NCBI GenBank assembly: GCA_020348925.1
Contig: CP070758.1
Span: forward strand, 3,859,688-3,923,687
Reading direction: 5' to 3'
Source of the DNA: Gemmatimonadota bacterium
GTDB taxonomy: Bacteria; JBHIER01; G020348925
Length of the DNA stretch: 64,000 bases
The notes beneath the pieces were generated by a model. The model was not told where the DNA came from and did not search any database. It saw only the letters and a list, made by a program, of their open reading frames with translations. Shown here piece by piece: positions 1-64,000 of the stretch. The stretch's first letter is position 1; the number at the start of each line of letters is the position of its first letter. The position numbers and the translations under genes were made by a program.

Positions 1-3000
1 TCGTCATCGACTCCCCGGCGGACCAATCCTCGCCATGCCGTCTGCACCTCAGCGGTGACGTGCTCTGGGTCTCCGGCCGCCTCGAAGACAGGACGGCGCT
101 TGTGCTGCTCCTGGTGATGCGGAAACATGGCGACGAAAAACTCGCTCCAGCCTCCCATGCGCATCCGCACCAGATCGTAGCGCTCCGGAAAGCGCTGCGC
201 CTCCTCCAACGTGCTGGGGTCCGCGCAACTAATCGACATCATGTTCGGGCCGATCTTCCCCTCCGCGAACTGCCGGATCAGTTCCTTGAGTTGTTCAAGG
301 GGAAAGTTCTCCCGGATGTTGATATCGACCGGAGAACCGCACGACAGGCCCACGCCTATGGGATCAGTATGCGCGGGATCGTCGTATGCTGTTTTACCCT
401 CTGCCCAGGAGTGCAGGGATTTTATCGCCACTCGGCCGCGCGCGGGCACGGGGAGATCGAGCGGCGTCGAGGAGGGGCTGAAATCCGACGCCACCGTCTG
501 GCCGTTCCGCCGCCCGTCCGCGGACGCTCCCAGGAAGGAGCCCACACCGGCGTAATCCTCGAAGGTTGCAATGCCCGGGGTGATCACGAACTCAAAAGGG
601 CACTCGTCCGTGCCATAGCGGCCGCGCAGGATCTCCAGCTTTTCGGAAATCGGGTTCTTCGGATTGCGGATCAAGTCGTACGCCATGTCTACCAAATCTC
701 TCACCACCTTACGCGCGAAGCGGTCCACCTCCTCATGTCCCTGACCGAACTTGGACAGTCCCAGGGCATAATTGCGCAAATGTTTGAAGCGCTCGGCCTG
801 CACGGCAATCCGACCCTCACCGATCGTGCTGCTATAGAACGGTTCTTTCATGTCATAGCCCCAGTTGCAAATGAGGCAATTTACCAGCTCTGGCAAGGTG
901 AATACCGCCTCGTTGCTGAAGACCATGTGCCGGATGGCCCACAGCGAGTCGATCGCGGTTGCGATACCACTCATCAACGGCGAAAGCAGTTTATAACGAG
1001 CGCCGCCGGCTGTCAAGTCCCGGCTCCGTTCCAAGCAATCGTCGATCAGCGCTGAGAGTAACGGACTCGGACATACCTTGCTTAGATTGCCATAGCGCGA
1101 AAGCATGCCGTTGTAAAAATCGATCAGCTTGTAACGATAATGCTCGAGGAAAAGCTCGTAGAACGCTTCCCAACTATCGATTTCTTCCGCCGGTTTCGAG
1201 TGGAAAGACGCCTTGAGACCCGTGATGTGGATGGGTCCCGCTGCGGCGTACGTGCGACCTCGGTTGAGGGCCATCTCGATGGCATCTGGAACCGGCACAA
1301 AGGAGAAAGCAAACTCGTTCTTGCCGGCCATGATGGTCTCGAAACATCCATCGCAAACCATGTCGCGGGCATCCGCGAGATCTACAACGGTTCCGGTCTC
1401 GATGATCCCCTCACCACTTCGCAACAGCCCCGCAATGATCTTGTCGTCGTTAATGAGGAAGGGGTGTCCTCCACCGGAAAGGACGCAACGAGCAGCTTCC
1501 TCCAAGACGTCGTCCGGCGTATCGGGGTGAACTCTGAGCGACAGACAAGGCGCGTTCAATGGCAGACGCCGAGCTGCACGGAGGCACATGCGGGTGACCG
1601 CGTTGCACCCGTCCTCCGGGGTCTCGGCGTCGTTTGCCTTGCAGCCCCCTACGGTGATCTGCTGCACCCATTGGTTGAGGGCAGCACCCTGGGGGAAGTC
1701 ACCACCCTCATACGTAATGGCTACGGAGCCGCGGGATAGCCTGTCGTTGAAATGCCGGTGATTCAACAGAACCTGTTCGTCCATCTTGATCCAGAAACAG
1801 TCGATGATTTCCTGGGCCTCGTCCGGTGTGATCCTATCGGCCTCGTAGAAGGGCGCGAGAAGCTGATCCAGTCGACCAATCGACACGGACTCTCCTGCGA
1901 TGTGCATGCAGCAATGCATACTGAATACGAGCTGAGCAGCTTCCACAAAGGTCGTCGGGGATTCGTTCGCGAGCTTCTCCATCCGCTGGGCAATCGACTT
2001 CAGGTTTTCCCTGTCATGCTGGGAGCCGTACCGCATACCAGAGAGTATTCCTCGCACCAGAGCTGCGTAGTTGCGCATATAGGTCTGCACTCCCTCGAGC
2101 GAATAGATGACGGACTGAAAGAACTGCTCCACCTCAGTATCCGACGCGTTGGCGCGGAGGCGCTCTGCTTCGTCGAGGAGACCTCCGATTCCCTTCTCCA
2201 GTAGTCGATGGTAGTTGGGTACGTTGTGGCCTGCCGCACCCCCCTCGCTCAGCTTCATTACGAACGCCTCGGTTCGCTCGTCCTCCTGCAGGTAATGCAT
2301 CACCTCATACCCCGATCCGAGGGTGTAATCCGGCACTACGCCGACGATGATCTCTTTGGGATGGATACGGTATGTGCCGAATCTGCGACCGGGCTCTTCA
2401 CTACTCAACAGTTCCAACGTCTTCTTGACCGCGAGCCCCTTGCGCTCCGCCACGGAAACCTTCAGCAAGTGCTGGTCCTTTTCATCCAGGTAGTCCTTCA
2501 GGTGGCCGAGTTCGGGTGCCGCTCGGCGCCGGTACCAGGTATCGTGCCATCGGCTAAACGTGTATCCCAGAAGCTCGATAACCCGGTCGGTGGGATGCGG
2601 CTTGAGGTCGATGGCGCGGTTGCCCACACGATAGAGATAGTCCTTGGTGTTGTAAAACATCAATCCATTCTCGCTGCGGATATTGAAGAATTCGTTCATC
2701 AGTACGGTCAGAGTGCGATGCGGCGCAGGCAGCTCGAGCTCCAGAGCACTGGGCACGTACCAGTGGTTCCCCAAATCGGCATGCGATACATTGAGGTGGC
2801 GACACTTGATGTAATGTTTCTCGTCTCCAATCATGTTCTGCAATACCTCGACGAAGGTCATAATGCTTTTGGCATAAGAGATTTGATAGATACCGAGTTC
2901 TTTTCCTGGGCCGATTTTCGCCGAACGATCGGGGGGACTTTCTTCCTCAACGCGGTACTTGACTCCGTCCTCGCCATTGTGTCGAACGAGCTTCATGTAG

Positions 3001-3845
3001 CGATGAAAGGGCTGACTCTGCCCCACCAGGCGATAGTTGACCCCGTCCGGGTCATTGACGCGAACCAGCTTGACGTGCGCTCGCTCGTCGTCGTTAACGA
3101 TTATGTTGCCGCCGTGATCGCGGCCAATCAAGTTCTCGAGCTCGCTGTCCGCCATGCCTAATAACTGTTGCCAGTCATGAATAAATCGCTGCGTGAGACA
3201 GAAGCATCCTCCTTTGTGTTGGGGGAACTCGTCCCCGACGATCGCGCGGGCCGAGAAACCCACCGGGTCTACCGACGAAATCAAACCATGGAGCATCCGA
3301 CCACCGTAGATGCGTCCGCTGTGAAGGCTATCTCCAATGGTGCAGTTTGTCTTCTCCTCATCGATGGCGTCGCCAAGTTCGGCCATAACCCTGTCTGCTA
3401 TTTCTTTCGTCTTATCCTCCTGAAGTGACTTGATTTGGAAGAACAGTTCACCGCCGTCGAGGGCGTAGGGCGGCTGATGGTCTGCCAGAACCTGGTGCAA
3501 CACTTCGCGCCCCTCGAACAGTGCATCGTCCAGGGGAATGGCGTTCTCTTCGCTCCACCGACGCCACTGATCGAAGCTGACGCCGGTCACAGCGACCCAC
3601 ATGAAGTCGCTTTCCTCGGCGGAAGCATGGAGATCCGCCGCGAGGTGTTTCATTCTTGAAAAGCTTAGTGCTTCGGGAGATTTGAAATGTACGGTCAGGT
3701 AAGCGGAGTGCTCCGAGACGAAGGGTATTCCTACCTGGGCGTAACGCAGCGCAATATCTTCAAGATCCCCATCCCGGAAGCGGCGGGAAAGAGCGACGGC
3801 CTTTCTCGACCCTGACAATTTGAAAGCCTGATCTGGTGTAAGCAT
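1..3845 (-). CDS. DyP-type peroxidase domain fused to glycyl radical enzyme (PFL-like); 3'-partial, >1281 aa
   Basis: Hand translation shows a stop-free minus-strand frame from ATG 3845 (AGGAGG 9 nt upstream) to the window edge. N-terminal DyP-like motifs: GGCFCLTQRFIHDW, ENLIGR, RAHVK. GRE motifs: SIGRLDQLLAPFY, QITVGG, Cys loop CDGCFET (Cys codon 1344-1346), GASADGRR, Gly loop RYDLVRMRMGGWSEFF (Gly codon 150-152). Confidence 0.88.
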   Translation of the reverse strand, partial: MLTPDQAFKLSGSRKAVALSRRFRDGDLEDIALRYAQVGIPFVSEHSAYLTVHFKSPEALSFSRMKHLAADLHASAEESDFMWVAVTGVSFDQWRRWSEENAIPLDDALFEGREVLHQVLADHQPPYALDGGELFFQIKSLQEDKTKEIADRVMAELGDAIDEEKTNCTIGDSLHSGRIYGGRMLHGLISSVDPVGFSARAIVGDEFPQHKGGCFCLTQRFIHDWQQLLGMADSELENLIGRDHGGNIIVNDDERAHVKLVRVNDPDGVNYRLVGQSQPFHRYMKLVRHNGEDGVKYRVEEESPPDRSAKIGPGKELGIYQISYAKSIMTFVEVLQNMIGDEKHYIKCRHLNVSHADLGNHWYVPSALELELPAPHRTLTVLMNEFFNIRSENGLMFYNTKDYLYRVGNRAIDLKPHPTDRVIELLGYTFSRWHDTWYRRRAAPELGHLKDYLDEKDQHLLKVSVAERKGLAVKKTLELLSSEEPGRRFGTYRIHPKEIIVGVVPDYTLGSGYEVMHYLQEDERTEAFVMKLSEGGAAGHNVPNYHRLLEKGIGGLLDEAERLRANASDTEVEQFFQSVIYSLEGVQTYMRNYAALVRGILSGMRYGSQHDRENLKSIAQRMEKLANESPTTFVEAAQLVFSMHCCMHIAGESVSIGRLDQLLAPFYEADRITPDEAQEIIDCFWIKMDEQVLLNHRHFNDRLSRGSVAITYEGGDFPQGAALNQWVQQITVGGCKANDAETPEDGCNAVTRMCLRAARRLPLNAPCLSLRVHPDTPDDVLEEAARCVLSGGGHPFLINDDKIIAGLLRSGEGIIETGTVVDLADARDMVCDGCFETIMAGKNEFAFSFVPVPDAIEMALNRGRTYAAAGPIHITGLKASFHSKPAEEIDSWEAFYELFLEHYRYKLIDFYNGMLSRYGNLSKVCPSPLLSALIDDCLERSRDLTAGGARYKLLSPLMSGIATAIDSLWAIRHMVFSNEAVFTLPELVNCLICNWGYDMKEPFYSSTIGEGRIAVQAERFKHLRNYALGLSKFGQGHEEVDRFARKVVRDLVDMAYDLIRNPKNPISEKLEILRGRYGTDECPFEFVITPGIATFEDYAGVGSFLGASADGRRNGQTVASDFSPSSTPLDLPVPARGRVAIKSLHSWAEGKTAYDDPAHTDPIGVGLSCGSPVDINIRENFPLEQLKELIRQFAEGKIGPNMMSISCADPSTLEEAQRFPERYDLVRMRMGGWSEFFVAMFPHHQEQHKRRPVFEAAGDPEHVTAEVQTAWRGLVRRGVDD

Positions 3846-3955
3846 CGAAAGATACCTCCTTGCATATTCGTTCAAAATGGGGGGCGATTTTGAGTTTCCA
3901 CAAACGCTTGCAGAAGAACCTGTCATTCTCGACAGGTTTCGAAACTATCAGTAAC

Positions 3956-4306
3956 CTAAGCAGCCGCATTTGAGTCTGGTATCATAAGAAAGAATTGTGC
4001 ACCGTGCTGGAGAGGCCCTCCTAAAACGACGTGTTCCGCGGAGCTGTGTGGGCGAAGGAGATAATAATAACCGGATCCGTCGTGACACAGAGTCCGCATG
4101 TCGTCAGCGGACAGCCGGTGCAAGTAATTGATTGGGAAATCAGGATTGAGAGTATGACAAATCGAGTTCTGAGCACGAGGCTCCCTTTCCCGTTCAAAGA
4201 CGAACCTCTCTGACTCATACACTCTGCGGCGTAATCCAAACCACGCTGTGAACGGCTGGAAATCAAGTGCTTCGAATGGTCCCTGAGAGTTTTTTTCTAC
4301 GTTCAT
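3956..4306 (-). CDS. hypothetical protein (116 aa)
   Basis: ORF fills the gap upstream of the DyP-GRE gene on the same strand. Weak RBS and no recognisable motif. Confidence 0.3.
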   Translation of the reverse strand: MNVEKNSQGPFEALDFQPFTAWFGLRRRVYESERFVFEREREPRAQNSICHTLNPDFPINYLHRLSADDMRTLCHDGSGYYYLLRPHSSAEHVVLGGPLQHGAQFFLMIPDSNAAA

Positions 4307-4440
4307 CTGTCCATCCGTGTCGTAAGCGGTGCAAGGATTCGCTCACCGCCGCGAGTTTGCGAGGGTCTGGTGCACAACAAGGTCGGGCCACGCATCACCA
4401 GATGTACAAGTTTCCACGATGTTTCGCGCGGAAGGATATG

Positions 4441-5079
4441 CTACAATCCCAATTCCTCGCCAACTATTATCACGGTGATGACCGGCTTATAGGTGTCGTT
4501 ATCAAACTGCCTTTCAATGATAACTGTTTTATTACAAATCCTCCATGGAGATGAACAATCAATGCATTCGCCTGTTTCACCACATGGTGGCATCGGATCA
4601 AAATGTGTATGACGTTTCACATTCAAAGGAGCAGCCGTCGTCCTGATCCTTTCCAGCGCCTCTTCGAGGCTCTTCACAATCTTATTTATTCCTACTATTA
4701 TTAGGACCTGGTCCGGCCCGAAGAGCATGGCGGCGACACGGTTCCCAAGGGCATCCACGTTGACAATTTTGCCGTCCAACGTCAGAGCATTCGTACCCGT
4801 CACAAACACGTCGGAAGTCAATGCTCGCTTCTTAAGCCGCATATTGTCTTCAGCGCTGACTCCACTTTGCCATGGGTTCAGGAAAGTATAGTTGCCCTTC
4901 TCCAGAGCATCGACAAGGCCTATTTGCCTTAATGTAACAGAATCGCCAAATCCAACGATACTGCCCTCAGGAATCATTGAAAGAACCTTCTTTAAAGCTT
5001 GTTTCCCATTCTCCACATAGAGGGCCGAAATATTGTTCTGGTTCAATGTTTCAATCAAACTTGGGATTTCTTGTTTCAT
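4441..5079 (-). CDS. LUD-domain (LutC/YkgG-like) protein
   Basis: VGFGDSVTL, DVFVTGTNALTLDGKIVNVDALGNRVAA, IIVGINKIV and C-terminal Cys cluster (PCGETGECIDCSSPWRIC), typical of the LUD family. Confidence 0.85.
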   Translation of the reverse strand: MKQEIPSLIETLNQNNISALYVENGKQALKKVLSMIPEGSIVGFGDSVTLRQIGLVDALEKGNYTFLNPWQSGVSAEDNMRLKKRALTSDVFVTGTNALTLDGKIVNVDALGNRVAAMLFGPDQVLIIVGINKIVKSLEEALERIRTTAAPLNVKRHTHFDPMPPCGETGECIDCSSPWRICNKTVIIERQFDNDTYKPVITVIIVGEELGL

Positions 5080-5684
5080 TGGTTCCTGTCTTTTATCTTA
5101 GACTCATGGGAAGGAAATTCTCATGAACACATGATGTCATTATCACGGTCCAGCGTCACAAAACACCTGCGCGTTCATGCGTCGGGTGAATTTGTTATTG
5201 GGGTCCTCTCCATGTTTTCTTCCGTGTATGTATGTTGCCTCGATAGCTTTCACTTGCGTGTCGCCAATATGATAGTAAGATGCTTGTCCTTCGATACTGC
5301 TGCATCTCCTGAGCCTTCGCCGAGAAATGCTTGATACCCGAGATGTCGAAGAGTACTCGGAGTACAAGAGATCATGACAAACCTGCCTCGAATCGATCCT
5401 TCAACGGCGGTGTTCGAGTAGTACCATCTTCTTCCTCATTAGGAACAAGAATCAGACGGCCTGTGAGCCGAGCGGCCTTTTGCAACCAGTTCGAGAGTTC
5501 CTTGTTGTGAGGAGATCGAATTCCCCAGGTCATCAGTCTTGTCAATGAGGTTCCACGTGCCGTCAATACGAATTCATCGGTAGAGTCTGTCTCCAATCCA
5601 GGGAATGGGCCTATCGTACCAAAGCACCACCGCCTCAATTTGCTCCACCATCCAAAATGTTATTCATTCGTTGAATTTAATCTA

Positions 5685-5713
5685 AGTATATGAAACATTT
5701 TGATAAATGTCAA
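5685..5713 (-). promoter_or_regulatory. sigma70-type promoter
   Basis: Minus strand TTGACA-17 nt-TATACT. Confidence 0.6.
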
Positions 5714-5923
5714 GGAAATTTCTTTCAATGTCGTGAATATTGATGAGGGTTATGACTTCTGTCCTGCATGACTCGCTACTGAGACTCAGAGTCACGGAGA
5801 CACGTAGCAAACAGTCTTTAGCTTTCCATGTCTGGAATCAATGAGGATAAGTGGTGGAAACTCAAACCTATTTTAAAACTCCGCCCTTGCCGACATCAAA
5901 GAAGTGAAGGCAGGAACTAGGCC

Positions 5924-5959
5924 AAAAGGGCGGCTGCAGAGAAAGCCGCCCTTTCTTTT
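5924..5959. terminator. intrinsic terminator after RDD gene (possibly bidirectional)
   Basis: AAAAGGGCGGCT...AGCCGCCCTTTCTTTT inverted repeat with A and T tracts. Confidence 0.75.
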
Positions 5960-5987
5960 GAACGCTGTAAAGAAGAAACAGAATACT

Positions 5988-6563
5988 TTATGATGTAATC
6001 TCGATGACACGCGTCCCGGCGATCTTGTCCCCGATCCGCTCGCCGTTTTCGTCAGTGATGACGAGAATAACCTCGATGATGATGGCAACGAGATACAAAA
6101 CGGCCCCGATGATCCAGCCGACAACAGGAATCACCATGAAAATCATGGGGATTATGAAAGGGAGATTGCGCTTGATCGACAAGACGTAATCACACCGCTG
6201 GCCTGTCTCAACCATGACAGCTCTGAGGTTCAATAACTTTTTACCCAAACTCTGACCGTCAACCGGTTCGAAGGTGAACCCATCGCGCAAAGCCATGTAG
6301 GCAGCCCCAATGAGCCACCCAATGACAGGGATCAGACCGACGATGTAGCTGATGACAATGTCGATAATCGCCGCAACCGCCCTCTTCCCGATGTCGGCTT
6401 TGGCCAGCTCCTGTGGTGGTGTCGGCTCACGATCCCCCTTCTTCTCCGCCGGTTTCATTTCCGCCGGTGCTTCCTCTTTTTTCTGAGACTCTGCAGGACC
6501 CTCTTTCTTTTGAGCGGACTCTGCTGTTTGGGAAGATTCTTCTTTCCGTTCCTCTTCAGCCAT
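5988..6563 (-). CDS. RDD family membrane protein
   Basis: KRAVAAIID, GQSLGKKLLNLRAV and RIGDKIAGTRV motifs. Start moved to ATG 6563 behind AAGGAGG. Confidence 0.88.
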   Translation of the reverse strand: MAEEERKEESSQTAESAQKKEGPAESQKKEEAPAEMKPAEKKGDREPTPPQELAKADIGKRAVAAIIDIVISYIVGLIPVIGWLIGAAYMALRDGFTFEPVDGQSLGKKLLNLRAVMVETGQRCDYVLSIKRNLPFIIPMIFMVIPVVGWIIGAVLYLVAIIIEVILVITDENGERIGDKIAGTRVIEITS

Positions 6564-6610
6564 AACTGTCACCTCCTTAAGAAACTCTGAATAGTGTTAT
6601 TCCTTCCACT

Positions 6611-8371
6611 CTACTCAAACAAATCCACAATTTGAAATGTATTCACATCCACCAGCCCTTGATCCGTCACTTTCAACTCAGGTATGACCGGAAGGGCCAG
6701 AAATGAGAGTGTTGTAAAAGGACTGTCCAATCGAACGCCCAAATCCCTTGCAGCCTGATGCACACGATCGAGCCCCTCGCAGACTGTTTCCAAAGGCTGA
6801 TCGGACATGAGACCGGCCACAGGCAACGGAAGTGACGCTCCAACGTCTCTGTCCGAGACCACCACAAATCCACCACCCATCCTCCCAATCTCTTGGACCG
6901 CTCTGACCATATCACCGTCGTCCACACCGACGACAATAACGTTGTGCGCGTCGTGGGCCACCGACGATGCCAATGCTCCCTTCTTGAGACCGAATCCGTT
7001 TACGAGAGCAAGTCCTATATTGCCCGTTCCACTGTGTCGTTCAATAACAGCTACTTTTAAAACATCCTCCTCCGGATCAGAAACGATTGTTCCAAGTTCC
7101 GTTTTGACATCCTGAACAAGATGTCTCGTAACGATCTGATTCTCGATAAGCCCGATTACTCTTGCCTTTGACCCATTGGCTTCAATTCTGAAGCTGTCCT
7201 CAGAGAGGGGCGGCAGGTGCACGGACTCGAAAACAGTATCGCTGGAATAAAAGGGAATATCACTTTTTATCAGACCTTCTTGAGCGACTATCTGGCCGGA
7301 CTTGAGAACAGTCTCAACATGAAATTCCTTCAGGTCGTCAACGACAACAAGATCGGCAATATAACCGGGTGCCACAGCCCCACGTCTCTTCAAACCGAAA
7401 TATTCCGCCGGATGTAACGTCACGAGTTGGACCGCCATCACAGGATCAAGTCCTAAAGAGACTGCCTTTTGTAGAATGTGGTCCATATGGCCTTCGACCC
7501 GCAGATCTTCCGGATGCCGGTCATCCGTGACGAATAGACAACGCCTCGAAGTGGATGCATTGATAACCGGGAGCAGCTCAGCCAGGTTCTTGGCGGCCGA
7601 TCCCTCTCGAATCATCAGCCGCATCCCCAACCTCAGTTTCGCCTCGGCCTCCTCCCGTGTTGTGCATTCATGATCGGATCCAATTCCCGCTGTGACATAG
7701 GCATTGAGCTCCGGACCCGCAACCCGGGGGGCATGACCATCGATGACGACCCCTGACTTGGAAGAGATCACGAGCTTCCCCAGGACTTCGGGTGTTCCGA
7801 AGATGACGCCGGGAAAATTCATCATCTCCCCCAATCCAAGAACCCGATCGTACTTGAGAGCCTGCGCGATCTCATCCTCCCCCAGGGAAGCGCCGGCCGT
7901 CTCCAGGAGTGTGGCCGGAACGCAGGAGGGAACCATGACGAAAACGTCCAAGGGAATTCCCTCGCTGGCCTTGAGCATATACTCGATTCCGTTTAATCCC
8001 AAGACGTTGGCGATCTCATGAGGATCGATGACGACCGCTGTCGTTCCACGAGGAACAACGGCCCGGGCAAACTCCGACAGCGTCACGTGAGAACTTTCCA
8101 CGTGGACGTGCCCGTCTATGAAGCCTGGTAGTAAATACTTCCCCTGGAGATCGAGAACCTGCTTCCCCTCCGTGTAGGACTCCCCAATGCCGGCTATGAA
8201 AGCACCACTGACGACCACATGGGATTCGCGCACTTCACCGCAAAACACATCAACCAGACGAGCGTTCTTCAACAGAAGATCGCCGGGCTCATCACCGCGT
8301 GCCACGGTGATGCGGCGTTTCAAATCCTCCACAGAAATGTCTGTGCCTGTTCGTTTTCCAGCGGTACTCAT
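6611..8371 (-). CDS. ade: adenine deaminase
   Basis: PGFIDGHVHVESS, GLGEMMNFPGV, DGHAP, SDHEC, IREGSAAKN, TDD and SSVAHDAHN motifs. Confidence 0.95.
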   Translation of the reverse strand: MSTAGKRTGTDISVEDLKRRITVARGDEPGDLLLKNARLVDVFCGEVRESHVVVSGAFIAGIGESYTEGKQVLDLQGKYLLPGFIDGHVHVESSHVTLSEFARAVVPRGTTAVVIDPHEIANVLGLNGIEYMLKASEGIPLDVFVMVPSCVPATLLETAGASLGEDEIAQALKYDRVLGLGEMMNFPGVIFGTPEVLGKLVISSKSGVVIDGHAPRVAGPELNAYVTAGIGSDHECTTREEAEAKLRLGMRLMIREGSAAKNLAELLPVINASTSRRCLFVTDDRHPEDLRVEGHMDHILQKAVSLGLDPVMAVQLVTLHPAEYFGLKRRGAVAPGYIADLVVVDDLKEFHVETVLKSGQIVAQEGLIKSDIPFYSSDTVFESVHLPPLSEDSFRIEANGSKARVIGLIENQIVTRHLVQDVKTELGTIVSDPEEDVLKVAVIERHSGTGNIGLALVNGFGLKKGALASSVAHDAHNVIVVGVDDGDMVRAVQEIGRMGGGFVVVSDRDVGASLPLPVAGLMSDQPLETVCEGLDRVHQAARDLGVRLDSPFTTLSFLALPVIPELKVTDQGLVDVNTFQIVDLFE

Positions 8372-8378
8372 CGCTCCC

Positions 8379-9677
<1,299 letters not shown>

Positions 9678-10214
9678 TCAATCAATATGATTTTTTAATT
9701 CTATATACCCAATGTACGGTAAATTCCTAAATTGCTCATCGTAATCCAGGCCATATCCGACGAGAAATCGATCCGGGACTGTCATTCCAAGGTAGTCTAT
9801 GTTGACCTCTGCGGCATGCCGATCGGGTTTGTCCAGAAGGACGCACGTTTTTAAGCTCTGCGGCTTTCGCTCCCATAACGTCTCCAGAAGAAATTGCAGA
9901 GACAAACCCGTGTCAACGATATCCTCGACAAGAAGAACCTCTTTGCCCTCTATCGAGTCTCTCAGATCTGAGACAAGGGTTATTGTTCCCGAACTCTCCG
10001 TCCCGGATCCGTAACTGGCCACGGCGATGAAATCGGTCTTCACCGGAATGGTCAGGCGACGGACAAGGTCGGCCATAAATATCCAGGCGCCTTTAAGCAC
10101 GCCGACAACATGGAGAACCTTGCCGTCATACTCTGACGAGATCTGTCGCCCAAGCTCCCTCACCGTGCCGTGTATCTCGTCCTCAGAGATCAGAGGAATA
10201 ACGTTACCGTTCAC
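9678..10214 (-). CDS. hpt: hypoxanthine phosphoribosyltransferase
   Basis: GVLKGAWIFMADL, SYGSGT, VLLVEDIVDTGLSL and VGYGLDY motifs. GTG start at 10214 inferred. Confidence 0.95.
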   Translation of the reverse strand: MNGNVIPLISEDEIHGTVRELGRQISSEYDGKVLHVVGVLKGAWIFMADLVRRLTIPVKTDFIAVASYGSGTESSGTITLVSDLRDSIEGKEVLLVEDIVDTGLSLQFLLETLWERKPQSLKTCVLLDKPDRHAAEVNIDYLGMTVPDRFLVGYGLDYDEQFRNLPYIGYIELKNHID

Positions 10215-10647
10215 TGGGATGCCTCTTCTCCACATTATCCGGGTCAAAGACGAAGGGTTTATAAAGTCGCATGCGGACCGGCTTTCCATCAAGGATGGCG
10301 GGCGTGAATTTCAACTGCCGGGCTGCATTCAAAGCAGCCTGATCAAGACTTGTCACACCGCAGCTGACCGACACCTCTGCCTCCTCAACAAGACCCTCCT
10401 TGCTCAGAATCATCTTGATATGAACGGTTCCCCCGATTCCCGCATCCAACGCCTCCTTGGGATACTGAACTTCCAGCGGATTAATCTGCCGCGGCATCTC
10501 GTCCACAATATGGTAGAGACTATCGGAATCACCCGCAGGAGGCGTGTGAGACTCCGAAACGTCATCTGTTTTCGACCGTCTGCCGAAGTACAACCCCGCT
10601 GTGGCCAGCACGACCAACGCCAACATGCTCCAAAGAATTCTTTTCAC
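10204..10647 (-). CDS. short energy transducer TonB-family protein
   Basis: N-terminal TM anchor, then YPKEA...G.GTV...LDQAALNAARQLKFTPA..DGKPV (TonB C-terminal domain). GTG start at 10647 inferred from RBS. Confidence 0.85.
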   Translation of the reverse strand: MKRILWSMLALVVLATAGLYFGRRSKTDDVSESHTPPAGDSDSLYHIVDEMPRQINPLEVQYPKEALDAGIGGTVHIKMILSKEGLVEEAEVSVSCGVTSLDQAALNAARQLKFTPAILDGKPVRMRLYKPFVFDPDNVEKRHPSER

Positions 10648-10705
10648 GTATCTCTCCCCCCCTATGGACTGCATTCAGACATAATGGATCCCGACCAAAC
10701 ATTTC

Positions 10706-10734
10706 ATGTTAACATAAAAAATGTGAATTGTCAA
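10706..10734 (-). promoter_or_regulatory. sigma70-type promoter for tonB-hpt-purA-ade
   Basis: TTGACA-17 nt-TAACAT. The -10 lies within the palindrome ATGTTAACAT (10706-10715). Confidence 0.55.
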
Positions 10735-10836
10735 GAAAAAAGTGTCGATCGACACATTTTTCCCTTCGAAAAATTCGCTCATACTTCACATGCTTCCCTG
10801 CAACCAATTTGATAGAGGTCGGCTTGCGTTGCTCTC

Positions 10837-13960
<3,124 letters not shown>

Positions 13961-13964
<4 letters not shown>

Positions 13965-14548
13965 TTCGTCTGCACCTCACGAGAAGTTCTCACAATTCGC
14001 ATGTAGCCCACAAAGTAATCCAGGCCTGACAGAAGAACAAGGATAACGGCAATATACGTGGCTATGGTAGCATGGGGTTGGAGATCAACAACATAGAATA
14101 AAATCATGGCAGCCAACGCTGTCACCGTCGTCTTTCCAAGAAAATTGGACGAAGTGATTAAATCGTTCCTTGTGATCAGACGAAGGGCCAGGAGAAGAAT
14201 AAGAATATCCCTGCTGAAGATGACGAGTGCGGCCCACAGGGGAAAATCCCTCAGCATCAACAAGAAGAGGACACCGCAGCCCACCGAGATTTTGTCGACG
14301 AGGGGATCCAATATGCGGCCGACATTGGTAACTTGGTTCCGCTTGTGTGCAATGTATCCATCCAAAGCATCAAACAGAATCGCCACAAGAATAAGAACAA
14401 TTGCGACGAGGTTCGAACCCAGTGTCTCCTGCCGGAGACAAAAAAAAATGAACGGCAAAAGAATAAGACGGCTCAGAGTGACTAAATTTGGGAGGTAGAA
14501 AACTTCTTTTATGTTCAGTTTTTGCATGGACGCAATGGGTAGTGACAT
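13961..14548 (-). CDS. pgsA: CDP-alcohol phosphatidyltransferase (PgsA-like)
   Basis: LPNLVTLSR and DALDGYIA...GRILDPLVDK signature. Confidence 0.85.
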
Positions 14549-14566
14549 GGCTCTGGAAATACTTTC

Positions 14567-16276
14567 TTACCTCCTTCCCGCTCTTGCAACCAACTCTTCG
14601 GCATGTTTCCGTACAATCGGAGTGACGTCTTTCCCTCCCAACAATCGAGCGATCTCTCCGACTTTCTCCCTTTCGCCCAATTGGGAAATGGCACTGACAG
14701 TTCTCCCCTTATGCACTCTCTTGGCGACGACATAATGCTCCTCTGAGAGACTGGCAATCTGTGGCAGATGCGTAATACAAATAATCTGATGGGTTCCGGC
14801 CAGCTTTTTCAATTTTTTCCCGACCGCCTCCGCTATCTTTCCCCCGATTCCAATATCGATCTCGTCAAAAACCATGGTGGGGACGCCTTCCAGTTTGGCC
14901 AGAGTGGATTTTATCGCGAGCATGATTCTGGAAATCTCACCCCCAGAGGCAATTTTTGCCAATGGTTTCAACTCTTCCCCGACATTGGGAGCGATGAAAA
15001 ACTCCACGTGATCCATACCACGATGATCCGCACTGTATCGATCCCTGTCCAGCTCGACAATACCATGCTCGTCCTCCAGCCATGAAATCCCGATTTCAAA
15101 CCGTATGGCTCTCATCCCCAGATCTTTTAACTCACTCTCCACCAGTTTTTTCAGTCTTTGCGCAGCCAATTTTCGCTTCTGGGAAAGAGTGACACATCTC
15201 CTCCCCAACTCCTCTTTCTTTCGCGCAAGTTCCGATTCGTGCGCGGCAAGCCGATCACCATATCCATCCACCTGAGCCAAACTCTGTTCAAGGAACCGAC
15301 GGTGCTGGACCACCTGTTCCAGTGATCCACCGTATTTCCGCTTGAGACGGCTGAAGGCGCCCAGTCGATCCCGGACCTCTTCCAATCGATCAGGATCATA
15401 TTCGGTTTTTTGCCTATAGGTGAGCAGGAAATCCGACAGCTCCTGTAATTCCTGAAGGGCATCGTCGAAAGATTTCATGTGGTCGGTCAGACGCGTATCA
15501 ATGCGGCTCATGGTTTCGAATGTATTCCGCAGGAGATGTAAACGATCGACAATGGAGTCCTCCGCTTGATGCAACCGATCGAAAATCTCATCCGCAGAGT
15601 GACACAGCTTCTCACTGTTCTCAAGGAGATTTCGTTCGCGCTCCAGGTCCTCCTCTTCCCCCTCCAGGGGATTCACTTCTCGTATCTCCTTCAGCTGAAA
15701 ACGGTAGAGCTCCTCCTGCTGTCTCAATAAAGCCTCTTGTGCCTTAAATTCTTTCACCTGTCGCAATGTGTCTTGGTATGAATCGTACAACTCCGCGATG
15801 TGATTCCGAAGGGAATGCAGGGCACCGAAGGTATCCAGAAAATCGACGTGCGAATCAACATTCAGCAGCGATTGATGTTGGTGTTGCCCGTGAAGGTCAA
15901 CGAGCAGATCGCCCATCTTTTTCAACAGAGACAGTGTGATCGGTCGACCGTTGACAAAAGCTTTGCTTCGGCCATCCACTCCCATCTCCCGGCGCAACGT
16001 AAAACATTCACCGTCCGTTTCGATTCCGGCGGCACGGCACAAGCCTAGCGGTGGAGATTCAGAACCGCAGGTGAAGATACCCTCAACAATCGTCATGTCG
16101 CTCCCCGTCCGGACGGCCTCAATCCTGGCTCGTTCGCCTAAAATCATGCTGAGAGCACCTAGAATGATCGACTTCCCCGCCCCCGTCTCCCCGGTGATGA
16201 CATTGAGACCCCGGCCGAACGTCACCGTCACATCATCGATCAGAGCGAAGTTCTGAACGTGCAGTCTCTGTATCAC
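14567..16276 (-). CDS. recN: DNA repair protein RecN
   Basis: ITGETGAGKS, LHGQHQHQ, ASGGEISR, FDEIDIGIGG and CITHLPQIA motifs. Confidence 0.97.
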   Translation of the reverse strand: MIQRLHVQNFALIDDVTVTFGRGLNVITGETGAGKSIILGALSMILGERARIEAVRTGSDMTIVEGIFTCGSESPPLGLCRAAGIETDGECFTLRREMGVDGRSKAFVNGRPITLSLLKKMGDLLVDLHGQHQHQSLLNVDSHVDFLDTFGALHSLRNHIAELYDSYQDTLRQVKEFKAQEALLRQQEELYRFQLKEIREVNPLEGEEEDLERERNLLENSEKLCHSADEIFDRLHQAEDSIVDRLHLLRNTFETMSRIDTRLTDHMKSFDDALQELQELSDFLLTYRQKTEYDPDRLEEVRDRLGAFSRLKRKYGGSLEQVVQHRRFLEQSLAQVDGYGDRLAAHESELARKKEELGRRCVTLSQKRKLAAQRLKKLVESELKDLGMRAIRFEIGISWLEDEHGIVELDRDRYSADHRGMDHVEFFIAPNVGEELKPLAKIASGGEISRIMLAIKSTLAKLEGVPTMVFDEIDIGIGGKIAEAVGKKLKKLAGTHQIICITHLPQIASLSEEHYVVAKRVHKGRTVSAISQLGEREKVGEIARLLGGKDVTPIVRKHAEELVARAGRR

Positions 16277-17139
16277 CCCTCACGTACCCCCCATTTTAAT
16301 TTTGCCCGCAGAACGTCGTAGTAGGTTCGGCTGCTGGCCCTGACAAGCTTTACTGAGCTGCTCCCCTTTCTGACGATAACGCTATCACCCTGCTGAAGTG
16401 CGTAATTGATCTGGCCGTCAACGGTGAGTTTCACATCGCCCCGGGCCGTTTCAATCGTCACCTCAATGGTCTCATCGCCTGCGACAATCATGGGGCGATT
16501 GGCCAGGACGTGGGGACATATGGGACTGAGAATAATAGCCTCCATCCGAGGATGAACAATCGGCCCACCGACCGAAAGTGAATAGGCCGTGGACCCCGTG
16601 GGAGTTGCAATGATCAAACCATCGGCCGTTGACGTATTCACAAATTTTCCGCCGATGCGGATCGAGAGGTCGAGAATCCGCGGCGACGCCCCTTTATCGA
16701 TGACAATATCATTCAAAGCAACGTAAGCCTTTGCATTAAAGATCGTCTCAAGAGTCATCCGTTCGCTTAAACCGTATCTGCCCGCTTTCACCTTATCAAG
16801 TGTTTGGGGCAGTTCGTCAGGGGTAATGTCCGCCAGAAATCCCAACCCTCCCACCTTGACACCTAAGATAGGCACATTATCGACACCGATGGCCCGGGCT
16901 GCCGCCAATATGGTCCCATCCCCTCCCAGAGCAATCAATGCTTCGATCTTATCATGCAAATCCGGAACGGGGTAACTCTTCTCTTTGTAACCGACGAGGG
17001 GCACAAGTTCTTCCGACAGAGCAAAGGAGAGGTCTCTCTCCTCAATCCACCGAATGAGTTCGGGAACGATCCTCTTCGTCTCATCCTTGTGAGGGTTGGC
17101 CACAATACCAAAGGACGTGATCGGATATCCCTCTTTCAT
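16273..17139 (-). CDS. nadK: NAD kinase
   Basis: LGGDGT, GLGFL, ALND and DGLIIATPTGSTAYSLS motifs. Confidence 0.95.
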   Translation of the reverse strand: MKEGYPITSFGIVANPHKDETKRIVPELIRWIEERDLSFALSEELVPLVGYKEKSYPVPDLHDKIEALIALGGDGTILAAARAIGVDNVPILGVKVGGLGFLADITPDELPQTLDKVKAGRYGLSERMTLETIFNAKAYVALNDIVIDKGASPRILDLSIRIGGKFVNTSTADGLIIATPTGSTAYSLSVGGPIVHPRMEAIILSPICPHVLANRPMIVAGDETIEVTIETARGDVKLTVDGQINYALQQGDSVIVRKGSSSVKLVRASSRTYYDVLRAKLKWGVREG

Positions 17140-19013
17140 CGCTGTAATTCCTGTTTGACGGCCTGCGCAATTCCTTCAGGATCCAACTTCAGCATGTGTA
17201 AGAGCTCTGACCGACCGCCATGATCGATAAACGCATCGGGTAACCCCAGCCGTTTCAGCGAGACCTTGGAATATCCCGCCTCCAGAACGTACTCCAGTAC
17301 GGCGGTTCCAAATCCACCGGTCAGCACGTTCTCCTCAAGTGTAAAAACTGTGTCCGTCTTCCGGCACACATGATCCACACAAGCTCTGTCCAGAGGCTTC
17401 ACGAAGCGCATATTGACAACACCAACGGAATAGCCCTCCTTCTTGAGTTCCTGAGCTGCCTCAAGGGCAGGAGCAACCATGGACCCAATGGCTAAAAAAA
17501 CTGCATCCCGACCCTCTTCGACCACCTCCGACTCTCCAATCGGCAGGGTGCGGAAGGACAAATCCAGGACCACACCGACACCACGACCACGGGGATACCG
17601 AAGAACAATCGGACCATCCTCATAAGCCAAGGCAGTCTTCATCATGTGTTGGAGTTCGTTCTCATCCTTGGGGGCCATAATAATGAGATTGGGGACATGG
17701 CGTAAGTAACTCAAATCGAAAGTCCCGTGATGGGTCGGTCCGTCCTCACCGACAATTCCTGCCCTGTCGAGAGCAAACACAACCGGTAATTTCTGTAAGG
17801 CCACATCATGCACCACCTGATCGTAGGCGCGCTGTAAAAATGTCGAGTAGATGGCGGTTACGGGGCGATACCCACGAGCTGCCAGGCCGGCGGCAAAGGT
17901 AACTGCATGTTGTTCGGCAATTCCCACGTCGAAAAAACGTCTCGGAAATCTCTTCGCAAAACGGTTCATTCCCGTGCCTTCAGACATTGCTGCTGTGATC
18001 CCTACAATACGAGGATCCTCCTCACCGAGCCTGACCAAGGTTCGACCAAAAATCTCGGTATACGTCGGAACAGTCCCCTTGGTCTGAACAGTTCCAGTCA
18101 TCCGCTCAAAAGGACTCACGCCATGAAAGCGAGGCGCATCCTCTTCGGCATACTTATACCCCTTCCCCTTTTTCGTCAGCACGTGAACGAATATGGGACC
18201 GGACAGAGTCCGTATCTGCTTGAGCGTTCTGATGAGCTGGGTGAGATTGTGGCCATCGATAGGGCCGAAATACCGAAACCCCAACTCCTCGAAAAGCATA
18301 CCTGGAACGATGATCCCTTTCAAACCCTCATCAATCCGATGAACAAGTGTCTGGATTCGTTTTCCGACCTTCGACAATTTTCCCGTCAGCTGCCAAATGT
18401 CAGACTTGAGCCGATTATACAGGGGAGCAGAAATGAGATCAGTCATGTATTTCGACAGGGCCCCAACATTTTTCGAGATGGACATTTCGTTGTCATTGAG
18501 AATGACGATGATGTTTTTACCCAGTTCTCCGGCATTGTTCAAGCCTTCAAAGGCCAGTCCGCCACTGAGAGCACCGTCTCCCACGACGGCAATAACAGAA
18601 TAGATCTCACCACCGATGTCACGGGCACACACCATGCCTAAGGCGGACGATATAGAGGTGCTGGCATGGCCTGTGCCATATGGATCGTAGGGGCTTTCAT
18701 TTTTTTTCGGGAATTTGGCCAATCCCTGATATTGCCCCAGCGTCTCAAACTCCTTCCGCCGCCCGGTGATGATTTTATGAGTATACGTCTGATGTCCTAC
18801 ATCCCAGATGATTTTGTCCTGGGGAGCATTAAAGACATAGTGGAGAGCCAGCGTCAGTTCCACGGTGCCCAAGCTCGGGGCCAAATGACCCCCGTTTTTC
18901 GAGACAACCGAGATAATCACATTCCGGATTTCGCCGGCAAGTTTCACCAGTTCTGGTATGCTCAACCTTTTTATATCTTTTGGGGAATTGACGGTTTTCA
19001 GAATATTGCTCAC
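17136..19013 (-). CDS. dxs: 1-deoxy-D-xylulose-5-phosphate synthase
   Basis: GGHLAPSLG, WDVGHQ, GDGALSGG, FDVGIAEQHA and GEDGPTH motifs. Confidence 0.97.
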   Translation of the reverse strand: MSNILKTVNSPKDIKRLSIPELVKLAGEIRNVIISVVSKNGGHLAPSLGTVELTLALHYVFNAPQDKIIWDVGHQTYTHKIITGRRKEFETLGQYQGLAKFPKKNESPYDPYGTGHASTSISSALGMVCARDIGGEIYSVIAVVGDGALSGGLAFEGLNNAGELGKNIIVILNDNEMSISKNVGALSKYMTDLISAPLYNRLKSDIWQLTGKLSKVGKRIQTLVHRIDEGLKGIIVPGMLFEELGFRYFGPIDGHNLTQLIRTLKQIRTLSGPIFVHVLTKKGKGYKYAEEDAPRFHGVSPFERMTGTVQTKGTVPTYTEIFGRTLVRLGEEDPRIVGITAAMSEGTGMNRFAKRFPRRFFDVGIAEQHAVTFAAGLAARGYRPVTAIYSTFLQRAYDQVVHDVALQKLPVVFALDRAGIVGEDGPTHHGTFDLSYLRHVPNLIIMAPKDENELQHMMKTALAYEDGPIVLRYPRGRGVGVVLDLSFRTLPIGESEVVEEGRDAVFLAIGSMVAPALEAAQELKKEGYSVGVVNMRFVKPLDRACVDHVCRKTDTVFTLEENVLTGGFGTAVLEYVLEAGYSKVSLKRLGLPDAFIDHGGRSELLHMLKLDPEGIAQAVKQELQR

Positions 19014-19058
19014 CGAGATTACCTCTCCATTCGATACCTTCTCTATGAGCTCGAGAAT

Positions 19059-19928
19059 CTATCGAGTACGCTGAATTACAAAATCGGCTAACGCTTTGAG
19101 AATATATGCGGATGTACCCAACATATCAAGCTCTTTTTTAGCCTTCTCTATGAACCGTTGTGCTTCGAGCCTCGAATGTTCGAGGCCAAAAAGAGCCGGA
19201 TAGGTGGCCTTCTTCTTTTTCTCATCAGTGCCGGTACTTTTACCCAAGGTGTCCGTTTCGCCCTCGAGATTGAGAATATCGTCGACAATTTGAAAAGCCA
19301 ATCCCAAATCCTTGCCAAATCGAGTAACCGATGTGAGTTCTTGTATACCGGCCCCGGCGAGGATGGCTCCAATACGAGCAGCAACAGTGATGAGTGCTCC
19401 CGTCTTTTGGGAATGTATATATTCCACATCTTTGGATGAAAAAGGTTTTCCCTCAGTCTCAATATCGACGACCTGACCTCCGACCATGCCCTGCGCACCA
19501 ATGGCCTTCGCCACTTCGTGAATGATATCCGAACGACCTGTTGACGCCAAAAGTTCAAAAGCGAGGGCGCTGAGCGCATCCCCGGCCAAAACGGCGATGG
19601 ATTCATCGAAGGCTTTATGCAGGGTCGGCTTTCCACGCCTCCAGGCATCATCATCCATGCACGGCAAATCGTCGTGGATGAGGGAATAGGTGTGAATCAG
19701 CTCGAGAGCACACGCGGCGCGCAAAATATCCCCATCACCCTCACCGCCCAATAGTTCGAATGTTGCAACGGTCAGAATTGGGCGAAATCGCTTGCCAGTG
19801 CCCATCACACTGTACCTCATCGCCTGGTGGATCGAACAGGGATAGACATCGGGCTGAGGTAAAAAGCAATCCAGGGCTTCATCAATAACTTTCTTTTTTT
19901 TCAACAGATATTGTTTGACATCCATCAT
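19059..19928 (-). CDS. ispA: farnesyl diphosphate synthase
   Basis: GKRFRP, SLIHDDLPCMDDDAWRRG and FQIVDD motifs. Start at MMDVK inferred. Confidence 0.93.
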   Translation of the reverse strand: MMDVKQYLLKKKKVIDEALDCFLPQPDVYPCSIHQAMRYSVMGTGKRFRPILTVATFELLGGEGDGDILRAACALELIHTYSLIHDDLPCMDDDAWRRGKPTLHKAFDESIAVLAGDALSALAFELLASTGRSDIIHEVAKAIGAQGMVGGQVVDIETEGKPFSSKDVEYIHSQKTGALITVAARIGAILAGAGIQELTSVTRFGKDLGLAFQIVDDILNLEGETDTLGKSTGTDEKKKKATYPALFGLEHSRLEAQRFIEKAKKELDMLGTSAYILKALADFVIQRTR

Positions 19929-19942
19929 CTCTGCTCGACGAA

Positions 19943-20167
19943 TCACGTCTTGTCCAGCGGCTCTGTTTGAAACGTTCCATCTTTCCCGCGATGGAACAAC
20001 TGCAGCTTCTCCTTGGCCGCCGTCAGTTTTTGGGCACACGTTCGGGACATCTCCATCCCCTCTTCAAAGAGTTTGAGCGAATCCTCCAGGGACAGATCCC
20101 CCTTTTCCAACTCTCGAACAATCTCCTCCAATCGTTTCAACGCCATTTCAAATTCGCTTGTCGCCAT
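19943..20167 (-). CDS. xseB: exodeoxyribonuclease VII small subunit
   Basis: FEMALKRLEEIVRELEKGDLSLEDSLKLFEEG; lies between xseA and ispA. Confidence 0.95.
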   Translation of the reverse strand: MATSEFEMALKRLEEIVRELEKGDLSLEDSLKLFEEGMEMSRTCAQKLTAAKEKLQLFHRGKDGTFQTEPLDKT

Positions 20168-20172
20168 GTCGA

Positions 20173-21378
20173 TCACTCCGCCCCCACAGCTTCCACTCGA
20201 GCCTGGACTGTACCTCGATGGAACATCACTTCAACTTGATCATCGATGTTTAAGGTGCCGGCCTCCCTGATGATGACGCTCCCCGGTATTGTTCTGCAGA
20301 TACTGTACCCGCGCCGCAACACACTCAGAGGATTCAACCCCTCAAGCTTATCCCTCTGAAGAACAAGAGCATGTTCCTTCTCTTTCATAAAATAATCCAC
20401 ATGCACCGAGAGATCTTTGACCAATTCATCACACCTCTGTTCATAGTGTTCAATCATGTCGAACGGTCGCCTCAAACCGTAGCTGAGTCTGAACGATTCG
20501 ATCCGATCTTCCCACGATGCAATTTTTCTCTCCATAAGTTCCTTCAGATGTGCGGCACGAACCCGCACATTTTCAACAAGCTGGTTTCGATCTGGAACCA
20601 CCATCTCTGCAGCGGCGGATGGTGTCGGAGCTCTCACATCCGCAACGAAGTCCGCGATGGTGACATCGACTTCATGACCCACTGCAGACACAACGGGTAT
20701 CTCCGAATCGAAGATTGCTCTTGCTACGCTTTCTTCGTTGAAGGCCCACAGATCCTCCAGGGAACCACCCCCTCTGGTTACGATAATCACATCGACTTTC
20801 CCATAACTGTTGAAAGCATTGATGGCCTGTGCAATCTCTTCAGCAGCTCCCTCACCCTGAACCTTCACAGGATTCAGAACAAGTTGTGTTCCCGGGAGGC
20901 GCCTGTGAATGATCTCAACGACATCCCGGAGAGCAGCCCCGGTGTGTGAGGAGACTATACCGTCACGTGTGGGATACTGGGGAAGAGGCTTCTTTCGTTC
21001 CTCGGCGAACAATCCCTCCTGAAGCAACTTCGCCTTTAACCGTTCGAAGGCCATTTGAAGCTCGCCGATTCCCATGGGTTGCATCTGTCGTACCCTCAAT
21101 TGATAGTGACCAGCCCGTTCGTAAACGGAAACATCCCCCTGCGCCAGCAACTTCATCCCATTCTGAGGAGTAAAAAAGAGGCGCACAGCATCCTCCCTCC
21201 ACATGACACCCTTGATCTGGCACTCCTCATCTTTCAGGGTAAAATACATATGACCGGACGTATGATGGGTGAAGTTTGAAAGTTCTCCCCGGATCCAGAC
21301 GGTAGGAATACTCGTCTCCAACAGATATCTGATCTTTCTCGTAATTTCAGTAACACTGTAAATATCAGCGGAACACAT
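20173..21378 (-). CDS. xseA: exodeoxyribonuclease VII large subunit
   Basis: SGHMYFTLKD, RGGGSLEDLWAFN, SAVGHEVD and APTPSAAAE motifs. Confidence 0.96.
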   Translation of the reverse strand: MCSADIYSVTEITRKIRYLLETSIPTVWIRGELSNFTHHTSGHMYFTLKDEECQIKGVMWREDAVRLFFTPQNGMKLLAQGDVSVYERAGHYQLRVRQMQPMGIGELQMAFERLKAKLLQEGLFAEERKKPLPQYPTRDGIVSSHTGAALRDVVEIIHRRLPGTQLVLNPVKVQGEGAAEEIAQAINAFNSYGKVDVIIVTRGGGSLEDLWAFNEESVARAIFDSEIPVVSAVGHEVDVTIADFVADVRAPTPSAAAEMVVPDRNQLVENVRVRAAHLKELMERKIASWEDRIESFRLSYGLRRPFDMIEHYEQRCDELVKDLSVHVDYFMKEKEHALVLQRDKLEGLNPLSVLRRGYSICRTIPGSVIIREAGTLNIDDQVEVMFHRGTVQARVEAVGAE

Positions 21379-21381
21379 CTT

Positions 21382-22893
21382 TTACGATCGTATGTTTCGT
21401 GTTGTCTTAAAATGCACTTTGGCAACTTTGGATAAGACGTTCGGTCCATGTTTCTTTACGCATTTTTTCCCATCCTCGACCACCTTCGTTGCTCCTTTCG
21501 GAAAAGCAATACCCCACTTGCTGGATAATTTTTCCAAACGACTTAGGAATTCGGCCCGAGCCAAGAGAGATGCGGCGGCCACGGCGATATCATCCTCTGC
21601 CTTCGTCTTCTGTTCCAGTTTGATCTCCTTTCCCCTCTTCAGCAAGGCATCCAAGATGAATCGCTCATCGCCAAATTGATCGGATAACGCCCTTGCACAG
21701 GATACTTTTCCAAGAAGATTCTCGATGGCTCGCGCGTGTCCCCAGGCTAAAATTCTGTTCAGATTTTTCATCTTCTCGTACAGGGTATTATATTTTTCAG
21801 GGCCGATGGCAACAACATTCCAAGGACATATTTTCTTGATTTCGGTGGCCAAGCTTTTCACTCGAGTATCCGACACTCGCTTCGAGTCCCGGATGTTCAA
21901 GAGACGGAGTTTCGCTTCCGTTTCACGATTGACATACACACCAGCCACGACAAGCGGTCCAAAGTAGTCTCCTTTGCCGGCCTCATCAGTTCCAATCCAT
22001 CCCTGTTCCTCTTCTTTTCGAAAGAACCGGGCGGCTTGAACGGTGTTACTCAACAGCATCGTAATCGTCATCGGTCCCACCCCACCGGGAACAGGCGTAA
22101 TGGCTGCAGCCACTTCTCGGGCCGATGCAAAATGAACATCCCCTGCAAGTCGATACCCTTTGTCCGAGGAAGCATCTTCGACCCGATTGACCCCGACATC
22201 GATGACAACAGCTCCTGGTCTGATCATATCCCCCGTTACAAATTCAGGCCGACCGGCAGCCACGATAAGGATATCCGCCTGCCTCGTGAATGCACGAATA
22301 TCTGATGTTCCTGTGTGGCAAATTGTTACGGTTGCATTGGCCCCTTCTTTTTTTTGAATTAAGATATTGGCCATGGGCTTCCCGACAATATTGCTGCGCC
22401 CCACAATGACGATATGCTTCCCCTCAGGTGTGTATCCGCTTCGGATCAGGAGCTGCTGAATCCCGGCGGGCGTGGCTGGGAGCAAAAACGGATTCCCCGC
22501 GACGAGTCTGCCGATGTTCACCGGGTGAAAGCCATCGACATCCTTCTCCGGTGAGAGAGCCATAAGTACCTGCTCTTCATCCAAATGATCGGGAAGAGGC
22601 AGTTGGACGAGAATACCGTGGATGTTCGGATCATTATTAAATTGTTCGATGCGTTGCAACAGTTCGGACTGACTGGTTTCCCTGCCCAGCCTTTCTGTCA
22701 CAGAATAGAATCCCATTTCGACACAGGCCTTCTCCTTCATCCGGACATAAATGCGAGAAGCGGGATCATCGCCGACGAGAATCACCGCCAGACCGGGGAC
22801 AATGCCCTGTTTCTTCAAGTCCGCCACCTGTTTTCGCAATTCCTCTCGGATCTCTGAACCAATACGCCGTCCATCGATAAGGTTTGCCGCCAT
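21382..22893 (-). CDS. folD: bifunctional FolD fused to RNase HIII (RnhC) catalytic domain
   Basis: aa 1-~290 FolD (GILVQLPLP, KDVDGFHP, GRSNIVGKP, TPVPGGVGPMT). aa ~298-503 RNase HIII (IGTDEAGKGDYFGPLVVA, RDSK, DQF, VAAASLLAR, AKVHFKT). Confidence 0.92.
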   Translation of the reverse strand: MAANLIDGRRIGSEIREELRKQVADLKKQGIVPGLAVILVGDDPASRIYVRMKEKACVEMGFYSVTERLGRETSQSELLQRIEQFNNDPNIHGILVQLPLPDHLDEEQVLMALSPEKDVDGFHPVNIGRLVAGNPFLLPATPAGIQQLLIRSGYTPEGKHIVIVGRSNIVGKPMANILIQKKEGANATVTICHTGTSDIRAFTRQADILIVAAGRPEFVTGDMIRPGAVVIDVGVNRVEDASSDKGYRLAGDVHFASAREVAAAITPVPGGVGPMTITMLLSNTVQAARFFRKEEEQGWIGTDEAGKGDYFGPLVVAGVYVNRETEAKLRLLNIRDSKRVSDTRVKSLATEIKKICPWNVVAIGPEKYNTLYEKMKNLNRILAWGHARAIENLLGKVSCARALSDQFGDERFILDALLKRGKEIKLEQKTKAEDDIAVAAASLLARAEFLSRLEKLSSKWGIAFPKGATKVVEDGKKCVKKHGPNVLSKVAKVHFKTTRNIRS

Positions 22894-22895
22894 GA

Positions 22896-23720
22896 TTACT
22901 CTTCCTCCTTATTCTGAAGATCCAACATGAGCCGCTGAATGTGAAGCGCCTTTCCCGTCTGGGCCTCCACCGTAATCACGACTCCGCAGAATTTCAAATT
23001 TCCATCGGCTGGGCTGAATCGCGCCGGCATCTGGGTGAGAAATCGATTCAATACAACGTCTGTCTGAATGCCGATAATAGAATCGTGCGGTCCCGTCATG
23101 CCGACATCCGTGATGTACGCCGTTCCCCCGGGGAGAATACGCTCGTCAGCGGTCTGCACGTGCGTGTGTGTGCCGATCACGGCGCTGACCTTTCCATCGA
23201 GGTACCAGCCCATGGCCATCTTTTCCGATGTGGCCTCCGCGTGAAAATCAACGAAGACGATCCGCGTCACTTGATGCAGTTCTTCGACATGCTTCACGGC
23301 GACACGAAAAGGACAGTCGAGTTCCCGCATAAAAACCCTTCCCTGCAAATTGAGCACGCCGACCGGGAATCCATTGCCAAGATGAAAAATGAGCGATCCG
23401 GAGCCTATGGTCCCAGGGGGATAATTGGCTGGGCGGAGTATCGCAGAACTGTTTTGCATGAAGGGCAGTATCTCCTTGCGATCCCACACATGATTCCCCG
23501 AGGTAAGAATATCGATACCATAAGTGAAGAGTGCCTGGGCGACTTTGACCGTAATCCCCTTTCCCGCCGACGCATTTTCGCAATTTGCCACACACACATC
23601 GACAGCAAACTCCCTGCGGAGGGCGGGAACCATCTCGGCGACAACGCGACGCCCAGGTTTTCCGACGATATCAGCAATGAAAAGACAGTTCACGGTACCC
23701 GTGTTACTTGGCGTATTCAA
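22896..23720 (-). CDS. ymdB: YmdB-family metallophosphoesterase (TIGR00282-like)
   Basis: [37 protein letters not shown] and TDVGMTG motifs; follows rny. Confidence 0.93.
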
Positions 23721-25269
23721 CGGCGCGGGTCTCCCGTATTACTGTGACCTTGATTTGTCCCGGGTATTCCATTTCCGATTGGATTTTCCCAGCGATATCC
23801 TCCGCCAATTGAGCTGCTTGGGCGTCATCAAGCTTGTCATGCTGAACCATGACACGGATCTCCCGCCCAGCTTGAATGGCGTAAGCTTTTTCAACACCGC
23901 TGAAGGAATCAGCAAGTTCCTCCAACTGCTCCAGACGTTTAATATAGGCTTCCAATGTCTCGCGCCTGGCTCCGGGCCGGGACCCTGAAATGGCATCCGC
24001 CGCACCGACCAACACGGCGATAAGCGATTCCGGTTCAGCGTCTTCATGGTGTGCCATAATTGCGTTGAGAATGATGGAATTCTCATTATATTTCTTTGCA
24101 ATTTGAAAACCTATACTGGTGTGTGTCCCCTCAACATTATGATCCAAGGCTTTTCCGATATCGTGGAGGAGCCCGGCTCGCTTCGCGACATTCACATCCA
24201 ACTCAAGTTCCGCCGCCATGAGGCCTGCAAGGTAGGCAACTTCTTTGCTGTGTTGTAAAACATTTTGCCCGTAGCTCGTTCGGTACTTCAACCTTCCTAA
24301 GAGTCTCACAAGGTCGGTGTGGAGTCCGTGGATGCCGACATCGTAGCAGGTCTGCTCTCCGGCCTCAAAAATATCTTCTTCGACCTCCTGTTTCGCCTTC
24401 GTTACAATTTCCTCAATGCGTCCAGGATGGATACGCCCATCGATGATCAATTTTTCCAAGGCGATCCGTGCGGCCTCGCGTCGAATCGGATCAAACCCGG
24501 AAAGAATGACAGCCTCAGGGGTATCATCAACGATCACATCGATCCCCGTTGCTATTTCGAAAGAACGGATATTTCGCCCTTCACGGCCGATGATACGACC
24601 TTTCATCTCATCGTTCGGCAATGAGACGACCGACACAGTCGTCTCGACCGTATGCTCGGCGGCACATCGTTGAATCGCAGAACTGATAACTTCCTTCGCC
24701 TCTTTCATCGCCGTCTGTTGCGCTCGATCTTTAATCTCTTTAATCATCTGGGCCGCTTCTTGCTTGGCTTTCGACTCCAGATTCGCCATAAGAAGTTTTT
24801 TGGCTTCCTGGGTCGTAAGTCCGGCAATGCGTTCCAATTTCACGTTCTGTTCCCGAATAAGTCGTGACAGTTGTTCATCCTTGGCTCGCAGCGCTTTCTC
24901 CTTCTGATGCAACGAGTGCTCTTTGTCCTTTGTCTCGCGCTCCTTTTTACTTAAAATGTCGACCTTGCGATCAAGATTCATCTCCCGTTCTGCCGTCTTC
25001 TTCTCCATCCGCTGTATTTCTAACTGTCGAGCCTGTGTCTCCTTTTCAAATCGTACCTTGGCCTTGTACCATTCATCCTTGGCTTCCAACATGGCGGCCT
25101 TTTTCTGGGTCTCCGCCTCTTTCTGCGCATCGGCAATGATCTTCTCAGCAAATTTTTCGGCATTCACAATCTTGCTTTGACCGATCTTGTAACTGGCAAT
25201 CCAGCCGGCGAAAAAGAAAAGAAGAGCCCCAAGACCTGCAAAGATAATCAAAAAGTAATTTATATCCAT
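23704..25269 (-). CDS. rny: ribonuclease Y
   Basis: N-terminal TM, coiled coil, KH domain ([13 protein letters not shown]) and HD domain (LLHDIGK). Confidence 0.97.
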
Positions 25270-25305
25270 TTCAGATTCCTCCTCAACATCCTAAAAGTAA
25301 GTTAT

Positions 25306-26652
25306 CTATTCTCTAAGATTGGCCTCGCTTAGATTCCGCAATTTCTCCAAATGTCTCTTTATAATCCTTTCATACCCACGATCCGAGGGTGTATAGTACT
25401 TCCGCTGCTTGGGGAGATACTCCTGTTTGATGTATCCGTGTTCGTAAGAGTGGGGATACAGATATCCCTGGCCGCGGTCCAGTTGCTTCGCCCCCGGATA
25501 TTGGGCATCTTTCAGATGCACCGGGACGTCCATCATCTGGCCCTCACGGATGTCCTCTAACGCCAATGAAATTGCACTGGAACACGCATTGCTCTTGGGC
25601 GCTGTTGCTACATAGACGGCGGCTTGGGCCAGAGGAATTTGCGCTTCAGGCATCCCCAGGTATTGAGCTGCCGTAAAGGCAGCTGAGGCCACTCCAAGGG
25701 CTTGCGGATCAGCATTGCCGACATCTTCGGAGGCACAGATAATGATACGCCGCGCAATGTAACGGGGATCTTCACCAGCAGTGATCATTCGCGCCATCCA
25801 ATATAAGGCGGCATCCGGATCCGAGCCGCGCATGCTCTTAATGAAAGCAGAAACAATATCGTAGTGACTGTCCCCATTCCGATCATGCCGAAATACCCTC
25901 CCCGGCACGGATTCCTCCGCTCGAGTACGCGTGATCACAATTTTATCCTCACAGGCGGTCGTGCTGAACACTGCAACCTCAAGAGTATTGAGAAATCGCC
26001 TCGCATCACCTTCAGCATGATCGATCCAACATTGCACAGCCTCTTCCTCAATCTCGATATGGAGAGCCCCCAAGCCATTCTTTGTATCGGTGAGGGCTCT
26101 TTGAAGCAACTTTTTCAAAGCCTCCTTCGACAGAACCCTCAATTCGAAAACATGCGACCGCGAAATCAGGGGCGATACGATGTAGAAAAATGGATTTTCA
26201 ACTGTCGTACCGATCAAAATAATGTGACCGTCTTCAACATCGGGCAGAAGAACTTCCTGTTGCGCTTTATTAAAGCGGTGGATTTCATCGATGAAAAGCA
26301 TCGTTTTTTGTCCGGTTTGATGGAGCCTCATCTTGGCTCGGCCAACGACTTGGCGAATCTCGGACACACCAGATGAGACAGCATTCACCCTTTCAAAGCA
26401 TGACTTCGTTGTCTCAGCGATAATATGGGCCAGTGATGTTTTTCCCGTACCGGGGGGACCATACAGGATGATGGACGTGAAACGGTCTGATTCGATCATC
26501 CTGCGCAGGAGAGATCCTTCCTGCAGAAGATGATCCTGTCCAACGAACTCATCGATGGAGGTCGGCCTCATACGTCTCGCCAATGGAGCGGTCTTCAATG
26601 CGCCTCCGTTTTTTTCCTCTCCAAAAAGATCTGTATCATTATCCGATTTCAT
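25306..26652 (-). CDS. rarA: replication-associated recombination protein RarA/MgsA
   Basis: PLARRMRP, YGPPGTGKT, DEIHRFNKAQQ, SAFIKSMRGSDPDAA and ASEDVGNADP motifs. Confidence 0.95.
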   Translation of the reverse strand: MKSDNDTDLFGEEKNGGALKTAPLARRMRPTSIDEFVGQDHLLQEGSLLRRMIESDRFTSIILYGPPGTGKTSLAHIIAETTKSCFERVNAVSSGVSEIRQVVGRAKMRLHQTGQKTMLFIDEIHRFNKAQQEVLLPDVEDGHIILIGTTVENPFFYIVSPLISRSHVFELRVLSKEALKKLLQRALTDTKNGLGALHIEIEEEAVQCWIDHAEGDARRFLNTLEVAVFSTTACEDKIVITRTRAEESVPGRVFRHDRNGDSHYDIVSAFIKSMRGSDPDAALYWMARMITAGEDPRYIARRIIICASEDVGNADPQALGVASAAFTAAQYLGMPEAQIPLAQAAVYVATAPKSNACSSAISLALEDIREGQMMDVPVHLKDAQYPGAKQLDRGQGYLYPHSYEHGYIKQEYLPKQRKYYTPSDRGYERIIKRHLEKLRNLSEANLRE

Positions 26653-26657
26653 TTTTC

Positions 26658-26756
26658 AAAAAAAACCCCACCTGACGCTGCGACAATCGGGGGAAAAGCG
26701 TGCACTCAAACTGACGAGGCTCTTCCCTCGCGTCGACACCACGAACGAGTAGGGAT
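26658..26756 (-). ncRNA. candidate 6S RNA-like rod-shaped RNA (short)
   Basis: Directly downstream of zapA, a common ssrS position. 5' CCCTAC pairs with 3' GTGGGG followed by a U tract; GGGAAGAGC/GCTTTTCCC inner stem; TATAAT at 26799-26804 upstream. Confidence 0.5.
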
Positions 26757-26838
26757 AAAAAGAAACGGAATAAAGATGTTCAGATGTTACCAGAATACAT
26801 TATATATGATCGTCCAAATTTTCCCTCCTGCCAACACA

Positions 26839-27141
26839 TCACGGTGCATCTTCCATCAGCTCTCTTCCCAACCATCCCGAAATTTCTGCTGCTTTCTCTT
26901 CCATCTCCGCGAGCGTCTTTTCTCGCTCGGCTCTCTCTTTGAAAAGCTCATCGGTGATATTCATAGCAGCCAAAATGGCCACCTTCGTCGTCGAAGGGAG
27001 AGATAAATGTCTCGAGACCTCCCTCATTTTTTCGTCAACGTATCGCGCTACATTTTCAACATATTCTGGATCCGCTTCGCCTTTAATAGGGTAATCGGTT
27101 CCAAAAATACTCACTTTTACGGGTCGGTCCTTCTCCGCCAT
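26839..27141 (-). CDS. zapA: cell division protein ZapA
   Basis: VSIFGTDYPI...VARYVDEKM...AILAAMNITDEL. Confidence 0.92.
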   Translation of the reverse strand: MAEKDRPVKVSIFGTDYPIKGEADPEYVENVARYVDEKMREVSRHLSLPSTTKVAILAAMNITDELFKERAEREKTLAEMEEKAAEISGWLGRELMEDAP

Positions 27142-27289
27142 AATTGCCTTCATCAAGTAAAAGAGCTGATTCGAAACATTGTGAAATTCACAGAATTATC
27201 TATGAAGTGGCAGTTCATTTCTCATATTCGTGGTGTCAGTAGTTTTCCCCCCAACCACGATACTGGAGATACTACTGGACACAAATCCA

Positions 27290-27559
27290 TTACACACTAT
27301 CCAGCTTTGACAACATCCCCTCTACCTTTTTCCGGATCTCCTCTTGATGTGCATTCGACAGTTCATTTTTTTTCTGAGTTTCCCGAAGCTCCTCATTTTC
27401 GATACGGAGCTTCTGGAGATTTCTCTCGTATTCCTCCAATTTCGCCAACAATTCCCTGTTTTGGTTCTGGAGTTCCTGGTTTTCCTCCCGAAATGTAGTC
27501 ATGAGTTCGACTGCTTTGCTCACACGCTCCTCTAACTGCTCTAAACTCTGAAACTCCAT
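27290..27559 (-). CDS. zapB: ZapB-like coiled-coil protein
   Basis: LEQLEERVSKAVELM...coiled coil...IRKKVEGMLSKLD; upstream of zapA. Confidence 0.8.
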   Translation of the reverse strand: MEFQSLEQLEERVSKAVELMTTFREENQELQNQNRELLAKLEEYERNLQKLRIENEELRETQKKNELSNAHQEEIRKKVEGMLSKLDSV

Positions 27560-27624
27560 TGTTCCACCTTTCTCACCTTAATAAAATGACCGAAATATAC
27601 TCATCTGTTTCCATTGCGTTCCAC

Positions 27625-27984
27625 TTACTGTGATAGACCCTGCTTTACCGAGACAGCAATTTCAGAAAATGCTGCCGGATCGTTTACGGCCAATTCAGCC
27701 AAAACTTTCCTGTTGATTTCGATACCGGCCTTTGTTAATCCGTGCATAAAGACGCTATACGACATTCCGTTCAATCTCGCCGCGGCATTTATCCGGCTGA
27801 TCCACAAACGCCGAAATTCCCTTTTCCGTATTCTTCTGTCTCTATAGGAATAGGCAAGTGCCCTCTGTACACTATGTTCGGCTACGCTGTATAATTTGCT
27901 TCTGGCGCCTCGAAATCCCTTTGCCATTTTTAGGATTTTCTTTCTCCGGCGTCTCGAAGCGACACTCGTTTTCACTCTGGGCAT
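27625..27984 (-). CDS. rplT: 50S ribosomal protein L20
   Basis: MPRVK...[13 protein letters not shown]...[12 protein letters not shown]. Confidence 0.98.
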
Positions 27985-28016
27985 TTCAAAGTCACTCCTT
28001 GCTCACGAATCTCCGG

Positions 28017-28208
28017 CTACGTGATCATCCTCTTCACTCTTTTCACGTCAGCTGAATCTATGAGATCTGATTTTCTTAAAGTTCTTTTACGCTTTGAAGT
28101 CTTTTTTGATAAAATATGACTCGCGTACGCTCTTTTTCTTTTCACCTTTCCGGTTCCAGTCTTTACAAAGCGTTTTTTTGCGCCACGATTGGACCTAATC
28201 TTCGGCAT
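28017..28208 (-). CDS. rpmI: 50S ribosomal protein L35
   Basis: MPKIRSNRGAKKRFVKTGTGK...HILSKK. Confidence 0.97.
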   Translation of the reverse strand: MPKIRSNRGAKKRFVKTGTGKVKRKRAYASHILSKKTSKRKRTLRKSDLIDSADVKRVKRMIT

Positions 28209-28231
28209 AGTTCTCCTTTTGGGTCAAAGTT

Positions 28232-28738
28232 CTATTTCGGGCCAAGAATCATGACCATATTCCGTCCTTCAAATTTTGTTTCCCGTTCGATTGTGGCAAT
28301 ATCACTGAGTTCATCGGCCATTCGTTCGAGGATTTTCTCTCCGAATTGAACATGGGTCATCTCTCGACCCCGAAATCGAACTGTCAGTTTCACTTTATTT
28401 CCACTGCTAAGAAATTCTCGGGCATGTTTCAACTTGAATCGAAAATCGTGATCCTCTATCTTGGGTCTGACTTTCAATTCTTTAATATGAGTAACATGCT
28501 GTTTCTTCCGAGCTTCTTTTGCACGCTTACTCTGCTTGTAACGGTATTTCCCGTAGTCGATGATGCGACAAACGGGAGGTTTTGAATCAGGGGCAACTTC
28601 AACAAGATCGAGCTCCTCCTGCTGGGCCAGAAGCAATGCTTCTGCTTTACTCATGATGCCTATCTGTTTCCCTTCGGAGCTGATGACGCGAACTTGTGCT
28701 GCCTGGATTTGGTTGTTTATTCGAACTCCTTCTCTAAT
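28232..28738 (-). CDS. infC: translation initiation factor IF-3 (ATT start)
   Basis: Frame extends upstream of the track ORF (RINNQIQAAQVRVI) to ATT at 28738 with GGAGG 9 nt upstream; DLVEVAP and PPVCRIIDYGK motifs. Confidence 0.96.
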   Translation of the reverse strand: MREGVRINNQIQAAQVRVISSEGKQIGIMSKAEALLLAQQEELDLVEVAPDSKPPVCRIIDYGKYRYKQSKRAKEARKKQHVTHIKELKVRPKIEDHDFRFKLKHAREFLSSGNKVKLTVRFRGREMTHVQFGEKILERMADELSDIATIERETKFEGRNMVMILGPK

Positions 28739-28934
28739 ATATACTCACCTCCTCACAACTTGAAAGTTTCAACTTCATGTCCTCTGTACGATACATGCAC
28801 AAAACATATCGGTTACTCAGAACGATAGGAACGCAGCACTGAGAACGCGGAGAGGAAAACACCCCGCTTGAAGGTACAGAGCATCCTTGGAATCTTGGTC
28901 AAGCCGCACATCGTTTCAATCGAAAACATAGGCC

Positions 28935-29186
28935 TCACTCATGTTCTGAAGGGGGCGATTCGAGAATTTCCAACACAACGTTTTTCCCCTTTCGCTTTCC
29001 TACGGCAGATAAGAGCGTTCTCATCGATTTGGCATTTTTTCCGTTTTTGCCTATGACCCTCCCCATGTCCGATTTCGCCACGGAGAGCTCCAAAATCGTA
29101 ACCCCCTCCCCTTCGACGATGCGCACATCAACATCTTCGGGATAATCAACAATTGCCTCGGTTATCCGTTCGATCAACTCCTTCAT
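28935..29186 (-). CDS. khpA: KH-domain RNA-binding protein KhpA-like
   Basis: MKELIERITEAIVDYPEDV...DMGRVIGKNGKNAKSMRTLL. Confidence 0.88.
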   Translation of the reverse strand: MKELIERITEAIVDYPEDVDVRIVEGEGVTILELSVAKSDMGRVIGKNGKNAKSMRTLLSAVGKRKGKNVVLEILESPPSEHE

Positions 29187-29310
29187 AGCACACAGCCTGA
29201 TGAGAGGGTATTGTCTCTATTCCCATAAGGGCTTTGAGCTACGTTTCGTCTCAGCGAAAAAATCTGTCCTTGAAACTCATGTCATATCGTCGAGAGCACG
29301 AAAGAAAGCA

Positions 29311-29387
29311 TGGTGGGCGATACTTGATTTGAACCAGTGACCTCTTGCATGTCAAGCAAGCACTCTAACCAACTGAGCTAATCGCCC
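29311..29387 (-). tRNA. tRNA-Val(GAC)
   Basis: GGGCGATTAGCTCAGTTGGTTAGAG...TT-GAC-AT...TTCAAAT...CGCCCACCA. Confidence 0.93.
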
Positions 29388-29469
29388 CTATCACCCTGTT
29401 TCTCTTCCCGTCCAATTCGGAACAGCCAACCATCCCGTGCTCCACCTATGAAATACCGAATGCAAGCAT

Positions 29470-29558
29470 TGGTGCCGAGGGCCGGAATCGAACCGGCACG
29501 TTCACAACGGAACGAGGGATTTTAAGTCCCTTGCGTCTACCAATTCCGCCACCCCGGC
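29470..29558 (-). tRNA. tRNA-Leu(TAA)
   Basis: GCCGGGGTGGCGGAATTGGTAGACGC...CT-TAA-AA, long variable arm, ends ACCA. Confidence 0.95.
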
Positions 29559-29601
29559 ATATAAGAGCGCTTTTTCCCCAGAACCACTGGGAAAAAGCAA
29601 G

Positions 29602-29673
<72 letters not shown>

Positions 29674-29749
29674 TGGAGCGGGAAACGGGATTCGGACCCG
29701 CGACCCCCACCTTGGCAAGGTGGTGCTCTACCAGCTGAGCTATTCCCGC
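29674..29749 (-). tRNA. tRNA-Gly(GCC)
   Basis: GCGGGAATAGCTCAGCTGGTAGAGC...TT-GCC-AA...TCCCGCTCCA. Confidence 0.95.
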
Positions 29750-29762
29750 CTTCAAAAAATCA

Positions 29763-29791
29763 AATATACACTGCCCCCCTAAAGTTGTCAA
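29763..29791 (-). promoter_or_regulatory. sigma70 promoter of tRNA Gly-Cys-Leu-Val cluster
   Basis: TTGACA-17 nt-TATATT just upstream of tRNA-Gly. Confidence 0.75.
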
Positions 29792-29813
29792 GTGTTTTTG
29801 GTAAAATTTCAGT

Positions 29814-30617
29814 TTAGTAAGCGAATATGCGAATTAAAGATACCAAGAGAACACCCAATCCAACGGTCCAACAGTAATATGAAAAAAGAGACAACTTTCT
29901 CCGTACAACCATCTTCAGGAGTATTCGAATTGCCCCATAACCGGTTACGGCGGATGTGAGCGTCCCCATCACGAACGGTAAGAGGAGGCTGCCACTCAGT
30001 TCCTTGAGTTCGAATATCTGAAGCATCCCCGCTCCCGCGATCGCCGGAACGGAGAGCAAGAATGAAAAACGAGCGGCACATTCTCGCTCCAATCCCAGGA
30101 AAATTCCCGTGGAGATGGTGGAACCGGATCGAGACAGACCGGGGAAGATGGATAGGCCTTGGACGATACCAATACAGCATCCGTCTCTCTTTCGTATCTC
30201 ACTTTGAGACTTCGAATTCGAGGTAATCCGATCCGACAGGAATAGAAGGCCCCCTGTCACCAGAAGCATGGAACCTGTTGGCAGCAGCGCCGCAAACTGC
30301 TTCTCAAAGAAGTCCCGGAAGATATATCCTATAAGGGCTGTCGGAAGAGTCCCCAGGCTGACGAGAACCAGTAAGCGAAAGTCCGGGCTGTCTCTCTCCC
30401 GTCGTACAAGCGACCGACCCATACGGTACAGATCGCTTTTGAAAACGATGCACACGGACAGCAATGTTCCTATGTGGAGAAAGGTGTCAAACAGCACATC
30501 CGGGCCCTTGAATCCGATGAGGTGTTGGAGGATAACAAGATGTCCCGAACTGCTGATCGGAAGAAATTCCGTCAGCCCTTGGACGATCCCCAACAAAACG
30601 GCGTGAACGAGTGACAC
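29814..30617 (-). CDS. uppP: undecaprenyl-diphosphatase
   Basis: GIVQGLTEFLPISSSGH, PGLSRSGSTI and AARFSFLLS motifs. Confidence 0.96.
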   Translation of the reverse strand: MSLVHAVLLGIVQGLTEFLPISSSGHLVILQHLIGFKGPDVLFDTFLHIGTLLSVCIVFKSDLYRMGRSLVRRERDSPDFRLLVLVSLGTLPTALIGYIFRDFFEKQFAALLPTGSMLLVTGGLLFLSDRITSNSKSQSEIRKRDGCCIGIVQGLSIFPGLSRSGSTISTGIFLGLERECAARFSFLLSVPAIAGAGMLQIFELKELSGSLLLPFVMGTLTSAVTGYGAIRILLKMVVRRKLSLFSYYCWTVGLGVLLVSLIRIFAY

Positions 30618-30656
30618 GAATAAAAAAATAAAAGGAAAATGATCGGAACAGTTCTC

Positions 30657-31733
30657 TTACAGATACTCTCTTTGTCCCCTATCTTTGAGTTCTTCAACTA
30701 TTGTCTTCACATCCTGGGCGCGATCCTTTGAGCACACCAAGAGAGCATCCCCTGTATCAACAACAACTATATTTTTGACACCGATCGCTGCGACCAGCTT
30801 CTCAGGTGCAACAAAAACTGAGTCGGCCGTTTCTATCCCTACAAAAAGTCCATGGACAACATTTCCTTCCGCATCCGTAGGATTCACTTCAGCCAGGGAA
30901 GCCCAACTTCCCACATCACTCCACCCGAAATTGCCGGGAATGACAAGGACGTTCTCCGCTTTCTCCATAATACCATAATCGACGGATTCGGGTCGCAGGG
31001 ATTCATACACGCCTTGGACTGTCTCACGTTCTTTCCCTTCACCAAGCGACTGCGAAATCCGTATCAATCCCTCATATAGTTGGGGCATATGTTGTTGCAT
31101 CTTTTCAAGTATTGTTGAAACGCTCCACACGAACATGCCGCTGTTCCAAAAGTACTCACCGGATTCCGCGTACGACCTGGCCCGTTCGAGATCGGGTTTC
31201 TCGACGAACTGTTCGACGCTCCATATTGAAAGACCAGCCACCTCCTGCAACCGTTCTCCTCTCCGAATATATCCGTATCCGGTCTCAGGGCGCGTGGGGA
31301 CGATACCCAGCGTGACAAGATTGGGACCCTCTGTGGCAACCCGAGCCGCCGCTTTCACAACGTTCAGAAAGCGTCTCTCATGTTCAACAGCATGATCGGC
31401 CGGCAGGACAACCATAACACCCTGTGGATCCCGCTTCTGTATGGTCACTGCCGCCAATCCGATGCAGGGAGCAGTATTCCTGGCACACGGTTCAACAAGA
31501 ACATTCTCCCCAGGTATGTTGGCCAGCTGCCGTCGCACTTCATCTTCAATCGCTTGCCCGATAACGACATAGACGTTCTCAGGAGGAATAAGCGGCTCGA
31601 TCCGGGCCACCGTAGCTTGAATCATCGTATCAGTACCGATGATGTTTAACAATTGCTTCGGCATGTTCTCCCGGCTTTTCGGCCAGAACCGGGTCCCGCT
31701 CCCCCCGGCCATTAATACAGCGTACATCATCAC
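30657..31733 (-). CDS. manC: mannose-1-phosphate guanylyltransferase
   Basis: MAGGSGTRFWPKSR..PKQ, EPCARNTAP, PADH, PETGYGYI, FVEKP, WNSGMF and WSDVGSW motifs. Confidence 0.93.
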   Translation of the reverse strand: MMMYAVLMAGGSGTRFWPKSRENMPKQLLNIIGTDTMIQATVARIEPLIPPENVYVVIGQAIEDEVRRQLANIPGENVLVEPCARNTAPCIGLAAVTIQKRDPQGVMVVLPADHAVEHERRFLNVVKAAARVATEGPNLVTLGIVPTRPETGYGYIRRGERLQEVAGLSIWSVEQFVEKPDLERARSYAESGEYFWNSGMFVWSVSTILEKMQQHMPQLYEGLIRISQSLGEGKERETVQGVYESLRPESVDYGIMEKAENVLVIPGNFGWSDVGSWASLAEVNPTDAEGNVVHGLFVGIETADSVFVAPEKLVAAIGVKNIVVVDTGDALLVCSKDRAQDVKTIVEELKDRGQREYL

Positions 31734-31734
31734 C

Positions 31735-33087
31735 TCAGACTTTCACCGACGGATATTCCCGCAGTTTATCAATAATGATTTTTTCGATCTCCAGTAATCG
31801 CTCCTCAGTTCCCGCCTCGCACCGCATGACCAGAATCGGCTGGGTATTCGAAGCCCGCACAAGACCCCAACCATCTTTGAATAGTATTCTTACTCCATCG
31901 ATGTCAATGGTTTCATATGTTTTTTTAAAGTAGTTTTTTACATCATCTACAATCTCAAACTTCTTATCCTCCGAACACTCCACTCGTATCTCAGGGGTCG
32001 AGTAATACCTGGGAATGTCCGCCGTCATGACCGAAAAGGGCCGGTTGCTCTCTGACAGGATCCGAACAAGTCGTGCCGAGGCATAGATGGCATCGTCATA
32101 GCCATAATTGTCTCCAAAAAACATATGTCCTGACATCTCTCCTCCGACCGGTGCACCCTCCTCTTTCATTTTCGCCTTCAAAAGAGAATGACCGGTCTTC
32201 CACATTACGGGAACGCCCCCGTTCGCTGTGATGTCATCCACAAGACCTTGAGAGCATTTGACATCAAAGACGATCTTGGATCCTTTTTCGTTTCGGAGAA
32301 TATCCCGGGCATAGAGGGCCAAAAGTTTGTCTCCCCACACAATTTCCCCTTTTTCATCAACCGCCCCCAGCCTATCGGCATCCCCATCGTATCCGATACC
32401 GATATCTGCCTCCTCCTGGTGCACCTTGGAAATAAGATCTTTTAAATACTCAGGAACAGTAGGGTCCGGCAGATGGTTGGGGAATCGACCATCAGGTTCA
32501 CAGTACAATTTCACGACGTGGCAACCGAGATCCTCAAAGATTCGCGGGGCAATCTCTCCTGCCGTTCCATTCCCTGCATCGATGACCATCTTTATTGGTC
32601 TCTCAATCTTGATTTTTCCCTCGATATTTCGGATATACTCGGGAACAATGTCGTACACGTCTTGCTGGCCCTTACCAGACGTAAATCGGCCACTCTCGAT
32701 AATTCCCCGCAATTGTTGAATATCATCCCCATAGATTGACAGAACTCCTCGACACATTTTGAATCCATTATATTCAATAGGATTGTGACTTCCCGTAATC
32801 ATCACCCCTCCATCTTTCTCCAAGTGGACGATGGAAAAATAGAGGACTGGGGTGGGAACAACCCCGATATCGATCACAGTACACCCTGTGGACAGAATGC
32901 CCTCCATAAGATCGTCTCGCAATCGCGTCGAACTCAAACGCACATCGCGCCCTAAAACGACATTTTTGAGCCCTAATCGCTGAAGGAATGTCCCGTAAGC
33001 CCGCCCCAAATTCGTCACGACCTCCTCGGTCAGATCCTCATCGACCAAGCCCCGAACATCATACTGACGAAATATATGTGGATTCAT
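31735..33087 (-). CDS. phosphomannomutase/phosphoglucomutase
   Basis: FRQYDVRG, ITGSHNP, YDGDADR, GEMSGH and RASNTQP motifs. Confidence 0.95.
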   Translation of the reverse strand: MNPHIFRQYDVRGLVDEDLTEEVVTNLGRAYGTFLQRLGLKNVVLGRDVRLSSTRLRDDLMEGILSTGCTVIDIGVVPTPVLYFSIVHLEKDGGVMITGSHNPIEYNGFKMCRGVLSIYGDDIQQLRGIIESGRFTSGKGQQDVYDIVPEYIRNIEGKIKIERPIKMVIDAGNGTAGEIAPRIFEDLGCHVVKLYCEPDGRFPNHLPDPTVPEYLKDLISKVHQEEADIGIGYDGDADRLGAVDEKGEIVWGDKLLALYARDILRNEKGSKIVFDVKCSQGLVDDITANGGVPVMWKTGHSLLKAKMKEEGAPVGGEMSGHMFFGDNYGYDDAIYASARLVRILSESNRPFSVMTADIPRYYSTPEIRVECSEDKKFEIVDDVKNYFKKTYETIDIDGVRILFKDGWGLVRASNTQPILVMRCEAGTEERLLEIEKIIIDKLREYPSVKV

Positions 33088-33215
33088 TCGTCCTCCCGCA
33101 ATGGTGCGCAGTTTGTTCCTTCTTGAAACCAGAGAAGCCGATTAGTGATACAGATTCTCTTTCTGGGCCCTCTTTTGGATGTTGAATTATGGATTTGGGA
33201 TTGTTCATTTACGAT

Positions 33216-33740
33216 CTACCACCCCGCCACCGTTTTATTGACGATGTCCGAAGCCAATTTCTCAATCGCTCGATCTATGCCGTCTTCCCACTCTTCATCC
33301 CCCGTGGAATAGATCCCCCATCCCTCCATGGCGTTATCCTCCCAGATGACTTTTCTCTCCCTCACATCTTCAAACCGAACAGTGAGAAAAATCTGCATCT
33401 TGTATTCCTGAACCTGCTCCTGCTGATCGTACGTGAACGGGACTTCCTTTATCGAAACGATTGAGGCCCTCAGAATCGAATCGGCATTTCGCTCACTCTC
33501 CACACGAAGCGTATTATCTCCTGCAAAGGCATCGATGACAGCGTCCGTCAGTTTCTCCTTGATGCCGTACTCCCACGTCGTCTCGTTCCCGAAGAGAGGG
33601 ACGGCAACCGATTTGATATGAGAAGGCAGAAGAGAGCCGGACGTCGAATAATACCAGCACCCGGCTGCGATCCCCACCACAAGCAATAGGAGAGCTGTCC
33701 CTCTAATTTTTATTCCGTTTATCAACGACGACCTTCCCAT
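33216..33740 (-). CDS. LptE-like lipoprotein (start uncertain)
   Basis: Lipobox IAAGC, LPSHIKSVAVPLFGNET, and C-terminal AIEKLASDIVNKTVAGW. Confidence 0.75.
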   Translation of the reverse strand: MGRSSLINGIKIRGTALLLLVVGIAAGCWYYSTSGSLLPSHIKSVAVPLFGNETTWEYGIKEKLTDAVIDAFAGDNTLRVESERNADSILRASIVSIKEVPFTYDQQEQVQEYKMQIFLTVRFEDVRERKVIWEDNAMEGWGIYSTGDEEWEDGIDRAIEKLASDIVNKTVAGW

Positions 33741-34989
33741 CCTTGATCACCATCTCCACGAAATTGACACCAAAATGGTAGGGCAGATACGAGTATCGGG
33801 GCATGTCCCAGATGACGATATCACCCTTTTTCCCAATGTCAAGACTGCCGATTGCGCCCTCCCTTGCGACGGCACAGGCGCCGTTGAGGGTCGCGGCAGC
33901 GATCGCCTCGGCTGGGGTCAGGCGCATCATGACGCAGGCCAACGTTATGATGATGGCCATCGATTCGGTCCGGCAGCTTCCCGGATTCATATCTGTCGCC
34001 AGGGCCACCGGAACCTCTGTTGTGATCATCCTTCTGGCAGGCGCGTACTGGCGACATCCCAAACTGAAGGTTGTTCCTGGAAGCAGCACGGCGATAACAC
34101 CTTGTGATTTCAAAGCCATAATACCCTGATCTGATACTGCGACGAGATGATCGGCCGACAGGGCCTCCAACTCCGCCGCCAATTCCGCCCCCCCAAAAGG
34201 GCTGAGCTCATCGGCGTGCAGCTTCACCTCCAATCCGGCCTCTCTGGCTGCCGTCAAAATTAGTTTCGACTCCTCGACGTCAAAGACTTCCTCCTCGCAA
34301 AAAACATCGCAAAATTCGGCCAGTTCCCGCTCGGCCACGGCCGGGATCATCTCATGAAGAATCAGCTCAATATATTCAGGTTTCTTCCCCCGGTACTCGT
34401 CCGGGACTTCGTGAGCCCCGAGGAACGTCGGAACGAGATCTACTGGATGGCTCTCTTGGAGATCACGGACTACTTCCAGCATCTTGATTTCATCCTCAGT
34501 GCTCAGCCCGTAACCACTCTTGGCCTCTATCGTTGTGGTTCCATGCTCCAACATTCGGTCCAGCCGAGGCAGAGCCGCTTCAAACAGCTCCTGCTTCGAA
34601 GCCTGCCGCACCTTTCGCACGGTCGCTCTGATCCCCCCACCCCGCCGAGCGATCTCCTGGTAGGTCGCCCCCTTGATCCTCAGTTCAAACTCGTCATCCC
34701 GCGATCCGACAAAGATCGGATGGGTATGCGCATCCACAAAGCCCGGCAGAACGATCTTTCCTGAGGCATCGATCTCGATACAACCTGGGGATAACGCAAC
34801 TTCCGAGAGAACGTCATCCGTCACTCCAACCGCCACTATGCGTCCCGTTCGCACGGCAACGGCACCATCTTCAACGACACCCAGATCCTCCATCGCCCTC
34901 CCGCATCGTGGTCCGGGCTCGGATGAACGCAGCGTGATCAGTTGTCGAGCGTTTCGAACAAGGAGATCGCAGGTTCTTTCTTCCATCAT
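33703..34989 (-). CDS. hutI: imidazolonepropionase
   Basis: PGFVDAHTH, GGGIRATV, EAKSGYGL, FLGAH, KLHADE, SADHL and ATDMNPG motifs. Confidence 0.95.
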   Translation of the reverse strand: MMEERTCDLLVRNARQLITLRSSEPGPRCGRAMEDLGVVEDGAVAVRTGRIVAVGVTDDVLSEVALSPGCIEIDASGKIVLPGFVDAHTHPIFVGSRDDEFELRIKGATYQEIARRGGGIRATVRKVRQASKQELFEAALPRLDRMLEHGTTTIEAKSGYGLSTEDEIKMLEVVRDLQESHPVDLVPTFLGAHEVPDEYRGKKPEYIELILHEMIPAVAERELAEFCDVFCEEEVFDVEESKLILTAAREAGLEVKLHADELSPFGGAELAAELEALSADHLVAVSDQGIMALKSQGVIAVLLPGTTFSLGCRQYAPARRMITTEVPVALATDMNPGSCRTESMAIIITLACVMMRLTPAEAIAAATLNGACAVAREGAIGSLDIGKKGDIVIWDMPRYSYLPYHFGVNFVEMVIKDGKVVVDKRNKN

Positions 34990-43946: not shown

Positions 43947-45371
43947 CTACCCAATTCTCTTTACCTCTACAAAACCTTCAAACCGCAGTCTGTTCACAAA
44001 TTGTACAACGTCGTGTAAAATATCGTTTCGCGGTATCGCGATATTGGGCTTTTTGGGCTCAACTGCCGACGCGAGATCCGCAAAAGAAGGCGTGCCTGTA
44101 TGGATCATTTCCCATATCCTTTTTCCTACAGGGTTCAATTGAAACGTTCGCTTCAGGGTATAGTCGGAGGTGACGCTCCACACCTCTAACACATCATCGG
44201 TCACGTTCCACATGAGATCTCTTTTCAAGGCTGGAAAGAGCTCCTCCGGGGGACCCATATTCTCGCAGTGCAACGACAGTTTTCCCATTGCCTCGGCTGC
44301 GACCCGACAGTTTTCCAGGGCCTCCTCCCCGAGGAGTAACACACTCAGTGGACATAACTTACAAACTTCCGAATAGTCACAGTCCGGGCATATATCGGCA
44401 CGTTTGTTCGTATTCGTATCCCTGACAAACTGCTGCACCCGTGCATAGTACGGGGATTTCGTTATATCTTGGAGTGAATGGGTCCGAACATTCCATCCCC
44501 GAACTTTGAAGATATCGAGGGCCGTCACTTTTTGGGCGGATAACCAAGAACTGCACGGATACAAATCTCCGTTCGGCTTCATAAAATAGCTCCCCTCCAG
44601 AAGAGCGCAGCTCGGATAAATAACAGGAAAATCAGTACCATGTTTCACGTTATAAAAGGTAATTTCTCTAGGGGAACTTCCCTTGAGAAACAGACGTGTT
44701 CCGCCTTTGAACTCAAGGGAACGTGCAATCATGCGATCCACCGCCCAGAAAATCTCTCTTCTTGAAGTGATGAGTTCCCCCTTGTGGACGCGTCCGCGTC
44801 CCAACGGAGCGGCGACACCGATATAGAGTCGATCCACCCCCAGATCGTTGCACACTTCAACCATATCGATACAATGAGCCTTGTTCGCGTTTGACAGCGT
44901 GAAACTGACGAAGACATCGACCTGCTTGAACTCGGCTTCATTGCGCTCAACACACATACGGATCGCATCGATCACTTCAGCAAACACTCCCTCACCTCTC
45001 ATGCGATCATTGTCCTCGGCCCTTGCCCCATCGAGACTGAAATACAGAGCGGATACTCCGGAATTCAACAGTTCATGCACCTGTTTTTCATTGCGAAGGA
45101 GCGTGCCGTTCGTACACAAGGTACAGATAAGGCCTTTGCGTGCGGCATACTGTAGTATGGAAACGAGATCCCTGCGAATAAGCGGCTCCCTCCCCTGTAT
45201 CGCGATACTTCTGACACCTTCCTCGACAAAGACATCGATCGCTCTTTGAGCTTGCTCCGTGTCCAAATCCCTCATGTTGTTGTACACGTCGGCCGTAAAA
45301 CAATGTCGACAACTCAAATTACACTTTCCTGTGATATCCCAATTCATGTGGGTAATACGATTCATTTTCAT
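43947..45371 (-). CDS. radical SAM/SPASM enzyme with C-terminal PqqD/RRE domain
   Basis: CNLSCRHC; SPASM cysteines SC...NGDLYPC...CPDCDYSEVCKLCP...C; C-terminal LNPVGKRIWEMI...DVVQFVNRLRFEGFV. ATGA overlap with the upstream gene. Confidence 0.9.
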   Translation of the reverse strand: MKMNRITHMNWDITGKCNLSCRHCFTADVYNNMRDLDTEQAQRAIDVFVEEGVRSIAIQGREPLIRRDLVSILQYAARKGLICTLCTNGTLLRNEKQVHELLNSGVSALYFSLDGARAEDNDRMRGEGVFAEVIDAIRMCVERNEAEFKQVDVFVSFTLSNANKAHCIDMVEVCNDLGVDRLYIGVAAPLGRGRVHKGELITSRREIFWAVDRMIARSLEFKGGTRLFLKGSSPREITFYNVKHGTDFPVIYPSCALLEGSYFMKPNGDLYPCSSWLSAQKVTALDIFKVRGWNVRTHSLQDITKSPYYARVQQFVRDTNTNKRADICPDCDYSEVCKLCPLSVLLLGEEALENCRVAAEAMGKLSLHCENMGPPEELFPALKRDLMWNVTDDVLEVWSVTSDYTLKRTFQLNPVGKRIWEMIHTGTPSFADLASAVEPKKPNIAIPRNDILHDVVQFVNRLRFEGFVEVKRIG

Positions 45372-46069
45372 ATCCTCTGCTGTCCCCGCTGCGTGAACCA
45401 CCGACTAAAAATGATCACATCCTTTTTCGGTCCAAATTCATCTCGGAGCGTCGACTCTTTTGAAAAACCGTTGTGGATAAAGAAATCGCAGATTCTTCTA
45501 ATACCTTTTGAACGTTTCACCACAAGCCCTTTCACCTTGGTACATTCCACAAGGGCAACACCGGGAAGACAGTCGAAAGCAAAATTGAGAAGTGCTGACA
45601 AAATAGGGTGAGGGACGGTCTTCGGGTACAAACTGAGAATCAGCTCAAGGACCGCTGCTCGGTAAGAATACTGAGGAAGAGGGAATCTGAAACTCAGAAG
45701 CGCTGAGGGCGTATCGCACTTTCGCAACAGGAAAAAAGCGGCGGTGTACTTAAACAAATGCGATCTGATATCAGTTTCTGAGTATGCTCCCAGCGGTAAT
45801 GAGGGGCTTACGTAAAAGGGAAGGTTGGGAGCACCTCTCGAATTCGAACGAAAAAACCCGAACAAGCTCATAAAGTATGCAATGTCATCGATATCCTCTT
45901 CACGGGCCAGGGCAACTGTGACGTCGTTCCCCAAACTCCGCTCAAACAATTCCTCGCGGTCTACTCCGTGAGGACCGTACGTCTTGATATGATGATCCTG
46001 ACTGAATTGAGGCATAATGTTTCCCCTTTCTGCATCACATGTACGACAATCGGCTTGGGACAACTTCAT
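45368..46069 (-). CDS. GNAT-like protein, RRE-less paralogue of 43038-43937
   Basis: AREEDIDDI/ATEEDVGEI, PFYVSP/PFYENP, YSETDIR/YDETVIR, CTKVK in both, and GFSKESTLRDEFG..KDVIIFSRW. Confidence 0.72.
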   Translation of the reverse strand: MKLSQADCRTCDAERGNIMPQFSQDHHIKTYGPHGVDREELFERSLGNDVTVALAREEDIDDIAYFMSLFGFFRSNSRGAPNLPFYVSPSLPLGAYSETDIRSHLFKYTAAFFLLRKCDTPSALLSFRFPLPQYSYRAAVLELILSLYPKTVPHPILSALLNFAFDCLPGVALVECTKVKGLVVKRSKGIRRICDFFIHNGFSKESTLRDEFGPKKDVIIFSRWFTQRGQQRI

Positions 46070-47115
46070 TCGTGCCCAGCCTCAAACGGATTCTCATCAA
46101 TCAGATCAATGAACAGACAATCATCATAGAACACCGTCGGTGTGTCGGGATCAATTTTTCCAAAATCCGGAACACTTCGTATGCGACGAGCGAGTTTCCT
46201 GACGATCGAGAGGCTCCAGGCGCGACCGAGCCCTGCATCCCAATACGACTTCAATGAATGCTTGCGGATATTTCCGAGAGAGAGCGGCAAATAGGGCGAA
46301 ACCGTAATGTTACCGTCCGCACATATTGTCACGAAGGGGCAAAAACCGTCCGCCTTGTTTCGAAAGTGTATGAGATGTTCAACAGGATCACCCCACTCGA
46401 CCCTCATATCTTGGCAACCATTCAGGATCTGTATCTTCTGTATCAATGTGCGATATTCGTAAGGTGTCGGCACAATCTTCTCCTGGTTCGGCAGAGCCCG
46501 TCCCAAAATCATCAGTGGCTGTATCCGAACCAGACCCACACCGCGTTTTTTAACCAGATCGACCACGTCTTCGATCTCGCCGATGTTGAATTTTGTCGGT
46601 GTAAAGGCGACGCCCACTCTAATGTTTTCACGGCGAAGATTGTCAATCGAATGAAGTGCTTTTTGAAATGATCCGGGGGCCAGTCTCAGCTGCTCATGGG
46701 TGGATGCTCGCGAACCGTCCAGGCTGACCTGAACCTGGTACACGCCAACGTCCCTCAATCGTCTCGCCCTTTGACGGGTCAAAAGCAGACCGTTGGTCAC
46801 CAGAGAGGCTTTTATCCCCGCAGTTCTCAGTATTTCAAAGCCTTCGTACAAAAGTGATTCTCGTAAGAACGGTTCGCCCCCGCAGAAACAGAATGAATAT
46901 GGTTTTAAGTATCGTATATCCTCATCTAAAAATCGAATCACCTCTTCATCGGAGAGCTCTTTTCTCCTGTCCCCTCTCTCCCCGCTCAAATTGAAGCAAT
47001 GCAAACACCGCATGTTACACCGATACGTGATATCATACGCGATGTGAAGAGGTCCTCTTTGAACCCTGGCATCTTTCGAGAGCGGTACATCCTTGATCGT
47101 CAACGTATCGTTCAT
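46066..47115 (-). CDS. radical SAM enzyme with truncated/degenerate Twitch domain
   Basis: CNMRCLHC, CGGEPFL, VTNG, QVSLDG; C-terminal CPFVTICADGNITVSPYLP..GN. Confidence 0.9.
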   Translation of the reverse strand: MNDTLTIKDVPLSKDARVQRGPLHIAYDITYRCNMRCLHCFNLSGERGDRRKELSDEEVIRFLDEDIRYLKPYSFCFCGGEPFLRESLLYEGFEILRTAGIKASLVTNGLLLTRQRARRLRDVGVYQVQVSLDGSRASTHEQLRLAPGSFQKALHSIDNLRRENIRVGVAFTPTKFNIGEIEDVVDLVKKRGVGLVRIQPLMILGRALPNQEKIVPTPYEYRTLIQKIQILNGCQDMRVEWGDPVEHLIHFRNKADGFCPFVTICADGNITVSPYLPLSLGNIRKHSLKSYWDAGLGRAWSLSIVRKLARRIRSVPDFGKIDPDTPTVFYDDCLFIDLIDENPFEAGHE

Positions 47116-47336
47116 AACGTCCCACCCTCACGACTGTTTCTCTTCAACATGACGCATCCTGTTTCTCAGTATTTTGAGGAAAAGGATCTTCATGGGATCC
47201 TGAAGGGATCTCGTTCCAGATCGGTCTCTCCGCCTGACTGCGAGTTCTAGCTCAACAGATCTGTACCTTCGATCAGTTTTTCTTCAGAAGCATGAATGCA
47301 GTTTTCTTTTCCTCCCCAGGTAAAAAACGTATCTCA

Positions 47337-47365
47337 AAGATGAAGAAATAAGATCTCTCTGTCAA
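47337..47365 (-). promoter_or_regulatory. possible promoter of the radical SAM/RiPP operon
   Basis: TTGACA-17 nt-CATCTT (weak -10). Confidence 0.4.
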
Positions 47366-47401
47366 CAGGAAAGCAATGGACATTTTGAGAAAATTCATGG
47401 G

Positions 47402-47803
47402 CTAATTGAGATGCTCATGCTGTGAGTCGTCTTTGTTTGTTTTATACTCCAGGGGAGGGACACCGACATACTTTTTAAACATCTTTGAGAAATGAGAAGG
47501 ATCTCGAAAGCCAACCTCAAAGGATACTTCCTTGACGCTCAAATTCGTTTTCTGAAAAAGCTCCTTGGCCCCTTCTAATTTTGTCTGGATTAAAAAATGT
47601 CCGATGGATTGACCTGTTTTATTCTTGAATTTTTTTCGCAGACAGTGATACCCAAGGCCCAGGGCATCCGCCACATCGTGGGCCGAAACCATTTTCCCGT
47701 AATAGCACCGGATATAGATTCTCGCGGACTCAGCTTCCAATTTCTGCGAGAGCAACTGTTCGATGACTTCGTCGGTGCTTTCGGACATCTTTTCGTCGGA
47801 CAT
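47402..47803 (-). CDS. stand-alone AraC/XylS HTH transcription regulator
   Basis: LRKKFKNKTG..IGHFL...AKELF..TNLSVKEVSFEVGFRDPSHFSKMFKKYVGVPPLEY; no sensor domain. Confidence 0.88.
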   Translation of the reverse strand: MSDEKMSESTDEVIEQLLSQKLEAESARIYIRCYYGKMVSAHDVADALGLGYHCLRKKFKNKTGQSIGHFLIQTKLEGAKELFQKTNLSVKEVSFEVGFRDPSHFSKMFKKYVGVPPLEYKTNKDDSQHEHLN

Positions 47804-48461
47804 CCTTCACAGATCCTCCAACCGTTTCTGTCGGCCCAGGGTCATTGTCGAGATCGATTGTGCAGACATAATGAAGCCCGTTAGGACCCAAAGGTATCTC
47901 ACAATTACGTCCATTATGAGGTCCGGTTTTGGTTGATACCGACACACATCGATCTCCCACAGAAACCAATATCCTGTACCGGCGAGATCCGACACTCTAT
48001 TCATCGAAAAGTTCACTTTTCCTCTCTTCGCCAAAAGTAATATGAAGACTATTTCTTGTCAAGGATTTTTTATTCGTCCGATATCGAGGAAAATATAAAA
48101 AGCCTTCTTTGACTCGACCTCAAACTCAACGGGGACTATTCTTGCCAATGTCGAAGACACATTCATCAGATTAAAGAGAACCTGTCTCCTTTTCCGGTGT
48201 CACTCCGAAAGTACCATGCTGAGATACAATATTTTTTCGTCAAGGACACCGTGACCCCCGGGGCCCGTCCAAATGGTGTGCAACAAGAATTCAAAGAAGA
48301 CATCTTCAAATACAAGATCATTGTACGGTCTGTGGTGTAACTAAAGAAAATTCAAGTCACGTTTCAACATCTGGATCCATTTCCACACACTGCATGTGCA
48401 TGGCCTCATGGGAACCCGCCCACCTTTTTTGCATTCCCTGCTAAAAAAATTATTTTTTGAA

Positions 48462-48482
48462 ACTATTCTAATATAAAATAGT
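48462..48482. promoter_or_regulatory. candidate PadR operator
   Basis: Inverted repeat ACTATT-N9-AATAGT ~40 nt upstream of the PadR gene. Confidence 0.5.
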
Positions 48483-48523
48483 CTAAAGAGAAATATTTAA
48501 TTTTGGAACTTTGAAAGGAAAAA

Positions 48524-49087
48524 ATGATGTCGAAGAACGAACTGGCTATTCTCGGGCTGTTGAACGAGAGGCCGATGTACGGGTATCAGATCAATCAGGA
48601 GATTAAAGAACGCCAGATGGACCACTGGGCCAAGATTACCCTGCCTTCAATTTATCACTCGTTGACAAAGCTGGCGGAGTCGGGCATGGTCAGGATGGAG
48701 ACGGCAAAAGTGGGGAAGATGCCAGAGCGTCGTGTTTATTCCATCACATCAAAAGGCAAAGCCATGCTGGCCGATTTGGTCGAAAAATTCCTGACGTGCA
48801 AAGAAGAGCCGAACAGGCCTTTCTATTTAGGTGTGGCCTTCGTCTGCGGTCTCTCGAAAGAGCGTACGCTTGCCGCCCTAAAAAAGCGGATGGAACTTCT
48901 TATCCAGCACCTCTCCGATCTGAAAGGGATACATGACGAATATAAAGGGAAAATCCCCTTCAACTGGTTTATGATTATTGAACATGGTCTCAAGCATTTG
49001 ACTTTTGAACAAAAACTGATACAACGTCTTATTCAGAAAATAGAGTCAATTTCCGAGTGGAGTGAAGCAACTGGTCACAAAGGATGA
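48524..49087 (+). CDS. PadR family transcriptional regulator
   Basis: ILGLLNERPMYGYQI...SIYHSLTKL...RRVYSITSKGK. Confidence 0.93.
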   Translation: MMSKNELAILGLLNERPMYGYQINQEIKERQMDHWAKITLPSIYHSLTKLAESGMVRMETAKVGKMPERRVYSITSKGKAMLADLVEKFLTCKEEPNRPFYLGVAFVCGLSKERTLAALKKRMELLIQHLSDLKGIHDEYKGKIPFNWFMIIEHGLKHLTFEQKLIQRLIQKIESISEWSEATGHKG

Positions 49088-49106
49088 TAGAAAAAGGAAG
49101 AGGAAC

Positions 49107-50498
49107 ATGAGGAGTATGCATAACTCTATACGAGACGCATCGCTTATATTTTTGCTCTTTTGTCTTCTTTTATCTCTTACTGTTCAACCTTGTGCAGCCC
49201 AAAAAAACAAGATCGCATTGGAAAAGGCCATCGATATTGCGCTGCGTCAAAATCCCGCCCTTCAGAGTGCGGCATATAATCTCAAAGCAGCCGGTTGGGA
49301 GGTGAAGAGATCGTATTTCAACCTTTTACCAAACGTGGATGTTGAGTTCGGGTATAACCGTCTCGATAATGCCACCGTGCGCCGGGCCAATGTCTTTTAC
49401 GATGTGGGGAGAGAATATTTTGCTGATTTCCCCGGAGTCGATCCCGATGACATTCGGCCGAGTGCCTGGCTGAACTCGTATGGAACCCGAATCAATGTCA
49501 TCCAACCGATTTACAATGGTGGTGCCAACTGGGCAGGGGTGAGCATGTCAATAGCTTCCAAGACCCAACAGAAGCATTCCCTTGATGAAACGAAGCAGGA
49601 TATTATCTTCAGGGTGCAGGAGTCGTATTTCAACGTGTTGAAGGCCCAGGAGATGGTTGCTCTCATGAAAGAGACCCTGCAGTCTACACAAGAGCATTTG
49701 AACACAACCAGAAGAATGATGGAGGTGGGGCTGCGCAGCCGTGCCGACGAGCTGCGCTGGGAAGTTCAACTGGCTGACGATGAGGGAAACCTCATTACTG
49801 TCGAAAACCAACTGGCCATTGCTGAGACCGCCCTAAAAAACGTGATGGGAGTCGAGTATGAGGAACACTTCGAACTGGAACCGATTCAGGGAATGCCCCG
49901 GGATGATATCGAGCCAATTCAAACTTTGATTGACACAGCCATGGATTATCACCCAGGTATCCAAGCCATGGAATCCGCCGTCGATATCCAGAGAGCTGAT
50001 GTTCGATTGGCCTGGGCAGGATTTCAGCCCAAAGTCAATTTTATTTACAGTTACGGCTGGGAACGAAACAACACCCTGGCCCTGGACAGCTTCGAAGACT
50101 GGAGCGCATCCGTCTCCGTGGACATCCCCATCTTTCACAGCTTTTCAGAATACGCCTCGTTGAAAAGGGCAAAAGCCCACCTCAAAAGTGTCCAACAGGC
50201 CGAGGAGGAGTACCGCCGAGCCGTTGCCATGCAGTTGACGAATGCCTCCCTCAACGTGAAATCGGCCTTTAAGAAGGTCACTATTGCCCAAAAGGCCGTC
50301 GAGGGGGCGGCAGAAAACCTGCGCATTATTGAAAATAAGTACGAAGTCGGTATGGCCTCGAACGTAGAAGTGATCGATGTCCAGGTGGCTTACACCGGAG
50401 CGAAGGTAAATGCCATCAATGCACTCTACGACTATCACATTGCGAAGGCGGACCTGGAAAAATCGATGGGGACGATCGGAACATCCGACATCAGATGA
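49107..50498 (+). CDS. TolC family outer membrane efflux protein
   Basis: Signal peptide, LEKAIDIALRQNP, QPIYNGG, two OEP repeats and YEVGMASNVEVID. Confidence 0.92.
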   Translation: MRSMHNSIRDASLIFLLFCLLLSLTVQPCAAQKNKIALEKAIDIALRQNPALQSAAYNLKAAGWEVKRSYFNLLPNVDVEFGYNRLDNATVRRANVFYDVGREYFADFPGVDPDDIRPSAWLNSYGTRINVIQPIYNGGANWAGVSMSIASKTQQKHSLDETKQDIIFRVQESYFNVLKAQEMVALMKETLQSTQEHLNTTRRMMEVGLRSRADELRWEVQLADDEGNLITVENQLAIAETALKNVMGVEYEEHFELEPIQGMPRDDIEPIQTLIDTAMDYHPGIQAMESAVDIQRADVRLAWAGFQPKVNFIYSYGWERNNTLALDSFEDWSASVSVDIPIFHSFSEYASLKRAKAHLKSVQQAEEEYRRAVAMQLTNASLNVKSAFKKVTIAQKAVEGAAENLRIIENKYEVGMASNVEVIDVQVAYTGAKVNAINALYDYHIAKADLEKSMGTIGTSDIR

Positions 50499-50572
50499 GA
50501 ATACCAGATAGTAGATTGTTGCGAATGGCATTTTGTCGATTGGATTTTGGATTATACATCACGGAGGACGTA

Positions 50573-51685
50573 ATGAAAATGAGAGATATTGTACTGCTGT
50601 TATGTGCACTTTTGATCGTCACTTTGATAAACTCCTGCACCCGCTCAGAAAATGCATCTCACGAGCAGACGAACATGGCTCAAGAGAACGTGAAGGTCGT
50701 TCCTGTGGAGATCTTTCACGTGCGTCCCGGGAACATGACACAGTCCATTACAGCGACCGGAACGATCAGACCCTTCCGACAAGCGTACGTCGCCTCCGAG
50801 GCTTCGGGAAGAATCACCCGCGTGAATTTTGAAGTTGGCCAACACGTTGAGATCGGCGAACTCCTCGTGCAGCTGGACGAGGAACTCTTAAGCTTGGGTG
50901 CAGATCAGGCGGAGGCTCAGAAAATGCAAGCCAAAGCCACATACGAAAAGGCGGTAAAAGACCTTGAACGCAACGAGAAACTCTACTCTGAGGGCAGTAT
51001 TACAGAATTTGAATTGGAAACAGCCCGCGTAAACGAACAGGTGAGTAAGTCCAACTATCTTTTAGCCGAAGCCAGCTTAAAGATGGCCAAACGCCAGCTC
51101 TCAGACACGCGCATTGCGAGCCCGATCAGCGGGGAGGTCGCGGAACGCTCGGTCGATGTCGGCGAGACGGTTGCTCCCGGTACACCTGTGGTAAAAATCG
51201 TAGAGACTGACCGTCTGAGAGTGAACATCGGTCTCTCGGCAGAGCAGATTGTGAAAGTGCGTAAAGGACAAGGTGTGGAGCTGACCGTCGAGGCCTATCC
51301 CGGTATACCCTTTGAAGGGAAGGTGTTCACGGTTGGACCGGAGGCAAGCCCTGATACGAGAACATTCCCTGTGGAAATTCTAATCCAGAACTCCAGAGAT
51401 CATCCGCTCAAAGCAGGCATGGTGGCTCGTGTGAGGGTGGCTGTCGAGGTGATTAAAGATGTCCCCCTCATTCCCCGTGATGCGATCCTCGAGCGCTCGG
51501 GGGAATATATTGCCTATGTCGTAAACGGTGATGAAGCAACAAAGCGAACCCTCGACATTGGAGCCCAAGCTCCAGACATGATCGAGATACGCGAGGGTAT
51601 CGCCATAGGTGAGGATGTCGTCGTCGTGGGTCAGGAGAACCTCAGTGACGGTACCAAAGTAACCGTCCAGAATAATATAAAATAA
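50573..51685 (+). CDS. RND efflux periplasmic adaptor (lipoprotein)
   Basis: Lipobox LINSC, SEASGRI, IASPISGEV, TRTFPVEI and LKAGM motifs. Confidence 0.92.
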   Translation: MKMRDIVLLLCALLIVTLINSCTRSENASHEQTNMAQENVKVVPVEIFHVRPGNMTQSITATGTIRPFRQAYVASEASGRITRVNFEVGQHVEIGELLVQLDEELLSLGADQAEAQKMQAKATYEKAVKDLERNEKLYSEGSITEFELETARVNEQVSKSNYLLAEASLKMAKRQLSDTRIASPISGEVAERSVDVGETVAPGTPVVKIVETDRLRVNIGLSAEQIVKVRKGQGVELTVEAYPGIPFEGKVFTVGPEASPDTRTFPVEILIQNSRDHPLKAGMVARVRVAVEVIKDVPLIPRDAILERSGEYIAYVVNGDEATKRTLDIGAQAPDMIEIREGIAIGEDVVVVGQENLSDGTKVTVQNNIK

Positions 51686-51728
51686 TGTTTCTTCTCTTCT
51701 TTGTGACAGCCTTTCACTGGAGCCAACT

Positions 51729-54700
51729 ATGTGGGTAGCAAAATTCTCGGTAAGAAATCCGGTTCTTGTCAATATACTCATGATTTTCGTCATCGTCATC
51801 GGAGCATATTCGCTTCTGACTATTCCCCATGAGATCATGCCGAACGTTGATTTTAACTGGGTTTTCATCATTACCAACTATTTTGGCGCTGGCCCCGAAG
51901 AGATTGAAAAATTGATCACCATACCCATCGAAGATGAAATTGCCGATGTGGATGATATCGAATCCATCACCTCGGAATCGAGTGAGGATGCATCATTCAT
52001 CAGTGTGAAATTTAAAAATATCAGCGCGGAAAAATTCTTTCGCCGCCTCCAGGATCTGAAGTCTGAAGTGGACCAGGTCGATTTACCGGAAGATGCCGAG
52101 ACTCCCTTCGTGTGGGATTTTGACTCGTCGGATTTTATGCCCATGATCAGTGTTGTGCTTCACGGAGAACGCCCTGAACGGGAAATGAAGAAGATAGCCG
52201 ATGCCTTGCGCGATGATATTTTGGATATTAAGAATGTGGCCAAAGTTGAATTGGGAGGCGTTCGTGACAGGGAGATCTGGGTCGAAATTGATCCGAATCG
52301 ACTCAACGGATATCACATAGCCCTGTCCCAGGTCATCGATGCCCTCAACGCAAAAAATCTGAACCTCACTGGCGGTAAGGTCAAAATAGGACGCTCGGAG
52401 TATGTCATCCGAACAAAAGGTGAATTCGATGCTGCGGCAGAGGTTGAAAATGTTATCATTCGATCCAACAGCCAAGGCGGTCAGATCAAGATCAAGGATA
52501 TCGCCAAGGTGTCGGACACCTTTGAGGAAGCTGACGTTATATCTCGCCTCAATGGGGAGCCGGCCGTGACACTCTCAGTATCCAAAAGAAGTCAGGGAAG
52601 CTCCATACGTATCATAGACAAGATTAAAGAGATCGTCGAGGAATACCGGACCACGCTTCCGGACGATGTGGAAATCACCTTAACCGGCGACACGTCAAAC
52701 GACATTCGAGACATTCTTCATAAGCTCGAAATGAACGCATGGATGGGAATGATATTGGTTGTCGCTATTCTCTATCTCTTCCTGGGCTGGCGCAATGCCC
52801 TCATTGTGGCCATCGGAATTCCCGTGACCTTCATGTTCACCTTTGCCTTTATGAGATTCACCGGGCGATCGTTAAACGGGAATTCGCTCTTCGGTCTTGT
52901 TATGGTCTTGGGAATCATTGTCGACGACGCAATCATTATCATCGAAAACTGTTACCGGTACATGCAGCGAGGGCTCCCTCCGATCAAAGCGGCCGTCGTC
53001 GGCACGAAAGAGGTCACCTTTCCCGTGTTGGCCACGATCTTGACGACCATTGCCGCCTTTCTGCCACTCATGCTTCTCCCAGGTATCGTCGGTAAGTTCA
53101 TGCGTATCGTTCCCATCATTGTCTCTCTGGCCCTGGTCGCCTCGCTCTTCGAGGCCCTCATTGTGCTCCCCTCCCACTTTGCCGACTGGAGCCGCATGCC
53201 CAAGAACACAAGAAATAATCACAGCCACATTCGGTTTACACGAATACGGCAAATCTACAGTCGTCTTCTGACGAAGATGCTCAGACGCCGCTACTGGGCA
53301 GTGGGTGGTATTGTCCTTGTCTTTCTGCTCAGTGTAGGGCTCATTCCCTTTGTCGGCGTCGAGATGTTTGCCGGTGAGGAAATACCCCATTTTTTCATAT
53401 GGATTACGGCCCCTGAAGGGACGAGCCTGGAAGCAATGGACAAACTTGTCCTCCAAGTTGAAAACCAAGCTCGGGCTCTGCCCCCCAGTGAGGTGAAAAA
53501 CGTGATCTCCAACACAGGCCTCATGCAGACAGAGACCGACTGGCATTTCAGACCATCCGTGGGCCAACTCATTATCGTGCTTGAGGACGAAAAGAAAAGG
53601 GATCGAAGCCTCGACGAAATCATCGCGGACCTGCGTGAAAGGACCGGGAACATCAGCGGTCTCACGAGCATCGAATTTTGGAAAATAAACACCGGTCCGC
53701 CTGTAGGGAAACCGGTGGAGGTGAAAGTGAAGGGCAAATATCTGGATGAGCTTGTGGAGGTTTCCGAAATCGTCAAAGAGGAGCTGAGACGCATGGAGGG
53801 TGTGTACGATATACGGGACGACTTTGTTGAAGGGAAAAAGGAGCTGCACATAGAGGTGGACGAACACAAAGCCGCTCTCTACAATCTCTCGACTTCACAG
53901 ATCGCTGTGGCTGTACGGTATGCCTTCGAAGGCGAAACGGCCACGATCCTGCGGGACGGAGACGAAGAGGTGGAGGTGGTCGTGAAATTCCAGGAGTCCT
54001 CGCAGAAACAGATCGATGACATTGAGAACATGATGATCCTGAGCCCCGCGGGACCCCTCGTTCCCTTCAGAGATGTGGCCAGCATCCGCGTTGAGACCGG
54101 GTTCGCCTCTGTGAGGCGGTTCGATCGGGATCGCGCCATCACCATCTCGGCTGATATCGATAATAAGGTAACAAGCTCCGTGGAGGCGAACCGTGCCCTC
54201 ATTGAGACATTTAAAGATATCAGTGACCGGTATCCGGGATACAGACTCGATTTCGGCGGAGAGTTTCAGGAATTTAAGGAAGCGTTTACAAACATTGGTA
54301 TCCTCTTTCTCATCGGTATCATTCTCATTTACATGATACTGGGAGGTCAGTTCAGATCCTTCGGACAACCTCTCATCATTCTCGTTGCCGTTCCCTTTGC
54401 CTTTATCGGCGCCATGATCTCCCTCATTGCAGGGGGGTATCCCATCAGTATTACAGTCTTATATGGGGTCGTGGCCTTGGCCGGCGTGGCTGTCAATGAT
54501 GCCCTCGTCCTTATCACATTCATCAACAACGCCCGCGAGCAGGGGCTCAGTCGCTGGAAATCGATCAAACTGGCCGGTGTGACGAGAATGCGACCCGTCC
54601 TGCTGACTTCCATAACGACTGTCTGTGGACTTTTACCTATGGCTATTGGCCTGGGAGGAAAATCGGCCGACTGGGCACCATTGGCCAATACGATCGTCTG

Positions 54701-54851
54701 GGGTTTGGCTTTTGCAACGATTCTTACACTCTTCTTTATTCCGGCGTTCTACGCAATCGTGGATGACATTCTGGCCTGGAGAAAGAAGGACAAGGACAAG
54801 GTCTACCGTGCCCGCTACTACCGCGCGCAGGAGTTGAAGGATAAAGAGTAA
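51729..54851 (+). CDS. RND efflux permease (AcrB/AcrD/AcrF family)
   Basis: 1040 aa; GIIVDDAIIIIEN, TTIAAFLP, GVAVNDALV and RMRPVLLTSITT motifs. Confidence 0.95.
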   Translation: MWVAKFSVRNPVLVNILMIFVIVIGAYSLLTIPHEIMPNVDFNWVFIITNYFGAGPEEIEKLITIPIEDEIADVDDIESITSESSEDASFISVKFKNISAEKFFRRLQDLKSEVDQVDLPEDAETPFVWDFDSSDFMPMISVVLHGERPEREMKKIADALRDDILDIKNVAKVELGGVRDREIWVEIDPNRLNGYHIALSQVIDALNAKNLNLTGGKVKIGRSEYVIRTKGEFDAAAEVENVIIRSNSQGGQIKIKDIAKVSDTFEEADVISRLNGEPAVTLSVSKRSQGSSIRIIDKIKEIVEEYRTTLPDDVEITLTGDTSNDIRDILHKLEMNAWMGMILVVAILYLFLGWRNALIVAIGIPVTFMFTFAFMRFTGRSLNGNSLFGLVMVLGIIVDDAIIIIENCYRYMQRGLPPIKAAVVGTKEVTFPVLATILTTIAAFLPLMLLPGIVGKFMRIVPIIVSLALVASLFEALIVLPSHFADWSRMPKNTRNNHSHIRFTRIRQIYSRLLTKMLRRRYWAVGGIVLVFLLSVGLIPFVGVEMFAGEEIPHFFIWITAPEGTSLEAMDKLVLQVENQARALPPSEVKNVISNTGLMQTETDWHFRPSVGQLIIVLEDEKKRDRSLDEIIADLRERTGNISGLTSIEFWKINTGPPVGKPVEVKVKGKYLDELVEVSEIVKEELRRMEGVYDIRDDFVEGKKELHIEVDEHKAALYNLSTSQIAVAVRYAFEGETATILRDGDEEVEVVVKFQESSQKQIDDIENMMILSPAGPLVPFRDVASIRVETGFASVRRFDRDRAITISADIDNKVTSSVEANRALIETFKDISDRYPGYRLDFGGEFQEFKEAFTNIGILFLIGIILIYMILGGQFRSFGQPLIILVAVPFAFIGAMISLIAGGYPISITVLYGVVALAGVAVNDALVLITFINNAREQGLSRWKSIKLAGVTRMRPVLLTSITTVCGLLPMAIGLGGKSADWAPLANTIVWGLAFATILTLFFIPAFYAIVDDILAWRKKDKDKVYRARYYRAQELKDKE

Positions 54852-54868
54852 GACTTCATGCCATGAAT

Positions 54869-54902
54869 AAAAAATCCCGAAGCTCAAACCTCCGGGATTT
54901 TT
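54869..54902. terminator. intrinsic terminator after RND operon
   Basis: AAAAAATCCCG...CGGGATTTTT inverted repeat. Confidence 0.75.
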
Positions 54903-55202
54903 CCGTTCGAATGACAATAAATACTCCCCTCTGTCAATCCCACTTTCACCGAAGGGAATATACACCGTCAGGGTACATGTTCACTTTTCGAACAAGGCAA
55001 GTTGCGTTTATTCAATAAAATGCTGAGTATCAATGGAAGTCATTACTTTCACTTTACGCAAAGGACCGTATGTTGTAACCAAGATTGACAGAATTCACGA
55101 AAAGACCTTTATCCGATACCCAACGGACTACTCCGTTACGAGCTCTAGCGAGGCAACTGCTGCAGCGTGGTTGGATGTTCTTGTGCTGCGCCGCATTCAG
55201 AC

Positions 55203-55589
55203 TCATTCGAGCTTAGCCCCTCTTTCCGCCAATAACTCGCGCAGTATGGACCTGTGACAGCCCGCCTCGTTCTCGCAATAACAGCCCACAGAGAAGTCTG
55301 CGGAGTGAGACAGCGCGGCAAGCAGATCAAGAATCTTGCTCTTTTCAGGATCGGCCATCTCGGCGCGATATTTCCTAACAAATGCAGCCCAGTCTTTCTC
55401 GGATTCAGCAACCCGCCCCAGTTTCATGAGTTCAGAGGTTGGTGCTACGTTTGGGAGCCACACGTCATACCAATTTTGCGATGCGTATTCGTGCTTGGGT
55501 ACGGCACGTGGTGGACGCCTCACCGTTCCGATGCGCAGTCCTTCTCCCTTAGACCTATCAGTGCCGAGACGCACAATTCGGATTGCCAT
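55203..55589 (-). CDS. DUF488 family protein
   Basis: RIGTVRRPPRAV, WLPNVAPT, FVRKYRAEM and GCYCENEAGCHRSIL; GGAGG before ATG 55589. Confidence 0.88.
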   Translation of the reverse strand: MAIRIVRLGTDRSKGEGLRIGTVRRPPRAVPKHEYASQNWYDVWLPNVAPTSELMKLGRVAESEKDWAAFVRKYRAEMADPEKSKILDLLAALSHSADFSVGCYCENEAGCHRSILRELLAERGAKLE

Positions 55590-55913
55590 GATATGCCTCC
55601 CCTCTGGCTGGAGATTTGACGTGCAACGCCCAACAGTAAGGATTTTATCCTTAGTTGAGCCGGAATACTGTATGAGAAGCTGACTGGAAGCAAGAGTCTT
55701 AAGATTGCATCCAATCTCTTTTACAATCACACTCAATTACAGTTAAAATCATGTCGAACGAAGGTGCGGACTCTACAATGCTCTGGGCATTGAATCCGTC
55801 GGCTTCGCTTCATAATATAGACTATTTCCCTAAAAAATGACACTCCTTTTATTCATCCTGAACCGGACACTGATTGGAGACCGTGTCCAATACGTTCTTA
55901 TCAGCTCCTTTCG

Positions 55914-56013
55914 NNNNNNNNNNNNNNNNNNNNNNNNNNNNNNNNNNNNNNNNNNNNNNNNNNNNNNNNNNNNNNNNNNNNNNNNNNNNNNNNNNNNNNN
56001 NNNNNNNNNNNNN
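55914..56013. other. assembly gap (100 N)
   Basis: Run of Ns; frames crossing it are unreliable. Confidence 1.
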
Positions 56014-59000
56014 GTTGAACGGGTTCGGATAGTTCTGCGACAGACTGTACTCCGTCGGCAGCGGCACCACCTTGACCACAGAGGTCATGAGTGCGCCCTC
56101 GTCGGCCCGAGCCGTGATCTCAAGCTCCGTCGGCACGACGCGCTCGAAGGTCACAGTGACCACGCCCAGATCGGTCTCGCTGGCGCCGGCCAGACGGATC
56201 GTCCTGCCGTCAGCCGCCCACTCGACCAGACCGGTGGCCGTCACGTCGGCCACCTTCAGCTCGGCCCCGGAGGCGATCACCATGTCGACAGCGCTGGTCT
56301 TGCTCAGATCCATCGTCAGGACGTTGCCCACGACCCTGGCGTCAAGATCGCCGGCCACAACCTTGGCCGGACCCGGGTAGTTCTGGCTCACATCACCGGT
56401 GATGACCGCTTCCCAGCACAGTAAGAACCCTGAAGTGAGATCGCTGAAGCACATGCACTCAGGTTCATACGGACCTGCGTAAAGACAACCGAGGTCGCCC
56501 TCGAAGATCCAGTCCCCGATGAAGTGCGCCGGAATGAGATCGTTGCCCACGTAGCCGGTCACCACCCACTTCAGGATGACCGAGGCGTCGAAGGCCCCGA
56601 TGGTCCCGTCACCGGTCACATCGGCGGCCAGCGAGTCGTTGTGGCTCAGGGTCATGGCACCGCACAGCATGCGCAGGATCATGGTCGCGTCGAAAGAGGT
56701 CACGATCTGATCCTGGACCGTCAGGGTGTTGTCCATCTCAGGCCAGATGCAGAACGAGGCGCAGCCGGGAAACGGCTTTACACCATACATTCCAAAATCA
56801 TCCGTGACATCCGCCAGCGCCCCCTCGTAACAGGCATCGCCCTGGAAGATGTTCACACCCTCAACCGGCAAGTAAGTATCGCTGTAGTAGACCCAACCGG
56901 CGCTCTCGAAGTCTTGCACGTGCAGCCACTGCTTCGGAACCCAGCAGCTGTTCATACCCGGTTCAAGCGTGATTTCCTCGTTCACCACGAGATTATCGAC
57001 GCTCAGCTCGTAGTAGGTGCAGGTCACGGCATCGTCCGGAATCTTGAAGCCGACGTAGAACATCTGGTACCAGTGGTTGTCGATGTTGGTCGGATGACCC
57101 GGGCCGAAGCAGGCCGTGATCTCGTCGACCAGGTTGTAGTTGAAGGCCATGGTGACGTAGATCTTGCCGGCCACATCGTCGATGTTGTACGTCAGCACCC
57201 CGATGTCCTCGGTCACGAGCCCCTCGTTGCCCACCTCGAACACCTCCAGGGTCGGATCGTAGTCCACCTCAAAGTAGAGGGAATAGATCGCCACGTACGG
57301 CGGTGCATAATCGAAGTGGATGTCCACCGGGATCTCGAACTTGCCGCAGGCCCACACGTCCTGGTCTATGACGTTGTCCGTGCTGTCGTAGGGGACCTGC
57401 ACGAACCCCGGATGTAACCCGGGATAATCGATGAGACCGATGTCCGTCACACACGACTTCGGCGGCCAGTTGCCCCAGGCCGCGGCGATGTCGCAGTTCT
57501 GGACGATGAAATCGACTCTCAGGGTATCGTACAAGGGCTGCCCTGTCTCAAAGGTGGACATGACGACGAAGTCCACAGTCACCGAGTCGCAGTCGTCGCC
57601 CTTGGTGGGGTGCCACTGGAAGTCCCACTCGCCGTTGGCCCTGACCGAGTCAGCCCAGGCCACCGGGCTCAGCCAGTTTGGCGGTTCGGCGCAGCCGCCG
57701 GGCAGATAGACCTCCTCGACCCAGACGCGGAGAGAATCGCCGTCCGGATCGTGTGCGTCCAGAGTGAAACTGTACGTGTGGCTCTCACTCAAGTGCACCT
57801 TGATGGAATCGAAGGGCACGTTCACAGCCTCGCCGTTCCAGGTGAGGTACGGCGGACGGTTGACGATAAAATCCCCTCCCCTCGTCTCAACACACGGCCA
57901 GCCCTCGTTGATGATGACCTCGCAGAACTGAAAAGGCGAACGCTCACCAGGGGCGGCATAGCCATTGACGAGAAATTGTAGCGTGACCAGACAGCTGTCA
58001 CACACGACCCCGCTGTTGGCTTCACCCCCTCCGATCAGCCACATCTGGACCAGGCTGCGATCCCCGTCTGGATGTTTCCACTTCAGATCCCAGCCTGATG
58101 AATCGAGACAGGTATTTTCAAACGTGATCGTGGAGTCGAAGAATATGACCGTCGTATCGATCTGAAGGCAGAAACTGAAGGAATTGACGTACTCGTCAGC
58201 GAGAGCGTGTGGGCCTTCTTCTGAGGCACAGATGCAAATCTGAAAGACTGAATTCGGCTTGGCGATGGTCGTTTCAGGACAGATGTCTATTTCAATGATC
58301 GGGCATTTCAGGGTGGTCCCTGTTATTGTCGGATCCGGATTACAGGGATCTGGGACGGCACTGTCGTCCGTGAGTATTGATGGCAAGAAGTCGCTCGTGA
58401 CGAGGCCCTGGTTGAATATATGCGTGATATCCGGCGCGATCGGATCGTTTATGCCTGCGAGAAATGTGATGATCACCGTCTCTCCCTCTAAAATCGTTCC
58501 GACATCTACAGCGACCACATCGTCGCTCGAGATATTTCCGGCTGTGACGATCCCCTGTGTCGTCGTCACACTGCCGTCAACCAGAGTCATGGAGACATCG
58601 AGCGTATCGTGGAAGACGACACCACTGTGCGGGCCAGCTCCGGTGTTGATAATTGTCACCGTATACAGAATATCATCTCCGGCACTGAACGTGCCGTCTC
58701 CGTCCCAGTCATTGACGAGGAGATCTGTCTTCGACGCTGAGAGCGGAATACCGGAAAAAACGAAGGTGGTCCAGAAATCATCCGGGACGGGCGTGCCGTT
58801 TTCACTTTCGGCTCCCTCAACGGAGACCGTATCCCCGGTTTCACCACAGCACCCGGGGAGAGATTCATAGACCACGTACACCGTGTCAAAGGCCCCGACA
58901 TCCAGTGTCCCGATAGTGTTCCACGTGATGAGGCCCGGTTCAGTATAATCGGCTGGAGGCTCGGCGGAGACAAAACTGAGACACGATGGATCGTAACGAT

Positions 59001-60729
59001 CGTACAGAGGCAGTAGTGACACGGGAGAAGCACTTGTGTTTTCAACAATAATCCGGAACGTCACCTCCTCCCCCCATGAAGCGACTCCGCCAACAGGGGA
59101 GCTTACTTCCTTGAACACATGGACTCCCGGTTCGTCAATATCGACGAAAGCCGTGTCCTGCTTATCCGGAAGCGTGCAGCCGTACTCGTCCTCGGCTCCA
59201 CTGACAGCGGCGGTGTCAATAATCGAGCAGCCGCAGAGACAGCCATCAGTTGCCGAAAAATTGAGCGTTATTTTTTTCGAGTCCCCATTAGGCAACGGCC
59301 CGAGATTTGTCCAAGTGAGCGAGCCAGCCGCCTGGCCGTCAGGTGTTGGCACCGCGGAATCGAAGTCGAGACACACCGGATCATACGTATCCGCAAGCGG
59401 GAGGAGAGAGATCTCGGTCGGACCTGTGTTCGCGATATCGATCTCAAAGACGACAGGATCCCCAGGGAGAACGGTTTCGGGAGAGATCCGGGTTTTGGTC
59501 AGTCTGAATTCCGATGGTGATATATTCACCTGCGCTGTGCTCGTCACAACCGGCAGGATCGAGCCGAATTCATCCTCGGCGTAGGTGACGACGGCCGTGT
59601 CGGCGGAGGTTCCACAAGCGGCTTTGGCTGTGAAACGGACTGCAACCGTTGTACTGGCACCCTGCAACAGAGGCCCAATATCATTCCACACAATTGCTCC
59701 AGCCAAGAGGCTTGTCTGTAACGGATCGGCTTCGACAAAAGTGAGACAGTCGGGATCGTATCTATCCATCAGCACCACGGAATCCAGATCTGTCTGACCT
59801 CCGTTGGAAATCACTATTTCGAAGGTGACCGAATCCCCCACCCCTGCACACGCTTCGGTCGGGATGGTGCGGGTTTTCTCAACTACCAATCGCGGCACGA
59901 AGACCGAATCAAAGGGCACGTCCTCTATCCCATCCTTGGACGGTGAGTTATGTGCCGTGTACGGCCAAACCAAAATCGAATTGCCTCCGCAGCCACTCAC
60001 GTCGATGCTCATTTCGTACACTATCGACCACTCCCAGCGCCATGTGCTGTCGAAGTAAGGGTAATTGTTGTCATGCACATCTTCGTTCGTCCCGGGTTTG
60101 CCATAGGTGCTGTCAGGAGATTTCCATTCGGCGTATGGCCGAATGCCACCACCCGTAACATCCCAGAGGGTATTGTTCATATTCCATTGTATCGAGCTGG
60201 CGCTGGAAATGAGTCCCCCTGGCGGTGTGCCTGCGGCGTCGCATCCGGGTCCGGAGCAATATGGATCCGAGACCCAATCGGCTTCCGCCGGATCAAGATT
60301 TTTGTTGGGGTCGTAGATGTAATCCTGGGACCACGTCCAACTGCTGTCCCCGCAGGTCAGGGTGATCCCGAGATGATCGGAAGCGATGAGATCATTCGCA
60401 TTGTGGCCGGGACCGGGAAGCCAGCATTCAGCGTTCCAGCAGGCACTCTCCAGATACGTATCATCGACATCATTCTTCTTGATGCCGAATACATTATCGT
60501 TGACACTGGGACTGAGGACCACGGCCAGGTAGAGTATATTGCCTGAAAGATTGTAATACAGGGTTCCGCGCCCGGGATTTTCAGCCAGAAAATAGTAGTT
60601 ATTGACATCGCCGTCGCCGTAAAAGAGACCGTTCACCGTCGGCGTCGTCTGGGCAAAACTCAGCGTGGCGATCACAGCGATCGCACACACGGTGGTCACA
60701 GCAACGGATCCCTTCATCCCTCTTCGCAT
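56014..60729 (-). CDS. large secreted protein: 4 DUF11-like repeats, cohesin-like domains, dockerin-like domain, FlgD/T9SS-type C-terminal sorting domain (truncated by gap)
   Basis: Signal peptide after AAGGAGG; repeated K...GD.V.F.I.I.N.G...D.YDP units; SFSFCLQIDT and SLYFEVDYDP cohesin-like; VTSFDATMILR...ADVTGDGTIGAFDASVILK dockerin-like; PTEYSLSQNYPNPFN. Confidence 0.85.
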
Positions 60730-60974
60730 GGAATCCTCCTTGTCATGTCGTCCACCATAGGACAAAACGATGTTTCAAAAACCGTCCGCTATTGATTATT
60801 GAAGACTCTGTATTTATGTGATTACGGATCATATACCTGCGGCTCGAGTTGTTGATGAGTGGTCCCATCTCTTTTTCAGGAGAAGAGCGAAATAAATTTT
60901 TCTTTTCTTGTCGAGTTTTGTTATGCCAAGATAGGGTTCACCTCTCAGCCACACCTGCCCCTCAACACGAAAGT

Positions 60975-61003
60975 AAAATAGAACAGTGAAAACTCTTTGT
61001 CAA
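60975..61003 (-). promoter_or_regulatory. possible promoter for the large secreted protein
   Basis: TTGACA-17 nt-TATTTT. Confidence 0.45.
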
Positions 61004-61444
61004 GTTTTTTTTTGACAATTCTATTGACCTGGATAATGCGGATAAAAATAGAACTATCATTCCTTTGCACGCAGAGCCTGCCCCGTATTTATTGCGGGGA
61101 ATCTCCTCGATGTGCACAACAGACTCTCAATGGAGGTGATTCCGGGATGCACCCGGAAAGACACAGCTCAGAATCGTGGACAGTGCCGTGGAATACTGTT
61201 CAAAACCAGTATTCTTTTTCACTCTATAAAATGTACCCATTACCTCCATTTCTGTTGATTTTCTGAATAATCCAGGTTGCAGAGCATATCTCCGGAAAGC
61301 CCCCGAAATTTCTCCCAAGGTGTACAAAGGAACCGGCTGCTTTTCGTGAAACAGGAATAGAAGGGGATGGATGCTTTTCTCGAAACAGGAAACAAAACGA
61401 GGGATAACAAGGAGTATTGAGCTTCATCCCGTGGTAAATATCGC

Positions 61445-61481
61445 GTGGGATCTGAGAGGGAAAGGGCCTCTCAGATCCCAC
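61445..61481. repeat. perfect 15-bp inverted repeat
   Basis: GTGGGATCTGAGAGG-GAAAGGG-CCTCTCAGATCCCAC. Confidence 0.85.
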
Positions 61482-61691
61482 TCTCTCCAAGGCTCCGGAT
61501 ACCTGTCAACGCTATATAGTGCAAAACCTTGACTTTGTTACGAGAAGCCTCTTGTTGCATAGGATCCGAACCGTGAGGATTTCCTGAGTCGAACGGGGCT
61601 CTCCAGTGCATCGCATGCTGATCGGAACATATAACAATTTCAATTTCAATAAGTTAAAGGACTTCACTCTCACCTGAGCATAAAAAAGTCC

Positions 61692-61719
61692 TTGCATCAT
61701 GACAAATTTTTGATATATT
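61692..61719 (+). promoter_or_regulatory. rpsU promoter
   Basis: TTGCAT-16 nt-TATATT with extended -10 TGn. Confidence 0.55.
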
Positions 61720-61759
61720 TTCAAATGAAATTAACTATAGTAAGGGGGTGTTGCGATAG

Positions 61760-61960
61760 ATGCCGGGTGTTCATATACGGGAAAACGAATCTTTCGAGAA
61801 AGCCCTGCGCAGATTTAACAAGACATGTATGAAAGAAGGGATTCTCTCCGAGATTCGGAAACGACAGCATTTTGAAAAACCGAGTGAGCGTAGAAAGAGA
61901 AAGATCAATTCGGCGAAGAGAAAGCTTTTAAAAAGAGATTTTGTTCAGAGAAATAGGTAA
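61760..61960 (+). CDS. rpsU: 30S ribosomal protein S21
   Basis: [12 protein letters not shown]...[12 protein letters not shown]. Confidence 0.96.
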
Positions 61961-62121
61961 GAGACTTGAAGGTTCCGAGAGCACGGAGAACGATCCTCCT
62001 TGTTAGGATTGGTGGACGGTGAATCGTTCAGGGCTCACGGAGTGAGGGGGTGGAAGAGCAACAGAAGATATGAGAAAGGAGCGCATCACCAAGATCGTGA
62101 AACCGGTAAGGAGAATTCTCA

Positions 62122-62724
62122 GTGAACCTTTTGGACTTAGCAATCTTAGTGTTTTTGGGCTTTTTTCTCTACACAGGCCGCAAAAAGGGGCTCATCCGTG
62201 AGACCTTCGGTCTCATAGCTGTTCTGGGGGCACTCATTCTCGCCGTTGTCTATATGGACACCGGCGTTTTGCTTCTCATTGATTTGGCTGATGTGCCTTT
62301 GGCCGTGGCTCTCGCTATCAGTTTTCTGCTTATTTTTATAGTTGTTTTTATAACCATACGGATAATTGGTGCCGTCCTTTCAAAGCTTATTCGATTGACC
62401 CTCCTGGGATGGTTGGACCGCTTAGGGGGGTTGTTTTTTGGATTCGTAAAGGGACTTCTCTTTGCCAGCCTCATCCTGCTGGGATTAACGCTTCTTTCCT
62501 GGCCCCGTAATATCGAGTCGTATATCGATTATTCCACCTTAGGGCCTTCCGTTCAGACGGTTGCGCCCCGAATGTTTAACCGCGTGAAGTTCCTCACCCC
62601 GGCGGCAAAGTCCATTTATCAGGAGTTTCTTGAAAGTTTGAGTGACAGCGGGACCGTCAACCCCGGAGAGCTGAAAGAAAAAGCATTGAAAAGGATTCTG
62701 GGTATCCTCGAAGGGGCTGGGTAG
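62122..62724 (+). CDS. cvpA: CvpA (colicin V production) family protein
   Basis: MNLLDLAI...GRKKGLIRE...LGWLDRLGGLFFGFVKG. Confidence 0.9.
   Translation: MNLLDLAILVFLGFFLYTGRKKGLIRETFGLIAVLGALILAVVYMDTGVLLLIDLADVPLAVALAISFLLIFIVVFITIRIIGAVLSKLIRLTLLGWLDRLGGLFFGFVKGLLFASLILLGLTLLSWPRNIESYIDYSTLGPSVQTVAPRMFNRVKFLTPAAKSIYQEFLESLSDSGTVNPGELKEKALKRILGILEGAG

Positions 62725-64000: not shown

Follow-up and report, generated by a model that had tools for sequence, protein, structure and literature searches.

Glycyl radical enzymes (GREs) are destroyed by O2 and normally require a dedicated radical SAM activase, as a rule encoded close by. A related ten-stranded barrel occurs in class I ribonucleotide reductase, where the thiyl radical is lit by a radical derived from a metal cofactor; to our knowledge, no glycyl or thiyl radical enzyme lit by a heme has been described. 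The architecture analysed here, an N-terminal class P (B-type) DyP followed by a C-terminal PFL-like domain, has been published as the fungal and bacterial DyP-PFL (Zamocky et al. 2016, PMC5041501) and as DyP subclass P2 (Yoshida and Sugano 2022, PMC9719856). In the parts of these papers available to us, a fungal DyP-PFL homologue is the most strongly induced gene under H2O2 and peracetic acid, and a putative PFL activase is reported in the fungal host (PMC5041501); for subclass P2, protection from H2O2 is proposed as the role of the heme domain, and the distal Arg is stated to be conserved across all DyP subclasses, with P2 varying only from Asp to Glu at the other distal position (PMC9719856). 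The literature searched, with most subscription journals outside the search, held nothing on the fusion beyond these two papers, and no assigned activity. An earlier interpretation of our locus from its letters alone (hereafter, the sequence-only reading) had mentioned just this: fusions annotated elsewhere with no activity attached. Reference enzymes of the DypB/DtpB type are, in the excerpts of the literature available to us, stand-alone, and some of them are encapsulin cargo.

The window, that is, the whole stretch of 64,000 nucleotides analysed here, comes from a Gemmatimonadota bacterium (contig CP070758.1). A stop-free frame on its minus strand runs from window position 3926 to 3 and then off the left edge; in the genome sequence past position 1, it continues for 10 further codons and a stop, the fusion gene ending 30 nt beyond the edge. 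Two ATG codons, at 3926 and at 3845, are candidate starts. Inspection of the sequence upstream of ATG 3926 revealed no AAGGAGG-like ribosome-binding motif, while the database copy of the protein (P0002, 1291 aa) begins at ATG 3845.

1..3845, minus strand: coding sequence of the DyP-GRE fusion, start ATG at 3843-3845, 1291 aa
3855..3861, minus strand: AAGGAGG, resembling a Shine-Dalgarno/ribosome-binding site, 9 nt upstream of the ATG at 3845 (sequence inspection)

With the start at 3845, Cys834 corresponds to codon 1344-1346 and Gly1232 to codon 150-152, and the residue numbers of the sequence-only reading prove exact. Its stop-free frame of more than 1281 codons is likewise real (1291 codons are open), as are the fusion itself and the order of its parts, a DyP-like N-terminus and then a GRE barrel with Cys834 and Gly1232. 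The location of the gene on the minus strand was missed. The gene is indeed absent from the ORF track, for the sole reason that the ORF extends beyond the window.

The N-terminal part, of which roughly the first 370 residues had been called DyP-like, was examined by profile searches and structure prediction.

2727..3779, minus strand: DyP-fold heme domain, approximate core residues 23-373 (Pfam, phmmer, AlphaFold2 with Foldseek)
3075..3077, minus strand: His257, position of the proximal heme ligand, aligned with DypB His226
2907..2987, minus strand: 27-residue insertion, residues 287-313, repeating the preceding strand motif and modelled as a beta-hairpin
3288..3290, minus strand: His186, occupying the distal Asp site of DyPs (DypB Asp153; family alignment)
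3021..3023, minus strand: Gly275, occupying the distal Arg site of DyPs (DypB Arg244; family alignment)

Pfam Dyp_perox_C matched this part at 36.8 bits (cut-off 20), NCBIfam TIGR01413 scored 57.4 bits, short of its cut-off of 100.5, and a phmmer search of the PDB found DypB at E 1e-14 and about 20% identity. The AlphaFold2 model of residues 1-393 (pLDDT 89.8, pTM 0.91) contains the two ferredoxin-like alpha+beta domains of the DyP fold, which extends to about residue 385 (residues 1-385). Its best PDB matches in Foldseek were DtpB (E 6.9e-20, TM 0.81) and also DypB, and the best 50 matches listed contained nothing but DyPs (TM by target 0.71-0.82). The N-terminus thus matches the DyP fold, as the sequence-only reading required. 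As modelled and aligned, this domain folds like a DyP and retains the proximal heme ligand, His257, which is invariant in all 120 homologues listed. The B-type DyPs DypB (Rhodococcus jostii RHA1; 3qnr) and DtpB (Streptomyces lividans; 6yr4) resemble it in fold (TM 0.74-0.82), and the proximal His of DypB aligns with His257; unlike them, the window protein bears the extra 27-residue hairpin, found in some His-type members only, and a fused barrel of about 900 residues.

The distal side of the heme pocket is different. With the distal columns tied to DypB numbering via a Nitrincola homologue, the window protein lacks both the distal Asp of the GXXDG motif, having His186 in that column, and the distal Arg, having Gly275; Asp153 and Arg244 are the DypB counterparts. 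The pair is Asp/Glu with Arg in 121 family members and His with a non-Arg residue in 63; not one of the 184 has a mixed pair. Monophyly of the His clade has a support of 0.998, and among named genomes the clade belongs to anaerobe-type lineages only. Unmixed distal pairs and monophyly together indicate that the heme pocket is under selection rather than decaying. This replacement of the distal Asp/Arg by His186/Gly275 in the window clade, read from the family alignment, is new here: subclass P2 was reported with Asp/Glu and Arg (PMC9719856, as far as its available part goes), whereas the window clade has His and non-Arg, so that the distal Arg can be lost while the heme ligand stays. In the part of PMC13234801 available to us, a table gives 100% inactivation for DypB R244L and a 6-fold loss for D153H; by this analogy, the His/Gly pocket should be poor in classical peroxidase activity. 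The general statement that DyPs use H2O2 is therefore not simply transferable to the window protein, both catalytic distal residues being replaced.

The remainder of the chain resembles glycyl radical enzymes.

72..2714, minus strand: PFL-like glycyl-radical-type barrel, residues ~378-1258 (Pfam; PDB phmmer; Foldseek on homologue P0046)
1338..1352, minus strand: Cys loop Asp832-Gly-Cys834-Phe-Glu836, an eliminase-type thiyl-radical loop aligned with glycerol dehydratase Cys433/Glu435
147..155, minus strand: Gly1231-Gly1232-Trp1233, at the position of the glycyl-radical loop, R-M-G-G-W aligning with R-V-a-G-Y of two solved GREs

Two of the three profiles named beforehand for this chain scored above threshold (PFL-like at E 1.9e-107, and Dyp_perox_C, as given above), but Gly_radical reached 16.1 bits and stayed below its cut-off of 22.2. 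In the PDB, phmmer matched the barrel to 1,2-propanediol and glycerol dehydratases and CutC (E 1.9e-48 to 1e-36). Asp832, Gly833, Cys834, Glu836, Gly1231, Gly1232 and Trp1233 do not vary among the 40 diverse members compared, and Gly-Trp is present in 64 of 66 translated loci, the remaining two ORFs not reaching that position. The counterpart of glycerol dehydratase His164 is also invariant in the fusion family. The family-wide invariance of His257, Cys834, Glu836 and Gly1232 in these alignments is new here. The single-Cys GCFE loop is, as had been noted, not the Cys-Cys of PFL; it aligns as the G-C-x-E of eliminases and dehydratases. Judged by such comparisons, the part after the heme domain forms a complete barrel of GRE type, in the dehydratase/eliminase (diol-dehydratase/choline-lyase) class. 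With PFL2-type eliminases the fusion family shares the G-C-x-E Cys loop and the His164 counterpart and, by alignment, a candidate Gly loop; it differs in having G-G-W in place of x-G-Y/F, no adjacent activase, an added heme domain and many aerobic hosts.

Membership of any characterised GRE class, which the sequence-only reading had raised against itself, was rejected because every NCBIfam equivalog stayed far under its cut-off. TIGR01774 scored 226.3 bits (cut-off 678.2), and the equivalogs for characterised GREs all scored 13-176 bits against cut-offs of 994-1150 (CutC: 148 against 1050); the classes scored were PFL, CutC, glycerol/propanediol dehydratase, HypD, IslA, HpsG/HpfG, 4-HPAD and indoleacetate decarboxylase. 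Full-length modelling was done on the His-type homologue P0046 (49% identity by alignment) rather than on the window protein. Its AlphaFold2 model (1181 residues, pLDDT 90.4, pTM 0.92) indicates a compact two-domain body, confidently placed, and matches whole GRE chains in Foldseek at TM 0.77-0.79. Its best fold matches are B12-independent glycerol dehydratase (1r8w), 1,2-propanediol dehydratase (9rco) and CutC (5fau), at TM 0.76-0.79.

Both Pfam domains occur in all 120 homologues listed, and 227 stretches of species genomes encode relatives with the same colinear architecture. Contigs of two sequencing runs, both belonging to one study that is possibly the source of the window DNA, cross the domain junction without indels; two further runs (X3, X4) yielded short pieces only. 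Shorter proteins matching the DyP part amounted to seven short pieces, six on contigs no longer than 5.6 kb and the seventh (140 aa) on a 29-kb contig. We read them as fragments and rejected stand-alone DyP-part genes. Overall, the DyP and GRE domains are always fused. None of the 40 nearest genomes carries the fusion gene, which says little because 39 of the 40 are related at the domain level only. The window protein shares 39-45% identity over 93-95% of its length with named bacterial members. Among the host genera of the family are Collimonas, Ralstonia, Pseudomonas, Massilia, Archangium, Actinoalloteichus, Kordia and Chitinophaga, all of them aerobes.

Activases were searched for in the genomes of 50 hosts, picked by eye from 77 loci with long contigs favoured; many of these genomes are incomplete MAGs, so that a missing hit does not equal absence. 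The TIGR02494 profile (cut-off 174 bits) was searched at E<=1e-10. An ordinary-length PFL-like gene was present in five of the 50 genomes, in all five with a TIGR02494-type match within ~2 kb. The other 45 have fusion-type PFL genes only; 41 of them gave no TIGR02494-type match at this threshold, three gave weak matches (45-51 bits against 174) and one (G044) a good match. NrdG was above its cut-off in none of the 50, and three of the five His-type genomes, the incomplete MAGs G001, G003 and G004, had no activase match. The window genome itself has two TIGR02494 activases over cut-off, each adjoining one of two ordinary GREs; one pair lies at 1.35 Mb and the other at 4.74 Mb, whereas the fusion is at 3.86 Mb, and no activase was found within 10 kb downstream of the fusion or in the first 14 kb of the window. 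That activases accompany ordinary GREs and not the fusion is a new observation. The 96%-complete, single-contig genome of the window organism contains no heme-copper oxidase that we could find. It gave no match to dsrA either, and the idea of the host as a sulfate reducer was rejected.

A further recurrent feature, also new here, is the presence of phosphoesterase-type genes beside the fusion, within three ORFs of it in 23 of 73 loci. Three relatives (P0014, P0017 and P0028) carry an extra C-terminal extension, a third domain; the one compared, that of P0017, is homologous to the 277-aa HAD-like neighbour at the window locus (BLASTP E 4e-16). Phosphorylated substrates are possible for GRE eliminases, as exemplified by the phosphorylated anhydro-sugar dehydratases YbiW/PflD (8id7, 8id0), which is consistent with such neighbours. 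The P0046 model resembles their fold (TM 0.77-0.79), but the barrel sequence matches them at only E 1e-38 to 3e-26, with no evidence of a common substrate.

Of the roles that the sequence-only reading had offered for the heme domain (to protect, sense for or generate the radical), comparative genomics favours generation for the family as a whole; this extends less securely to the window anaerobe, which has two activases elsewhere in its genome. The best reading, to which we would give a probability of roughly 0.4, is that of a self-lighting radical eliminase with the heme domain in place of the activase. The heme domain would do the work of the radical SAM enzyme: an oxidised heme or protein-radical state might pass an oxidising equivalent via aromatic residues to the Gly1232/Cys834 pair, and the resulting thiyl radical would set off 1,2-elimination in a small hydroxylated compound, giving an aldehyde. 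At a guess, the PLD-like and HAD-like phosphoesterases encoded nearby could supply this substrate, which might be a phospho-alcohol or the head group of a phospholipid. The aerobic branch would use H2O2 as oxidant via the canonical Asp/Arg pocket. Given His186/Gly275, the anaerobic branch must rely on another oxidant or another heme chemistry; there, in the least certain step, the distal His may serve as an acid-base catalyst, or the heme may be a His/His-ligated electron relay. The likeness to class I ribonucleotide reductase would be a functional analogy only, a metal-generated radical lighting a barrel, and in that enzyme the radical comes from a di-metal subunit of its own as opposed to a fused heme domain.

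Several points speak against self-activation. The window organism is of anaerobe type, and its two activases could act in trans; the His/Gly pocket, by the DypB analogy, is likely a poor peroxidase; Gly_radical stays under its cut-off; and the phosphoesterase link holds in under a third of loci. Besides, the persistence of a glycyl radical in aerobes is a problem for a heme-lit enzyme because O2 destroys such a radical. The available part of PMC5041501, as mentioned, places a putative PFL activase in a fungal host.

GREs are assumed to work only anaerobically and only with an activase. In the fusion, the barrel retains all its radical residues and is always joined to a heme domain; many of its hosts are aerobes or fungi, and an activase is undetectable in most of the host genomes searched. 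It thus becomes testable whether a heme cofactor can install or replace a glycyl radical. Were self-activation true, it would offer a route to GRE-type eliminations (C-O, C-N and C-S) that tolerates oxygen, useful in biocatalysis, and a function for a DyP subclass published as 'unexplored', for which the phosphoesterase link narrows the candidate substrates. It is tempting to go further and suppose, tentatively, that DyP-PFL-like fusions represent a third, activase-free and aerobe-compatible way to light a PFL/RNR-type barrel, that the His186/Gly275 clade is its anaerobic re-tooling for another oxidant or an electron relay, and that the enzyme is a new eliminase whose substrate arises when phosphoesters or phospholipids are broken down.

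The main rival, to which we give a somewhat lower probability, is an ordinary activase-dependent GRE: one of the two radical SAM activases of the host would install the Gly1232 radical in trans, while the heme domain would protect the radical by scavenging peroxide or O2, or would sense redox state or gas and gate activity. The window genome does hold two activases over cut-off and no detectable heme-copper oxidase, but both activases are paired with other GREs, and the 41 of 45 fusion-only genomes with no activase-type match, together with G001, G003 and G004 among the His-type MAGs, count against the idea. In its favour, the sequence around Gly1232 follows the Arg-hydrophobic-x-Gly-aromatic pattern seen in the Gly loops of two solved GREs, and a pocket with proximal and distal His but no Arg would be closer to ligand-binding or sensor hemes than to peroxidases. 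The protective-peroxidase version is weakened for the His clade, since a pocket with no distal Arg should scavenge peroxide poorly. Available portions of the two published accounts lean towards this rival, one suggesting H2O2 protection (PMC9719856) and the other reporting the putative fungal activase (PMC5041501).

It is improbable that the barrel does no radical chemistry at all, the protein being a heme enzyme or heme-binding protein whose PFL-like domain serves substrate binding, scaffolding or regulation. Most hosts, many of them aerobes, have no activase match, Gly_radical is below threshold and TIGR01774 reaches 226 bits against 678, all of which would suit such a protein; yet Cys834, Glu836, Gly1231, Gly1232 and the His164 counterpart are invariant at only ~40% identity, which is hard to account for if no catalysis takes place there. 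Finally, an artefact, be it a misassembled or read-through join of two genes or a pseudogene, has next to no chance: the one worry, an ORF truncated by the window edge, produced no evidence for it, and the 1291 open codons, the recurrence of both domains in colinear order in the homologues listed and in the species genomes, and the indel-free contigs across the junction rule out a stop or misassembly there.

Some neighbours of the fusion gave additional leads. Identification of the 277-aa HAD-like protein with DUF2608 was unsupported by hhalign (probability 1.3%); an atlas feature score of 0.91, TM of 0.57/0.70 and motifs alike by eye make the likeness a lead only. NCBIfam gave nothing useful for this protein or for a 202-aa neighbour. 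A recurrent 427-aa neighbour had no match in Pfam, NCBIfam or the PDB, and an atlas lead connects it to histidine phosphatases at a score of only 0.88-0.91. At one locus (L020), an aldehyde:ferredoxin oxidoreductase gene lies directly downstream of the fusion.

The fusion gene lies in an open frame on the minus strand that extends from position 3926 of the window to position 3 and off its left edge; in the genome sequence, a single 5.04-Mb contig on which the window spans 3,859,688-3,923,687, the frame runs for 10 further codons and then meets a stop. An ATG at 3845 (minus strand) is preceded by AAGGAGG 9 nt upstream and is also the start of the database copy P0002 (1291 aa), and sequence inspection found no AAGGAGG-like motif upstream of the ATG at 3926 on the same strand. 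Residue numbers count from the ATG at 3845; the alignments used P0001, with numbering 27 higher. A sequence-only reading had proposed that a DyP-like heme domain is joined here to a glycyl radical enzyme (GRE) barrel. The fusion is real and had been spotted correctly: both domains were found by profile and homologue comparison, and Cys834 (codon 1344-1346) and Gly1232 (codon 150-152), as numbered there, match the re-read sequence.

In Pfam, the window protein matches PFL-like at E 1.9e-107 and Dyp_perox_C at 36.8 bits (cut-off 20), while Gly_radical reaches 16.1 bits against a cut-off of 22.2. NCBIfam gives sub-threshold matches only (TIGR01774, 226 against 678 bits; TIGR01413, 57 against 100 bits), every score for the GRE equivalogs being far under cut-off. 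DypB and other B-type DyPs match the N-terminal 420 residues at E about 1e-14, and the AlphaFold2 model of residues 1-393 (pLDDT 89.8, pTM 0.91) has DyPs only among the Foldseek matches listed (50 ranks; TM by target 0.71-0.82). The barrel sequence matches 1,2-propanediol dehydratase (E 1.9e-48) and glycerol dehydratase (1.4e-44), as well as CutC, YbiW and PflD. Its Cys loop aligns with Cys433/Glu435 of glycerol dehydratase, the counterpart of His164 of that enzyme is kept, and R-M-G-G-W of its Gly loop stands opposite R-V-a-G-Y of two solved GREs. The identity and architecture of the fusion are secure; its mechanism we infer.

The earlier remark that similar fusions are annotated elsewhere with no assigned activity agrees with two papers. 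PMC5041501 describes a fungal 'DyP-PFL' of 'elusive' significance, for which it reports the strongest response to H2O2 and peracetic acid as inducers and suggests horizontal transfer from proteobacteria; PMC9719856 places the architecture in DyP 'subclass P2', calls it 'unexplored' and suggests that the DyP domain guards PFL from H2O2. No assigned activity was found for the architecture in the literature searched. Both Pfam domains are present in all 120 listed homologues (the best 120 of the 436 that reached E<=0.001 out of 8000 scored), and in GTDB, taken at one genome per species, 227 stretches encode relatives, from which 77 loci were fetched. His257 is invariant among the 120 aligned homologues; Asp832, Gly833, Cys834, Glu836, Gly1231, Gly1232, Trp1233 and several other aromatics (Trp94, Trp225, Tyr398, Trp433, Trp437, Tyr518, Trp726, Trp995) are invariant in 40 diverse members with 39-83% identity to the window protein. 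Two fusion-type PFL-like genes each occur in an Acidobacteria MAG (G001), Archangium violaceum (G015) and Vitiosangium (G045), so the family has paralogues.

The heme pocket of the family exists in two states. Its distal columns were anchored via a Nitrincola homologue, whose F-T-D-G corresponds to F-V-D-G of DypB (Asp153) and whose Arg corresponds to DypB Arg244. Among 186 sequences (120 database proteins and 66 locus translations, the sets partly overlapping), 104 have Asp+Arg and 17 have Glu+Arg; another 63 are His-type, pairing His with Gly, Thr, Ser, Ala, Asn or Pro, as in the window protein (His186 and Gly275). Two sequences are gapped, and none of the others is mixed. A FastTree tree built from 181 non-identical rows places the 61 His-type tips under a common ancestor that has 62 tips (support 0.998), the 62nd being a sequence whose N-terminus is missing. 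Besides the window genome, the named His-type hosts are an Acidobacteria MAG, Desulfobacca, a Methanosarcinales MAG and Ca. Scalindua. According to PMC9719856, all DyP subclasses keep the distal Arg, so the His/non-Arg state is absent from the description given there. In DypB, R244L is 100% inactive and D153H is 6-fold down (table of the review PMC13234801). The His-type pocket, conserved across its clade with an intact heme ligand, is an alternative state and not a product of decay. The pocket of the window protein is a variant new to this published, uncharacterised architecture. A whole-chain model was made of P0046, a His-type homologue of 1181 aa, and its barrel gave TM of 0.77-0.79 against whole GRE chains; since pLDDT is 90.4 and pTM 0.92, the model indicates that the predicted domain arrangement is fixed in P0046.

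The window genome also carries two GRE-like genes of the ordinary kind (876 and 804 aa as open frames), one at 1,344,865 and the other at 4,743,578; each is adjoined by one of the two TIGR02494 matches over cut-off, at 1,349,879 and 4,741,998. The regions, on contig C1 of the window genome (G000) and covered by the fetched loci L002, L003, L006 and L007, are:

G000:C1 ~1,344,865-1,350,673, GRE and activase
G000:C1 ~4,741,998-4,745,218, GRE and activase

A TIGR02494 profile search found no activase near the fusion in this genome, and none adjoins the fusion in 73 loci. For 50 of the 77 loci, picked by eye toward long contigs, the host genome was surveyed for activases; the other 27 were left out. 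TIGR02494 scored over cut-off in 3 of the 50 and at E<=1e-10 in 9, and NrdG over cut-off in none. Five genomes (G002, G026, G027, G032, G048) carry ordinary-length PFL-like genes (PF02901), and in all five, an activase-type match lies within ~2 kb of such a gene. Among the 45 fusion-only genomes, 41 have no activase-type match, three have weak ones (45-51 bits) and one has a good one, although absence is unproven because many of the searched genomes are MAGs. The exception, sole among the 45, is Saccharothrix (G044, via L083). Its match (contig C91 4706-5281; 147 bits, rising to 181 when neighbours in frame are included) and the fusion lie on different contigs, and a search of that genome for ordinary PFL-like genes found none.

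For the fusion family, the evidence leans toward a radical of the PFL-like barrel that would be lit by the covalently attached heme domain. Pointing to this at the family level are the obligatory fusion with its invariant radical and heme residues, the lack of a detected activase-type gene in most fusion-only host genomes, and the many aerobic hosts, together with the peroxide induction of the fungal homologue. Alternatively, the barrel might be activated in trans, the heme domain being an accessory. We find this somewhat less likely than a heme-lit radical, and the window host speaks for it, being an anaerobe that carries two activases. For that reason, and because its pocket is devoid of Asp and Arg, the case for a heme-lit radical is weaker for the window protein itself. 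All in all, we give the heme-lit reading a probability of about 0.4. A non-radical role of the fusion protein seems quite improbable. The comparisons between homologues and genomes give sharper form to an unusual hypothesis that can be tested, the heme-lit radical of a published, uncharacterised DyP-PFL architecture.

The gene neighbourhood bears on the substrate. Neighbouring ORFs of at least 70 aa were called with our own script and clustered by BLASTP, each cluster being named from the Pfam result of one representative; a usable fusion ORF was obtained in 73 of 78 loci, as L040, L052, L066, L088 and L093 were dropped (antisense frame picked). Within three ORFs of the fusion, we found PF04185 phosphoesterase in 13 loci, DUF2608 in nine, DNase II and PLD-like in four each, and Metallophos and Type I phosphodiesterase in one each, their union being 23 of 73 loci. 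In eight further loci, a 427-aa protein with no Pfam, NCBIfam or PDB match follows the fusion. Around the window gene, the features are:

genome 3,856,768-3,857,601 (L005 14769-15602), minus strand, 277-aa gene with HAD-like motifs
genome 3,857,690-3,859,555 (L005 15691-17556), minus strand, 621-aa PLD-like gene with two PLDc_2 stretches (Pfam E 1.1e-21)
window 3956-4306, minus strand, 116-aa ORF immediately upstream of the fusion, matching Cupin_5 (DUF985) weakly at E 4.3e-5 and 24 bits (cut-off 25)
window 4441-13964, minus strand, upstream genes: LUD-domain protein, RDD protein, adenine deaminase, adenylosuccinate synthetase, phosphoribosyltransferase, NAD-dependent DNA ligase, DUF362 protein with 4Fe-4S domains

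Downstream of the fusion and outside the window, the PLD-like gene and then the 277-aa gene follow in the same orientation, after gaps of 102 and 88 nt, and in Desulfobacca, the 277-aa gene likewise comes after the fusion. Three homologues (P0014, P0017, P0028) are longer (1552-1565 aa) and have a similar C-terminal tail in common; Pfam names no family in these extensions, and that of P0017, at residues 1285-1561, is homologous to residues 12-273 of the 277-aa protein (BLASTP E 4e-16). Taken together, the Cys loop of the eliminase type and the neighbouring phosphoesterase genes point to hydroxylated head groups or phospho-alcohols as candidate substrates, with an aldehyde as the putative product. 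In the Methanosarcinales MAG, an aldehyde:ferredoxin oxidoreductase (L020 4532-6487, plus strand) lies directly downstream of the His-type fusion, which fits an aldehyde product, and a calcineurin-like phosphoesterase comes next. The genes at window 4441-13964 are housekeeping or anaerobe-type and have no evident link to the fusion. Clear Cupin_5 genes adjoin the fusion in L042, and the same cluster is present in L021 and L027. In L028, L030 and L079, a small protein of unknown family (157-191 aa) and a GMC-family oxidoreductase lie downstream of the fusion. Some GMC oxidases produce H2O2, and such a neighbour would suit a peroxide-driven partner.

The window host is an anaerobe; neither a heme-copper oxidase nor dsrA was found in its genome at 96% completeness. 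Only one of the 40 nearest genomes compared belongs to the host's family, and the other 39 are related to it at domain level only, which places the host in a deep lineage that has been sparsely sampled. Sediment metagenomes of five studies contain matching DNA; the only sequencing runs with over half of the sampled words are X1 and X2, both of one study. Finally, at window 2907-2987 (minus strand), the protein carries a 27-residue insertion, seemingly a local duplication since it repeats the motif of the preceding strand; it forms a beta-hairpin in the model and, among His-type members, is found in some only.
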